In this document: positions 1 to 47,522 of the stretch, in pieces
How positions within the stretch are numbered: the first letter of the stretch is position 1
How the letters are laid out: every line of letters begins with the position of its first letter
DNA from: an uncultured Gammaproteobacteria bacterium
Lineage (GTDB): Bacteria > Myxococcota_A > UBA9160 > SZUA-336
Assembly: GCA_964194645.1 (NCBI GenBank)
Contig: CAXMNF010000307.1
Span: 1 to 47,522 of the forward strand
DNA: 47,522 nucleotides
Direction of reading: 5' to 3'
The notes under the pieces: model-generated
What the model was told of the DNA's origin: nothing
Seen by the model: the letters and a program-made list of their open reading frames with translations, nothing else
Databases searched by the model: none
Made by a program: the position numbers and the translations under genes

Positions 1-486
1 CAGAGCGACGCGGGCACGGCCGTGCGGGTGTTCGGCACCTTGCTCACCTGGATGCAGGAGCGCAGCTCCCCGGTCTTCGTGGTCGCGACCGCAAACAAGC
101 TCGAGGCGCTGCCGCCCGAACTGCTGCGGCGCGGGCGCTTCGACGAGATCTTCTTCGTCGACCTGCCGGGCGCCGCGACACGCGCGGAGATCCTAGGCAT
201 CCACCTGGCCAAGCGCGGGCGCGATCCCGGGAAGTTCGACCTGCAGGCGCTGGCCAGCGCCTGCTCGGAGTTCAGTGGAGCGGAGCTCGAGCACGTGGTG
301 ATCGAGGCGCTGTTCGCGGCCTTCGACGCCGACCGCGAGATCGAAGACGACGACCTGCTCGATGCGATCACCGAGACCACGCCGCTCGCGCGTACCTCGG
401 CCGAGGAAGTACAGCGCCTGCGCGAGTGGTCGCGCACCCGCGCGCGGGCTGCCGACCTGGACAGCGAGAAGCCCGGTCGTGTCTGA
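1..486 (+). CDS. AAA+ ATPase, Ycf46-like family (5'-partial)
   Basis: Frame open from base 1; motifs [46 protein letters not shown] are typical of Ycf46-like AAA ATPases. Confidence 0.88.
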
Positions 487-1072
487 GCGCCGCTTCAGCC
501 GGCTGGAACGCAAGGGCCCCGAGCCGCCCGAGCGCGGGGAGGAGCCGAAGGGCCTGGCGCGCGCGCTGGAGCGCGACGGCGAGCTGGGACTCGACGAGAG
601 CGGCGCGGAGCGCACGCACTTCTGCCGCTCCTGCGAGGCCGAGACGCGCGCCGGGGTCACCACCTGCTACAACTGCGGATCCTCGATCGGGGGTCCCGAC
701 CAGGACCTGTTCGACGAGCTGAAACGCCGCGAGCTCGCCGCAGCGCAGCAGACGAAGGACGAGGCGGCCCGGCGGGTCGCCGCCGTGGAAGCCGCGCGGG
801 CCGAACTCGAACGCGAGCGGGAGCGGGAACAGGAGCGCCAGCAGCTCGAGCCGACCGCGCCGGTGGCGCCCAGTGCGCAGCGGGTGGCTGAGGATCCGCG
901 GCTCGCGCTCGGCGTACTGGTCGTGTGCCTGTTCGCGACCGTCTCGGCGACGCTGCACCTGTTCCTGTCGGCCGCCTACTCCGACGACACGAACTGGAGC
1001 GTGCTGGCCGAGGTCGCGATCGCGACCATTGGCACCTGGGTGGCCTTCACCCTCCTGCAGAGCCGCTCCTAG
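479..1072 (+). CDS. Hypothetical membrane protein with Zn-ribbon (CxxC...CxxC), coiled coil and 2 C-terminal TM helices
   Basis: GTG at 479 overlaps the ATPase stop; CRSC...CYNC; E/R-rich helix; two hydrophobic segments. Confidence 0.7.
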
Positions 1073-1264
1073 CGGCCTAACGGCGAGCGGAGCTCGCCTT
1101 GCCGCGACGGAGAGTGACTCCAGGAGGAGTCCCTCTCCTACGGGAACGGGGGGAGCGGAGTTGCCAGCATCTAGTTGGCGGGCGCAGCCCGCCTTCCAGC
1201 AGGACAGCGACGCCAGTCGCTGTCCGTGCGGCAAGGCGAGCGGAGCTCGCCGTTAGGCCGCTAG
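1069..1264. repeat. Composite REP/MITE-like element: two inverted copies of a hairpin repeat, CTAG at both ends
   Basis: Left end CTAGCGGCCTAACGGCGAGC-GGA-GCTCGCCTTGCCGC is the reverse complement of the right end except for the 3-nt loop; the same unit recurs at 38284-38447. Confidence 0.9.
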
Positions 1265-1621
1265 AAGTGGCGCGCAGAGCTCCAATTGGTGACCGTCCGG
1301 GTCCCTGAAGTAGAGCGAGCGAGCCGGCATCCACGCGTGGTGCACGGGACCCTCGACCTCGACACCCGCCTCGCGCAGCCGCTTGGCGGCCTCGTCGACG
1401 TCGGCTGCGCCGATCGTGAGTGCGAAGTGCTGGGCGGGCCACTCGCCGGCGTCCTGCTGCAACACCACCATCCCCGCACTGCCGCCGGCGCGCAGGAAGA
1501 GCATGCCGCGCGGATCGCGCAGGGCGACCTCGAGCCCCAGCGGCCCCGTGTAGAACAGCTCGGCGCGCGCCAGGTCTCGCACGCGCACCGCAACCTCGTA
1601 GACTCCTCGAATCGGAAGCAT
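1253..1621 (-). CDS. VOC/glyoxalase family protein
   Basis: VAVRVRDLARAELFY..LGL, HFAL, RSLYFRDPDGHQLEL motifs. Confidence 0.9.
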   Translation of the reverse strand: MLPIRGVYEVAVRVRDLARAELFYTGPLGLEVALRDPRGMLFLRAGGSAGMVVLQQDAGEWPAQHFALTIGAADVDEAAKRLREAGVEVEGPVHHAWMPARSLYFRDPDGHQLELCAPLLAA

Positions 1622-1717
1622 GGTTGGTCTCCTTCGGTTTCGCGCCCAGCATGCGCCGTCCCTGGACGCCTGGACAACTGGAGGGTCGACAGACTGGCGG
1701 AATGATAGAGTCTCGTC

Positions 1718-2275
1718 ATGTCGGACGATTCGGGAGCCAACCTAGCGGGGAACCTGCGGCGGCTGCGCGAGGGGCGCGGCCTGTCCCAGCAGCAGATGGC
1801 CAAGGTCTCGGGGATTCCGCGTCCCACCTGGGCGAGCCTCGAGTCCGGCTCCGCGAACCCCACGCTCGCGGTGCTGCGCAGCGCCGCGGCCGCCCTGCAG
1901 GTCTCAATCGAAGAGCTGATCGGGCCGCCGCGCACGGCCTGTCAGCTGTTCCGGGCTGCCGACGTGGCCGTGCGGCGCCGTGGGGGTGCCGTGCTGCGAC
2001 CGCTCGTGGCCGAAGCGATCCCGGGCCTGGAGATCGGCCGCATGGAACTCGAGCCTGGCCGCCAGATGGTCGGCATCCCGCACACGCCGGGCACCCGCGA
2101 ATACCTGACCTGCGAGACCGGGCGCATCGAGTTGGTGGCCTCGGGCGAGCGTTGGACGCTCGAGCCGGGCGACACCCTGGTGTTCCGCGGCGACCAGCGC
2201 CACACCTACCGCAACCCGGACGAGCGGCGGCCGGCGGTTGCGATCACCGTGGTCTGCTTCGCGCCGTCCCGCTAG
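1718..2275 (+). CDS. XRE-family transcriptional regulator with cupin domain
   Basis: NLRRLR..GLSQQQMA...LESGSANPTL HTH; HTPGTREYL...LEPGD...HTYRN cupin. Confidence 0.92.
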   Translation: MSDDSGANLAGNLRRLREGRGLSQQQMAKVSGIPRPTWASLESGSANPTLAVLRSAAAALQVSIEELIGPPRTACQLFRAADVAVRRRGGAVLRPLVAEAIPGLEIGRMELEPGRQMVGIPHTPGTREYLTCETGRIELVASGERWTLEPGDTLVFRGDQRHTYRNPDERRPAVAITVVCFAPSR

Positions 2276-2279
2276 AGCC

Positions 2280-3287
2280 CTACCTGGGCCAGAGCCAGGC
2301 GGACGCTCGTTCCAGACACCAGTAGGCCGCGAGCGTGCCCATCGCGTACACCGGAACGTGTCGGAGCGCCGGCCACGCGCGTTGGCCGAGCGGCACGGCC
2401 CGCAGCGCTGCGCCCGCCACCAGCAGCAGAGCGATGAAGGCGAGTTGCCCGGCCTCGATGCCGAGGTTGAACGCGAGCAGGGCGAGCGGCAGCTCTTCGC
2501 GCGGCAGACCGACCTCGGCCAGCGCACCCGCAAAGCCCAGGCCATGCAGGAAACCGAACGCCCCGGCGAGCAGGGCGGGCCGGCGCCGCAGCAGATGCTC
2601 GGGAGCGGCGCCCCGCGCGAGCTCGACCGCCAGCACCAGTACGCTCAGCGCGATCAGTAATTCGACTGGAGCCGAGGGCACCCGCACCAGGCCGAGCACG
2701 GCAAGCGCCAGCGTCACGCTGTGTCCCGCCGTGAACGCCGTCACGGTCCAGAGCAGCGCGCGCGTCCAGCCGGCCAGCAGCACCAGACCGAGCACGAAGA
2801 GCAAGTGGTCGGCGCCGCTCGCAATGTGCTCCGCACCGATGCGCAGGTAGCCCGCGGCCACGGCGCGCGGCTGGGCCCGCGCGGGCACGCGCCACTCGGC
2901 GGCGCCGGCGCGCAGCAACACCTGTGCGCGGCGCCCGTCGCGAAACGAGGCGCGCAGCAGCACGTCGATGCGCGCACGCTCCAGGCCCAGGACCGCGAAC
3001 GACTCGCCGGTGAGCGGTTCCGGGCCGCAGTCCACCGTCCACGTTTCGCTTGCGCTGCTCCGCTCCGCGCGGAACACCGGCGCCTCCAGCGCGCGACAGC
3101 GCGTCGGCAGGCGCACTTCGAGGGCTGACCCCGGCGCGCGGAAGCGAGAGGTCTTCCAGCGCACCCGAAGCTCCCCGGGCGCCCGCTCCTCGATCTCGAG
3201 CAACGCGGGCGCGAGCGGGTGCGCGAGCGCGGCGCCGGGGCCCACCAGCAGGACCAACAGCACGGAGGCGAGCGACGAAGCTCTCAC
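2280..3287 (-). CDS. HupE/UreJ family membrane protein
   Basis: Signal peptide + AH; GAEHIASGADHLLFV, TAFTAGHSVTL, FGFLHGLGFA, FNLGIEAGQ; GTG start at 3287 inferred. Confidence 0.88.
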   Translation of the reverse strand: MRASSLASVLLVLLVGPGAALAHPLAPALLEIEERAPGELRVRWKTSRFRAPGSALEVRLPTRCRALEAPVFRAERSSASETWTVDCGPEPLTGESFAVLGLERARIDVLLRASFRDGRRAQVLLRAGAAEWRVPARAQPRAVAAGYLRIGAEHIASGADHLLFVLGLVLLAGWTRALLWTVTAFTAGHSVTLALAVLGLVRVPSAPVELLIALSVLVLAVELARGAAPEHLLRRRPALLAGAFGFLHGLGFAGALAEVGLPREELPLALLAFNLGIEAGQLAFIALLLVAGAALRAVPLGQRAWPALRHVPVYAMGTLAAYWCLERASAWLWPR

Positions 3288-3325
3288 GGCCGGGGAGCAT
3301 GGCACACGCCTGCTAGCATGCCGCC

Positions 3326-4093
3326 ATGCCCGACTACATCTCGATCGAAGAGGCACGCGCGCGGCCCGGACTGCGCCTGGTTCTCACCGGGGGCGTGCCC
3401 GGCCCGTGGGGCGAAGCGGCCAAGGGGCTGCTTCACGTCAAGCGGATCTCCTACCAGGCGGTGCTCCAGGTTCCGGGCGAGAGCGAGGCGGCGCTGGCGG
3501 CCTGGACCGCGCAGACCAGCGCGCCGGTGGCCGTGTATGGGGACGAGCGGCCGCGCAGCGGCTGGGCCGACATCCTGTTCCTGGCCGAGCGGCTCGCGCC
3601 GGAGCCGCGGCTCGTGCCGAGCGATGCCGAGCAGCGCGTGCGCATGTTCGGCCTCGCGAACGAGATCTGCGGTGAGGGCGGCTTTGCCTGGCAACGCCGC
3701 TTGATGCTGCTGCACCCGGCCCTCGCCAGTGGAAATGACGCTGGCGTAACCGGCCTGCTGGGTGGCAAGTACGGTTGGACCGCCGAGGCGGGCGCCGCGG
3801 CGCCGGCGCGTTGCGCGGAGATCCTGCGCACGCTCTCGGCACAGATCCTCGAGCAGCAGCAGCGCGGCAGCCGCTTCTTCGTGGGTGACCGCCTGTCGGC
3901 GCTCGACGTGTACTGGGCGACCTTCGCCGCGATGCTGGAACCGCTGCCCGCGGAGCTCTGCCCCATGCACGAAGGCATGCGCCGCGCCTACGCGCTGGCC
4001 GATCCAGAGGTGAGCAAGGCGGCGGACCCTCTGCTGCTCGAACACCGCGACTGGATCTACCGCACCTACCTCGCGCTGCCGCTCGACTTCTAG
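3326..4093 (+). CDS. Glutathione S-transferase-like protein
   Basis: PGPWGEAAKG N-terminus; FFVGDRLSALDVYWA resembles the GST C-terminal N-capping region. Confidence 0.7.
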   Translation: MPDYISIEEARARPGLRLVLTGGVPGPWGEAAKGLLHVKRISYQAVLQVPGESEAALAAWTAQTSAPVAVYGDERPRSGWADILFLAERLAPEPRLVPSDAEQRVRMFGLANEICGEGGFAWQRRLMLLHPALASGNDAGVTGLLGGKYGWTAEAGAAAPARCAEILRTLSAQILEQQQRGSRFFVGDRLSALDVYWATFAAMLEPLPAELCPMHEGMRRAYALADPEVSKAADPLLLEHRDWIYRTYLALPLDF

Positions 4094-4710
4094 GGCTGGA
4101 GCAGCGCGAAGCCGAGCAGCTTCTCGAGCTCTTCCAGCGCCGGCAGCGGCTCGTCGACCTTGATGGTGTGCATGCCCAGGGCGCGCGCGCTCTTCAGGTT
4201 GCGGCCGATGTCGTCCAGGAACGCCGAGGCGGGCGGCGCCACCTCGAGCTCGCGGCACACCAGCTCGTAGATGCGCGGATCCGGCTTGCGCAGGCCCACG
4301 ACGCTCGACTCGATGAACACGTGGAAGCGCTCGCGCAGGGGGTTCTCGCCGTCGTTCGGCCAGTTGTTTGTGAGCGCGGCCACGCGCAGCCCCTGCGCTC
4401 GGATCCGCTCGATGGCACGCAGCATCTCGGGCCGCGGGTTCCGCGCGGTCGCGATGTATTCCATGACCCGGCGTCCGTCCACGTCGAGCCCGGCCGCGCG
4501 GCAGTCGGCCTCGAAGGGATCGTAGAAGGACTCCACGTCGAGCTCACCGCGTTCCAGCCGCGACCAGGCGCCGGCCTCGCCGGCCGCCACGATCGAGTGG
4601 TTGATGGCGTTGTGCTCGATGGCCCGGTCGGCCTCGTAACGCGCGATCGCGTGCAGCGGCGAGTCCATGACCACGCCGCCCAGGTCGAAGATGACGGCCT
4701 CGAGCTTCAT
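4090..4710 (-). CDS. HAD-family phosphatase (epoxide hydrolase N-terminal-like)
   Basis: AVIFDLGGV, ALTNNW, GLRKPDPRIY, FLDDIGRNL motifs. Confidence 0.92.
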   Translation of the reverse strand: MKLEAVIFDLGGVVMDSPLHAIARYEADRAIEHNAINHSIVAAGEAGAWSRLERGELDVESFYDPFEADCRAAGLDVDGRRVMEYIATARNPRPEMLRAIERIRAQGLRVAALTNNWPNDGENPLRERFHVFIESSVVGLRKPDPRIYELVCRELEVAPPASAFLDDIGRNLKSARALGMHTIKVDEPLPALEELEKLLGFALLQP

Positions 4711-4799
4711 GCGCGCGATCCTCTCACATGCGGCCGCCCGACGCTCAGCCGCGCTGCGGCGCCGGACTGACGCAGCCCTGCGATATGATCGCCGCGATG

Positions 4800-5210
4800 C
4801 TACGGGAACCTGACCCGCGCCGTGCCCATCACGCGCGTCTCGCCCGCGTCGTTCACGATCGTCAAGTCGAGCTCTGCGATGCGCGCGTCGGGCTGCACGT
4901 CGGTGACCACCCCGCGGAACAGCGGGTGCGAGTCCACCGGGATCGGCGCGCGGAACACCGTGTCGATCGACTCCACGGTGACGTCTTGCCCCCAGCCGTG
5001 AATGATCGCGGCCAGCAGCGCCTGGCTCATGATGCCCGGCACGATGGCGCTCGCCAGCCCCTGCTCGCGGGCCTTCTCGTGGTCGATGAAGCGCGAGAAG
5101 TAGTGGCCCGCGGCCTTGCAGAACTCGCGTACGCGCGGCATCGAGACGTCCGGCTTCACCTCGGGAAGCTCGTCGCCCAGCTCGATCTCCTCGAAGGACA
5201 GCCGCGCCAT
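4800..5210 (-). CDS. MaoC-like hotdog-fold dehydratase subunit
   Basis: FEEIELGDELP...AREQGLASAIVPG...FRAPI hotdog pattern. Confidence 0.8.
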   Translation of the reverse strand: MARLSFEEIELGDELPEVKPDVSMPRVREFCKAAGHYFSRFIDHEKAREQGLASAIVPGIMSQALLAAIIHGWGQDVTVESIDTVFRAPIPVDSHPLFRGVVTDVQPDARIAELDLTIVNDAGETRVMGTARVRFP

Positions 5211-5647
5211 CACTTGAGGTCCGGCTGGCGCACCATGCGCCAGTCCACGGTGGACAGCAGCTCGCCGTCCTGATTCGTGAAGTCCATGCGGTGCACGATG
5301 AACACCATCGGGCCGGAGCGGCCGGTCTTCTCGTACACGTCAGCGATCTTGCTGTGCGCGACCAGCCGGTGTCCGGCGCGCACCGGACCGTGGCAGGTCA
5401 CGGCCTTTCCGGCGTCGAAGCCACGCGAGCCGATGTGAGGGAACGCCTCGGGCAGGACGCGTCGCGAGACGAAACGGCTGCTGAAGGTGGGCGGCGCCTG
5501 GAAGTCTGGATGCGCTGGATCCAGGAAGCGGGGGTCGGTCTCGCCCACCGCGCGAGAGAAGCTCACGATGTCTGCCTCGGTCACTTCGAACTCGGCCGTG
5601 TCGAACTCGAGTCCGACCCACTCCTTCTTGATCCCTGCTACTTGCAT
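5210..5647 (-). CDS. MaoC dehydratase N-terminal-like (FAS1-like) hotdog protein
   Basis: ATG 5647; FSRAVGETDP..APPTF..VYEKTGRSGPMVF..NQDGELL. Confidence 0.85.
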   Translation of the reverse strand: MQVAGIKKEWVGLEFDTAEFEVTEADIVSFSRAVGETDPRFLDPAHPDFQAPPTFSSRFVSRRVLPEAFPHIGSRGFDAGKAVTCHGPVRAGHRLVAHSKIADVYEKTGRSGPMVFIVHRMDFTNQDGELLSTVDWRMVRQPDLK

Positions 5648-6264
5648 TGCAGTGCCTCGAAATCTCCCTGGCGCAGCGCCCCGACCAGATCGTCCACATT
5701 CCGGATCGTCGCCTCGAAGCGCGTGGCCGAGCGGCCGATGTGGCTGACGATGTGGGCGTCGCTGCCGCCCACTCCTCGATAGCCGTACTGGTCGGCCACC
5801 GCCAGCGCCCACTCGTCCTCGCCCTGGCGGCTGCCGCCGTTGAATGTCTCGACGATCGAGACGCCCGGCACAGGCCCGCGCGCCTCGTAGTGCGCACAGA
5901 GCCCCACGTTCGGCCGTCCGGGGTGGCAGGGGACGGCGACTGCACCGCAGCGCTCCGACTCGCGCACCACCCGGGCCAGCTCCAGATCGATCGCCGCGAA
6001 GTCGAAGGCGTGCTGCAGGTCTTCGTTCACACCGAACAGCAGCACGTGTCCGTAGTCGGTCTCGACCTCGCTGCCCTTCAGGATCAGCAGCCCGCTCTCG
6101 TCCTCGAGCTTGCGATAGTCGGACGCGTCGTCGAACTGGCGGTGCTCGGTCAGCACGAAGCCGTCGATCGCGAGCTCGCGCTTGTTGATCCACTGGCAGT
6201 AGTTCTCGACGCGCGCGCGGCCGTCGTCGGACTTGATCGAGTGGTTGTGCAGGTCGAGGATCAT
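5638..6264 (-). CDS. PHP-domain metallophosphoesterase
   Basis: ATG 6264; DLHNHS, LTEH, GHVL, HP, GGSDAH motifs. Confidence 0.9.
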   Translation of the reverse strand: MILDLHNHSIKSDDGRARVENYCQWINKRELAIDGFVLTEHRQFDDASDYRKLEDESGLLILKGSEVETDYGHVLLFGVNEDLQHAFDFAAIDLELARVVRESERCGAVAVPCHPGRPNVGLCAHYEARGPVPGVSIVETFNGGSRQGEDEWALAVADQYGYRGVGGSDAHIVSHIGRSATRFEATIRNVDDLVGALRQGDFEALQCK

Positions 6265-6671
6265 GCCGGCCGGAACCGGGGCACGGCCAGGCCGCCGTCG
6301 GTGTCTACGAACTCGACGATCACCGGCATGCCGATGCGCAGCGCACCGGGCTCGAAGCCGACAACGTTGCTGAGCAGGCGCGGGCCTTCTTCGAGCTCGA
6401 CGTAGGCGAGCGCGTAGGGCAGGGCCTCGCGAAACCCGGGAGCTTGATTCTGGTGGGTCACCGTGAAGCTGTGCACGGTCCCGCGGCCGCTGGCCCGGAA
6501 GTGGCGGATCTCGTCGGACAGGCACGACACGCAGAGCGCGCGCGGCCGGTGCTGTACGGTATTGCAGCTAGCGCAGCGCTGCAGGACCAGCTCGTGGCGG
6601 CCGCAGCCCTCCCAGTAAGCGCGCGTTTCCCAGTCGATCGCCGGTGCCTTGTAGGAGATCTCGCCAGCCAC
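6261..6671 (-). CDS. DUF35 Zn-ribbon/OB-fold protein (thiolase partner)
   Basis: YWEG..LVLQRCASC...PRALCVSC; SGRGTVHSFT; VELEEGPR; GTG 6671. Confidence 0.92.
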   Translation of the reverse strand: MAGEISYKAPAIDWETRAYWEGCGRHELVLQRCASCNTVQHRPRALCVSCLSDEIRHFRASGRGTVHSFTVTHQNQAPGFREALPYALAYVELEEGPRLLSNVVGFEPGALRIGMPVIVEFVDTDGGLAVPRFRPA

Positions 6672-7828
6672 TATGCCCCCTGCAGGATCAAGGTCGCGCC
6701 GCTGTGCAGGCTGCTGAGCAGGCCCCCGGTGCCGTGCACCAGCGCGGTGCGCGCATCCCGGACCTGTCGCTCGCCGCACTCACCGCGCAGCTGCTTGACC
6801 GCCTCGATGACCAGGAAGATGCCGCGCATGCCCGGGTGGTTCGAAGACAGCCCGCCGCCGTCCAGGTTGATGGGCAGCTCACCGCCGAGTTCGATGTGCC
6901 CGCCGGACACGAATGCACCGCCCTCGCCCGGCTTGCAGAAGCCCAGGTTCTCGAGGGTGACGAGCACCGTGATCGTAAACGAGTCGTAGATCATGCACAG
7001 GTCGACATCGTCGTGCGTGACGCCGGCCATGCGGAACGCCGCCTCGCTCGACTGGCGCGCGGCGATGGTCAGCAGGTCCGGCCGGCCCAGCTCCTGATGC
7101 CAGAGCGCCTCACCGCAGCCGCGCAGCAGCACCGGGGCCTTGGCCAGGTCGCGCGCTTGCTCGGCGCTGGTCACGACCAAGGCGCCGCCACCGTCGCTGA
7201 TGATGCAGCAGTCGAGCAGGTGCAGCGGCTCGGAGATCATCCGGCTGGCGAGTACGTCGTCCGCCGTGATGGGCTGACGCATCTTCGCGTTCGGGTTGAG
7301 CGCCGCGTGCTTGCGCGCGGCCACCGCGATCGCGGCGAGCTGCTCGGAAGTGGTCCCGTACTCGTGCATGTGACGCTGGGCGACCAGCGCGTAGCCGCCC
7401 ACCGTGGTGAGCCCGTAGGGCGCCGAGAACGCCGACGCCGGATCGCCGCCGGCGCGGCCGCCGGTACCGATTGCGAAGGCGTTCGAGGCGGCCGTGCTGC
7501 CGTACACGACCAGCGCGACCTCGCACAGGCCGGCGTGGATTGCGGCCGCCGCGTGGTTCACGTGGGCCACGAAGGAGGAGCCGCCGATATTCGTGCCGTC
7601 CACGTAGCGCGGCTTCAGGTTCAGGTACTCCGCCAGCGACACCACCGACATGGGACCCGAGGCCATCCCGGCGGAGAACAGGCCGTCCACGTCCTCGAGC
7701 AAGAGACCCGCGTCCTGGAGAGCACCGCGCGCGCACTCCGCCATGATCTGCGCCTCGGTCTTCTCGGGCGCCCAGCGCGTGGGGTGCTCGTAGACTCCGG
7801 CGATCGCGACCTTGTCGGAGAGCGTCAC
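6671..7828 (-). CDS. SCP-x-type thiolase-fold protein lacking the nucleophilic Cys (possible aldolase)
   Basis: HLLDCCIISDGGGA, YDSFT, NLDGGGLSSNHPG, EAVKQLRGE; IGGSS where the catalytic Cys normally lies. Confidence 0.9.
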   Translation of the reverse strand: MTLSDKVAIAGVYEHPTRWAPEKTEAQIMAECARGALQDAGLLLEDVDGLFSAGMASGPMSVVSLAEYLNLKPRYVDGTNIGGSSFVAHVNHAAAAIHAGLCEVALVVYGSTAASNAFAIGTGGRAGGDPASAFSAPYGLTTVGGYALVAQRHMHEYGTTSEQLAAIAVAARKHAALNPNAKMRQPITADDVLASRMISEPLHLLDCCIISDGGGALVVTSAEQARDLAKAPVLLRGCGEALWHQELGRPDLLTIAARQSSEAAFRMAGVTHDDVDLCMIYDSFTITVLVTLENLGFCKPGEGGAFVSGGHIELGGELPINLDGGGLSSNHPGMRGIFLVIEAVKQLRGECGERQVRDARTALVHGTGGLLSSLHSGATLILQGA

Positions 7829-8634
7829 TTCTCGAGCTCCGCCAGGAACGCGACGACCGCCTCGGCCAGCGCCTCGGGCTGCTCGAGCGGCAGCATGTGA
7901 CCGGCCTTCGGCACCACCAGCTGCCGGGCGCCGGGAATCCCCTCGGCGAGCCGATCCGAGCCGCTCCGCAGCTCGGGAATCTCGTCCTCACCGACAACTA
8001 CCAAGCTGGGCGTGCGCAGCTCGGCGAGCCGTTCGCGCACGTCCCAGTCGCGCAGCGCCAACAGGTCCCCGTAGCCCGCGCGGGGATCGGTCTGCAGATC
8101 CTGCATGAAGCCCTTGCGCACCACCTCGCCGGAGGTGGCCGGCGAATACGCTTCGCGCTGGAACTGGCGGCGCTCGCGGCCCTGGGTTACGCGCCGGACC
8201 AGCTCGAGCAGCGCGTCCGGGACCTTCGAGTTGGCGCCGCTTCCGACCAGCACCAGGGCGCGCACGCGGTCCGGCTGGTCGAGCGCCGTGCGCAGCGCCA
8301 CGGCGCCGCCCATCGAGTGACCGAGCAGGACGGGTGCGGCGCAGCCCAGCTTGTCGAGCAGCGACAGCGTGAAGCCGCTCATCCGCTCGATCGAGCCCAG
8401 GCTGTCCAGGCCACCCGAACGGGCGTGGCCGGGCTGGTCGAAGGCCAGCGGGCTGTGCCGCTCGCAGAGCTGCTCGAGCAGGCCGCCGAACACCGCGCCG
8501 TTGCCGCCGGCGCCGTGCAGGCACAACACGGTTTCACCGCGCGACAGGTCGGGGAGTTCCTCGGGCAGCGTGGTCGGCCCCGCGTGGTGGAGGAGCGTCG
8601 CGATGCCCTCGATCCGGAGGTACTTCTGGGCCAC
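7825..8634 (-). CDS. Alpha/beta-fold hydrolase
   Basis: LHGAGG, DQPGH, GHSMGG nucleophile elbow, GED, AGH. Confidence 0.92.
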   Translation of the reverse strand: MAQKYLRIEGIATLLHHAGPTTLPEELPDLSRGETVLCLHGAGGNGAVFGGLLEQLCERHSPLAFDQPGHARSGGLDSLGSIERMSGFTLSLLDKLGCAAPVLLGHSMGGAVALRTALDQPDRVRALVLVGSGANSKVPDALLELVRRVTQGRERRQFQREAYSPATSGEVVRKGFMQDLQTDPRAGYGDLLALRDWDVRERLAELRTPSLVVVGEDEIPELRSGSDRLAEGIPGARQLVVPKAGHMLPLEQPEALAEAVVAFLAELEK

Positions 8635-8720
8635 CGACGGCAGGGTACTCGGCCGTCGATTTCGCTGTCAAACCAGCGAATCGCCCGAAATCTCGGGAGG
8701 TTTCGCGAGTGGCGCCGGCC

Positions 8721-9590
8721 CTAGGCGAACTTCGCGATCACGTCGTCCGCGAAGCGCCGGATACCGTCCAGCTTGTCGTCGAGCGACTCGGTCGAGCCGC
8801 CGTACAACACCCAGGGCATGGTCTGCAGGTGCGTCACACCGGTGTCCGCTAGACGCCGGTAGCCGTCCACGTCGGCCGCGTCGGTGCAGGCGCCGACCAC
8901 CTGGAGGGGCTCGGCGCCGCGTCCGTACTCCGCGCGGTACTGGCGCAGCCGCCCGATGATCTCGCGGAATTCTTCGGTCGTGTGCAGGTCCGAGACCCAG
9001 CCATCGCCGAGCCGCGCGGTGCGACGCAGCGCCGCCTCGGACAGGCCGCCAAACAGCAGCGGCACGGGCTCGCTCGGCGCCGGCATCATGCGCAGCGGCT
9101 CGAACTCGTAGAAGCGGCCGTGGTGCTCGACTCGCTCGCCGCTCCAGAGCTTGCGCAGCACGGGGACGAGTTCGTCGGTGCGCTTGCCGCGCGTGTGGAA
9201 GTCCTGGCCGAGCAGCTCGAACTCCTCCTTCATCCAACCCACGCCGATCCCCACCGACACGCGGTTCTCGGACAGCACCGCCGCGGTGCCGATCGCCTTG
9301 GCGGCCACGAACGGGTTGCGCATCGGCAGCACGTAGATGTTCGTGACGAAACGCACGCGCTCGGTGGCTCCCGCCATGGCGCCGATCGCCACCCACGGAT
9401 CGGGCCAGGGATTGTGCTCGTCCCAGCGCAGCGAGCCGTCCTCCGAATAGGGGTAGGGCGTGCGGATCGTGGCGGGATGCGCCACGTGGTCGGAGATCGC
9501 CACGCTGTTCCAGCCGTGCTCGTCGGCCGCGCGCGCCAGCGGCAGGTAGTGCAAGGGATCGCTCCAGGCGGTCGAGACCACGAACTGCAT
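8721..9590 (-). CDS. LLM-class (probably F420-dependent) oxidoreductase
   Basis: ATG 9590 with SD-like AAGGGAGG; SDHV..YPY, DPWV, GIGVGWMKEEF, ALRRTARLGDGW. Confidence 0.9.
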   Translation of the reverse strand: MQFVVSTAWSDPLHYLPLARAADEHGWNSVAISDHVAHPATIRTPYPYSEDGSLRWDEHNPWPDPWVAIGAMAGATERVRFVTNIYVLPMRNPFVAAKAIGTAAVLSENRVSVGIGVGWMKEEFELLGQDFHTRGKRTDELVPVLRKLWSGERVEHHGRFYEFEPLRMMPAPSEPVPLLFGGLSEAALRRTARLGDGWVSDLHTTEEFREIIGRLRQYRAEYGRGAEPLQVVGACTDAADVDGYRRLADTGVTHLQTMPWVLYGGSTESLDDKLDGIRRFADDVIAKFA

Positions 9591-9660
9591 GCCTCCCTTG
9601 TACCGGTTCCGCGGGCGGGCGGTCAACGAAGCCGGGGCGCCTGCTATGCTGGACATCGGG

Positions 9661-10497
9661 ATGAGCGCGCCTGCCCCCAACGGACTCCACAAGGTCGCGA
9701 TCTACCGGCGTACCGTTCACGCCTCGGCCGAGCGCGTCTGGGAGAACGTGCACGACTGGGAGCACCTGCCCTGGCTGCACCGCCAGAGCTTCTGCGCGAT
9801 CGAGACGCTCGACCTGGGCGACTGGGGCTGGCGCGCGCGGATTGGCCTGCAGCCCGCCAGCCAGGGGCAGTCGATCGAGCTCGAGTTGGTGCTGGAGCCG
9901 GGCGAGCCGCGCTACGTTTCGCGCACGCTCGCGGGTCCCGGGGCCGGCAGCGAGATCTGGACCCGCGTCGAGCCGCTCGACGCGGGCCGAACCGCGATCG
10001 AGGTGGAGTTCTGGCTGCCCGGCGTGCAGCCCGCGCAGTCCGATGCCCTCGGAGCCGCCTACCTGAAGCTCTACACGCGCCTCTGGGACGAGGACGAGTC
10101 GATGATGGTGCGCCGCACCGAGCGGCTGGCGCAGCCGATCGGTCGCGGCGCGCAGCAGACCGACCTGCCCCTCGGCCCACTCGACGCGTTGCGCGCGCGC
10201 CTGCCCCTGGTCGTCGCCCACGCGGGACGCGACTGGCGGATCGTCGAGCTCGACGGCCAGCTGCTCGCGCACGCTACGGTCTGCCCGCACCTGCTGGGTC
10301 CGCTCGAGCACGCCGAGCTCGACGGCGGCTGCGTCGTGTGCCCCTGGCACGGCTACCGCTTCGACGTGGCAAGCGGCCGCAACGCGGACGGCCGGCGCCT
10401 GCGCCTGCCCGCTGCGCCGCGCGTGGTCGTCGAAGGGCGCACCAGTGAAGTGCGGCTCGAGTCCGCACCCCGAGCCCATTCGAGCACAGAGCGATAA
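9661..10497 (+). CDS. Rieske [2Fe-2S] protein with N-terminal SRPBCC/mononuclear-Fe catalytic-like domain
   Basis: ENVHDWEHLPWLH and WDEDESM in the N-terminal part; CPH...CPWHGYRF at the C-terminus. Confidence 0.85.
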   Translation: MSAPAPNGLHKVAIYRRTVHASAERVWENVHDWEHLPWLHRQSFCAIETLDLGDWGWRARIGLQPASQGQSIELELVLEPGEPRYVSRTLAGPGAGSEIWTRVEPLDAGRTAIEVEFWLPGVQPAQSDALGAAYLKLYTRLWDEDESMMVRRTERLAQPIGRGAQQTDLPLGPLDALRARLPLVVAHAGRDWRIVELDGQLLAHATVCPHLLGPLEHAELDGGCVVCPWHGYRFDVASGRNADGRRLRLPAAPRVVVEGRTSEVRLESAPRAHSSTER

Positions 10498-10506
10498 GGT
10501 CGGTCC

Positions 10507-11262
10507 ATGACGCTAACCCTGCATCCCCTCGTTTGCGGCTGGATCCGCGCCGGACTCGGAAACTTCCTGACCGGCGCCGAGGGCGAGGTGCGCATCCCCG
10601 TGCCAGCGTGGCTGGTCGAGCACCCGCGCGGCCGCGTGCTCTTCGACAGCGGCCTGCACGTGGACACGCAGACCGACGCTCCAGGCCGTCTCGGCGACCT
10701 GGCGGAGACCTACCGCGTCGAGTTCGCGCCCGGCGAGGAGATCGACGCACAGCTTGCTCGCCTGGATGTGGACGCTTCGCGCATCGAGCGGCTCGTGAAC
10801 TCACACCTGCACTTCGACCACGTGGGCGGCAATGCCCGCCTGCCGAATGCGCGCGTGCTCGTGCAACGTCGCGAGTGGCAAGCCGGCGCCGACCCGGACC
10901 TGCAACGCGCCAACTTCTACGACCCGCGCGACTACGACCTGGGCCAGGACCTGGAGCTGCTCGACGGCGAGCACGACCTGTTCGGCGATGGCCGCGTGAT
11001 GTGCGTGCCGACCTACGGCCACACGCCCGGACACCAGTCGCTGCACCTCGAGCTCGACTCGGGCCCCGTGCTGCTGGCGGCCGACAGCTGCTACATGAAG
11101 CGCACGCTCGACGAGCTCCGTCTGCCGCCGTTCGCGCACGACGAAGCGCAGTCGCTCGACAGCTTGCGGCGCCTGCGCGAGCTCCGGGCCCGGGGCGTGC
11201 GCATCTTCTTCGGCCACGATCCGGAGTTCATCGCCGAGCTGCCCGGGGGCCCGCTCAGCTGA
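10507..11262 (+). CDS. N-acyl-homoserine lactonase-family metallo-beta-lactamase
   Basis: SHLHFDHVGG, GHTPGHQS, AADSCY, GHD. Confidence 0.9.
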   Translation: MTLTLHPLVCGWIRAGLGNFLTGAEGEVRIPVPAWLVEHPRGRVLFDSGLHVDTQTDAPGRLGDLAETYRVEFAPGEEIDAQLARLDVDASRIERLVNSHLHFDHVGGNARLPNARVLVQRREWQAGADPDLQRANFYDPRDYDLGQDLELLDGEHDLFGDGRVMCVPTYGHTPGHQSLHLELDSGPVLLAADSCYMKRTLDELRLPPFAHDEAQSLDSLRRLRELRARGVRIFFGHDPEFIAELPGGPLS

Positions 11263-12088
11263 GGCACAGACCTCCGTCGACCACGAGCGTCTGGCCGGTC
11301 ACGTAGCTCGCCTCGTCGGAGAGCAGGAAGAGCGCGGCGTAGGCGATCTCCCAGCCGGTAGCCTGGCGTCCCAGCGGAACCGAAGTGCGCCCGCGCGACG
11401 GGCGGCCGCGCGTGGCCTCGCGCCCGAGTGGAGTGTCGACCAGGCCGGGCACGACTACGTTCGCGCGCACCCGGCGCCGCGCGCCTTCAAGCGCCACGTG
11501 CCGCGCCAGCCCCTCGAGACCGGCCTTGGAAGCGTCGTAGGCGGGCAGCCGGCTGCCGGCGCGGCGGCCCGCGACTGAACTCACGAACACCAACGCCGCG
11601 CCGGGCGGAAGCTGGGGCAGCGCCTCGCGCGCAATCAAGAAATGCGCGCGCAGGTTCGTGGCAAAGCTCCGGTCCCAGTCCTCGGCCGAGGTGCCGGCCA
11701 GGCCGCCGCCCAGCCCGATGCCCACGTTCAGCACGATCCCGTCGAGCCCGCCCAGTGCGCCCCGCGCATCCGCGACCAGGCTCGCGCAGCGCTGCGGGTC
11801 GGCCACGTCCGCGACGATCGTGCAGCCCGCCCCGCCCTCGGACTCTACCTCGGCCAGGGTCTGGGCCGCGGCCTTCTCGGACACGTCGGCGCAGGCGACG
11901 GCCGCAGCTTCGCGTGCGGCGAGCCTGGCGATCGCCCGGCCGTTCCCGATCGGAGGGTCCGGCTCGTCGCTGGGCCGCGTCCCGGCACCTACCACCAGCA
12001 CGCGCCGCCCGGCGAGCCGCGCCCGTCCCGGCGCGGCGCCTGTCGCTTCGGGCGGGCTCCAGACCGGCTCCGGCTCGCGTGCGGCCAC
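11255..12088 (-). CDS. SDR-family oxidoreductase
   Basis: VVGAG..GNGRA, NVG, YDASK, VDGG; GTG start at 12088 inferred. Confidence 0.9.
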   Translation of the reverse strand: MAAREPEPVWSPPEATGAAPGRARLAGRRVLVVGAGTRPSDEPDPPIGNGRAIARLAAREAAAVACADVSEKAAAQTLAEVESEGGAGCTIVADVADPQRCASLVADARGALGGLDGIVLNVGIGLGGGLAGTSAEDWDRSFATNLRAHFLIAREALPQLPPGAALVFVSSVAGRRAGSRLPAYDASKAGLEGLARHVALEGARRRVRANVVVPGLVDTPLGREATRGRPSRGRTSVPLGRQATGWEIAYAALFLLSDEASYVTGQTLVVDGGLCLS

Positions 12089-12090
12089 GA

Positions 12091-12861
12091 CTACAGGTCC
12101 TCGAACGAGCCGTGGCGGCCCGCGCCGCTCGCGAAGCGGGTCGCGCCCTCGCGGCTTTCGCCGGAGCGGATCACCTCGATGCCGTGGGCGAACTCGTTGT
12201 CGAGGGCCGGCTCGAGGGCCAGACCCCACTGCTCGTAGCTGGAGCGCCGGTCGCTGCGCAAGCAGCCCTGGGGAAAGCGCGCCAGCTCCTCGGCCAGCGC
12301 CAGCGCGTGCTCGAGCGCTCGCCCCGGCTCGACCAGGCGGTTCGCCAGGCCCATGGCCTGCGCCTCTTCCCCGGACACCCCGCGTCCCGTGAGGATCAGG
12401 TCGAGCGCGTGACTGTGTCCGATCAGGCGCGGCAGGCGGATCGTACCGCCGTCGACCAGGGGGACCCCCCAGCGCCGGCAGTAGACCCCGAAGATCGCGT
12501 CGCGCGCCGCCACGCGCAGGTCACACCAGAGCGCCAGTTCGAGGCCGCCGGCCACGGCATGGCCCTCGACCGCCGCGATCACCGGCTTGTCGAGCCGCAT
12601 GCGCGTCGGACCCATCGGCCCGTCGCCTTGCTCCGGAACCCGGTTGCCCCGGCCGCGCGAGACGGCCTTCAGATCCGCGCCCGCGCAGAACGTGTCCTGG
12701 GCACCGGTCAGCACGGCGACGAGCCGCTCGGGATCGGCCTCGAAGCGGCGAAACGCGGCAACCAGCTCCGCGGCCGTCTCGCCGTCCACGGCATTGCGCA
12801 CCTCGGGGCGGTCGATCGTGACGATCGCGACCGGTCCCCGGACCTCGTAGTGAACCGTCAC
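12091..12861 (-). CDS. Enoyl-CoA hydratase/isomerase (crotonase)
   Basis: GTG 12861; IDRPEVRNAVD, FCAGADL, AVAGGLELA, GVPLVDGG. Confidence 0.93.
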   Translation of the reverse strand: MTVHYEVRGPVAIVTIDRPEVRNAVDGETAAELVAAFRRFEADPERLVAVLTGAQDTFCAGADLKAVSRGRGNRVPEQGDGPMGPTRMRLDKPVIAAVEGHAVAGGLELALWCDLRVAARDAIFGVYCRRWGVPLVDGGTIRLPRLIGHSHALDLILTGRGVSGEEAQAMGLANRLVEPGRALEHALALAEELARFPQGCLRSDRRSSYEQWGLALEPALDNEFAHGIEVIRSGESREGATRFASGAGRHGSFEDL

Positions 12862-13739
12862 CTGGCACCTCCCTTGCGCGGTCGGCTTCCGTAGTCGCCA
12901 AAGGGATCGTCCCGTTCCCGCACCGCCTGGCGGAACCCGGCCTCCTGGGCGCGACCGACGAAGTCCAGCCCCTCCTGAGTGTGGCGGGCGATGCCGTCGA
13001 AGAGCGTCCCGAGCTGGCGGCTCGACGCAAAGCCCATGTTCTCGGCGGTCTGGTTGCACAGGAGCTTCAGCATCACGAGCTGGCTGGTCGGCACCTGTGC
13101 CATGCGCCGCGCCAGCGCGAAGGCGCGCTCGTCCAGCTCTTCGTCGGGCACGCACTCCAGGATCAGCCCGATATTGGCGGCCTCGGGCGCGGGAATCTCG
13201 TCGCCGGTCAGCAGGTAGCGCTTGGCCCGCTCGAGCCCCATCCGGTACACCCACATCGCGGTGGTCGGCGTGCCCCACACCCGGCTCGGGGGATAGCCGA
13301 AGCTCGCGCCCTCCCCTGCGACGATCAGGTCCGCGCACAGCACCATGTCGGTGCCTCCGCCGATGCACCAGCCCTGCACGGCCGCCAGGGTCGGCTTGCT
13401 CGCGTACCAGAGTTTCATGTAGACATCGACGAAGCTTCCGATCATGCGCATGTCGGCTACCGAGTCCCACACGCGGCGGGGCGCGGTTCCCTCGGGGTCG
13501 CCCGCCGCGCGCTCCTCGCCCTGGGCCGCGGTTCCCCAGTCGAGCGCGTAGCCCGCGCAGAAGGCGGGGCCCTCGGCCCGCAGCAGGATCACGTGTCCGC
13601 GCGACGCGTCGCCCTCGTCGATCGCCGCCGACAGCTCGTCGCGCAGCGCCGGAGTGATCGTGTTGTACTCGCGCGAGCGGGTGAGCGTGATCACGAACAC
13701 GCCCTCGCGCAGCTCGGTGCGCAGTGACTCGGCTCCCAT
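12858..13739 (-). CDS. Crotonase/enoyl-CoA hydratase family protein
   Basis: AFCAGYAL, VQGWCIGGGTD, YPPSRVWG. Confidence 0.92.
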   Translation of the reverse strand: MGAESLRTELREGVFVITLTRSREYNTITPALRDELSAAIDEGDASRGHVILLRAEGPAFCAGYALDWGTAAQGEERAAGDPEGTAPRRVWDSVADMRMIGSFVDVYMKLWYASKPTLAAVQGWCIGGGTDMVLCADLIVAGEGASFGYPPSRVWGTPTTAMWVYRMGLERAKRYLLTGDEIPAPEAANIGLILECVPDEELDERAFALARRMAQVPTSQLVMLKLLCNQTAENMGFASSRQLGTLFDGIARHTQEGLDFVGRAQEAGFRQAVRERDDPFGDYGSRPRKGGAR

Positions 13740-13833
13740 CTGGGCGGCTCCTTCGCCGCCACCCTACCACCCGTGCCGCCCGGCCGGGGCGCGGTCGCGA
13801 TCCCCGAGCGCCGCGGCTAAGATACCGGCCCAC

Positions 13834-14634
13834 ATGCCGATTCTGCGCCCGCTCTGCGTCGGTCTCACGCTCCTGCTGGCCACCCCGGTGAGCGCCGCCC
13901 CGGACGGCGAGTCCGAAGGGGTCGCCGAGGTGCAGCGCTGCATCGAACGCAACGTGCCGGCTCACACCAGCGAGCAGACCATCGAGTTCGTCTCCATCGA
14001 CCGGGTTGGCGGCAAGCGCATGAGCCGGGCGAAGGTGCTCGCCAAGCGCTTCGACGACGGGTTGCGGCGCGTGCTGCTGCGCTTCACCAAGCCGCACGAG
14101 ATACGCGGCTCCTCCCTGCTGATCATCGAGACCGAGTCGGGCTCCAACGACATGTTCCTGTACACTCCGGAGCTGAGGAAGGTGAAGCGGGTGACCGCGG
14201 ACGGTGCGGCCGGCACCTTGTTCGGCACCGACTTCTCCTACGAAGACTTCGAGCGCTGGCACCTGATGAACAAGCCCGGCGAGCGCACTCGTCTGCCGGA
14301 CACGAAGCTCGAGGATCGGGACGTATACGTGCTCGAGAGCCGGCCCGAGGACAACACGGGCTCTGCCTACGAGCGAATCGTGTCGTTCGTGGACCGGGAG
14401 ACCTGCGTCGTGCTGAAGACCGAGTCGTACGAGCGTGGGGCACGCCTGCGCAAGGTGCTCACCGCCAGCCCGGATACGATCATGAAAGAAGCCGAGATCC
14501 ACGTGGCCAGCGAGATCACCATGCGCGACGTTCGGGACCAGACGTACACCAACCTGGTCGTCGAGGACCTCAGCGTGGACCGCGAGATCGAGGACACGGA
14601 GTTCGCGATCTCACGGCTTTCGCGACGGCGCTAG
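13834..14634 (+). CDS. Outer-membrane lipoprotein-sorting (LolA-like) periplasmic protein
   Basis: Signal peptide; RFTKPHEIRG, LYTPELRKVKR, FGTDFSYED. Confidence 0.85.
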   Translation: MPILRPLCVGLTLLLATPVSAAPDGESEGVAEVQRCIERNVPAHTSEQTIEFVSIDRVGGKRMSRAKVLAKRFDDGLRRVLLRFTKPHEIRGSSLLIIETESGSNDMFLYTPELRKVKRVTADGAAGTLFGTDFSYEDFERWHLMNKPGERTRLPDTKLEDRDVYVLESRPEDNTGSAYERIVSFVDRETCVVLKTESYERGARLRKVLTASPDTIMKEAEIHVASEITMRDVRDQTYTNLVVEDLSVDREIEDTEFAISRLSRRR

Positions 14635-14651
14635 CGGACCCGGAACTGCGC

Positions 14652-17393
14652 GTGGATCGCGTACTCGGCTTCATCGCGCGGCGCCACTGGACGATCCTGG
14701 CACTGATCGTCGCACTCAGCGCGCTGGCCGCCTCCCAGCTCGTGGATCTGTCGACCGGCGAGCCGCGCCTGCGCTTCGATCCCTCCACGAACCGCCTGCT
14801 GCCCGAGGAGGGCGAGGACAAGCAGTTCTACGACTACGTGCGCAAGCTTTTTGGCAGCGACGAGACCATGATCGTTGCGCTCAGCGCGGACAACGCGTTC
14901 ACCTCGGATGTGCTGCACCGCGTCGAGCGCATGACCGAACGCATCCAGGCGATGCGCGAGGTGCACCACGTGCTCTCGATCACGAATGCGGTGAACCTGC
15001 GCGGCAGCGAGGAAGGCATCGAGATCGGGCCCTTTGCGCGCGAGATCCCCGAGGATCCCGAGGCGCTGGACCAGCTGCGCCGCGAGGCGCTCGACAATCC
15101 CATGTACGCCGGGAACCTGGTGTCACACGACGGCCGCACCGTGGCGCTGGTCATCTACTTCCTGGATTTCTCGGACGCCGAGTTCATCGAGCGCGGCATC
15201 GACGCCGCGATCGCGAAGATCGTCCGGGAGGAAGCCGGCCCTTACGAGGCGTGGCTGACCGGAGGCCCGCACATCAAGGTCGCGCAGTTCGAGTACCAGT
15301 ACCGCGACGTGCTGCGCAGTGTGCCGCTGATGCTACTGGCCTTCGCAGTGCTGCTCGGGATCTCGTTCCGCAGCGTGCGCGGCGTGGTGATCCCGCTGGT
15401 CACCGTCCTGGTGGCCTTGCTCTGGACGCTCGGCATCGCCGGGGCGATCGGCAAGCCGCTCAACATGGTCACCCAGATCGTGGTTCCGCTGTTCGTGATC
15501 CTGCCGCTCTCCTACTGCGTGCACGTGATCTCCGAGCACTACGAACAGCTGGGGCAGCACCCGGAGCTGTCGAGCGGCGAGGCCGGACTGGCCGGCCTGA
15601 AGCTGGTCTGGCTGCCGGTCGTGTTCACTGGCCTTACGACGGGCGCCGGCTTCTTCGCGCTGGTGCTTTCCCCGATCGGCGCAATCCGCGACTTCGGAGT
15701 GCTGGCGGTGGGCGGCGTGGCCGCCACGGTGGCGGCTTCGCTCACCGTACCGCCCGCCTTGATGAGCGTGATGGGCCGCCCGCGGCGCATCGCGCGCACC
15801 GAGGGCTCGGACTACTTCATCCGCTTCGCGTCCGCGATGGCCACCTTCAATCTGCGCTACCGCAAGGGCATCTTCGCGGCAGCCGGACTGGTCGTGGTTG
15901 CGGCCGTACTGCTCGCCACGCAACTCCGTGTGGGCGCGATCGGCATCCGCACCTTCCCGGCCGACTCCCAGGTGCGACTCGACTTCGAGGCCGTAAACCG
16001 GAGCCTGCAGGGCGCGACCCTGTTCAACGTGGTGGTGCAAGCCAGCGAGGAAGGGGCCTTCAAGGAGCCTGCCAACCTGCGGGAGATCGAGGCGCTGCAG
16101 GAGTGGCTCGAGACCCAGCCCGAGATCGGCGGCAGCACCTCCGTGGTCGAGTACCTGAAGCTCTGCCACCGCGGCTTTTTCGAGAACGACCCGGAGCACC
16201 TGTCCATTCCGAGTTCGAAGCGGCTGGTGAGCCAGCTGCTGTTCTTCTGCTCGAGCGACGACCTGGAGGGCCTGCTCGACGGGCGCGCCCAGACCGCCAA
16301 TGTGATCGTGCGAGCCAACGTGATCGACACGGAACTGGTCGCGGCTCTGACGCGGCGCATCGAGGCGCGCGCGGCCCAGCTACCCGAGGCGCTCACGGCG
16401 ACCGTCACCGGCAACCAGATCTTGATGAACCGGCTCTTCGGCCAGATCGTGCGCGGCCAGGCTCAGAGTCTGCTGGGCGCCTTCGTGCTGATCTACCTGC
16501 TTCTGATCGTGATGTTCCTCGACTGGCGCACGGCAGCGAAGGCCCTGGTCCCGAACGCGATTCCAGTGGCCTTCTACTTCGGCGCGCTCGGAGCCACGGG
16601 CATCACCTTGAATTTCGCAACCAGCTTGATTGCACCGATGGTGCTCGGCATCGCCATCGATGACACGATCCACTACTTCTCGCGCTTCACGCAGGACGCC
16701 AAGAGCCTGGCCGACGAGCGCCAGGCGACCGTGCGTTCGCTGCTCACCGTGGGACGCCCCGTTACCTTCACGACGGTCGTCCTGTGCGTCGGCTTCGCAG
16801 TGCTGATCGGCAGCGACCTGCGGACCCTCGTGCAGTTCGGCGCGCTGGCCTCCGCAACCCTGGCCTTCGCATGGGTGGTGGACTTCACCTTGACGCCGGC
16901 GCTCTGCTCCGGGCTGCGCATCGTGACGCTCTGGGACACGCTCACTTTGGACCTCGGCGACGATCCTCAGAATTCGATCCCGTTCTTCAGCGGACTCTCG
17001 AACGCGCAGTCGCGCATCGTCGCGCAGATGGCGAACCTGCGCGAGATCCCGGCCGGGCAGCCGCTGATGCGAGTCGGCGACCCCGGCGAGGACATGTACG
17101 TGATCATCGACGGCAGCGCTCAGGCCTGGATCGAAGCGCCAGACGCGCCAGACGGCCGCCGCATCATCAACACGCACACGCGCGGCGACGTGGTCGGCGA
17201 GGTGGGGCTCTTCACCGGCGCGGGCCGCTCGCTGAACGTGGACGTGACCGAAGACGCGCGGATGCTGCGGCTCACCCCGCGCAACCTGGAGCGCCTGCGC
17301 CGCCGGCACCCGCGCACCGCGTCGACGATTCTGCGCAACCTGAACGTGACGCAGGCCCAGCGACTCTCCAAGCAGACCAACCGCATACGCTAG
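14652..17393 (+). CDS. MMPL/RND-superfamily transporter with C-terminal cyclic-nucleotide-binding domain
   Basis: Two TM repeats with GIAIDDTIHY; C-terminal GDPGEDMYVIIDG...GDVVGEVG...RSLNV cNMP motif. Confidence 0.9.
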   Translation: MDRVLGFIARRHWTILALIVALSALAASQLVDLSTGEPRLRFDPSTNRLLPEEGEDKQFYDYVRKLFGSDETMIVALSADNAFTSDVLHRVERMTERIQAMREVHHVLSITNAVNLRGSEEGIEIGPFAREIPEDPEALDQLRREALDNPMYAGNLVSHDGRTVALVIYFLDFSDAEFIERGIDAAIAKIVREEAGPYEAWLTGGPHIKVAQFEYQYRDVLRSVPLMLLAFAVLLGISFRSVRGVVIPLVTVLVALLWTLGIAGAIGKPLNMVTQIVVPLFVILPLSYCVHVISEHYEQLGQHPELSSGEAGLAGLKLVWLPVVFTGLTTGAGFFALVLSPIGAIRDFGVLAVGGVAATVAASLTVPPALMSVMGRPRRIARTEGSDYFIRFASAMATFNLRYRKGIFAAAGLVVVAAVLLATQLRVGAIGIRTFPADSQVRLDFEAVNRSLQGATLFNVVVQASEEGAFKEPANLREIEALQEWLETQPEIGGSTSVVEYLKLCHRGFFENDPEHLSIPSSKRLVSQLLFFCSSDDLEGLLDGRAQTANVIVRANVIDTELVAALTRRIEARAAQLPEALTATVTGNQILMNRLFGQIVRGQAQSLLGAFVLIYLLLIVMFLDWRTAAKALVPNAIPVAFYFGALGATGITLNFATSLIAPMVLGIAIDDTIHYFSRFTQDAKSLADERQATVRSLLTVGRPVTFTTVVLCVGFAVLIGSDLRTLVQFGALASATLAFAWVVDFTLTPALCSGLRIVTLWDTLTLDLGDDPQNSIPFFSGLSNAQSRIVAQMANLREIPAGQPLMRVGDPGEDMYVIIDGSAQAWIEAPDAPDGRRIINTHTRGDVVGEVGLFTGAGRSLNVDVTEDARMLRLTPRNLERLRRRHPRTASTILRNLNVTQAQRLSKQTNRIR

Positions 17394-17404
17394 ACTGCCG
17401 GCCG

Positions 17405-18058
17405 ATGCCGACCCTCTCCGAGCACGAGTCGAAGCGCCTGTTGGCCGAGGCGGGCATCCCGGTGCCCGACGAGCGCCTGGCCGACTCCCCGGAGCAGGCC
17501 CGAGACGCAGCCGAGGCGCTCGGCTATCCGGTCGCCCTGAAGCTCTGCGGGCACGGCATCGCACACAAGACGGAGCGCGATCTGGTGCGCCTCGGCCTGC
17601 TCGACGAGGACGACGTGCGCCACCACGCGGAAGACCTGCTGGACCGGCGGCGACCCGAGGAGGGCGAGGCGCTGCTGCTCGTGCAGCGCATGGTCAGCGG
17701 CCGGCGTGAGTTGATCGCTGGAATGCTGCGCGATCCGCAGTTCGGGCCCTGTGTGATGCTGGGCCTGGGCGGCATTTTCGCCGAGGCGCTCGGCGACGCG
17801 GCCTTCGCCGTGGCGCCGCTCGGTCCGCACGACGCCGCCGACCTGATCGACGCGTTGAGAAACCGCGCGCTGCTCGGAGCCTTCCGTGGTGAACCGCCGG
17901 TCGACCGCCCGGCGCTGGTGAAGATCCTGGAGACGCTCGGGCGGATCGGCGCGGCGCGCGCCGACGTGCGGTCGATCGACCTGAACCCGCTGATCGTGCA
18001 CGGGGCGCGGCCGGTAGTCGTGGACGCACTCGTGGAGCTCGACGGAGCCGACGCTTGA
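17405..18058 (+). CDS. NDP-forming acyl-CoA synthetase, ATP-grasp (beta) subunit
   Basis: ATG 17405; LSEHESKRLL, GYPVALK, HKTE, RDPQFGP, DLNPL. Confidence 0.92.
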   Translation: MPTLSEHESKRLLAEAGIPVPDERLADSPEQARDAAEALGYPVALKLCGHGIAHKTERDLVRLGLLDEDDVRHHAEDLLDRRRPEEGEALLLVQRMVSGRRELIAGMLRDPQFGPCVMLGLGGIFAEALGDAAFAVAPLGPHDAADLIDALRNRALLGAFRGEPPVDRPALVKILETLGRIGAARADVRSIDLNPLIVHGARPVVVDALVELDGADA

Positions 18059-19521
18059 GCGTGCTCGAACGCTTGCAGCCGCTGTTCTACCCGCGCGGCA
18101 TCGTGGTGACGGGCGTATCGCAGCACCCGGGCAAGTTCGGCACGGTCACGTTCCACAACCTGCTACGCTTCGGCTACCAGGGCGAGCTCTTCCCACTGAA
18201 CCGCGAGGGCCTGGAAAGCTTCGGCCGCAAGACCTATCGCAAGATCTCCGAGATTCCACGCGGCGCTGCGGACCTGGTGTTCATCTGCACGCCCGCCGCC
18301 GTGAACCCGGAGCTGCTGCGCGAGTGTGCGGCGATCGGCGTGCGCGCCGCATTCGTCGCGTCCGGCGGCTACGCCGAGGCGGGCCGCGAGGGCCTGGCGC
18401 TCCAGAACGACCTAGTCGCGCTGGCCAACGAGCTCGGCATCGTGCTGGCGGGTCCGAACGGACAGGGGCTGATCTCGACCCGCGTTTCGATGTGCGCGCA
18501 GATCGTGCCGCCCTTTCCTCCAGCCGGCCCGATCTCGATGGCCAGCCAGAGCGGGAACCTCGGCACCAGCTTGATGAACTACGGCGTGTTGTCTGGCATC
18601 GGCTTCTCGAAGGGCATCTCCTGCGGCAACTCCGCGCAGCTCGCGCTGGCCGACTACCTGGAGTACTACGCCGCCGATCCGGAGACCAAGGTGTCGCTGG
18701 CCTACCTGGAGAGCATCCCAGACGGCCGCCGCTTCCTCGAGGTTGCGCGCGCCCACACGCGTGAGAAGCCGCTGGTCGTCGTGCGCGGCGGCGTCACGGA
18801 CTCAGGCAAGCGCGCGGCGTCGTCGCACACCGGCGCCATGGCGTCGGACGACCAGATCTTCGCAGGCGTCTGCCGGCAAGCGGGCATCACGCGCGCGCAC
18901 AGCGTCGAAGCGGCCTACGAGGCGGCCGCGAGCTTCGCGACCCAGCCGCTGCCGCGCGGGCCGCGCACCTTGATCTTCACCGTCGCGGGCGGCTGGGGCG
19001 TGCTGACCGCCGACGCGTGCGTCGAAGCCGGTCTGGAGCTGATCCCGCTGCCGGACGACCTGCGCGCGAAGATCGACGAGTTGGTGCCGCCGCGCTGGAG
19101 CCGCAACAACCCGATCGACCTGGCCGGCGGCGAGACGCGCGACACGATCCCCGAGATCCTGGAGCTGGCGGCGGGTCACCCGGAGGTCGACGCGATCGTG
19201 TACCTGGGAATCGGCATCCAGGCGGCGCAGGCGCAGGCGTTCAAGAGCGGCCCGTACTACCCCGGCCACGGCCTGGACCGCATGGCCGAGTTCCACGAGC
19301 GCCAGGACCGGCGCTACGGCAGCGCAGCGGCCGAGGCGAGTCAGCGCCACCAGAAGCCGATCCTGGTGGCGACCGACCTGGTCTACACCGACCGGGCCTA
19401 CGGAAACGCCGGACCGCTGGGCGTAGCTGAGTCCGGCCGCCTCTGCTACCAGTCCGGCCACTGCGCGATCCGCGCGCTCGCGCATCTGGTGCGCTACAGC
19501 GCCTACCGCCAGCGGCTGTAG
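18055..19521 (+). CDS. NDP-forming acyl-CoA synthetase, CoA-binding (alpha) subunit
   Basis: GPNGQG, SQSGN, AASSHTGA (phospho-His), NNPIDL. Confidence 0.92.
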   Translation: MSVLERLQPLFYPRGIVVTGVSQHPGKFGTVTFHNLLRFGYQGELFPLNREGLESFGRKTYRKISEIPRGAADLVFICTPAAVNPELLRECAAIGVRAAFVASGGYAEAGREGLALQNDLVALANELGIVLAGPNGQGLISTRVSMCAQIVPPFPPAGPISMASQSGNLGTSLMNYGVLSGIGFSKGISCGNSAQLALADYLEYYAADPETKVSLAYLESIPDGRRFLEVARAHTREKPLVVVRGGVTDSGKRAASSHTGAMASDDQIFAGVCRQAGITRAHSVEAAYEAAASFATQPLPRGPRTLIFTVAGGWGVLTADACVEAGLELIPLPDDLRAKIDELVPPRWSRNNPIDLAGGETRDTIPEILELAAGHPEVDAIVYLGIGIQAAQAQAFKSGPYYPGHGLDRMAEFHERQDRRYGSAAAEASQRHQKPILVATDLVYTDRAYGNAGPLGVAESGRLCYQSGHCAIRALAHLVRYSAYRQRL

Positions 19522-19528
19522 CCACGGC

Positions 19529-20044
19529 CTAGGGCGTCGGAAGGTCCGGGACGTCGTGTACGAACACGTCGACCCGGCTGCCCCCGGCCGGCTCGGGGCT
19601 GACCGCCACGATCACACGCCGGGTGCCTCGGCTGGCGAGCACCAGCGACTCGGGGCCGTTCTCGTGGACCGTCTCGAGCGTCCAGTCGTCGGCCTCGTAC
19701 AACGCGCGCAACTGCTCGGCGAGCTGCGTCGCGTCGGCTGCGGAGGTCCAGCGGGCGGCCAGGCCCTGGTTCGCGAACGAACCCGCATAGCTGGCATCGG
19801 CCGGTACCGGGAGGTCGCTCGGAAAGCCCTCGGGCAGTTGCTGCCCCGCCACGAAGAGCGGCGCAGCGCCGGGCGCAGCCGCCTGCGGCGGCGGCGAGCT
19901 CTGCGGAGGAGCTTCAGCGGCGGGAGGCGTGGCTTCAACCGGCTCGCCCGGCGGGGCGGGCTCAGTGCCGCAGCCCGACAGGGAAAGAGCGAGCGTCGAC
20001 ATCAAGCCGGCCGCGAGTCCAAGCGCATCACGCGCGTGCATCAT
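19529..20044 (-). CDS. Hypothetical lipoprotein
   Basis: Lipobox LSGC, Pro/Ala linker, LPEGFPSDLPVP domain; SD GGAGA. Confidence 0.7.
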   Translation of the reverse strand: MMHARDALGLAAGLMSTLALSLSGCGTEPAPPGEPVEATPPAAEAPPQSSPPPQAAAPGAAPLFVAGQQLPEGFPSDLPVPADASYAGSFANQGLAARWTSAADATQLAEQLRALYEADDWTLETVHENGPESLVLASRGTRRVIVAVSPEPAGGSRVDVFVHDVPDLPTP

Positions 20045-20113
20045 CGTTTCTCCAGCGGGATCCAGGGCCCCAGGGGGCGCGATCATAGCAAGCGGCGCGG
20101 CTCCGTCGAAGGC

Positions 20114-20953
20114 CTAACCCGCCAGCTCGGCGCGGCCCGACCATGTCCAGGCGTGCATCGTGCGGCTCACCCCGAGCAGCACGCCGCCAGTCGCGCTCGG
20201 GTGGATGAACAGGTTGGGAGGGTCGGGCACACCCGGCGGCCCGGTGAAGCGCGCGCCTCGCGCTTGCAGCTGCTCGACCAACGCGGCCATGTCGTCGCAC
20301 TCCGCGTACGCCATGTAGATCGACTCGCCTCGCCGCTGGAAGAAACGACCCATCGCGAGCTCCGCAGCCTTGGTCTCGGCCAGCTCGATGCGGTCGAGGC
20401 GCTGCGGCGGATCGAACAACAGCAGAGTCCCGGTGTAGCCGTAGCCTTCGGACTCGATCTCGCTGGCGCGGGCCAGGTCGATGCCGAACAGGCGCGCGTG
20501 CTTGTCCTGCGTGCGCTTCCAGCTCCGCACCAGGTGGGTGACCTCGTAGAGCCCGCGCAGCTGGCCCGCCGGTTCAAGCGACACGACCGGCGAGATCACG
20601 CTCGCGAGCCCGTCGCTATCGCCCGGGTCGAGCAGCATCTGCTCGCCTTCCTCGGTCCAGCGCACGCCCGCGTCGAGCAGGCGCTCGCGCTGTGCGCCCA
20701 GGTCCGCGCACGAGAAGCCGGCGGCGCGGATCCCAGGGCCCCAGGCATCCAGGTACTCGGCGACCAGCCCGGCCCCGCTCGGTGCCAGCAGCTCGAGTTC
20801 GCTATCGCCGAGCCGCAAGACCATGCGGCGCGCGCGCAGGCTCTCGACCGAATCCTCGCGCACGGGCTCGGCGCCGAGCAGCGCAGTCCAGGTCTCCTGT
20901 GCGCTGCGCAAGTCCGGGACGGCCAACTGGAGGCGATCCACACGTTCAAGCAC
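20114..20953 (-). CDS. Two-domain VOC/glyoxalase-like protein
   Basis: GTG 20953; VDRLQLAVPDL, ELELLAP, FIHPSATGGVLL. Confidence 0.8.
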   Translation of the reverse strand: MLERVDRLQLAVPDLRSAQETWTALLGAEPVREDSVESLRARRMVLRLGDSELELLAPSGAGLVAEYLDAWGPGIRAAGFSCADLGAQRERLLDAGVRWTEEGEQMLLDPGDSDGLASVISPVVSLEPAGQLRGLYEVTHLVRSWKRTQDKHARLFGIDLARASEIESEGYGYTGTLLLFDPPQRLDRIELAETKAAELAMGRFFQRRGESIYMAYAECDDMAALVEQLQARGARFTGPPGVPDPPNLFIHPSATGGVLLGVSRTMHAWTWSGRAELAG

Positions 20954-20993
20954 GGCGCCATCGTACTGGATGCGCGGGCCACCGGAGAGGCGC

Positions 20994-22430
20994 TCAGCCG
21001 GACAGAGGCCGCCGCGCCCGTTCGAGCAGCCGCGCCCAGCGCGCGCGCGCCTCTCGCCGCTCGGCTTCGGGCAGCGCCGGACGGAACCGCTCGGGCGCGG
21101 CCAGGCTCTTGCGGCAGGCCGCCGGACTCTCGAACACCCCGACGGCCAGACCGGCCAGCTGGGCGGCGCCCAAGGCAGTCGTCTCGGTCTCGGCCGCGCG
21201 CAGCACGTCGCGCCCGTACAGGTCCGCCAGGGTCTGGAGCAAGGCGCCACTGCGAGCCAGCCCGCCGTCGGCGTGCAGCTCAGCGCCTGCGGGCTCGAGC
21301 GCGTCTGTCAGATCGACGCAGCGTTGTGCGACGCCGTCCAGCACCGCGCGCGCCAGGTGCGCGCGCCCAGTGCCACGCGTGAGGCCGCTGAAGAGTCCGC
21401 GCGCCTCGTCGTCACCGTACGGTGTGCCGAGCCCCTGCAGGGCGGGCACGAACTGCACGCCCCCGGACGACTCGACCTCGCGCGCCAGGCGGTCGACGCC
21501 CGCGCCGTCGGGCGCCACCCCGAGCGACACCAGCCAGTCGACGGCCGCTCCGGCCGTGAGCACCTGCGCTTCCAGGCAGAACTCGGGCGGCCGGCCCTCG
21601 AGCTGCCACAACACCAGCGGGAAGGTAGCGGCCGGCGGCACGGCCGGCTGCTCGCCAGTGTGCACGTCGAGCATGGCCGAGGTGCCGAGCGTGAGCTTGG
21701 CCGCGCCGCGCTGGTGCACGCCCTGGCCGAAAGCCGCAGCCTGTTGGTCCCCTGCGCGGGCCGCGACCGGAAGCGCGCAGCCGAGCAACTTGCGCGAGGT
21801 CTCGCCGATCACGGCGTTGCTCGCCACGAGCTGCGGCAGCACCTCGGGCGGCACGCCGAACAGCTCGCAGAGCGGCACGGCCCAGGCGCCCGCGTTCGGG
21901 TCGAAGAGTGCCGTGCACGACGCCTGCCCGGGATCCGTCACGTGCGCGGCTCCGCCGGTCAGCCGGTAGCTGAGCCAGCTGTCCGGCGTGCCGACCTGCA
22001 GGCGGCCCGCCCGGGCCGCCTCCTGCACAGCCGGCTCGTTCTGCAGCCACCACTCGAGCTTCGTCGCGGAGGCCAGGGTCGTGATCGGAATGCCAGCCGC
22101 GCGCATGCCGGCGACGCGCTCGGCGCTGCGCTGGTCCTGCCAGGACAGCGCGGGCGCGAGCGGCTCGCCGCTCGAGCGGTCCCAGGCCAGCACCGTTGCG
22201 CGCTGCGTAACGACCCCGAGCGCGCGCGCATCGTCCACGCCGACGAGCACCTCGCGCAGCACCTCGACGGAGCGCTCCCACATCTCGGCGGGGTCCTGCT
22301 CGACCCTGCCCGGCGCCGGGAAGGCGCTGCCGAGCGGGCGGTAGGCACGCGCGCGCACCTCACCGCTCTCGTCGAGGAGCAGCGCGCGCACTCCGGTGCT
22401 GCCCAGATCCAGGGCGACGAGCGCGCTCAC
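20994..22430 (-). CDS. glpK: Glycerol kinase / FGGY-family kinase
   Basis: LDLGSTG, QRAT, WQDQR, GDQQAA, FVPALQGLG, ADGG, ETTALGAA; GTG 22430. Confidence 0.85.
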   Translation of the reverse strand: MSALVALDLGSTGVRALLLDESGEVRARAYRPLGSAFPAPGRVEQDPAEMWERSVEVLREVLVGVDDARALGVVTQRATVLAWDRSSGEPLAPALSWQDQRSAERVAGMRAAGIPITTLASATKLEWWLQNEPAVQEAARAGRLQVGTPDSWLSYRLTGGAAHVTDPGQASCTALFDPNAGAWAVPLCELFGVPPEVLPQLVASNAVIGETSRKLLGCALPVAARAGDQQAAAFGQGVHQRGAAKLTLGTSAMLDVHTGEQPAVPPAATFPLVLWQLEGRPPEFCLEAQVLTAGAAVDWLVSLGVAPDGAGVDRLAREVESSGGVQFVPALQGLGTPYGDDEARGLFSGLTRGTGRAHLARAVLDGVAQRCVDLTDALEPAGAELHADGGLARSGALLQTLADLYGRDVLRAAETETTALGAAQLAGLAVGVFESPAACRKSLAAPERFRPALPEAERREARARWARLLERARRPLSG

Positions 22431-23827
22431 CGCTCCGGAAGCAAGGCGCCGGGGTTGAGCAGCCCGGCTGGATCGAGCGCGCCCTTCAGGGTGCGCAGCA
22501 GCTCGGTGCCGACCGGACCCAGCTCGTCGGCGAGCTGCTCGCGGCGCACCCGGCCGATCCCGTGGTGGTGTGCGATGCCAGCGCCGAGCCGCGCGCAGGC
22601 CTCCATGGTGCGCCGCCAGCACTCGCGGTAGGTGTCGGCCATGTCCTCGCGCCGCTCGGGCTTGGCGATGAACGTGAAGTACAGGTTCGTACCCGATCGG
22701 TAGGAGTGACTGGAGTGCGCACTCACCGCGCGCACGCTCGGCAGCTCGCCGACTGCGCTGGTGACCGCGTCGTAGAGCACGGGCACCCGCTGCCAGGTCG
22801 TGGCCACCTCGATGGTGTCGACCACCAGGCCGCTCTCCAGCAACTCGGCGAAGGTCGGCACCTGGTTGCGGTGCTCGAGCCAGTGCGTCACCGAGCCAGG
22901 ATCGCCCGCCTCCGCGCCGGCCGCGTGGCACAACTCGGCCACCGCCCGCTCCTCCGCGGCCACCGCGGCCTCGGGTCCCTCGTGCAGCAGGATCAGCAGC
23001 GCCCGACCGTCCGGACACCAGTCCGCGAACTGCCGGCCCGACTCGATCGAGTCGTAGAGCCGCAGCACCGGCGGCCGCCAACCGACGCGCATCAGGCTGC
23101 GCAGCGCCTCGAGGCCCTGCTCGAGACTCGCGAAGTGGAAGGCAGCGCCGCGAGTCGCCTCGGGCAGCGGCCGCAGCGAGAAGGTCACCTCGGTGATCAC
23201 GCCGAGCGTCCCTTCGCTGCCCATGAAGAGTTGGCGCAGGTCGGGTCCGGCGGACGCGCGCGGCGTCTCACGCGTGCGCAGCACCGACCCGTCGGGCAGC
23301 ACCACCTCGAGCGCGAAGAGCACGTCCTCGATATTCCCGTAGGCCGTGGAGTACTGGCCCGCGGCCCGCGTGGCCACCCAGCCTCCCACGGTGGAGAGCT
23401 CGATCGACTGCGGCCAGTGGCCGATCGTGAGTCCGTCCTGCTGCACTCGGCGCTCCGCCTCGCCGCCCATGGTCCCGGCCCTGAAGCGCGCCAGCATGTC
23501 GTACGAATCGAGCTCGAGCAGTCCGTCGAGGCCCCGGGTCGACAGCACCACCGTGTCGGGCGAGGCCTGGATCGCGCCGCACACGCCGGAGCCGCCGCCG
23601 AACGGCACCACGGGTACGCCGAGCTCACGGCACAGTGAGAGCGTGCGCGAGACATCGGCCGTGCTGCGCGCGTGCACGACCGCGGCGGGCTGCGGAGCAC
23701 TGCGGCCCTGCAGATCATCCAGCTGAGCGAGCATCCAGCTGTCGTGGCGGTGTGCAGCGCGCGCCGCGTCGCTGGTGTCGACCTGGTCGCCCAGCTCTTT
23801 GCGCAGCCGCTCGATGAGTGCGCTCAC
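22427..23827 (-). CDS. FAD-linked oxidase, alkyl-DHAP synthase (AGPS)-like
   Basis: GHWPQS..STVGGWVATRAAGQYSTAYGNIED, GSEGTLGVITE, HHHGIG, LNPG. Confidence 0.88.
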   Translation of the reverse strand: MSALIERLRKELGDQVDTSDAARAAHRHDSWMLAQLDDLQGRSAPQPAAVVHARSTADVSRTLSLCRELGVPVVPFGGGSGVCGAIQASPDTVVLSTRGLDGLLELDSYDMLARFRAGTMGGEAERRVQQDGLTIGHWPQSIELSTVGGWVATRAAGQYSTAYGNIEDVLFALEVVLPDGSVLRTRETPRASAGPDLRQLFMGSEGTLGVITEVTFSLRPLPEATRGAAFHFASLEQGLEALRSLMRVGWRPPVLRLYDSIESGRQFADWCPDGRALLILLHEGPEAAVAAEERAVAELCHAAGAEAGDPGSVTHWLEHRNQVPTFAELLESGLVVDTIEVATTWQRVPVLYDAVTSAVGELPSVRAVSAHSSHSYRSGTNLYFTFIAKPERREDMADTYRECWRRTMEACARLGAGIAHHHGIGRVRREQLADELGPVGTELLRTLKGALDPAGLLNPGALLPER

Positions 23828-25452
23828 TCGAGGGGACCGTCGAATGCCAGGTCGCAGGCCAGGCGCGCGCGTGTCGCGGAGACTTCCTCGCGCACGCGCT
23901 CCTCCGGCCAGCCGAGCAGCCCGGCCATGCGCCGCGCCACGGGCTCGACGGCCTCCCGCGCGACGGCGGGTGCCCAATAGGCGCTCCGGTTGCGCCGGTA
24001 CAGGATGTCTTCGACGGTCACGGCGCCCTCCTCGCAGACGGCCCAGTCTACCTCGCCCGTGAGCAGCCGGGCGCCCGGCACGAGCGGCTCGGCGCCCAGC
24101 GCCAGCACGCGCTGCGCCTCGGTCCCGTACAGCCGCGCCAGCGGACGGGCCGCGTCTGCGGGTGCGCCAGAGCCGTGCGTGAGCTTCTCTGCGAGCCCGT
24201 CGAGGTCTCCGTCGAAGTCCCCGCCCGGCAGCTCGTCGTCCGGGTCGGCATCGGGCAGCGTCTGGCCCAGCGCCTGGGCCACCTTGCCGAGCACATTGAC
24301 CGCCATCGGCCGATAGCCCGTGAGCTTGCCGCCCGCGATCGACACCACCCCGTGCGGTCCGATCAAGATCTCATCCTTGCGGGAGATCTCGCTGGCGGGC
24401 TTGCCAGGTTGAGCGACCAGCGGACGCAGTCCCGCCCAGGCCCCCACCACGTCGTGCACCGCCAGCGGCTCGATGTCGAAGTAGCGGGTCACCGGCTCGA
24501 GCAGGTACTCGACGTCCGCGCGCTCGACCGGAGGCCACGCCTCGGGACCGCGCCGATAGGACGTGTCGGTGGTGCCCAGGTAGGTGACCTGACCGCGCGG
24601 GATCGCGAAGATCGTGCGCCGGTCGGCGGTGTTCATGACCAGGATGTGGTGGATCGGCAGACGCTCGGCGGCCACCGCCACATGCACGCCCTTCGAGAGG
24701 TGCAGCCAGTCTGGCGCGTCGGGCTCGTCGAGCCGGCGCACGGTTTCGACCCAGGGGCCAGCCGCGTTCACGATGCAGCGACCGCGCACCCGGAACTCGC
24801 AGCCGCTGCGCGCGCAGCGCACCCGCACCGCGGACGCGCGGCCGTGCTCCAGCAGAATTTCCTCGACCGGGGCATAGCTCAGCGCGAGGGCTCCCAGCCC
24901 CACTGCGCCGCGCAGGTTGGCCAGCACCAGGCGGGCATCGTCCGTCAAGTACTCGCGATACGCGCAGGCCCAGGGGTAGGCGCCGCGCGCGATCAACGGC
25001 TCCTCGCGGGCCAGGTCTCCGCTCGACCAGTTCACGTGGCGATCCGCGCGGCTCACCGAGCCGAGCGTCTCGTAGACCTGGACCGCCGCTCGGAACTTCA
25101 ACAGGGTCGCGCGGTTGCGGCAGGGGAGCACCATCCAGCGCGGCTCCGCCAGGTGTGGGGCAATGCGCAGGATCTGCTTGCGCTCCAGCGCCGTCTCACG
25201 CACCAAGGCCACGTCGCCCATGGCCAGGTAGCGCAGGCCCCCGTGGATCAGCTTCGAGGAGCGGCTCGAGGTGCCGATCGCCCAGTCCCCGGCCTCCAGC
25301 AGGGCCACGGAGAGCCCGCGCGAGGCTGCCTCGCGCGCCGTGCCGGCACCGGTGATGCCGCCGCCGATCAGCACCAGATCAAAGGACCCCTGCTCGAGGG
25401 CGGTGATCGTGGCTTCCCGCTCCAGCGTCGATATGGATCCTGCGCGCGCCAT
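23824..25452 (-). CDS. glpD: FAD-dependent glycerol-3-phosphate dehydrogenase/oxidase
   Basis: IGGGITGAG, GTSSRSSKLIHGGLRYL, NAAGPW, KGVH, GGKLTGYR. Confidence 0.92.
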   Translation of the reverse strand: MARAGSISTLEREATITALEQGSFDLVLIGGGITGAGTAREAASRGLSVALLEAGDWAIGTSSRSSKLIHGGLRYLAMGDVALVRETALERKQILRIAPHLAEPRWMVLPCRNRATLLKFRAAVQVYETLGSVSRADRHVNWSSGDLAREEPLIARGAYPWACAYREYLTDDARLVLANLRGAVGLGALALSYAPVEEILLEHGRASAVRVRCARSGCEFRVRGRCIVNAAGPWVETVRRLDEPDAPDWLHLSKGVHVAVAAERLPIHHILVMNTADRRTIFAIPRGQVTYLGTTDTSYRRGPEAWPPVERADVEYLLEPVTRYFDIEPLAVHDVVGAWAGLRPLVAQPGKPASEISRKDEILIGPHGVVSIAGGKLTGYRPMAVNVLGKVAQALGQTLPDADPDDELPGGDFDGDLDGLAEKLTHGSGAPADAARPLARLYGTEAQRVLALGAEPLVPGARLLTGEVDWAVCEEGAVTVEDILYRRNRSAYWAPAVAREAVEPVARRMAGLLGWPEERVREEVSATRARLACDLAFDGPLE

Positions 25453-25519
25453 TTCCCTCGAAGCTCGTCGTTCGCAGCGCGGGGGATCGTAACGCATGCA
25501 CCGGCTACAATCGCCCGCC

Positions 25520-28102
25520 ATGAAACGACTCTCCACCGACGTGCGGCCCGAGCACTACGCGCTCGAGTTGGTGGTCGATCCCCGCCGCGACGACTTCCGC
25601 GGCCGGCTCACGCTGCGCCTCCAGGCCCCGCCGGGCACGAGCTCCCTCGAACTCCACTCGGTCGACCTGAAGATCGAGGAGGCCTCCGCCGAGGACAGCC
25701 GCGGCGATCTGGCGGTCTCGAGGGTGGTAGAGCACGCCGGGCACGAGACCATCGAGCTGCGCCTGGCGCGTCCGCTGGAGGGCGACCGGGCCACCGTGCA
25801 CCTGCGCTACCGGGGTCCGCTGCGCCGGGACCTGCGCGGCCTGTACCTTGCGCGCTCCGGCGAGCGCCGCTATGCGGCGACGCAGCTCGAGGCAACCGAT
25901 GCGCGGCGCATGTTCCCGTGCTTCGACGAACCCGACAAGAAGGCGCGCTTCGCGCTCACGGTGCAGATCCCCAAGGGCGCGCGCGCCGTCTCGAACGGTG
26001 CGATCGCGGGCGAAACGCTCCGCGGGACGCGCAAGACCGTGCGCTTCCGCGAGACCCCGCCGCTGTCCACCTACCTGGTGGCGCTGGTCGTCGGCGATCT
26101 CGAGTGCTCGCGCGCGCGGCGCTGCGGCAAGACGCCAATCCGGGTGTGGCACGTGCCCGGAAAGAGCCACCTGACGAGCTTCGCGCTCGAGGCGGCCGTC
26201 GCGTCGCTCGAGCGGCTGGAGCGCTACTTCGGCCTGGCCTATCCGTACGGAAAGCTCGACCTGATTGCCGTGCCCGACTTCGAGTTCGGAGCGATGGAGA
26301 ACGCGGGAGCGGTGACCTTCCGGGAGAGCCTGCTGCTGGTCGACCCGACGACCGTGACCCTGGGCGAGCGCAAGCGCGTGGCCGAGGTGATCGCGCACGA
26401 ACTCGCGCATATGTGGTTCGGCGACCTGGTCACGATGGCCTGGTGGGACGACTTGTGGCTGAACGAGGCGTTCGCCACCTGGATGGCGTTCTCGATCGTC
26501 GACGACTGGAAGCCCGAGTGGGAGATGTGGCTCGACTTCCAGCACCACCGGGCAGCGGCGTTCGCCCTCGACGGACTGAAGAACACCCATCCGATCTACG
26601 TCGAGGTGGCCAGCCCCGGCGAGGCGACCGAGAACTTCGACGCGATCACTTACGAGAAGGGCGCCTCGGTGGTGCGCATGCTCGAGCACTGGCTCGGCGC
26701 CGCAAAGTTCAAGAAGGGCGTGCGCAGCTACATCCGCGCGCACCGCGAGGGGAACGCCCGCGCGGCCGACCTGTGGCGCGCGCTCGGCAAGGCGTCCGGC
26801 ACCGCGGTGGCCCCGATGGTGCGGGCCTGGATCGAGCGTCCGGGCTTTCCGCTGGTATCGGTGAAGCGGGTGGATCGCGGCAAGCGCGCCTGGCTCGATC
26901 TCGAACAGGAGCGCTTCTTCGCCAGTGCGCGCGTCCCGGACGAGGCGCGCCGCGAGCGCTGGCCGATCCCGGCGGTGCTGCGCGTGCGCGGGCGGGGCGC
27001 GCCGCGCCAGCTGCGCAAGCTGGTGACTGCGCGGCGCGCCAAGATCGAGCTAGGCAACGCCGCGGACGTGCGCTGGGTGTATGCCAATGCGGACGAGGGC
27101 GGCTTCTACCGACCCCTGCACGACGCCGCTCTGCTCGACACTCTGGTGCACGAGCTCGACAAGCTCACGCCAGCCGAGCGCATGGGGCTGGTCGGCCACC
27201 AGTGGGCGGGCGTGCGAGCCGGGCGTGCACCGCTCGGCGACTTCCTCTCCCTGATCGCTGGCCTGGGCGACGAGCCGCGCCACGAGATCCTCGAGGCAGC
27301 ACTCGGTCCGCTGCACTGGCTCGCGGACCAGGTCGAGCCGCAGCTCGCGCCGGTAGACTCGGCCGCCTACCGGCTGTGGCTGTCGGCGGTGTTCAAGCCG
27401 GCCTGGCGCGAGCTCGGCTGGCAGGCCCGACCGCGCGAGGGCGACCCGGAGCGCGCACGTCGCGCCGTACTGCTGCGTCTGATCGGCGGCGCAGCCGAAG
27501 ACACGGAGCTCCTCGAGCAGGCCGACAGCCTGATCGAGGGCTACCTGCGCGACCGCAGCGCGCTCGAGGCCAACCTGGCCGGTCCGACCGTGGAGCTCGG
27601 CGCGCGGCTGGGCGGCAAGCGCCGCTACGAGACCTACCTGCGCATCATGCGCAAGGCGCGCACGCCGCAGGAGCGCACCCGCTTCGAGCTGGGGCTCGGC
27701 TCGTTCCGCGACCCGGCCTTGGTGCTGCGCACACTCGAGCTGCTGCTGGGCGACGACGTGCCGACGCAGGACGTCGTGCCCTTGCTGATGCGAATGCTGG
27801 CCAACCCGGCGGGCCGCGAGGCTGCCTGGTCGTTCATCCAGCGGCGCTGGGACGCTCTCGAGCCACGCATTTCGACCGGTCTGGCACCGCGACTCGTGAC
27901 CGCGCTTCCGGCGCTGCAGACCAAGGAGTACCGCGCCCAGGTCGCCGCCTTCTTCAAAGCGCACCCGCTCCCGTCTGCGACTCGCGCGCTCAAGCAGGCG
28001 CTCGAGACCTTCGCACTCGATGCCGAGCTGCGCCGCAGGGCGACGCGCGAGCTGGCGCGCTGGCTCGCGCAGCACTCGCGTCCCGGGAGGACACGCCGAT
28101 GA
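25520..28102 (+). CDS. M1-family Zn aminopeptidase with ERAP1-like C-terminal domain
   Basis: GAMEN and HELAH-x18-E motifs; ARRMFPCFDEP; YEKG. Confidence 0.95.
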   Translation: MKRLSTDVRPEHYALELVVDPRRDDFRGRLTLRLQAPPGTSSLELHSVDLKIEEASAEDSRGDLAVSRVVEHAGHETIELRLARPLEGDRATVHLRYRGPLRRDLRGLYLARSGERRYAATQLEATDARRMFPCFDEPDKKARFALTVQIPKGARAVSNGAIAGETLRGTRKTVRFRETPPLSTYLVALVVGDLECSRARRCGKTPIRVWHVPGKSHLTSFALEAAVASLERLERYFGLAYPYGKLDLIAVPDFEFGAMENAGAVTFRESLLLVDPTTVTLGERKRVAEVIAHELAHMWFGDLVTMAWWDDLWLNEAFATWMAFSIVDDWKPEWEMWLDFQHHRAAAFALDGLKNTHPIYVEVASPGEATENFDAITYEKGASVVRMLEHWLGAAKFKKGVRSYIRAHREGNARAADLWRALGKASGTAVAPMVRAWIERPGFPLVSVKRVDRGKRAWLDLEQERFFASARVPDEARRERWPIPAVLRVRGRGAPRQLRKLVTARRAKIELGNAADVRWVYANADEGGFYRPLHDAALLDTLVHELDKLTPAERMGLVGHQWAGVRAGRAPLGDFLSLIAGLGDEPRHEILEAALGPLHWLADQVEPQLAPVDSAAYRLWLSAVFKPAWRELGWQARPREGDPERARRAVLLRLIGGAAEDTELLEQADSLIEGYLRDRSALEANLAGPTVELGARLGGKRRYETYLRIMRKARTPQERTRFELGLGSFRDPALVLRTLELLLGDDVPTQDVVPLLMRMLANPAGREAAWSFIQRRWDALEPRISTGLAPRLVTALPALQTKEYRAQVAAFFKAHPLPSATRALKQALETFALDAELRRRATRELARWLAQHSRPGRTRR

Positions 28103-28440
28103 GCGAGCTGGCCGAGCGCCGCTGCGAGCCGTGCAAGAGCGGAGTGCCGCCGCTCAGCGCCTCCCAGACCGCGCCGCTCCTGGAGCAACTCGACCGCGAC
28201 TGGCGGGTGATCGACGGACATCACCTGTCGCGGGTGTATCGCTTCCAGAACTTCAGCACGGCTCTCGACTACGTGAACGCGGTCGGTGCGCTGGCCGAGG
28301 AGTAGGGGCACCACCCCGACCTGCACCTCGCCTGGGGGAAGGTGGGCGTCGAGATCTGGACCCACAAGATCGACGGGCTCCACGAAGCGGACTTCGTGTT
28401 CGCCGCCAAGTGCGACCGGCTCTACCCCGGCGCGCCCTAG
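28099..28440 (+). pseudogene. phhB: Pterin-4a-carbinolamine dehydratase interrupted by in-frame TAG at 28303-28305
   Basis: [37 protein letters not shown] in a single frame; SD GGAGG. Confidence 0.85.
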
Positions 28441-29366
28441 AGCGGCCCTTCGCCGCGGTGCGCGAGGCCTGCGCAGAGGTGGCGCGCCGCGCGCGCTTCG
28501 TGGGCATCGACGAGCCGGCCCTGGAACGCTACGCCGAGCAGCTGTCCGCGGACGAGGTGGACACGACCGAGGGGCCACGCCTGCCGGGCGACAGCGACCC
28601 CGAGCTGCGCTGCGCATTCGTGCTGACCCTGGACGCGGTGAACTTCGGCTCCGGATGGTTCCCCGAGCTGCGCAAGCGCCCCGGTCACTCCGGCTATCGC
28701 ACGATCGAAGCCGTGCTGATCGAGCGCTTCGACCGGGCTGGACCGCTCGGCGCGGCCGAGCTGTCCGCGGTCACTCCGGCGGCCTGTGCGGATCTCTTCG
28801 GGCAGGGCCTCGCGAGTCCGGCGGTCGCCGAGCTGATGGGCCTGTTCGCCCGGGCCTGGCGCGAGCTCGGCGAGCGGGTCGCCGGTCCCTTCCTGCCCTT
28901 CGTCAGCGAGTGCCGCGGCAGCGCAGCGGCGCTGGTCGCGCGGCTCTTGGACCTGCCCATGTTTCGCGATGCCTGTTACTACGAAGGCCAGCTCGTGCCG
29001 CTCTTCAAGCGGGCACAGCTCGCGGTCGCCGATCTGCATGCGGCCCTGCCCGACGGGGCCGGCCGCTTCGACGACCTGGACGAGCTGACCCTGTTCGCCG
29101 ACAACCTGGTGCCGCACGTGCTCCGGCTGGACGGGGTCCTGCGGGTCGAGAGCGGCCTGGTGGAGCGCATCGAGCGGGGCGAACTGTTGCAGCCCGGCTC
29201 GCCGGAGGAGGTCGAGCTGCGCGCCGTGGCCGTGCACGCGGTGGAGTGTCTGGCCGCGCTCTCGGCGATTCCCCCACGGCGGCTCGACTTCTGGCTGTGG
29301 ACCCGCGGCGCCGCCCCGCAATACAAGGCAAGACCACGCCACCGCTGCCGCTGCACGTTCTACTAG
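28410..29366 (+). CDS. Queuosine salvage protein (DUF2419/QNG1-like queuosine nucleotide N-glycosylase)
   Basis: [15 protein letters not shown]...[36 protein letters not shown]...FY; start uncertain (GTG 28410 or 28458). Confidence 0.85.
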
Positions 29367-29427
29367 GGTGGCACTCCGAGGTCTCTGGAGGTAGGGTACG
29401 CCCTCCCAGAGCGAGGAAAGTCCCTTC

Positions 29428-30558
29428 TTGATCGTCGGCGTTCCGAAGGAAACGGCGCCCGCCGAGCGGCGCGTCGCGCTGGTCGCGAGTGCGCTCGGCA
29501 AGTTGCTCGAGAGCGGCGTCGAGGTTCACGTGCAGAGCGGCGCGGGACAAGCGAGCGGCTCGGACGATGCCAGCTACGAAGCGGCTGGCGCGCGCGTCCA
29601 GCCCGACTCCAACGCGCTGTTCGACAGTGCCGACCTGCTCGCGTGTGTGCAGCCCCCCGCGCTCGAACTCTGCGAGCACATGCGCGAGGGACAGATGCTG
29701 GTGTGTCTGCTGCAGCCCTACGCGAACCTCGAGCTGGTCCAGCGCCTGGCCGAGCGCGGCGTCACCAGCTTTGCGCTCGACCTGATGCCGCGCATCACGC
29801 GCGCGCAGAGCATGGACATCTTGTCGGCGATGAGCACCGTGACCGGCTACGAGTCGGTGCTGATCGCCGCGTGCGCGCTGCCCAAGTTCTTCCCGATGCT
29901 GATGACCGCCGCGGGCACGATCAAGCCGGCGCGCGTGCTGGTGATCGGCGCAGGGGTTGCCGGGCTGCAGGCGATCGCCACGGCCCGGCGGCTGGGCGCG
30001 GTGGTCGAGGCGTTCGACGTGCGCGCCGCCGCCAAGGAGCAGGTCGAGAGCCTGGGCGCACGCTTCGTCGAGCAGGAGCGCGCCGAGGACGCCGAGACCG
30101 CGGGCGGCTACGCCAAGGAGCAGACGGCCGAGCAGCTCGCGGCGCAGCGCCGGCTGCTGGGTGAACACATCGCGGCATCCGACGTGGTGATCACGACAGC
30201 GCTCGTGCCCGGCAAGCGCGCGCCGGTGCTGATCAGCGCCGAGCAGGTCAAGGGCATGCGGCCCGGCTCGGTGATCGTAGACCTGGCCGCCGAGCAGGGC
30301 GGAAACTGCGAGCTCACCCGCGCCGGAGAGGTCGCCGAGGTGCATGGCGTGCAGATCCACGGGCCCGTCAACCTGGCCAGTGCCATGCCGGCGGACGCCA
30401 GCCGGATGTTCGCCCGCGTCCTCGGCACCTACCTGCTGCACCTGGTCAGGGAAGGCGAGCTGGTGCTCGACTTCGAGGATCCGCTGGTCTCCGACGTGGT
30501 GGTCACGCACCAGGGCGCGATCGTGCACGAGGCGGTGCGCGGCGCGGTGGACGGCTGA
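29428..30558 (+). CDS. pntA: NAD(P) transhydrogenase alpha subunit, part 1
   Basis: ERRVAL, PRITRAQSMD, GAGVAGLQA, GGYAK, GGNCE. Confidence 0.95.
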   Translation: MIVGVPKETAPAERRVALVASALGKLLESGVEVHVQSGAGQASGSDDASYEAAGARVQPDSNALFDSADLLACVQPPALELCEHMREGQMLVCLLQPYANLELVQRLAERGVTSFALDLMPRITRAQSMDILSAMSTVTGYESVLIAACALPKFFPMLMTAAGTIKPARVLVIGAGVAGLQAIATARRLGAVVEAFDVRAAAKEQVESLGARFVEQERAEDAETAGGYAKEQTAEQLAAQRRLLGEHIAASDVVITTALVPGKRAPVLISAEQVKGMRPGSVIVDLAAEQGGNCELTRAGEVAEVHGVQIHGPVNLASAMPADASRMFARVLGTYLLHLVREGELVLDFEDPLVSDVVVTHQGAIVHEAVRGAVDG

Positions 30559-30851
30559 TGGATCACGAACTCATCCTGATGCTCACCGTCTTCGTACTGG
30601 CCATGTTCGTTGGCAACGAGGTGATCACCAAGGTGCCGCCCACCTTGCACACACCGCTCATGTCCGGCTCGAACGCGATCTCGGGGATCACGATCATCGG
30701 CGCGCTGATCAGCGCCGGCGCCGAACAGACCACCTTGGCGTCGCTGCTCGGCGTCGCAGCGGTCGCCCTGGCCACGGTCAACGTGGTGGGTGGCTTCCTC
30801 GTCACGCATCGCATGCTCGGCATGTTCAAGAGCCGCCGGCGGGACTCGTGA
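30558..30851 (+). CDS. pntA: NAD(P) transhydrogenase alpha subunit, part 2 (membrane)
   Basis: KVPPTLHTPLMSGSNAISG, GGFLVTHRML. Confidence 0.95.
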   Translation: MDHELILMLTVFVLAMFVGNEVITKVPPTLHTPLMSGSNAISGITIIGALISAGAEQTTLASLLGVAAVALATVNVVGGFLVTHRMLGMFKSRRRDS

Positions 30852-32242
30852 CCGAAATCTGGCTGCCGCTCGCCTACCTGGCTTCCGCCTCGTGCTTCAT
30901 CGTCGGGCTGAAGCTCTTGTCCAGTCCGCGTACGGCCGCGCGGGGCAACCTGCTCTCTTCCATCGGAATGCTGACCGCGATCGGCGTGACGCTGCTGCAT
31001 CGCGACGTGGTGCGCTTCGAGGGCATCGTGGCTGGGGTGGTGTTGGGCGGTGCGATCGGAGCGCTCGTGGCCCAGCGCGTGGCGATGACCGCCATGCCGC
31101 AGATGGTGGCCGCCTTCAACGGTTTTGGCGGGGCGGCATCGGCGCTGGTCGCGGGCGCAGAGATCGTGCGCTTCTCGCTGGAAGGCGCCACGCCGGACCT
31201 GGCCGTCTCGATCCCGATCGTGCTCGGCACCGTGATCGGCGCTGTCACGTTGACCGGCAGCTTCGTGGCCTTCGCGAAGCTCCAGGAGCTGGTGAGCAGC
31301 GCCCCGGCCGTGTTTCCGCTGCAACAGCCGGTCAACATCGTGCTCGCGTGCGCGCTGGTCGCGCTCTCGGTCGGCGTGGTGATGGACCCCGGCGACCTGC
31401 GTCTGTTCTGGGCGATGATGGCGCTGGCCTGCGTGCTGGGCGTGATGTTGGTCATCCCGATCGGCGGCGCGGACATGCCGGTGGTGATTTCGCTGCTGAA
31501 CTCCTACTCGGGGCTTGCGGCCTGCGCGACCGGCTTCGTGATCTCGAACCAGGGGCTGATCATCAGCGGCTCCTTGGTCGGCGCGTCGGGCCTGATCCTC
31601 ACGCGGATCATGTGCCGCGCCATGAACCGCTCGCTGGCGAACGTGCTGTTTGGCGCGTTCGGCGCCGCAGGGGGCCAGGCCGCCGCGGGTATCGCCGCAG
31701 TGGCCGGCGGCTCCGTCAAGAGCGGTTCAGCGGCCGACGCGGCGATCATTCTCGACGCGGCCCGCTCGGTGGTGATCGTGCCGGGCTACGGCCTGGCCGT
31801 CGCGCAGGCGCAGCACGCGGTGCGCGAGCTGGGCGATGCGTTGCTCGAACGCGGCGTCGAGGTGCGCTACGGCATCCACCCGGTGGCGGGGCGCATGCCG
31901 GGGCATATGAACGTGCTGCTGGCGGAAGCCGACGTGCCCTACGAGCTGCTGGTAGAAATGGAGGAGATCAATCCGTCGCTACCCCGCACGGACGTGGCGC
32001 TGGTGATCGGCGCGAACGACGTGACGAACCCCGGGGCGCGCGACGATCCGACGAGCGCCATCTACGGCATGCCGATCCTCGAGGTCGACCGCTGCAAGAC
32101 CGTGATGGTCTGCAAGCGCAGCATGAACCCGGGCTTTGCGGGCGTCGACAACCCGCTCTACACCATGGACCAGACCATGATGCTGTTCGGCGACGCCAAG
32201 CGCATGGTCGAAGCCGTGCTGACCGACCTGCGCGAGATCTAG
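30848..32242 (+). CDS. pntB: NAD(P) transhydrogenase beta subunit
   Basis: GTG 30848; IGGADMPVVISLLNSYSG, HPVAGRMPGHMNVLLAEA, GANDVTNP. Confidence 0.96.
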   Translation: MTEIWLPLAYLASASCFIVGLKLLSSPRTAARGNLLSSIGMLTAIGVTLLHRDVVRFEGIVAGVVLGGAIGALVAQRVAMTAMPQMVAAFNGFGGAASALVAGAEIVRFSLEGATPDLAVSIPIVLGTVIGAVTLTGSFVAFAKLQELVSSAPAVFPLQQPVNIVLACALVALSVGVVMDPGDLRLFWAMMALACVLGVMLVIPIGGADMPVVISLLNSYSGLAACATGFVISNQGLIISGSLVGASGLILTRIMCRAMNRSLANVLFGAFGAAGGQAAAGIAAVAGGSVKSGSAADAAIILDAARSVVIVPGYGLAVAQAQHAVRELGDALLERGVEVRYGIHPVAGRMPGHMNVLLAEADVPYELLVEMEEINPSLPRTDVALVIGANDVTNPGARDDPTSAIYGMPILEVDRCKTVMVCKRSMNPGFAGVDNPLYTMDQTMMLFGDAKRMVEAVLTDLREI

Positions 32243-33168
32243 GGCGGCACCGAGGCCCCGGGCCCGGGCTCTTCCTCCGGCTCGTCCGCGTCCTCGACCA
32301 CGATCTCCAGGTCCTTGCGCTCGCGGTAGATCTCCTCGAGTTCGCGGCGGCGCAGCATCTCCAACACCAGCTCGCGGCGCCGCGTCTCGGGATCGACCGT
32401 GGGCAGCGCCGCTCTGAGCAGGCCCTCCGGACAGCGCTTTCCCATGAAGGGCCCGCAGAACGGCAAGGTGCAGCAGTGGAGCTTGAAGTCGGCGAAGCTC
32501 TCGATCGGCTCGTCGGGATCGTTCCAGCTCCGCACGGTCGCCGGGTTCAGCGCGTAGGCGATGTCAAACAGCTCGTCGACCTCCATGAAGTCGTCCTTGC
32601 GCCAGGCCGCGAGCAGCTCGACCAGCTCGGTGTGCACTGGCGCGCTGCCCAGCGCGCGCGCCCGCGCGATGTAGTGGCGTGCCCGGGCGATCTGCCCCAG
32701 GTAGACCAGCGACTCGGCGACGTTCAGGTAGTGCTGGGGCGCGCCGGGCTCCAGGGCTCGGCAGTTGTCGAAGCTGGTGAGCGCGCGCTCGACACGCCCC
32801 TGGAAGGCCGCGACCAGGCCCATCATCAGGTGCACGCTCACGGTGCGCGGCTCGAGCTTCAGGATCGCGAAGCCGTGCTCGTAGGCCCGCTCCAGATGGT
32901 CCGTGTAGTCGCGCATGCGGCTCTCGCGGCGCGCCTCCATGGCCAGGTCGAAGTGGGCGCGCATGAGCGGCTCGCGATAGTCGACGCGGATCGGATAGCG
33001 GGCTACGAGACGCTCGAGCTTGCGCACGCCCTCTTCTGCGCGGCCGTTCCGAAGGTCATCTTGCGCGGCGTCGAACTCGTCGGCAGCAGACTCGCTACGC
33101 TGCGCGCAGCCGAAGCAGGCGGCCAGAGCCAGCAGCAGGGCGACGCGCGGCGCCCGAGCGAGCGTCAT
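32239..33168 (-). CDS. TPR-repeat lipoprotein with C-terminal Cys motif
   Basis: Lipobox-like CFGC; TPR-like helices; CCTLPFCGPFMGKRC. Confidence 0.75.
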   Translation of the reverse strand: MTLARAPRVALLLALAACFGCAQRSESAADEFDAAQDDLRNGRAEEGVRKLERLVARYPIRVDYREPLMRAHFDLAMEARRESRMRDYTDHLERAYEHGFAILKLEPRTVSVHLMMGLVAAFQGRVERALTSFDNCRALEPGAPQHYLNVAESLVYLGQIARARHYIARARALGSAPVHTELVELLAAWRKDDFMEVDELFDIAYALNPATVRSWNDPDEPIESFADFKLHCCTLPFCGPFMGKRCPEGLLRAALPTVDPETRRRELVLEMLRRRELEEIYRERKDLEIVVEDADEPEEEPGPGASVPP

Positions 33169-33196
33169 CGCGCGATGCTATCACGCAGCGGCGCAG

Positions 33197-34090
33197 CTAC
33201 TGTTCGTCGGACGGTGCCTGCTCCGGCTCCTCGATCACGATCTGGACGTCTCGACGGCCCTCATAGATGCCCTTCAGGCGCCGGCGCTTCTCCATCTCGA
33301 GCACCAGTTCCTGGCGCAAGGTCTCGGCGTCGACGTCGCGGTGGCGCACTTCGTGCTTCATCTCCTCACAGGCATTCTCCATGTACGGACCGCAGGCGAT
33401 GTGCGAGCAACAGAAGCCGGTGAAGTCCTCGAAGCTCTCGATCGCCTCGGCCACCGGCGCCTCGTTCCAGACCTTGACGACCTCCGGGTTGAGCGAGTAG
33501 GCCGTCTCGAACAGGTCGCGTGCCTCGACGTAGTCGCCCGCGCGCCAGGCCGCCAGGATCTCGTTCATCTCGATGTAGATGGCGGGGGCGCCCAGGTCGC
33601 GCGCCTTGCGCAGGTAGCGGCGCGCGCGCACCAGCTTGCCCTTGTAGATGTAGCTCTCGGCCAGGTTGGTGTAGTGCACCGGGTGGTACGGATCGAGTCG
33701 CGCGGCGTTCTTCAGGCTCTCGATGGTGCCGTCCAGGTCGTCCTGGTACGCGGCGATGATGCCCAGCCAGGTGTGCGGCTGCGAAGAGCGCGGGTCGATC
33801 TCGATCGCCGCCAGCACGTGCTCCTGCGCGCGCGCCAGGTCCGCCAGGTAGGCGGCCTGCTGGTTGGCGTCGAGCTCCTGGCGCGCCCGCTTGAAGTAGG
33901 CGATGCCCAGGTTGAGGGCGATCTCGGCGTGCTTGGGGTTTCGCGCGCGAAGCTCTTCTAGCTTCTCGATCGCAGGCTCGAGGCGGCCCTCCTCGAGATC
34001 GTCCTGTGCGCCGCGGTAGCTCGGTCCGCCCGCTGCGCACGCCGCGAGCACCGCCGTCAGCAGCGCCGCCCCCGTCCAAGATCGCGCCAT
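33197..34090 (-). CDS. TPR-repeat lipoprotein, paralog of the neighbouring gene
   Basis: ATG 34090; lipobox LAAC; TPR helices; CCSHIACGPYMENAC. Confidence 0.8.
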   Translation of the reverse strand: MARSWTGAALLTAVLAACAAGGPSYRGAQDDLEEGRLEPAIEKLEELRARNPKHAEIALNLGIAYFKRARQELDANQQAAYLADLARAQEHVLAAIEIDPRSSQPHTWLGIIAAYQDDLDGTIESLKNAARLDPYHPVHYTNLAESYIYKGKLVRARRYLRKARDLGAPAIYIEMNEILAAWRAGDYVEARDLFETAYSLNPEVVKVWNEAPVAEAIESFEDFTGFCCSHIACGPYMENACEEMKHEVRHRDVDAETLRQELVLEMEKRRRLKGIYEGRRDVQIVIEEPEQAPSDEQ

Positions 34091-34175
34091 GACACTGTCC
34101 TCCGAGCTGAAACCGTACTGCTTTCCGTGCGTTTCGGCATAATTCGCGCACTGCTGAAGGGTCGGAGGAAGGCAC

Positions 34176-35276
34176 ATGATCGGCTCCGGATCGCTCGCGG
34201 ACCTGGCGCAACTGCGCGACTTCAAGCGGCAGCGGCTCTCCTCCTGGGACCGCTCCGGCGGCAACCGCGATGCCATCGTAGTGCGCCCCGGCGAGGCGGC
34301 GACGCTTGGCGAGATCTCCGGCGCCGGCTGCGTGAAGCACGTGTGGATGACGTCGATGTCGCTCCCGGACGACCCCCTCCACTTGCTGCGCAGCGTGCTG
34401 CGCGTGTTCTGGGACGGCGAGGACACGCCGAGCGTCCAAACACCGCTCGGCGACTTCTTCGGGGTGGGCTTTGGCCTGCGCCGCAACTTCGCGTCCCTGC
34501 CGCTGCAGATGAGCCCCGAGGACGGCAAGGGCATGAACTGCTGGTTTCCGATGCCCTTCGCGCGCGGCGCGCGCTTCGAGGTCGAGAACCAGGGCGCCGA
34601 GACCCTGGTGTTGTTCTTCTACGTCGACTACGAGGCCTATGCGGAGCTGCCCGGCGACCTGGCGCGCTTCCACGCGCACTGGCGGCGCCAGAACCCGACC
34701 GCCGGGCGCGCCGCCGAGAAGGGCTACACGCGCTCGGACTTCGGCTATACGGACGAGCGTCCGGGCGGCGCCGGCAACGCGCTGCGCGGCCCCTGGCGCG
34801 ACGCCAACCTGGATGGGCAGCACAACTACGTGATCCTAGACACCCGAGGCAACGGACAGTACGTGGGCTGCGTGCTGAACATCGACGTCTTCTGTCGCCA
34901 GGTGAACGACTGGTACGGAGAGGGCGACGACATGATCTTCATCGACGATGAGCCCTGGCCGCCGCGCTTGCACGGTACCGGCACCGAGGACTACTTCAAT
35001 ACCGCCTTCTGTCCGCGCCAGGAGTACTCCGCGCCTTACCACGGACTCACGGTCTACAGCGGCAGCGACGACTGGCCGTGGGGCGGCAAGAACTCGATGT
35101 ACCGCTTCCACGTCGAGGACCCGATCCGCTTCGAGCGCTCGATCCGCGTCACCATCGAAACCGGCCACGACAACGCCCTGGCCAACGACTACTCGAGCGT
35201 CGCCTACTGGTACCAACTGGACCGCCATTCCCCTTTGCCCCCCCTGCCCCCAGTCGATGCGCGCCTCCCGCGCTGA
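34176..35276 (+). CDS. DUF2961 / glycoside hydrolase family 172 protein
   Basis: SSWDRSGGNRD, PLGDFFG, WYGEGDDM, HGTGTEDYF, YRFHVEDPI. Confidence 0.92.
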   Translation: MIGSGSLADLAQLRDFKRQRLSSWDRSGGNRDAIVVRPGEAATLGEISGAGCVKHVWMTSMSLPDDPLHLLRSVLRVFWDGEDTPSVQTPLGDFFGVGFGLRRNFASLPLQMSPEDGKGMNCWFPMPFARGARFEVENQGAETLVLFFYVDYEAYAELPGDLARFHAHWRRQNPTAGRAAEKGYTRSDFGYTDERPGGAGNALRGPWRDANLDGQHNYVILDTRGNGQYVGCVLNIDVFCRQVNDWYGEGDDMIFIDDEPWPPRLHGTGTEDYFNTAFCPRQEYSAPYHGLTVYSGSDDWPWGGKNSMYRFHVEDPIRFERSIRVTIETGHDNALANDYSSVAYWYQLDRHSPLPPLPPVDARLPR

Positions 35277-35337
35277 AGGGACGTTCCTGCTTAACTGCCT
35301 TACTCAAGGAGTAAGGCAGTTAAGCAGGAACGTCCCT
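35277..35337. repeat. Perfect palindrome with 29-bp arms and 3-nt loop between convergent genes (bidirectional terminator or REP-like element)
   Basis: AGGGACGTTCCTGCTTAACTGCCTTACTC-AAG-GAGTAAGGCAGTTAAGCAGGAACGTCCCT. Confidence 0.9.
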
Positions 35338-36631
35338 AGGACAGGAAGGCGCGCAAGACGAGAATCATGGGATCGACGTCGGCCGCCCCAGCCATTTCGC
35401 GGCACGAGTGCATCGACAGCATCGGGTTGCCAACGTCGACGGTGCGGATCCCGACCTGGGCGGCGCTGATCGGGCCGATGGTGCTGCCGCAGGGCAGGTC
35501 GCTGCGGCTCACGAACTGCTGGGGCTCGAAGCCCTGGTCGCGACACAAGGCGGTGAACAGGCCCGCCGTGGCCGCGTCGGTCGCATAGGCCTGACTGGCG
35601 TGCGTCTTGATCACTGGACCCCCGCCGAGCAGCGGCCGGTGGCCGGGCTCGTGGCGGTCCGGGTAGTTCGGGTGCACGGCGTGCGCCATGTCCGCGGAGA
35701 TGAACACGGAGCGGGCGGCCGCGCGTGCCAGGCCCTGCGGCTCGCCGCCCTTGTAGGCCGCGACCGTCCGTTCCAGCACCTCGGCGAGAAACGTTCCAGC
35801 GGCGCCCGCGGCGCTGCGGCTCCCGACCTCTTCGTGGTCGTACAAGACAAGGCCGCGCGTGAAGCTGGGCAGCTCGCGCGGCGCGCTGACCAGCGCCGAG
35901 AGGCCGGCGTGGCACGAGGCCAGGTTGTCGAGTCGCGGCGCCAGCACGAACTCGGCGCGCACGCCGGCCAGGCCCGAGGGCTGCGTGTCGTAGAGCATCA
36001 GGTCCCAGGCCAACACGTCGCGCGCGTCGACCTGCACCCCGCGCTGCGCGCGCAGCTCGTCCGCGACCAGTTCCCGCAGGTCGGGCAGCTCGCCCAGGCC
36101 CGCGATCGGCACGCCGTGCTTCTGGGCGTTCAGCCGCAGGCCCTTCTCGCGCTGGTCGCGGTCCAGGTGGATCGCCAGGTTCGGGATGCGCAGCAACGGG
36201 CGTCCAAAGTCGACGAGCTCGGTGCGCGTTCCGGCCGCGGCGCGCAGGCTCACGCGGCCCGCGATCGACAGGTCCCGGTCCAGCCAGGTGTGCAGCAGCA
36301 GCCCGCCGTAGGGCTCCACGGCGAACTGCCGGTAGCCGTGCGCGTCGACGTCGCTGTTCGGCTTCAGGCGCAGGTTCGGCGAGTCGCTGTGCGCGCCGAT
36401 CAGCCGGAAGCCGCCCGCGGCGGGTGACTCGCTGCCGCACTCCAGGGCGATCAGACTCCCGTCGTTGCGCGATAGCCAGATGCGGTCTCCGGGGCCCAGG
36501 CTCCACATCTCGGTGGCATCCGCAGCCCGGTAGCCGGCCGCTTCCAGACGCCGCACCGCCTCGGCGACCGCATGGTACGGGGTCGGCGATGCGTCGATGA
36601 AGGCCAGCAGATCGGCGACGGACTCGGGCAC
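35336..36631 (-). CDS. M18-family (aspartyl) aminopeptidase
   Basis: SPTPYHAV, GAHSDSP, RLDNLAS, DHEEVGS, SADMAHAVHPNY, CGSTIGP, SMHSCRE. Confidence 0.95.
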   Translation of the reverse strand: MPESVADLLAFIDASPTPYHAVAEAVRRLEAAGYRAADATEMWSLGPGDRIWLSRNDGSLIALECGSESPAAGGFRLIGAHSDSPNLRLKPNSDVDAHGYRQFAVEPYGGLLLHTWLDRDLSIAGRVSLRAAAGTRTELVDFGRPLLRIPNLAIHLDRDQREKGLRLNAQKHGVPIAGLGELPDLRELVADELRAQRGVQVDARDVLAWDLMLYDTQPSGLAGVRAEFVLAPRLDNLASCHAGLSALVSAPRELPSFTRGLVLYDHEEVGSRSAAGAAGTFLAEVLERTVAAYKGGEPQGLARAAARSVFISADMAHAVHPNYPDRHEPGHRPLLGGGPVIKTHASQAYATDAATAGLFTALCRDQGFEPQQFVSRSDLPCGSTIGPISAAQVGIRTVDVGNPMLSMHSCREMAGAADVDPMILVLRAFLS

Positions 36632-36711
36632 GTGCGGAGGGTAGCGGACCCCGCCATCGGGGCGCAGCTCCCGCTCGGGTAGAATGGCGGCCGCGTCACG
36701 GGAGGAACTTC

Positions 36712-38268
36712 ATGTCCACGATCTCGATCCGGGCCGAGCAGCACCCGGACAAGCCCGCCGTCGTATTCGACAACGGCGAGATCACCATCAGCTACGGAGA
36801 GCTCGAGCAGCGCTCCCGCCGCCTCGCACATCTGTTCCGCTCGCTCGGCCTCGAGCCGGGCGACGGCATCGCCCTGATGATGGCGAACGAAGATCCCTTC
36901 TACGACGTGTACTGGTCAGCCATGCGCAGCGGCCTGTATTTCACGCCGATCAACTGGCACCTGCAGGAAGCCGAGGTGCGCTACATCGTGGACAACTGCG
37001 ACGCCAAGGTCTTCCTCGCCTCAGAGCGCTTCGCGAAGCTCGCGTCGGCCGCCGGAGCCGACCTGCCCAGTGCGAACCTGCTGCTCTCGTTCGGCGAGAT
37101 CGAAGGCTTCCGCCCGATCGACGACCTGCTGGCCGAGATTCCCGAGGACGCGCCCCTCGAGAACCAGCTGGAGGGCGGCACCATGCTCTACTCGTCGGGC
37201 ACGACCGGCTATCCGAAGGGCGTGCGCGCGCCGCTCTCGGGACTGCCCGCCGGAGACCCGCTCGCGACGCTCGCCGTGCAGGGCCTGATGGGCATGTTCG
37301 GCTTCAACGAAGACGATCGCTACCTGTCGCCCGCGCCGCTCTACCACGCCGCCCCGCTGGCCTTCTCCACGGCGCAGCACCGGCTCGGCGCCACGACGAT
37401 CGTGATGCGCGGCTTCGACGCCGAGCAGGCGCTGCGCCTGATCCAGGACCAGAAGATCACGACCTCGCAGTGGGTGCCGACGCACTTCCGGCGCCTGCTG
37501 CACCTGCCCGACGAGGTGCGCACCCGCTACGACCTGTCGAGTCTGCGCGTCGCGGTGCACGCGGCCGCGCCCTGTCCGGTGCCCGTCAAGCAGCAGATGA
37601 TCGACTGGTGGGGCCCGGTCGTCGTGGAGTACTACGCCGGCACCGAAGGCGGTGGCACCTTGATCCGCTCCGAGGAGTGGCTCGAGCACCAGGGCTCCGT
37701 CGGCCGGCACTGGGCCGGCGGGACCTTGCACATCCTGGACGAGGACGGAAACGAAATCGAGGAACCCACCCGCGAGGGCGCCATCTACTTCGAGGCGCCC
37801 AGCAAGCAGGCGGCGCGCTTCCGCTACTACAAGGACGACGAGAAGACCGCCAAGACCTATCGGGGCGACCTGTTCACCTTGGGCGACGTCGGCTATCTGG
37901 ATGCCGACGGCTACCTGTACCTGACCGACCGCAAGTCGCACATGATCATCTCGGGCGGGGTGAACATCTACCCGCAGGAGGTCGAGAACCACCTGTCGAC
38001 GCACCCGAACGTGGACGACGTGGCGGTGATTGGCGTGCCGCACGACGAGATGGGCGAAGAGGTGAAAGCGGTGGTCGTGCCGCGTCAGGCCGACCCAGGA
38101 GCAGAGCTCGAGCAGACCCTGATCGACTTCTGCCGCGAGAACCTCGCGCACTACAAGTGCCCGCGCTCCGTCGACTTCGTCGACGAGCTGCCGCGCCTCC
38201 CCACCGGAAAGCTCCTGAAGCGAAAGCTCCGCGAACACTACTGGGCCGATCACGGCTCCCTGGTCTGA
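36712..38268 (+). CDS. Acyl-CoA synthetase (AMP-forming)
   Basis: YSSGTTGYPKG, YAGTEG, GDVGYLD, DRKSHMIISGGVNIYP, TGKL. Confidence 0.95.
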   Translation: MSTISIRAEQHPDKPAVVFDNGEITISYGELEQRSRRLAHLFRSLGLEPGDGIALMMANEDPFYDVYWSAMRSGLYFTPINWHLQEAEVRYIVDNCDAKVFLASERFAKLASAAGADLPSANLLLSFGEIEGFRPIDDLLAEIPEDAPLENQLEGGTMLYSSGTTGYPKGVRAPLSGLPAGDPLATLAVQGLMGMFGFNEDDRYLSPAPLYHAAPLAFSTAQHRLGATTIVMRGFDAEQALRLIQDQKITTSQWVPTHFRRLLHLPDEVRTRYDLSSLRVAVHAAAPCPVPVKQQMIDWWGPVVVEYYAGTEGGGTLIRSEEWLEHQGSVGRHWAGGTLHILDEDGNEIEEPTREGAIYFEAPSKQAARFRYYKDDEKTAKTYRGDLFTLGDVGYLDADGYLYLTDRKSHMIISGGVNIYPQEVENHLSTHPNVDDVAVIGVPHDEMGEEVKAVVVPRQADPGAELEQTLIDFCRENLAHYKCPRSVDFVDELPRLPTGKLLKRKLREHYWADHGSLV

Positions 38269-38283
38269 CCGCCCCCCCTCCGT

Positions 38284-38447
38284 TCCCCCCGTTCCCGCAG
38301 GAGAGCGACCTCCGAGTCGCTCTCCGTCGCGGCAAGGCGAGCTCCGCTCGCCGTTAGGCCGCTCCCCCCGTTCTCGTAGGAGAGCGACTCTTCCTGGAGT
38401 CGCTCTCCGTGCGGCAAGGCGAGCTCCGCTCGCCGTTAGGCCGCTAG
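38284..38447 (+). repeat. Two tandem copies (about 80-85 bp each) of the REP-like unit also seen at 1069-1264
   Basis: G(T/C)AG + GGAGAGCGAC..GTCGCTCTCC stem + GCGGCAAGGCGAGC-TCC-GCTCGCCGTTAGGCCGC; ends in CTAG. Confidence 0.9.
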
Positions 38448-38520
38448 GATGGGGAGTGAAGCGCGGCCCGATCTGTGCTCTTCTCGGGGCATGGACCCGG
38501 GGCGCGGCCGGAGAGACGAG

Positions 38521-39078
38521 ATGAGCGAGCGGAGTATCGCCCCGGGCCTGCTGCTGGCCATGCCGCAGCTCCCCGACCCGAACTTCTCGCGGTCGGTGGT
38601 GCTCATGGTGGACCACAACCCGGAGGGCTCCTGGGGCATGGTGCTGAACCGCCCGAGCGAGCTGCCGATCCGCGAGGTGTTGGACCAGCTCGAGGTCGAC
38701 TGGCGGGGCGACCCCGATGCCGTCGTCTGGCAGGGCGGCCCGGTCGAGCCGCTGCGCGGCTGCCTGCTCCACGAGCCGCTTGCCGAGGGGATCGACCCGG
38801 AGCCGCGCCTGATCGTCGAGGGCATTGCCCTGTCCACGGCCCCGAACCAGCTCGAGGTGCTGGCCGCCCGCCCGCCGGTCCGCCTGCGCTTCCTGCTGGG
38901 TTACGCCGGCTGGGGCGCTTTGCAGCTCGAGCACGAGCTGGCCGAGGGCTCCTGGCTACTCGCGCCGGCAAGCGCCGAGCTGGTGTTCGCCACGCCGGCC
39001 GCGGACCTCTGGGAGGCCGCCATCCAGTCGCTCGGCATCGACCCGTCGAGCCTGGTCCCCGCCACCGGGGTGCACTGA
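38521..39078 (+). CDS. yqgE: YqgE/AlgH family protein (DUF179)
   Basis: [45 protein letters not shown]. Confidence 0.93.
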
Positions 39079-39081
39079 GAG

Positions 39082-39122
39082 ACATTACAGGTCTTGGCAT
39101 GATGGGCCGAATCAGGTAATGT
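39082..39122. promoter_or_regulatory. Putative PaaX-type operator ACATTAC-N27-GTAATGT
   Basis: Perfect 7-bp inverted repeat with 27-nt spacer directly upstream of a PaaX-like gene. Confidence 0.6.
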
Positions 39123-39129
39123 GCACGCC

Positions 39130-39981
39130 ATGCGCCCGACGGCCCGGAGCCTGCTTCTGGACCTGCTCTCTACGGTGAGCCGCGGCTCGGTGCCCGTGCG
39201 CGCCCTGGTCCGCTCGGGAGAGCTGTTCGGGATCGAGCCGAACGCGATCCGCGTGGCGCTGGCGCGACTGCGCGCGGCGCAGCTCGTGCACTCGGACCAG
39301 CGCGGCCGCTACCGGCTGGGCGAGCGGGCCCGCGCCGTTCACGGACAGGTCGCCTCCTGGCGCGCTCGCGAGCGGCGCACGCGTCCCTGGGACGGCGGCT
39401 GGCTGGCCGTGCACACCAGCCCGCTGGGCCGCAGCGACCGGCGCGCCCTGCGGCGGCGCATACGCGCGCTCGCGTTCCTCGGCTTTCGCGCGCTCGAACC
39501 GGGCCTGGAACTGCGGCCCGACAACCTGGCTGAGCCGACGGACGGCACCCGCGAACGTCTCGAGGCGTTGGGCCTCGACGCCGGCGCGCTGGTCTGCCGG
39601 CTGGGCGGCCTCGACGCGGCGCGCGACGCGCGGGCGCGCGGTCTCTGGGACGTGGACGCCCTGTGCCGCGCCTATCGCCGGCGCGCGTCCGAGCTGGAGA
39701 GCAGCGCGGCGCGGCTCGCCGAGCAGCCGCGCGAGCGGGCCATGGTCGAGTCGTTCCTGCTGGGCGGCGCGGCGCTGCGCCAGCTCGCCTACGACCCGCA
39801 GCTGCCGGAGGAGCTGGCAGCCGCCCGTGAGCGCGACCGGCTGGTCGCGGTGATGCGCCAGTACGACCGCCTGGGCCGCAGAGCCTGGGCCGGGATGCTC
39901 GAGGTGGATGGAGAACACACGCCGGCGGACTTGCGCGCCTTCGAGGCCGTGGGTGCGCTTGCGCAGGCCCGAGGAGTGTGA
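39130..39981 (+). CDS. PaaX-family transcriptional regulator
   Basis: LLLDLL..LFGIEPNAIRVALARL..RGRYRL; WDGGW; LGF..RPDNL; DPQLPEEL. Confidence 0.88.
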   Translation: MRPTARSLLLDLLSTVSRGSVPVRALVRSGELFGIEPNAIRVALARLRAAQLVHSDQRGRYRLGERARAVHGQVASWRARERRTRPWDGGWLAVHTSPLGRSDRRALRRRIRALAFLGFRALEPGLELRPDNLAEPTDGTRERLEALGLDAGALVCRLGGLDAARDARARGLWDVDALCRAYRRRASELESSAARLAEQPRERAMVESFLLGGAALRQLAYDPQLPEELAAARERDRLVAVMRQYDRLGRRAWAGMLEVDGEHTPADLRAFEAVGALAQARGV

Positions 39982-39982
39982 G

Positions 39983-40909
39983 ATGGCACAGACGGGACTC
40001 TGGCGCGATGCGCTGACCCGCGACGAGATCGACGAGCTGCTCGAGATGCACGACTGGCGCTCGTGGGCCTCGGTCGGACTCGACTGGGGGCTGGTGTTCG
40101 GCGCGATGGCCCTGGTCGCCTGGCTGCCGCACGTGCTGACCGTGCTGCTGGCGCTGTTCGTGATCGGCGCGCGCCAGCTCGGCCTGGCCGTGCTGATGCA
40201 CGAGGCCGCCCACCGCACCCTGTTCAGCTCGCGGCGCGTGAACGACTGGGTCGGCAACTGGCTGTGCGCCTACCCGATCTGGGCCGACCTGCACCCCTAC
40301 CGCCCGTACCACCTGCAGCACCACGCCAAGAACTGGACGGACGAGGACCCAGACCTGGAGCTGGCCCGGAAACACCCGGTGACGGCCGCGAGCATGCGTC
40401 GCAAGGTCTGGCGCGACCTGTCGGGCCGCGTCGGCTGGAAGCGCGTGCGGATCTTGTTGCGCCGCGACGTGCAGGGTGGCGACGGCATGCATACCAGCCG
40501 CGCCCGGGCCGGCTGGCACAACCTGCGCGGTGTCGTGGGAACGAACGCCCTGCTGCTCGCCGTGCTGACCCTGGCGGGGCATCCGCTGCTGTACCTGCTC
40601 TGGGTCGGCGCCTGGTTCACGAGCTACAGCCTGGTCACGCGCATCCGCTCGATCGCCGAGCACTCTTCGGTGCCCGACCCGACGGACGAGCTGCAGAACA
40701 CGCGCACCACCGAAGCAAGCTGGTGGGAACGGCTGTTCATCGCGCCCAACCGGGTGAACTACCACCTGGAGCACCACCTGCTGATGACCGTGCCGCACTA
40801 CCACCTGCCGCGCATGCACGAACTGCTGTGCGAGCGGGGCGTACTCGAGCACGCGCTCGTCACGCGCGGCTACCCGGGGGTGCTGCGCGAGGCGGCGTCG
40901 AAGGCCTGA
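39983..40909 (+). CDS. Membrane fatty acid desaturase family protein
   Basis: His boxes HEAAH, HLQHH, EH, HLEHH; ATG 39983 with SD GAGGAG. Confidence 0.92.
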   Translation: MAQTGLWRDALTRDEIDELLEMHDWRSWASVGLDWGLVFGAMALVAWLPHVLTVLLALFVIGARQLGLAVLMHEAAHRTLFSSRRVNDWVGNWLCAYPIWADLHPYRPYHLQHHAKNWTDEDPDLELARKHPVTAASMRRKVWRDLSGRVGWKRVRILLRRDVQGGDGMHTSRARAGWHNLRGVVGTNALLLAVLTLAGHPLLYLLWVGAWFTSYSLVTRIRSIAEHSSVPDPTDELQNTRTTEASWWERLFIAPNRVNYHLEHHLLMTVPHYHLPRMHELLCERGVLEHALVTRGYPGVLREAASKA

Positions 40910-41039
40910 TCCGGCACGCGGTGACCACGGTGGTCGGTCGAGCCTTCGCGCGGGCGGGGCTGCTCGTTGTAAGGGGACGGTCCGCCGTCCCGCGCCACCT
41001 CGCGCACGATCAGGACCGGGGCGCGGCGCTGCGCCAGCA

Positions 41040-41240
41040 GCGCTGTACTTCTACCCGCCGGCGGTCGCCGAGTGGGTCGGGAGCTATCTCGGCGGGGGCG
41101 GCAATCCGGACGCCCCCGGCCATTTCGTGGCCTGGCTGCACGCGCAGACCGAGGTCTATGGCACACCGCTCGAAGGACGCTGGTTCGACATCGGCGACGC
41201 GCAGACGCTGACCGAGGCCCGCAGCGCCTTCCCGGGTTAG
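41040..41240 (+). pseudogene. 5'-truncated sugar-phosphate nucleotidyltransferase remnant (not in ORF track)
   Basis: ALYFYPP..YLGGGGNPDAPGHFVAWL..VYG..GRWFDIG..TL; no upstream in-frame start or N-terminal GxGTR domain. Confidence 0.7.
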
Positions 41241-41251
41241 AATGCGCGCCC

Positions 41252-42424
41252 ATGAGCGGCTTTCCCTGTGAAGAACTGCGCGTCCTCGACTTCTCCCAGG
41301 TTCTGGCCGGGCCGTATGCGAGCCGCATCCTCGCGGAGCTCGGCGCGGACGTAATCAAGGTCGAGTCGCCGCGTGGCGACCCGACCCGCGTAATCGGACC
41401 CAAGTGGGATCGCGGCCAGTCGGGCCTGTACACCTGGGCGAACCTGGCCAAGCGCAATGTGTGCATCGACCTGGGCAGACAGGAGGGACGCTCGCTCGCG
41501 ATCGAGCTGGTGGCGCACGTGGACCTCGTGGTCGAGAACTTCCGGCCCGGCGTCGCGGAACGGCTCGGCATCGGCTGGGACGCCGTGCACGCCGCAAACC
41601 CGAGGTGCGTGATGCTCTCGGTCTCCGGCTTCGGTGCCGACTCTTCGCGCCGCGAGCGGGGCGCCTACGCCCCCACGATCCACGCCGCGGCCGGAATCCT
41701 GGACTACGCGGCCAGCAAGTCGGGCACGGCACCGCGCCCCACGGGCGACGCCCTGGCCGACATCACCACCGCGCTCCAGTCCACGGTCGCCGCGCTCGCA
41801 GCGCTGCGCGCGGCCGAACGCAACGGCGTGGGCGAGCACGTGGAGGTCTGCCTGTACGACGCGCTGCTGGCCAGCTACTCGGAGACGCCCTTCGTCCTGG
41901 TCGAGCCCGACGAGTTCCGTATGGACACAGACCCCTTCGACGCGGGCGCGAACGGCTGGATCGCAGTCGCGGGTCCGCCGCAGCACGTCTGGGTGGAGCT
42001 CGCGCGCAAGGTGCCCGAGATCTCCGACCCGGCGCCGCCCGGGAGCGAACTCGCTACCAAGGCTCGGCTGCGCCGCCAGGAGATCGAGCGCTGGATGGCC
42101 GAGCAGCCCTCGCCGGACGCGCTCGTCGAGCGGCTCGAGGCGCTAGGCCTGGCCAGCGCACCGCTCGAAACCTTGCGCGAGGCGCTCACGGGTCCCTATG
42201 CGAAGGAGCGCGATCTGGTCTACGAGGTCGACGACCGCAAGGGCGGGCGCCGCCTGATGACCCGGCTGCCCTATCGCTTCTCGCGCTCGCGCTCGGGCGC
42301 GGAGCGTCCCGCGCCGCTGCGCGGTGAGCACAATCGCGAGGTGCTGCGCGAGCTGCTCGCGGCGGACGATGCGCGGCTTCGCTTCCTCGAGGCCCGGGGC
42401 GTCCTGCAGAGCGAGGTCGGCTAG
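41252..42424 (+). CDS. Family III CoA transferase (CaiB/BaiF)
   Basis: VLDFSQVLAGPY..LAELGADVIKVESPRGD, ENFRPGV, APLRGEHN. Confidence 0.93.
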   Translation: MSGFPCEELRVLDFSQVLAGPYASRILAELGADVIKVESPRGDPTRVIGPKWDRGQSGLYTWANLAKRNVCIDLGRQEGRSLAIELVAHVDLVVENFRPGVAERLGIGWDAVHAANPRCVMLSVSGFGADSSRRERGAYAPTIHAAAGILDYAASKSGTAPRPTGDALADITTALQSTVAALAALRAAERNGVGEHVEVCLYDALLASYSETPFVLVEPDEFRMDTDPFDAGANGWIAVAGPPQHVWVELARKVPEISDPAPPGSELATKARLRRQEIERWMAEQPSPDALVERLEALGLASAPLETLREALTGPYAKERDLVYEVDDRKGGRRLMTRLPYRFSRSRSGAERPAPLRGEHNREVLRELLAADDARLRFLEARGVLQSEVG

Positions 42425-42426
42425 CC

Positions 42427-43869
42427 GTGCGTGCGTGGCTGCGCGCCCTGATCTACGCGCTGGTGTTGGTGGTTCTCGCCGTCGTGCTGCTCTGGTGGAA
42501 CCTGCGCCCCGTGGCCCCGTTGGCCGTGCCGAAGCGCGGGGCGCGGCTCGGCGACGTGACCGTGATCCAGCCGGGCGTCGCGCGCAGCCCGCACCGCTCG
42601 CTCACGGTCGAAGGCGAAACCATCGCATCGCTGGGCGCGGCGGGCGGCACGCCCGACGCATTCGCGGGGCACTACGTGCTGCCGGGCCTGGTCGACGCGC
42701 ACGTCCACTTCCCCCCGGCCGCCCTGGTCGGTCACGCCGAGCTGTTCAGCTTCCTGTTCCTGTACCACGGCGTGACGAGTGTGCGCGACGCCGGCGATCC
42801 CGACGGCACGTCTACCGGAACGGTGCGCGACGCCAGCCGCAGCGGGGAATTTCCCGCGCCGCGCGTATTCGCCTGCGGGCCGTTCCTGGACGGCTACCCG
42901 CCCGGCCAACCGAACTCGCGCGTGCTGCGCGAGCCAGCCGACGCCGAGCCCGTGGTGGCGGAGCTGGCCAAGGCCGGCTTCGACTGCCTGAAGATCTACA
43001 ACCAGCTCGAGCCCGATGTGCTCGAGGCCGTTCGCGTGGCGGCGCGCAAGCACGGCCTGCCGACCATCGGTCACGTGCCCTGGCGCGTGCCCTACGAGGA
43101 CGCGCGCCTCGACGACGTCCAGCACCTGACCCATCTGCCCGGCTCTCCGGACGGCCTGGTGGGATACCCCGAGGTGATGGAGCGCTGGCTGCAGTTCGAC
43201 GACGTGCGGCTCGAGCACGTGATCGAGGCGACCCTCGCACACGGCATCGCGAACACACCCACCCTGGTCACCAGCGAACGGCGCAGCAGGATGGACGACC
43301 TGGAGCGGCTGCGCGAGGAGCCGGACGCGCAGCTGCTGCCCCGCTTCTGGCGCGACGTGATCTGGAGCCCGGTCGAGGGCCTGTCCTACCTGCGCGGCCA
43401 CAGCGAGGCGGACAGCGCCCTGCTGCGCGCCGCCCTGCCACAGATGAGCCGGGCAGTGCGCGCGCTGCACGAGGCGGGTGCCGTGCTGCGCGCCGGCACC
43501 GACACGCCAAGCGCGTTTGCGGTGCCGGGGGCGGCGCTGCACCGCGAGCTGCGTCTGCTGCGCGATGCCGGCATCTCGCCCGAAGAGGTGCTGGCGATCG
43601 CCACGCGCCCCGCAGTCCCGGCGGGCCCGGCGGGACTCGGCGGGATCCGGCCGGGCGCCCCGGCCGACCTGGTGATCTTCCGCGAAGATCCGACGCGCGA
43701 CCTCTCGGCACTCGGGACCCTGTCTGGCGTAATCGCCGACGGACGGCTGTACACGCGCGAGGCGCTCGACGAACAGCTCGCCTTGTACCGCGACCAGTTC
43801 GAGAACCCGATTTACGACGCGGTAATGACGGGGCTGGTGCGGCGCCTGCTGAGTGCCGCGTCCGACTAA
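42427..43869 (+). CDS. Amidohydrolase family protein with N-terminal membrane anchor
   Basis: PGLVDAHVH, K, GHVP, QH, AGTD, PADLV. Confidence 0.9.
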   Translation: MRAWLRALIYALVLVVLAVVLLWWNLRPVAPLAVPKRGARLGDVTVIQPGVARSPHRSLTVEGETIASLGAAGGTPDAFAGHYVLPGLVDAHVHFPPAALVGHAELFSFLFLYHGVTSVRDAGDPDGTSTGTVRDASRSGEFPAPRVFACGPFLDGYPPGQPNSRVLREPADAEPVVAELAKAGFDCLKIYNQLEPDVLEAVRVAARKHGLPTIGHVPWRVPYEDARLDDVQHLTHLPGSPDGLVGYPEVMERWLQFDDVRLEHVIEATLAHGIANTPTLVTSERRSRMDDLERLREEPDAQLLPRFWRDVIWSPVEGLSYLRGHSEADSALLRAALPQMSRAVRALHEAGAVLRAGTDTPSAFAVPGAALHRELRLLRDAGISPEEVLAIATRPAVPAGPAGLGGIRPGAPADLVIFREDPTRDLSALGTLSGVIADGRLYTREALDEQLALYRDQFENPIYDAVMTGLVRRLLSAASD

Positions 43870-44714
43870 CTGCGGCGCAGCGCGTTCACGCGCGCGTAGA
43901 TGTCGGAGCGCGGCAGGTCGAAGACGTCGGCGACCACGTCGCGCACGGCTCGTGCCGACAGGCCCGCTTCGAGCAGGCGCGCGATCAGGCGGTCGATGAG
44001 TTCGCCCGGCTCCGGCTCGCCGCCGCCTTCGATCACCAGGGTGAGCTCGCCGTACACCTTGTCGCGGTCCTCGAGCGTTTCTGTCAGCTCGGGCAGGGTG
44101 CCGCGCAGGATCTGCTCGTCATCCTTGGTGAGACTCTGGCCGAGTACCGCGCGGCGCGGACCCAACAGCTCGGCCAGGTCGCGCAGCGTCTCGACGATGC
44201 GGTGCGGCGCCTCGAAGAGCACCACGGTGGCGGGCTCGGTGCGCAGCGCCTCGATCGCCTGGCGGCGCCGACCCCCGCGGCGCGGCAGGAAGCCGAGCAC
44301 CAGCAGCCGGTCGGTCGGCAGGCCCGACACCGAGACCGCGGCCAGGGCGGCACTCGGACCGGGAATCGGCACCACCGGGATGCCCTCGGCAACGGCCGCG
44401 CAGACCAGCGGGTAGCCCGGATCCGACAACAGCGGCGTGCCGGCGTCGCTGACCAGCGCGACGCGCGCGCCGCCGCGCAGGCGCTCCAGGATCTGGGGCA
44501 CTCGGCCGCGCTCGTTGTGATCGTGGTAGGAGAGCAGCTCGTTGCGCAGACCCAGGTAGCGCAGCAGGCTGCGCGTGATGCGCGTGTCCTCTGCCGCGAT
44601 CAGGTCCACCTGCTCCAGGCACTGCCGCGCGCGGGGTGACAGGTCCTCGGGGTTTCCGATCGGCGTCGCCACCACGTACAGCCCCGCCGCCAGCTCCGGA
44701 CCGGACGCACTCAC
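43866..44714 (-). CDS. rsmI: 16S rRNA (cytidine1402-2'-O)-methyltransferase
   Basis: LYVVATPIGN..IAAEDTR, VSDAGTPLLSDPG, PIPGPSA, FEAPHR; GTG 44714 overlaps the tgt stop. Confidence 0.95.
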   Translation of the reverse strand: MSASGPELAAGLYVVATPIGNPEDLSPRARQCLEQVDLIAAEDTRITRSLLRYLGLRNELLSYHDHNERGRVPQILERLRGGARVALVSDAGTPLLSDPGYPLVCAAVAEGIPVVPIPGPSAALAAVSVSGLPTDRLLVLGFLPRRGGRRRQAIEALRTEPATVVLFEAPHRIVETLRDLAELLGPRRAVLGQSLTKDDEQILRGTLPELTETLEDRDKVYGELTLVIEGGGEPEPGELIDRLIARLLEAGLSARAVRDVVADVFDLPRSDIYARVNALRRS

Positions 44715-45802
44715 GGCGAGCCGAGCACGTCGAGCAGACGCGCGTAAAAGCGCAGGTTGTGCAGGGTGGCCAACCGGATGGCCAGCGGGTCCTCGATCTT
44801 GAACAGGTGGTGCAGGTACGCGCGACTGTAGTTCCGGCAACACGGACAGTCGCAAGCGTCCTCGAGCGGACGTGCGTCGGAGGCGTGCCGCTCGTCCAGG
44901 ATGTACACGCACTTGTAGAAGCTCGCGTCGTCGGGCAGCGGCTCGGCGCCGGGCTCGAGCGTGAAGGTGTACAGGCGGTGGTGGCGCGCGTCGCGCGTGG
45001 GGATCGTGCAGTCGAAGACGGTGCGCCCGCCGAGCCGCGCCACGCTCACCACGTGTTCGGGCTTTCCGACGCCGAGCGCGAAGCGCGGGGCCTCCGGGGG
45101 CAGGACGCTCACCATCAGCTCGAACATCTCGCGCTCGAAGACGCCGTCGGGGCCGACCGGAAAGCCGCCGAACCCGAAGCCGTCGAAGCCGGTCGCGAGC
45201 AGCGCCTCGGCGCTCTGGCGGCGCAGCTCGGGGTCGCGCCCGCCCTGCACCACGCCGACCAGCAGCGGACGCGGGCCAGCGCGCTTGCGCTGCTCGATCT
45301 GACGCTCGTACTCGGCGCGGCAGCCCTTCGCCCAGGCGCCGGTGCGCTCGACCGAGCGCTGCTGGGCGTCGCGCGGCTCGGCCGGATCGGTGCAGTCGTC
45401 GAGCGCGATCATCACATCCGAGCCGAGCTGGAACTGAGTGCGCACGCAGCGCTCCGGAGTCAGGCGCAGCTTTCGCGCGCTGCCGGGCACCCTGAAGTGC
45501 AGGCCGTCCGAGCGCACCGTCCCGTGGTCCGGGTTCTCGCGGATCAGCGAGAGCGCCTGGAAGCCGCCCGAGTCGGTCACGATCGGGCCATCCCAGCCGA
45601 TGAAGCGGTGCAGCCCGCCAAGCCGCCGCACGCGGTCCGCTCCCGGGCGGATCATCAGGTGGAAGGCGTTCACCATCAAGCCGCGCACGCCGACTCCGCG
45701 CACCCCCTCGGCATCGCTGCCGCGCACCACCCCGCGGGTCGCGTCGGGCAGGAAGGCCGGAAGCGGCAGCGCGCCGTGCGCCAGGTCGAGCGGCTCCGCC
45801 AT
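44711..45802 (-). CDS. tgt: Divergent tRNA-guanine transglycosylase (TGT) family protein
   Basis: TDSGGFQ, LDDC, VQGG, FDCTIPTR, CxCxxC...HN Zn site; non-canonical FLPDAT, GGFPVG, TRDARH. Confidence 0.88.
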   Translation of the reverse strand: MAEPLDLAHGALPLPAFLPDATRGVVRGSDAEGVRGVGVRGLMVNAFHLMIRPGADRVRRLGGLHRFIGWDGPIVTDSGGFQALSLIRENPDHGTVRSDGLHFRVPGSARKLRLTPERCVRTQFQLGSDVMIALDDCTDPAEPRDAQQRSVERTGAWAKGCRAEYERQIEQRKRAGPRPLLVGVVQGGRDPELRRQSAEALLATGFDGFGFGGFPVGPDGVFEREMFELMVSVLPPEAPRFALGVGKPEHVVSVARLGGRTVFDCTIPTRDARHHRLYTFTLEPGAEPLPDDASFYKCVYILDERHASDARPLEDACDCPCCRNYSRAYLHHLFKIEDPLAIRLATLHNLRFYARLLDVLGSP

Positions 45803-45804
45803 CG

Positions 45805-46605
45805 CTAGCGCTGCACCAGGTAGACCAGCTCGCCGGGCAGCTCGAGACGCTCGGCCCGCCAGGGGCGCTGCGCGAGCAACGCCTCGAAGCCGCGCGAGTA
45901 GTTCGCCTCCATGCCGCGCGCCTGGCCGCCGAGCGAGCGGGTCGGAAAGCTCACCACGAGCTTCGGCGCCGGCAGCCAGTCGAGCAGCGCCAGACCCGCC
46001 CCGGCAGCCTGGCGCTCGAGCGTGGGCAAGAGCTTCAGGGCGAGCGCCACGTCGCTCTCGGGAAGCGGCGCGTCGTCGAGCGCATCGCCCAGCCGGATGT
46101 CGTGCTCGATCCCGATCCGGTCCAGGGCCGCGCGCACCAACTCGACCAGCCCGGCGTCGATGTCGACTCCCGCGTAGCGCGCGCCGGGCGCCAGGCCCTG
46201 CCACGGGGCCGAGAGTGGCGCGAGGCCGCAGCCCATGTCGAGCACGCGCGGGGTCGCGCCGAGCCGCGGGCGCAGCGTGTCCCAGAACTGCTCGAGCACC
46301 GGCAGCCGCTCGCGCGTCGAGGCGTGCTGCTGCATCAACACGCGCAGGGTCTGGCGCAATGCCCCGGGCTCGTCTGGGCAGGCGTCGAGTTCGGCGCGCA
46401 GGTGTGGCCACGAGGGAGACGCCGGCAGGTAGGCCCCGCAGATCTGGTGCAGCGCGCGCTTGGTCCGCTTGGCGGCCTCGCGCTCGTTCCCGCCGCTGGC
46501 GCGCAGCGCATCTCCCGCCAGACGCCGCACCGTCGTCTCGCACACCCGCCGGTAGCGGCGCGAGCGGGCGATGGAGTCCGTTACTCGTCCCAACGCCTCG
46601 TTCAC
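45805..46605 (-). CDS. 16S rRNA (guanine1405-N7)-methyltransferase, FmrO/Sgm/RmtB/ArmA family
   Basis: TKRALHQICGAY, HASTRERLP, VLDMGCGLAPL, DID, LKLLPTLERQ, VVSFPTRSLGG..GM..NY. Confidence 0.92.
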   Translation of the reverse strand: MNEALGRVTDSIARSRRYRRVCETTVRRLAGDALRASGGNEREAAKRTKRALHQICGAYLPASPSWPHLRAELDACPDEPGALRQTLRVLMQQHASTRERLPVLEQFWDTLRPRLGATPRVLDMGCGLAPLSAPWQGLAPGARYAGVDIDAGLVELVRAALDRIGIEHDIRLGDALDDAPLPESDVALALKLLPTLERQAAGAGLALLDWLPAPKLVVSFPTRSLGGQARGMEANYSRGFEALLAQRPWRAERLELPGELVYLVQR

Positions 46606-46611
46606 GAGCAC

Positions 46612-46617
46612 AGGGTA
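46612..46617 (-). promoter_or_regulatory. Putative -10 box (TACCCT) of a leaderless transcript for the methyltransferase-tgt-rsmI unit
   Basis: TANNNT hexamer 6 nt before GTG 46605 with no SD; the same geometry occurs at many other genes in the window. Confidence 0.45.
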
Positions 46618-46630
46618 CCGCGTGCGCGCC

Positions 46631-47521
46631 CTACTGCTCCGGCAGGCGTGCGGGCAGCCGTCGCCAGGCGAGCAGCAGGGCCAGTCCACAGATCAGGGCC
46701 GCGGCCGCATAGGTGTAGCGGCCCCCGGCGAACGGATAGAGCGGCGTGAACAAGAGCGGACCCAGCGCGCGCCCGAGCGACTGCGCGCTCGCGTTCAGGC
46801 CCTGAGCCTCGCCCTGGATGCTCTCCGCCGCGCGCGACAGCTCGGCCGTGAAGGTGGGAGTGAGCAGCGCCGAGCCGGCTCCCACCAGGACGGCCGAGGC
46901 CGCAACCGACCACCAGAGGCCGGCAAAGCCGAGCGTGAGCAGCCCGGCCAGCTGCAGCGCGGTGCCGGCGCGCATCAGCCGGTGGTCGTCGAAGCGCCGG
47001 CCGAGTGGACGGATCGCGCCGCCCTGCACGAGCACGGCTACCGTCCCCACCCCCGCGAGCAGCAGGCCCACCTGCCCGGGTCCCCCCGCCAGGCGGTCGG
47101 CAACCAGGAAGCCGATGGTGCTCTCCAGCCCCGTGCGGCTGGTCTGCACCAGCAGGCTGTACGACAGGAACGGGGCCAGCGCGAGCGCGATGCGCCGCGC
47201 GCCGAGCCCCTGCGCGAGTAGTTCGCTGCGGCGTGCCGCGCTGCGCGCGCGGATTTCCGGGGTGAGGCTCTCCGGGAGCAACAGGGCAACGGCAAGCGCG
47301 GCGAACGCGCCGATCCCGGACGCCAGGAAGAACGGCGCCGCCAACCCATAGCGCGCGATCGCACCGCCGAACGCCGGCCCGAGCAGGACGCCCAGGCCGA
47401 TCGCCGCGCCCACCGTGCCGAGTGCCACATTGCGCTTCTCGGGCGCGCTGACGTCGGCCGTATACGACATGATCGACGGCAGTGCGGCGGCGGCCAAGGT
47501 CCCGCCTAGCAGACGTGCGCC
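46631..47521 (-). CDS. MFS transporter, TetA/DHA1-like (5'-partial)
   Basis: SYTADVS..RNVALG..GLGVLLGPAFGG motif C region; QGEAQG..SLGRALGP; frame runs off the window. Confidence 0.88.
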   Translation of the reverse strand, partial: GARLLGGTLAAAALPSIMSYTADVSAPEKRNVALGTVGAAIGLGVLLGPAFGGAIARYGLAAPFFLASGIGAFAALAVALLLPESLTPEIRARSAARRSELLAQGLGARRIALALAPFLSYSLLVQTSRTGLESTIGFLVADRLAGGPGQVGLLLAGVGTVAVLVQGGAIRPLGRRFDDHRLMRAGTALQLAGLLTLGFAGLWWSVAASAVLVGAGSALLTPTFTAELSRAAESIQGEAQGLNASAQSLGRALGPLLFTPLYPFAGGRYTYAAAALICGLALLLAWRRLPARLPEQ

Positions 47522-47522
47522 G

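Follow-up and report, generated by a model that had tools for sequence, protein, structure and literature searches.

A TGT subfamily encoded with FmrO-type and RsmI-type methyltransferases, and a possible base exchange in the helix-44 decoding strand

The TGT scaffold has been re-aimed to targets outside queuosine synthesis: archaeosine TGT acts on tRNA G15 with preQ0, DpdA on DNA with preQ0, and Cap10 carries out protein deazaguanylation. These enzymes set a precedent for the scaffold on new substrates with 7-deazaguanine chemistry retained; to our knowledge, no transglycosylase acting on rRNA has been described. For the canonical Tgt of Z. mobilis and E. coli (EC 2.4.2.29), excerpts of two papers describe a peptide switch that turns an NH towards guanine N7 or a carbonyl towards preQ1, with Glu235 as the partner residue (PMC3660597, PMC7687107). 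At position 232 of the Z. mobilis enzyme, an Ala-to-Ser change costs about 100-fold in kcat, as given in an excerpt of PMC3660597.

On the methyltransferase side, ArmA is reported to block the methylation of C1402 by RsmI, and Sgm and RmtC that of C1407 by RsmF (both cited in excerpts of PMC12406665); such interference offers a reason for co-expressing these genes. Unlike the locus described here, this literature on RsmI/RsmH and Arm/Rmt enzymes involves no TGT. A tgt gene adjoining rmtG is mentioned, without a function in the excerpted text, in PMC3904158 and PMC9311965, so the observation of TGT/rmt adjacency has partly been anticipated in print.

We analyzed a window of 47,522 nt, the whole stretch of DNA, in which the module occupies a chromosomal context of uniform composition. 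The relevant features are:

42427..43869, plus strand: amidohydrolase gene, convergent with the unit and marking its boundary (ORF; PF01979, E 1.2e-16)
43866..44714, minus strand: rsmI, 16S rRNA C1402 2′-O-methyltransferase (GTG start; 282 aa; TIGR00096, PF00590)
44711..45802, minus strand: TGT-family base-exchange gene of the FmrO-linked subfamily (ATG start; 363 aa; PF01702)
45805..46611, minus strand: homolog of FmrO/Sgm/Rmt-type 16S rRNA (G1405-N7) methyltransferases (268 aa; PF07091)
46612..46630, minus strand: 19-nt spacer, running from the MFS stop (TAG 46633-46631) to the first methyltransferase GTG, with TACCCT inside
46631..47521, minus strand: MFS transporter gene, 3′ part (ORF; PF07690 MFS_1, E 7.1e-28), running past the window end

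The three module genes are all on the minus strand and are packed as the initial annotation had described. Two bases separate the methyltransferase stop (TAG, 45807-45805) from the tgt ATG at 45802, and a GTGA overlap joins the rsmI GTG (44714-44712) to the tgt TGA (44713-44711). The 3′ end of the amidohydrolase gene overlaps the rsmI stop. We take the methyltransferase to start at GTG 46611 (268 aa); a second GTG at 46605, the start chosen in the initial annotation, would give 266 aa. The packing goes beyond chance, given that the pairing is seen again in different phyla and in a variety of gene orders, and profile matches upheld the family assignments made earlier for all three proteins. The suggestion that the module has its own -10 box fared less well: TACCCT is present at 46617-46612, immediately before the GTG at 46611, yet a sigma-70 scan of 43600-47522 returned 0 promoter-like and 0 terminator-like sites. 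Since the same-strand MFS gene ends at 46631, only 19 nt upstream of the methyltransferase gene, the unit may be transcribed from beyond its own start, further upstream. No MFS homolog was found beside the TGT gene in 81 related loci, and the transporter is thus not a conserved module member.

The window methyltransferase matches PF07091 (FmrO) with E 1.5e-60 over residues 16-264 of its 268 aa, and among solved structures it comes closest to Sgm (3LCU, E 1.2e-60), with which it aligns end to end (residues 7-268). Like the Sgm/Rmt/ArmA resistance enzymes, it is expected to make m7G1405. It differs from them in scoring under the cut-off of the general NCBI Rmt equivalog model NF000466 (226.8 vs 250 bits), in its ordinary chromosomal setting without an aminoglycoside biosynthetic cluster, and in having a TGT partner. 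It is the sole FmrO-type copy found in the window's own genome, whose assembly is 88% complete. The RsmI is a standard member of the housekeeping RsmI/RsmH enzymes (TIGR00096, 229 bits, over the cut-off of 167.9), and its single match is the only copy found in that assembly.

The window TGT belongs to the same fold family as canonical Tgt (PF01702, E 7.2e-88; Z. mobilis Tgt chains, E about 1e-69) but falls under the cut-off of the Tgt equivalog TIGR00430 (298.4 vs 306.75 bits), and the ArcTGT model matches it weakly (69 bits vs a cut-off of 350). Its motifs are PDAT (residues 19-22), DSGGFQ (77-82), GFGGFPVGP (210-218), FDCTIPTRDARH (263-274) and the Zn motif CDCPCC (317-322). We surveyed alignment columns in 120 database relatives, with Z. 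mobilis numbering taken from the alignment to the TGT chain 1ozm_A. The PDAT, GG[FW]P and TRDARH motifs singled out earlier are present and mark a real, discrete subfamily with the signature PDAT / GG[WF]P / PTR[DE]AR. The subfamily forms one side of a long branch in the tree (55/55 rows, SH-aLRT 85, length 1.53), with scores of at least 499 bits against at most 325 for the rest.

The catalytic Asp102 and Asp280 are common to both groups, and the contacts Asp156, Gln203 and Gly230, as well as Cys158 and the Zn site, are kept (D102, D156, D280, G230, C158, R286 and R289 in 120/120 relatives, Q203 in 119/120). In contrast, the Leu231/Ala232 switch is replaced by Trp/Phe231-Pro232 (L231W in 119/120, the window protein having Phe; A232P in 120/120), and Glu235 is not conserved, being retained in just 29/120. 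Further differences are Asp at 45 (V45D, 119/120), Leu at 260 (M260L, 119/120), Asp/Glu-Ala at 287-288 (S287D and G288A, 120/120) and, relative to the Z. mobilis enzyme, about 25 fewer residues at each end and an insertion of at least 10 residues before the Zn motif. On these comparisons, the window TGT belongs to a distinct subfamily, with changes in the part of the site that surrounds position 7 of the base.

Linkage to rRNA methyltransferase genes, which the initial annotation had proposed checking in other genomes, is conserved across phyla. Among 81 related metagenome loci chosen by TGT motifs alone, FmrO is adjacent in 56, RsmI in 44 and either in 69; in the 36 that are assessable, having 1 kb or more of flank on either side, the counts are 29/36 for FmrO, 35/36 for FmrO or RsmI and 1/36 for neither. 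At least 11 gene orders occur. In Chloroflexota species genomes, FmrO lies within 1.5 kb of the subfamily TGT in 25/30 loci, and the remaining 5 genomes each have one FmrO elsewhere. Of 301 genomes in a Chloroflexota sample, 57 contain the subfamily and 61 FmrO; all 57 of the former also have FmrO, and 0 have the subfamily alone. These counts overstate the statistics, since relatedness makes the genomes non-independent. Within the window's own class, FmrO exceeds the cut-off in 5/225 genomes, and 5/5 copies sit beside a TGT-like gene. RsmH is a further partner (loci L220 and L231, as well as rmtG plasmids), several genomes carry tandem FmrO paralogs, and two fusion proteins join the families directly (P0122, TGT-linker-FmrO; P0121, RsmH+TGT). 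TGT and FmrO distances are correlated (Mantel r 0.865; 0/999 permutations as high). In genomic terms, the subfamily is thus a near-obligate companion of the FmrO-type methyltransferases.

These data bear on whether any function is shared at all, the TGT being instead a passenger beside FmrO-type genes or a DNA- or defence-type enzyme of the DpdA/Cap10 kind. MFS and other neighbors are indeed lineage-specific, and clinical reports treat tgt near rmtG as mere context (an excerpt of PMC3904158). A passenger, however, would hardly persist through so many gene orders, co-occur in 57/57 carriers, become fused to FmrO or show such correlated distances. Archaeosine TGT, DpdA and Cap10 have different partners; no dpd-like genes appeared in the flanks and no CBASS genes nearby, and a PADLOC defence-family search gave no match. 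The comparative data largely refute both versions, which we find scarcely credible.

The subfamily gene is an extra copy, linked to rRNA methyltransferase genes and not to queA. A second, canonical tgt, for which the initial annotation had suggested looking, was found beside queA, separate from the module and split over two contig ends, with the 5′ piece following queA. Canonical TGT is also present in 54/56 subfamily carriers, of which an equally good reading is that the paralog relies on the tRNA queuosine pathway or operates inside it. It may still be a tRNA enzyme that modifies G34, or some other guanine in tRNA, with a changed preference for the base or the tRNA, in a decoding-fidelity module offsetting translational side effects of m7G1405. 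The presence of that pathway in carriers fits this, as does the retention of all catalytic and base-face residues together with Cys158 and the Arg286/Arg289 region, and Rmt/Arm enzymes alter translational fidelity and have fitness costs (excerpts of PMC12406665). Yet unbiased neighbor clustering of the 81 loci gave no recurrent tRNA-modification partner (queA and the like), and the recurring partners (FmrO, RsmI, RsmH) all act on helix 44. The truncated ends, the score under the Tgt equivalog cut-off and an invariant Pro232, where even Ala-to-Ser is costly (excerpt of PMC3660597), also argue against it. We rate a tRNA role as unlikely, though deserving of serious weight.

The same pairing occurs in arrays on clinical Enterobacterales plasmids (rsmH-tgt-rmtG, tgt-rmtD2, tgt-x-rmtB2 and a tgt-rmtG array). 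Their TGTs carry the subfamily signature, are 48-49% identical to the window TGT, fall inside the subfamily clade and lie directly beside FmrO-family G1405 methyltransferase genes; the rmtG array resembles the window in including a C1402 methyltransferase gene. Unlike the window, with its chromosomal fmrO-tgt-rsmI order and a methyltransferase closest to Sgm, the plasmid arrays owe their mobility to IS91/ISCR-type elements, and their C1402 enzyme is RsmH or is absent. Cloned rmt genes are known to give resistance without a tgt partner, so making m7G1405 does not in itself require the TGT.

We tentatively favor, as a quite plausible reading, a helix-44 decoding-strand operon in which a dedicated TGT would swap partner-made m7G for a preQ1/preQ0-type 7-deazaguanine. 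The FmrO-type enzyme would make m7G1405 and RsmI Cm1402 on 16S helix 44, and the TGT would, like its neighbors, target nt 1400-1407 or thereabouts rather than tRNA position 34; we infer 16S rRNA as its target through guilt by association. With Trp/Phe-Pro in place of the switch, the predicted site cannot offer an amide NH towards N7 of ordinary guanine, leaving possible the carbonyl-out state alone, the state in which canonical Tgt binds preQ1 by its cationic 7-aminomethyl group. This carbonyl-only site leads us to propose that N7-methylated guanine would leave and a 7-substituted 7-deazaguanine would enter. The partner's methylated, cationic guanine would be a chemically activated leaving base, and the end product would be a decoding-site G without N7. 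We thus infer a base-exchange step on helix 44 coupled to G1405 N7-methylation. The base pairing of G1405 within mature 30S subunits, like the lack of any known rRNA transglycosylase, counts against TGT action there. Phe rather than Trp at 231 of the window TGT was also counted against the proposal.

Two loci connect the module to deazaguanine synthesis, with queC-queE-queD embedded as rsmI-tgt-queC-radical SAM-queD-fmrO (L198) and rsmI-tgt-queC-radical SAM-queD (L215), which points to deazaguanine insertion and not to an m7G-to-G switch. QueC also adjoins a divergent FmrO-like/TGT-like pair in G112/G113. In the Chloroflexota sample, QueC was found in 23/57 carriers vs 58/244 non-carriers and was not found in 34/57 carriers; nor was it found in G000 (88% complete), G009 (100% complete), G049, G548 or G779. 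The base would therefore often need salvage.

The que genes between tgt and fmrO in L198, the G112/G113 arrangement and the tandem FmrO paralogs would also fit a reversed order, in which the TGT inserts 7-deazaguanine first and the FmrO-type partner methylates the inserted base or its side chain, not G1405 N7. This is improbable: a 7-deazaguanine offers no N7 as methyl acceptor, the window methyltransferase aligns with Sgm over its length, and RmtG, RmtD2 and RmtB2, encoded beside subfamily TGTs, are annotated G1405-N7 resistance methyltransferases known to work without tgt. An eraser that returns m7G1405 to G and resets aminoglycoside resistance would suit a pocket without an NH to read N7 of plain guanine, with m7G as the outgoing base. 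We consider it very improbable, as a writer and an eraser 2 nt apart, co-transcribed, once fused and always co-inherited would run a futile cycle, the synthesis genes of L198 and L215 would have no role, and a carbonyl-only state would be expected to disfavor incoming guanine.

The general tie drawn by the initial annotation between this TGT, the m7G1405 enzyme and N7/C7 chemistry stands, strengthened because the linkage is conserved, a canonical tgt is present and the subfamily is distinct; the m7G-to-G switch offered with it emerges as the least likely form of that tie. A TGT subfamily kept with helix-44 methylases suggests that the ribosome carries a modification, so far undescribed, with a link to aminoglycoside resistance.

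Three minus-strand genes run from an FmrO-type methyltransferase gene, of the 16S rRNA G1405-N7 methyltransferase type, through a TGT-family gene to rsmI, behind the end of a transporter gene:

46631 to window end, minus strand: MFS transporter gene, 3′ part
45805–46611, minus strand: FmrO-type methyltransferase gene, 268 aa, with a second GTG at 46605
44711–45802, minus strand: TGT-family gene, 363 aa
43866–44714, minus strand: rsmI, 282 aa

Two nucleotides separate the methyltransferase stop from the tgt ATG, the start codon of rsmI shares bases with the tgt stop in a GTGA, and a convergent amidohydrolase gene bounds the unit. The spacer between the MFS stop and the methyltransferase start measures 19 nt and contains TACCCT, which abuts the GTG. 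The initial annotation placed the genes behind a putative −10 box of their own; a consensus scan of 43600–47522 returned neither promoter-like nor terminator-like sites, so that a dedicated promoter is at most putative. GC content is 0.67–0.73, with even composition over the whole window. Positions 36601–42424 hold genes for an AMP-binding enzyme, an AlgH-like protein, a PaaX-like regulator, a fatty-acid desaturase and a family III CoA-transferase, an ordinary chromosomal context without an antibiotic biosynthetic cluster.

The identities of the three genes are ordinary. The methyltransferase aligns with PF07091 (FmrO) end to end (profile positions 1–254 of 255, E 1.5e-60) and scores 226.8 bits on the NCBIfam Rmt general equivalog, just below the cut-off of 250; among solved structures it comes closest to Sgm (3LCU, E 1.2e-60, residues 7–268), and it likewise matches RmtB, RmtC and ArmA chains. 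RsmI exceeds the TIGR00096 equivalog cut-off (229 vs 167.9 bits), while the model for the C-terminal RsmI_C domain (PF23016) gives 17.8 bits, below its cut-off of 27. The TGT matches PF01702 over its full length (residues 5–357, E 7.2e-88) and, at 298.4 bits, falls just short of the TIGR00430 Tgt equivalog cut-off of 306.75. None of the PADLOC defence families matched it, which speaks against a DpdA/Cap10-type defence or DNA TGT.

The initial annotation had asked whether the genome carries another tgt, and it does. In this assembly (2.86 Mb, 379 contigs, 88% complete), contig C336 ends with queA and, behind it, the 5′ end of a canonical, tRNA G34-type tgt whose remainder starts contig C45; a fragment of this copy reaches 355.5 bits on PF01702 while covering no more than 263 profile positions. 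The TGT in the window is therefore an extra paralog. One copy each of rsmI and the FmrO gene was found in the assembly. As a side observation, most genomes of the window's class (G001–G040; G009, G049, G112 and G113, loci L051–L058) have two canonical-type TGT genes (460–511 bits on PF01702), one with Val-Ser at positions 231–232, the type that follows queA in the window's genome, and the other with Leu-Gly, which in G009 has Phe at 158.

We aligned the window protein to Z. mobilis Tgt, whose numbering is used throughout, and surveyed alignment columns in 120 database relatives of 52–75% identity. The catalytic Asp102 and Asp280, the base contacts Asp156, Gln203 and Gly230 and the zinc site are all present in the window TGT. 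Among the relatives, D102, D156, D280 and G230 are kept in 120/120 and Q203 in 119/120; for zinc, C318, C323 and H349 are invariant and C320 occurs in 86/120. Cys158 and Arg286/Arg289 are retained in the subfamily. Other positions define a signature: Asp45 (119/120), at a position where Val45 presumably lines the ribose-34 pocket; Trp231 (119/120; Phe in the window); Pro232 (120/120); Leu260 (119/120); and Asp-Ala at 287–288 (120/120). The window protein carries Asp45-Ala46, Trp/Phe231-Pro232, Leu260 and Asp/Glu287-Ala288 as D, A, F, P, L, D, A. Glu235 is retained in just 29 relatives, and the window protein, with Phe-Pro at 231–232 and Pro at 235, lacks the Leu231/Ala232 peptide switch backed by Glu235. 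Compared with Z. mobilis Tgt, it also has about 25 fewer residues at each end and an insertion ahead of the zinc motif. Tyr106Phe was dropped as a signature residue because Phe stands at this position in canonical copies too and a passage of PMC3660597 describes the change as neutral and common.

A quick maximum-likelihood tree was built from 106 rows, with about half of 79 canonical tgt loci as the outgroup; a long branch with SH-aLRT 85 has all 55 subfamily rows to one side. A subfamily HMM built from the TGT alignment gives the window protein 606.5 bits, members at least 499, and other TGTs of the phylum sample at most 325. By sequence, the window TGT belongs to a discrete subfamily.

Members of this subfamily are tied to FmrO genes across distant genomes. 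Within the window's class, 5 of 225 genomes have an FmrO match above the cut-off, and every one of these copies adjoins a TGT-like gene. G009, G049, G112 and G113 each carry two canonical-type TGTs plus an FmrO-linked one. In G009 and G049 the order is rsmI-tgt-fmrO, as against fmrO-tgt-rsmI in the window, the module rsmI is the sole one found in the genome, and its product ends at profile position 222 of 275. Their TGTs fall in a different subclade of the quick tree from that of the window, and the module seems to have entered the window's family more than once.

A contig scan with the single protein picked idiosyncratic 8-mers and returned 80 loci, of which one (L059) belonged to the subfamily and 79 were canonical tgt. 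We analyzed L059 together with the best 80 of 447 confirmed matches to two TGT-only peptide patterns, a choice that biases these metagenome loci toward closer relatives of the window protein. FmrO is adjacent in 56 of these 81 loci, RsmI in 44 and either in 69, in at least 11 gene orders; where the flanks reach 1 kb or more in both directions (36 loci), 29 have FmrO, 35 have either and one has neither. Unbiased clustering of flanking ORFs, with Pfam searches of cluster representatives, yielded no other recurrent partner beside the pair in the 81 loci. Neighbors were lineage-specific housekeeping genes only (SIS, formiminotransferase, ArgRS, urocanase, adenosine deaminase, RelA/SpoT, LeuRS, NUDIX and IGPD), and the window's MFS gene showed no conservation there.

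Among 301 Chloroflexota genomes (a tally that includes the unpublished genome G586), 57 have the subfamily, 61 have FmrO and 57 have both; none has the subfamily without FmrO. Of the four FmrO-only genomes, G675 and G797 have full-length matches, G683 has internal stop codons and G746 a partial match. FmrO lies within 1.5 kb of the TGT in 25 of 30 Chloroflexota loci, and in each of the other five genomes a single FmrO is located elsewhere. Over 66 loci, the pairwise distances among TGTs and among FmrO proteins correlate with r 0.865, a value reached in 0 of 999 permutations; as related genomes are non-independent, the co-occurrence and distance figures describe a pattern and do not constitute a test. 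With pairing of this kind, we regard it as scarcely credible that the TGT has no function in common with FmrO and RsmI. A predicted complex of TGT and FmrO scored 0.00 and was counted neither for nor against.

Several loci showed further variation. In several Chloroflexota carriers (G624, G696, G732, G790 and G814) the TGT paralog adjoins a tandem pair of FmrO-family genes, and at locus L198 another FmrO gene lies upstream of rsmI, in the opposite orientation. One subfamily TGT (G728:C39:708437–709522) is read through a single in-frame TGA and may reflect a pseudogene, a sequencing error or recoding. A 296-kb marine metagenome contig (L171) encodes a TGT (5953–7125) that shares 99.5% identity with the protein of a named Solwaraspora isolate, and 56 nt downstream of it lies an FmrO gene. 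The pair is therefore present in cultured Micromonosporaceae.

Some modules include 7-deazaguanine genes. Locus L198 reads rsmI-tgt-queC-radical SAM-queD-fmrO on one strand, and L215 reads rsmI-tgt-queC-radical SAM-queD. In G112 (contig C100, L038) and G113 (contig C188, L045), an FmrO-like gene (59–66 bits) and then a TGT-like gene directly follow a QueC gene; this TGT-like gene scores about 140 bits on PF01702, lacks the PDAT region and sits on a very long tree branch, and the divergent pair may represent a system of its own. In the Chloroflexota sample, carriers have QueC more often (23/57) than non-carriers do (58/244, or 31/244 at 173 bits or more). It was not found in the carriers G000 (the window's own genome, whose 88%-complete assembly yielded no convincing QueC), G009 (100% complete), G049, G548 and G779. 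A strict need for endogenous preQ0 synthesis was rejected because QueC was not found in 4 of 5 tested carriers or in 34 of 57 Chloroflexota carriers. A canonical TGT is also present in 54 of 56 carriers, which likewise counts against a strict dependence. The window's genome also has two tandem PTPS/QueD-like genes with a weak QueF-like match adjoining (G000:C195:2752–3970, L286–L288).

The subfamily also occurs beside acquired resistance genes. Among plasmid records with a TGT match, 12 of 69 carry it, at 48–49% identity. The four records we opened hold overlapping rsmH-tgt-rmtG genes, tgt-metallophosphoesterase-rmtB2, tgt-rmtD2 and a tgt-rmtG tandem array, each adjoined by IS91/ISCR-type elements; their TGTs carry the signature residues DA, WP and EA and fall inside the subfamily clade. 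In a Providencia plasmid, the metallophosphoesterase gene (L282, 6146–6955) lies between tgt and rmtB2, and in a K. pneumoniae plasmid a short "SAM-dependent methyltransferase" CDS (L281, 6833–7129) follows rmtG. The latter may be the "rsmL" of PMC9311965, and both genes may be source-operon remnants. Two fusions, each with a single member, were also seen: in P0122 (709 aa) an acidic linker connects the TGT with an FmrO domain, and P0121 (671 aa) joins RsmH to the TGT, at a junction that could be a frameshift. RsmH adjoins the module in loci L220 and L231.

The recurring partners share one short helix 44 strand, with FmrO acting at G1405 and both RsmI and RsmH at C1402, and Arm/Rmt enzymes reportedly disturb RsmI and RsmF action there, as cited in PMC12406665; this makes a helix-44 modification operon the most economical reading. 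We put only a little short of even the prospect that the TGT paralog of such an operon carries out base exchange at a 16S rRNA guanine, with G1405 in its methylated form the likeliest target. A fidelity role directed at tRNA we judge rather unlikely.

The pocket suggests how exchange might proceed. In the structural passages of PMC3660597 and PMC7687107, the Leu231/Ala232 peptide of Z. mobilis Tgt flips: with guanine its NH faces the pocket and N7 is reached via water, with preQ1 its carbonyl turns toward the pocket for the aminomethyl group, either state is held by Glu235, and Ala232Ser alone lowers kcat about 100-fold. Since Pro232 has no amide hydrogen and Glu235 is unconserved, we infer that only the carbonyl-out state is left in the subfamily. 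Such a pocket would suit bases whose position 7 bears a cationic or donor group, as in preQ1 and N7-methylguanine, and could in this way link the subfamily to m7G. The partner methyltransferase would make m7G1405; a TGT locked carbonyl-out would expel 7-methylguanine, the neighboring enzyme's product and a chemically good leaving base, and would then install a 7-deazaguanine of preQ1/preQ0 type in the decoding centre. That the subfamily is the first rRNA-guanine transglycosylase, acting by such methylation-primed exchange, is possible but doubtful. The same partners could act in reverse order, with the base inserted first and methylated afterward, which we hold to be improbable; highly improbable is the example offered in the initial annotation, an eraser that returns m7G to G.

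Adjacency of tgt to rmtG/rmtD is already in print, in the passages concerned as context: in that of PMC3904158, rmtG is preceded by "a putative tRNA ribosyltransferase CDS", and section 3.8 of PMC9311965 places rmtG in an operon with rsmH, tgt and rsmL, neither giving a function there. A full-text literature search turned up nothing that describes the subfamily or its signature, and nothing on its function or on its near-obligate, cross-phylum pairing.

Base exchange occurs in tRNA, DNA and one protein target, and we know of no case in ribosomal RNA. A TGT paralog committed to partners that methylate the decoding site would make rRNA base exchange directly testable, and near-perfect co-occurrence with a clear active-site signature offers a well-defined protein family amenable to simple biochemistry. 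The paralog travels with the acquired pan-aminoglycoside resistance genes rmtG, rmtD2 and rmtB2 in hospital isolates, where annotations have treated it as an ordinary tgt and it has been passed over; an understanding of its role would bear on how resistance modules work in their source organisms and on where the modules came from. If the proposed exchange is correct, the 16S rRNA of many environmental bacteria would contain a deazaguanine, and rmtG, rmtD2 and rmtB2 plasmids would bear a second, unrecognised ribosome-modifying enzyme.
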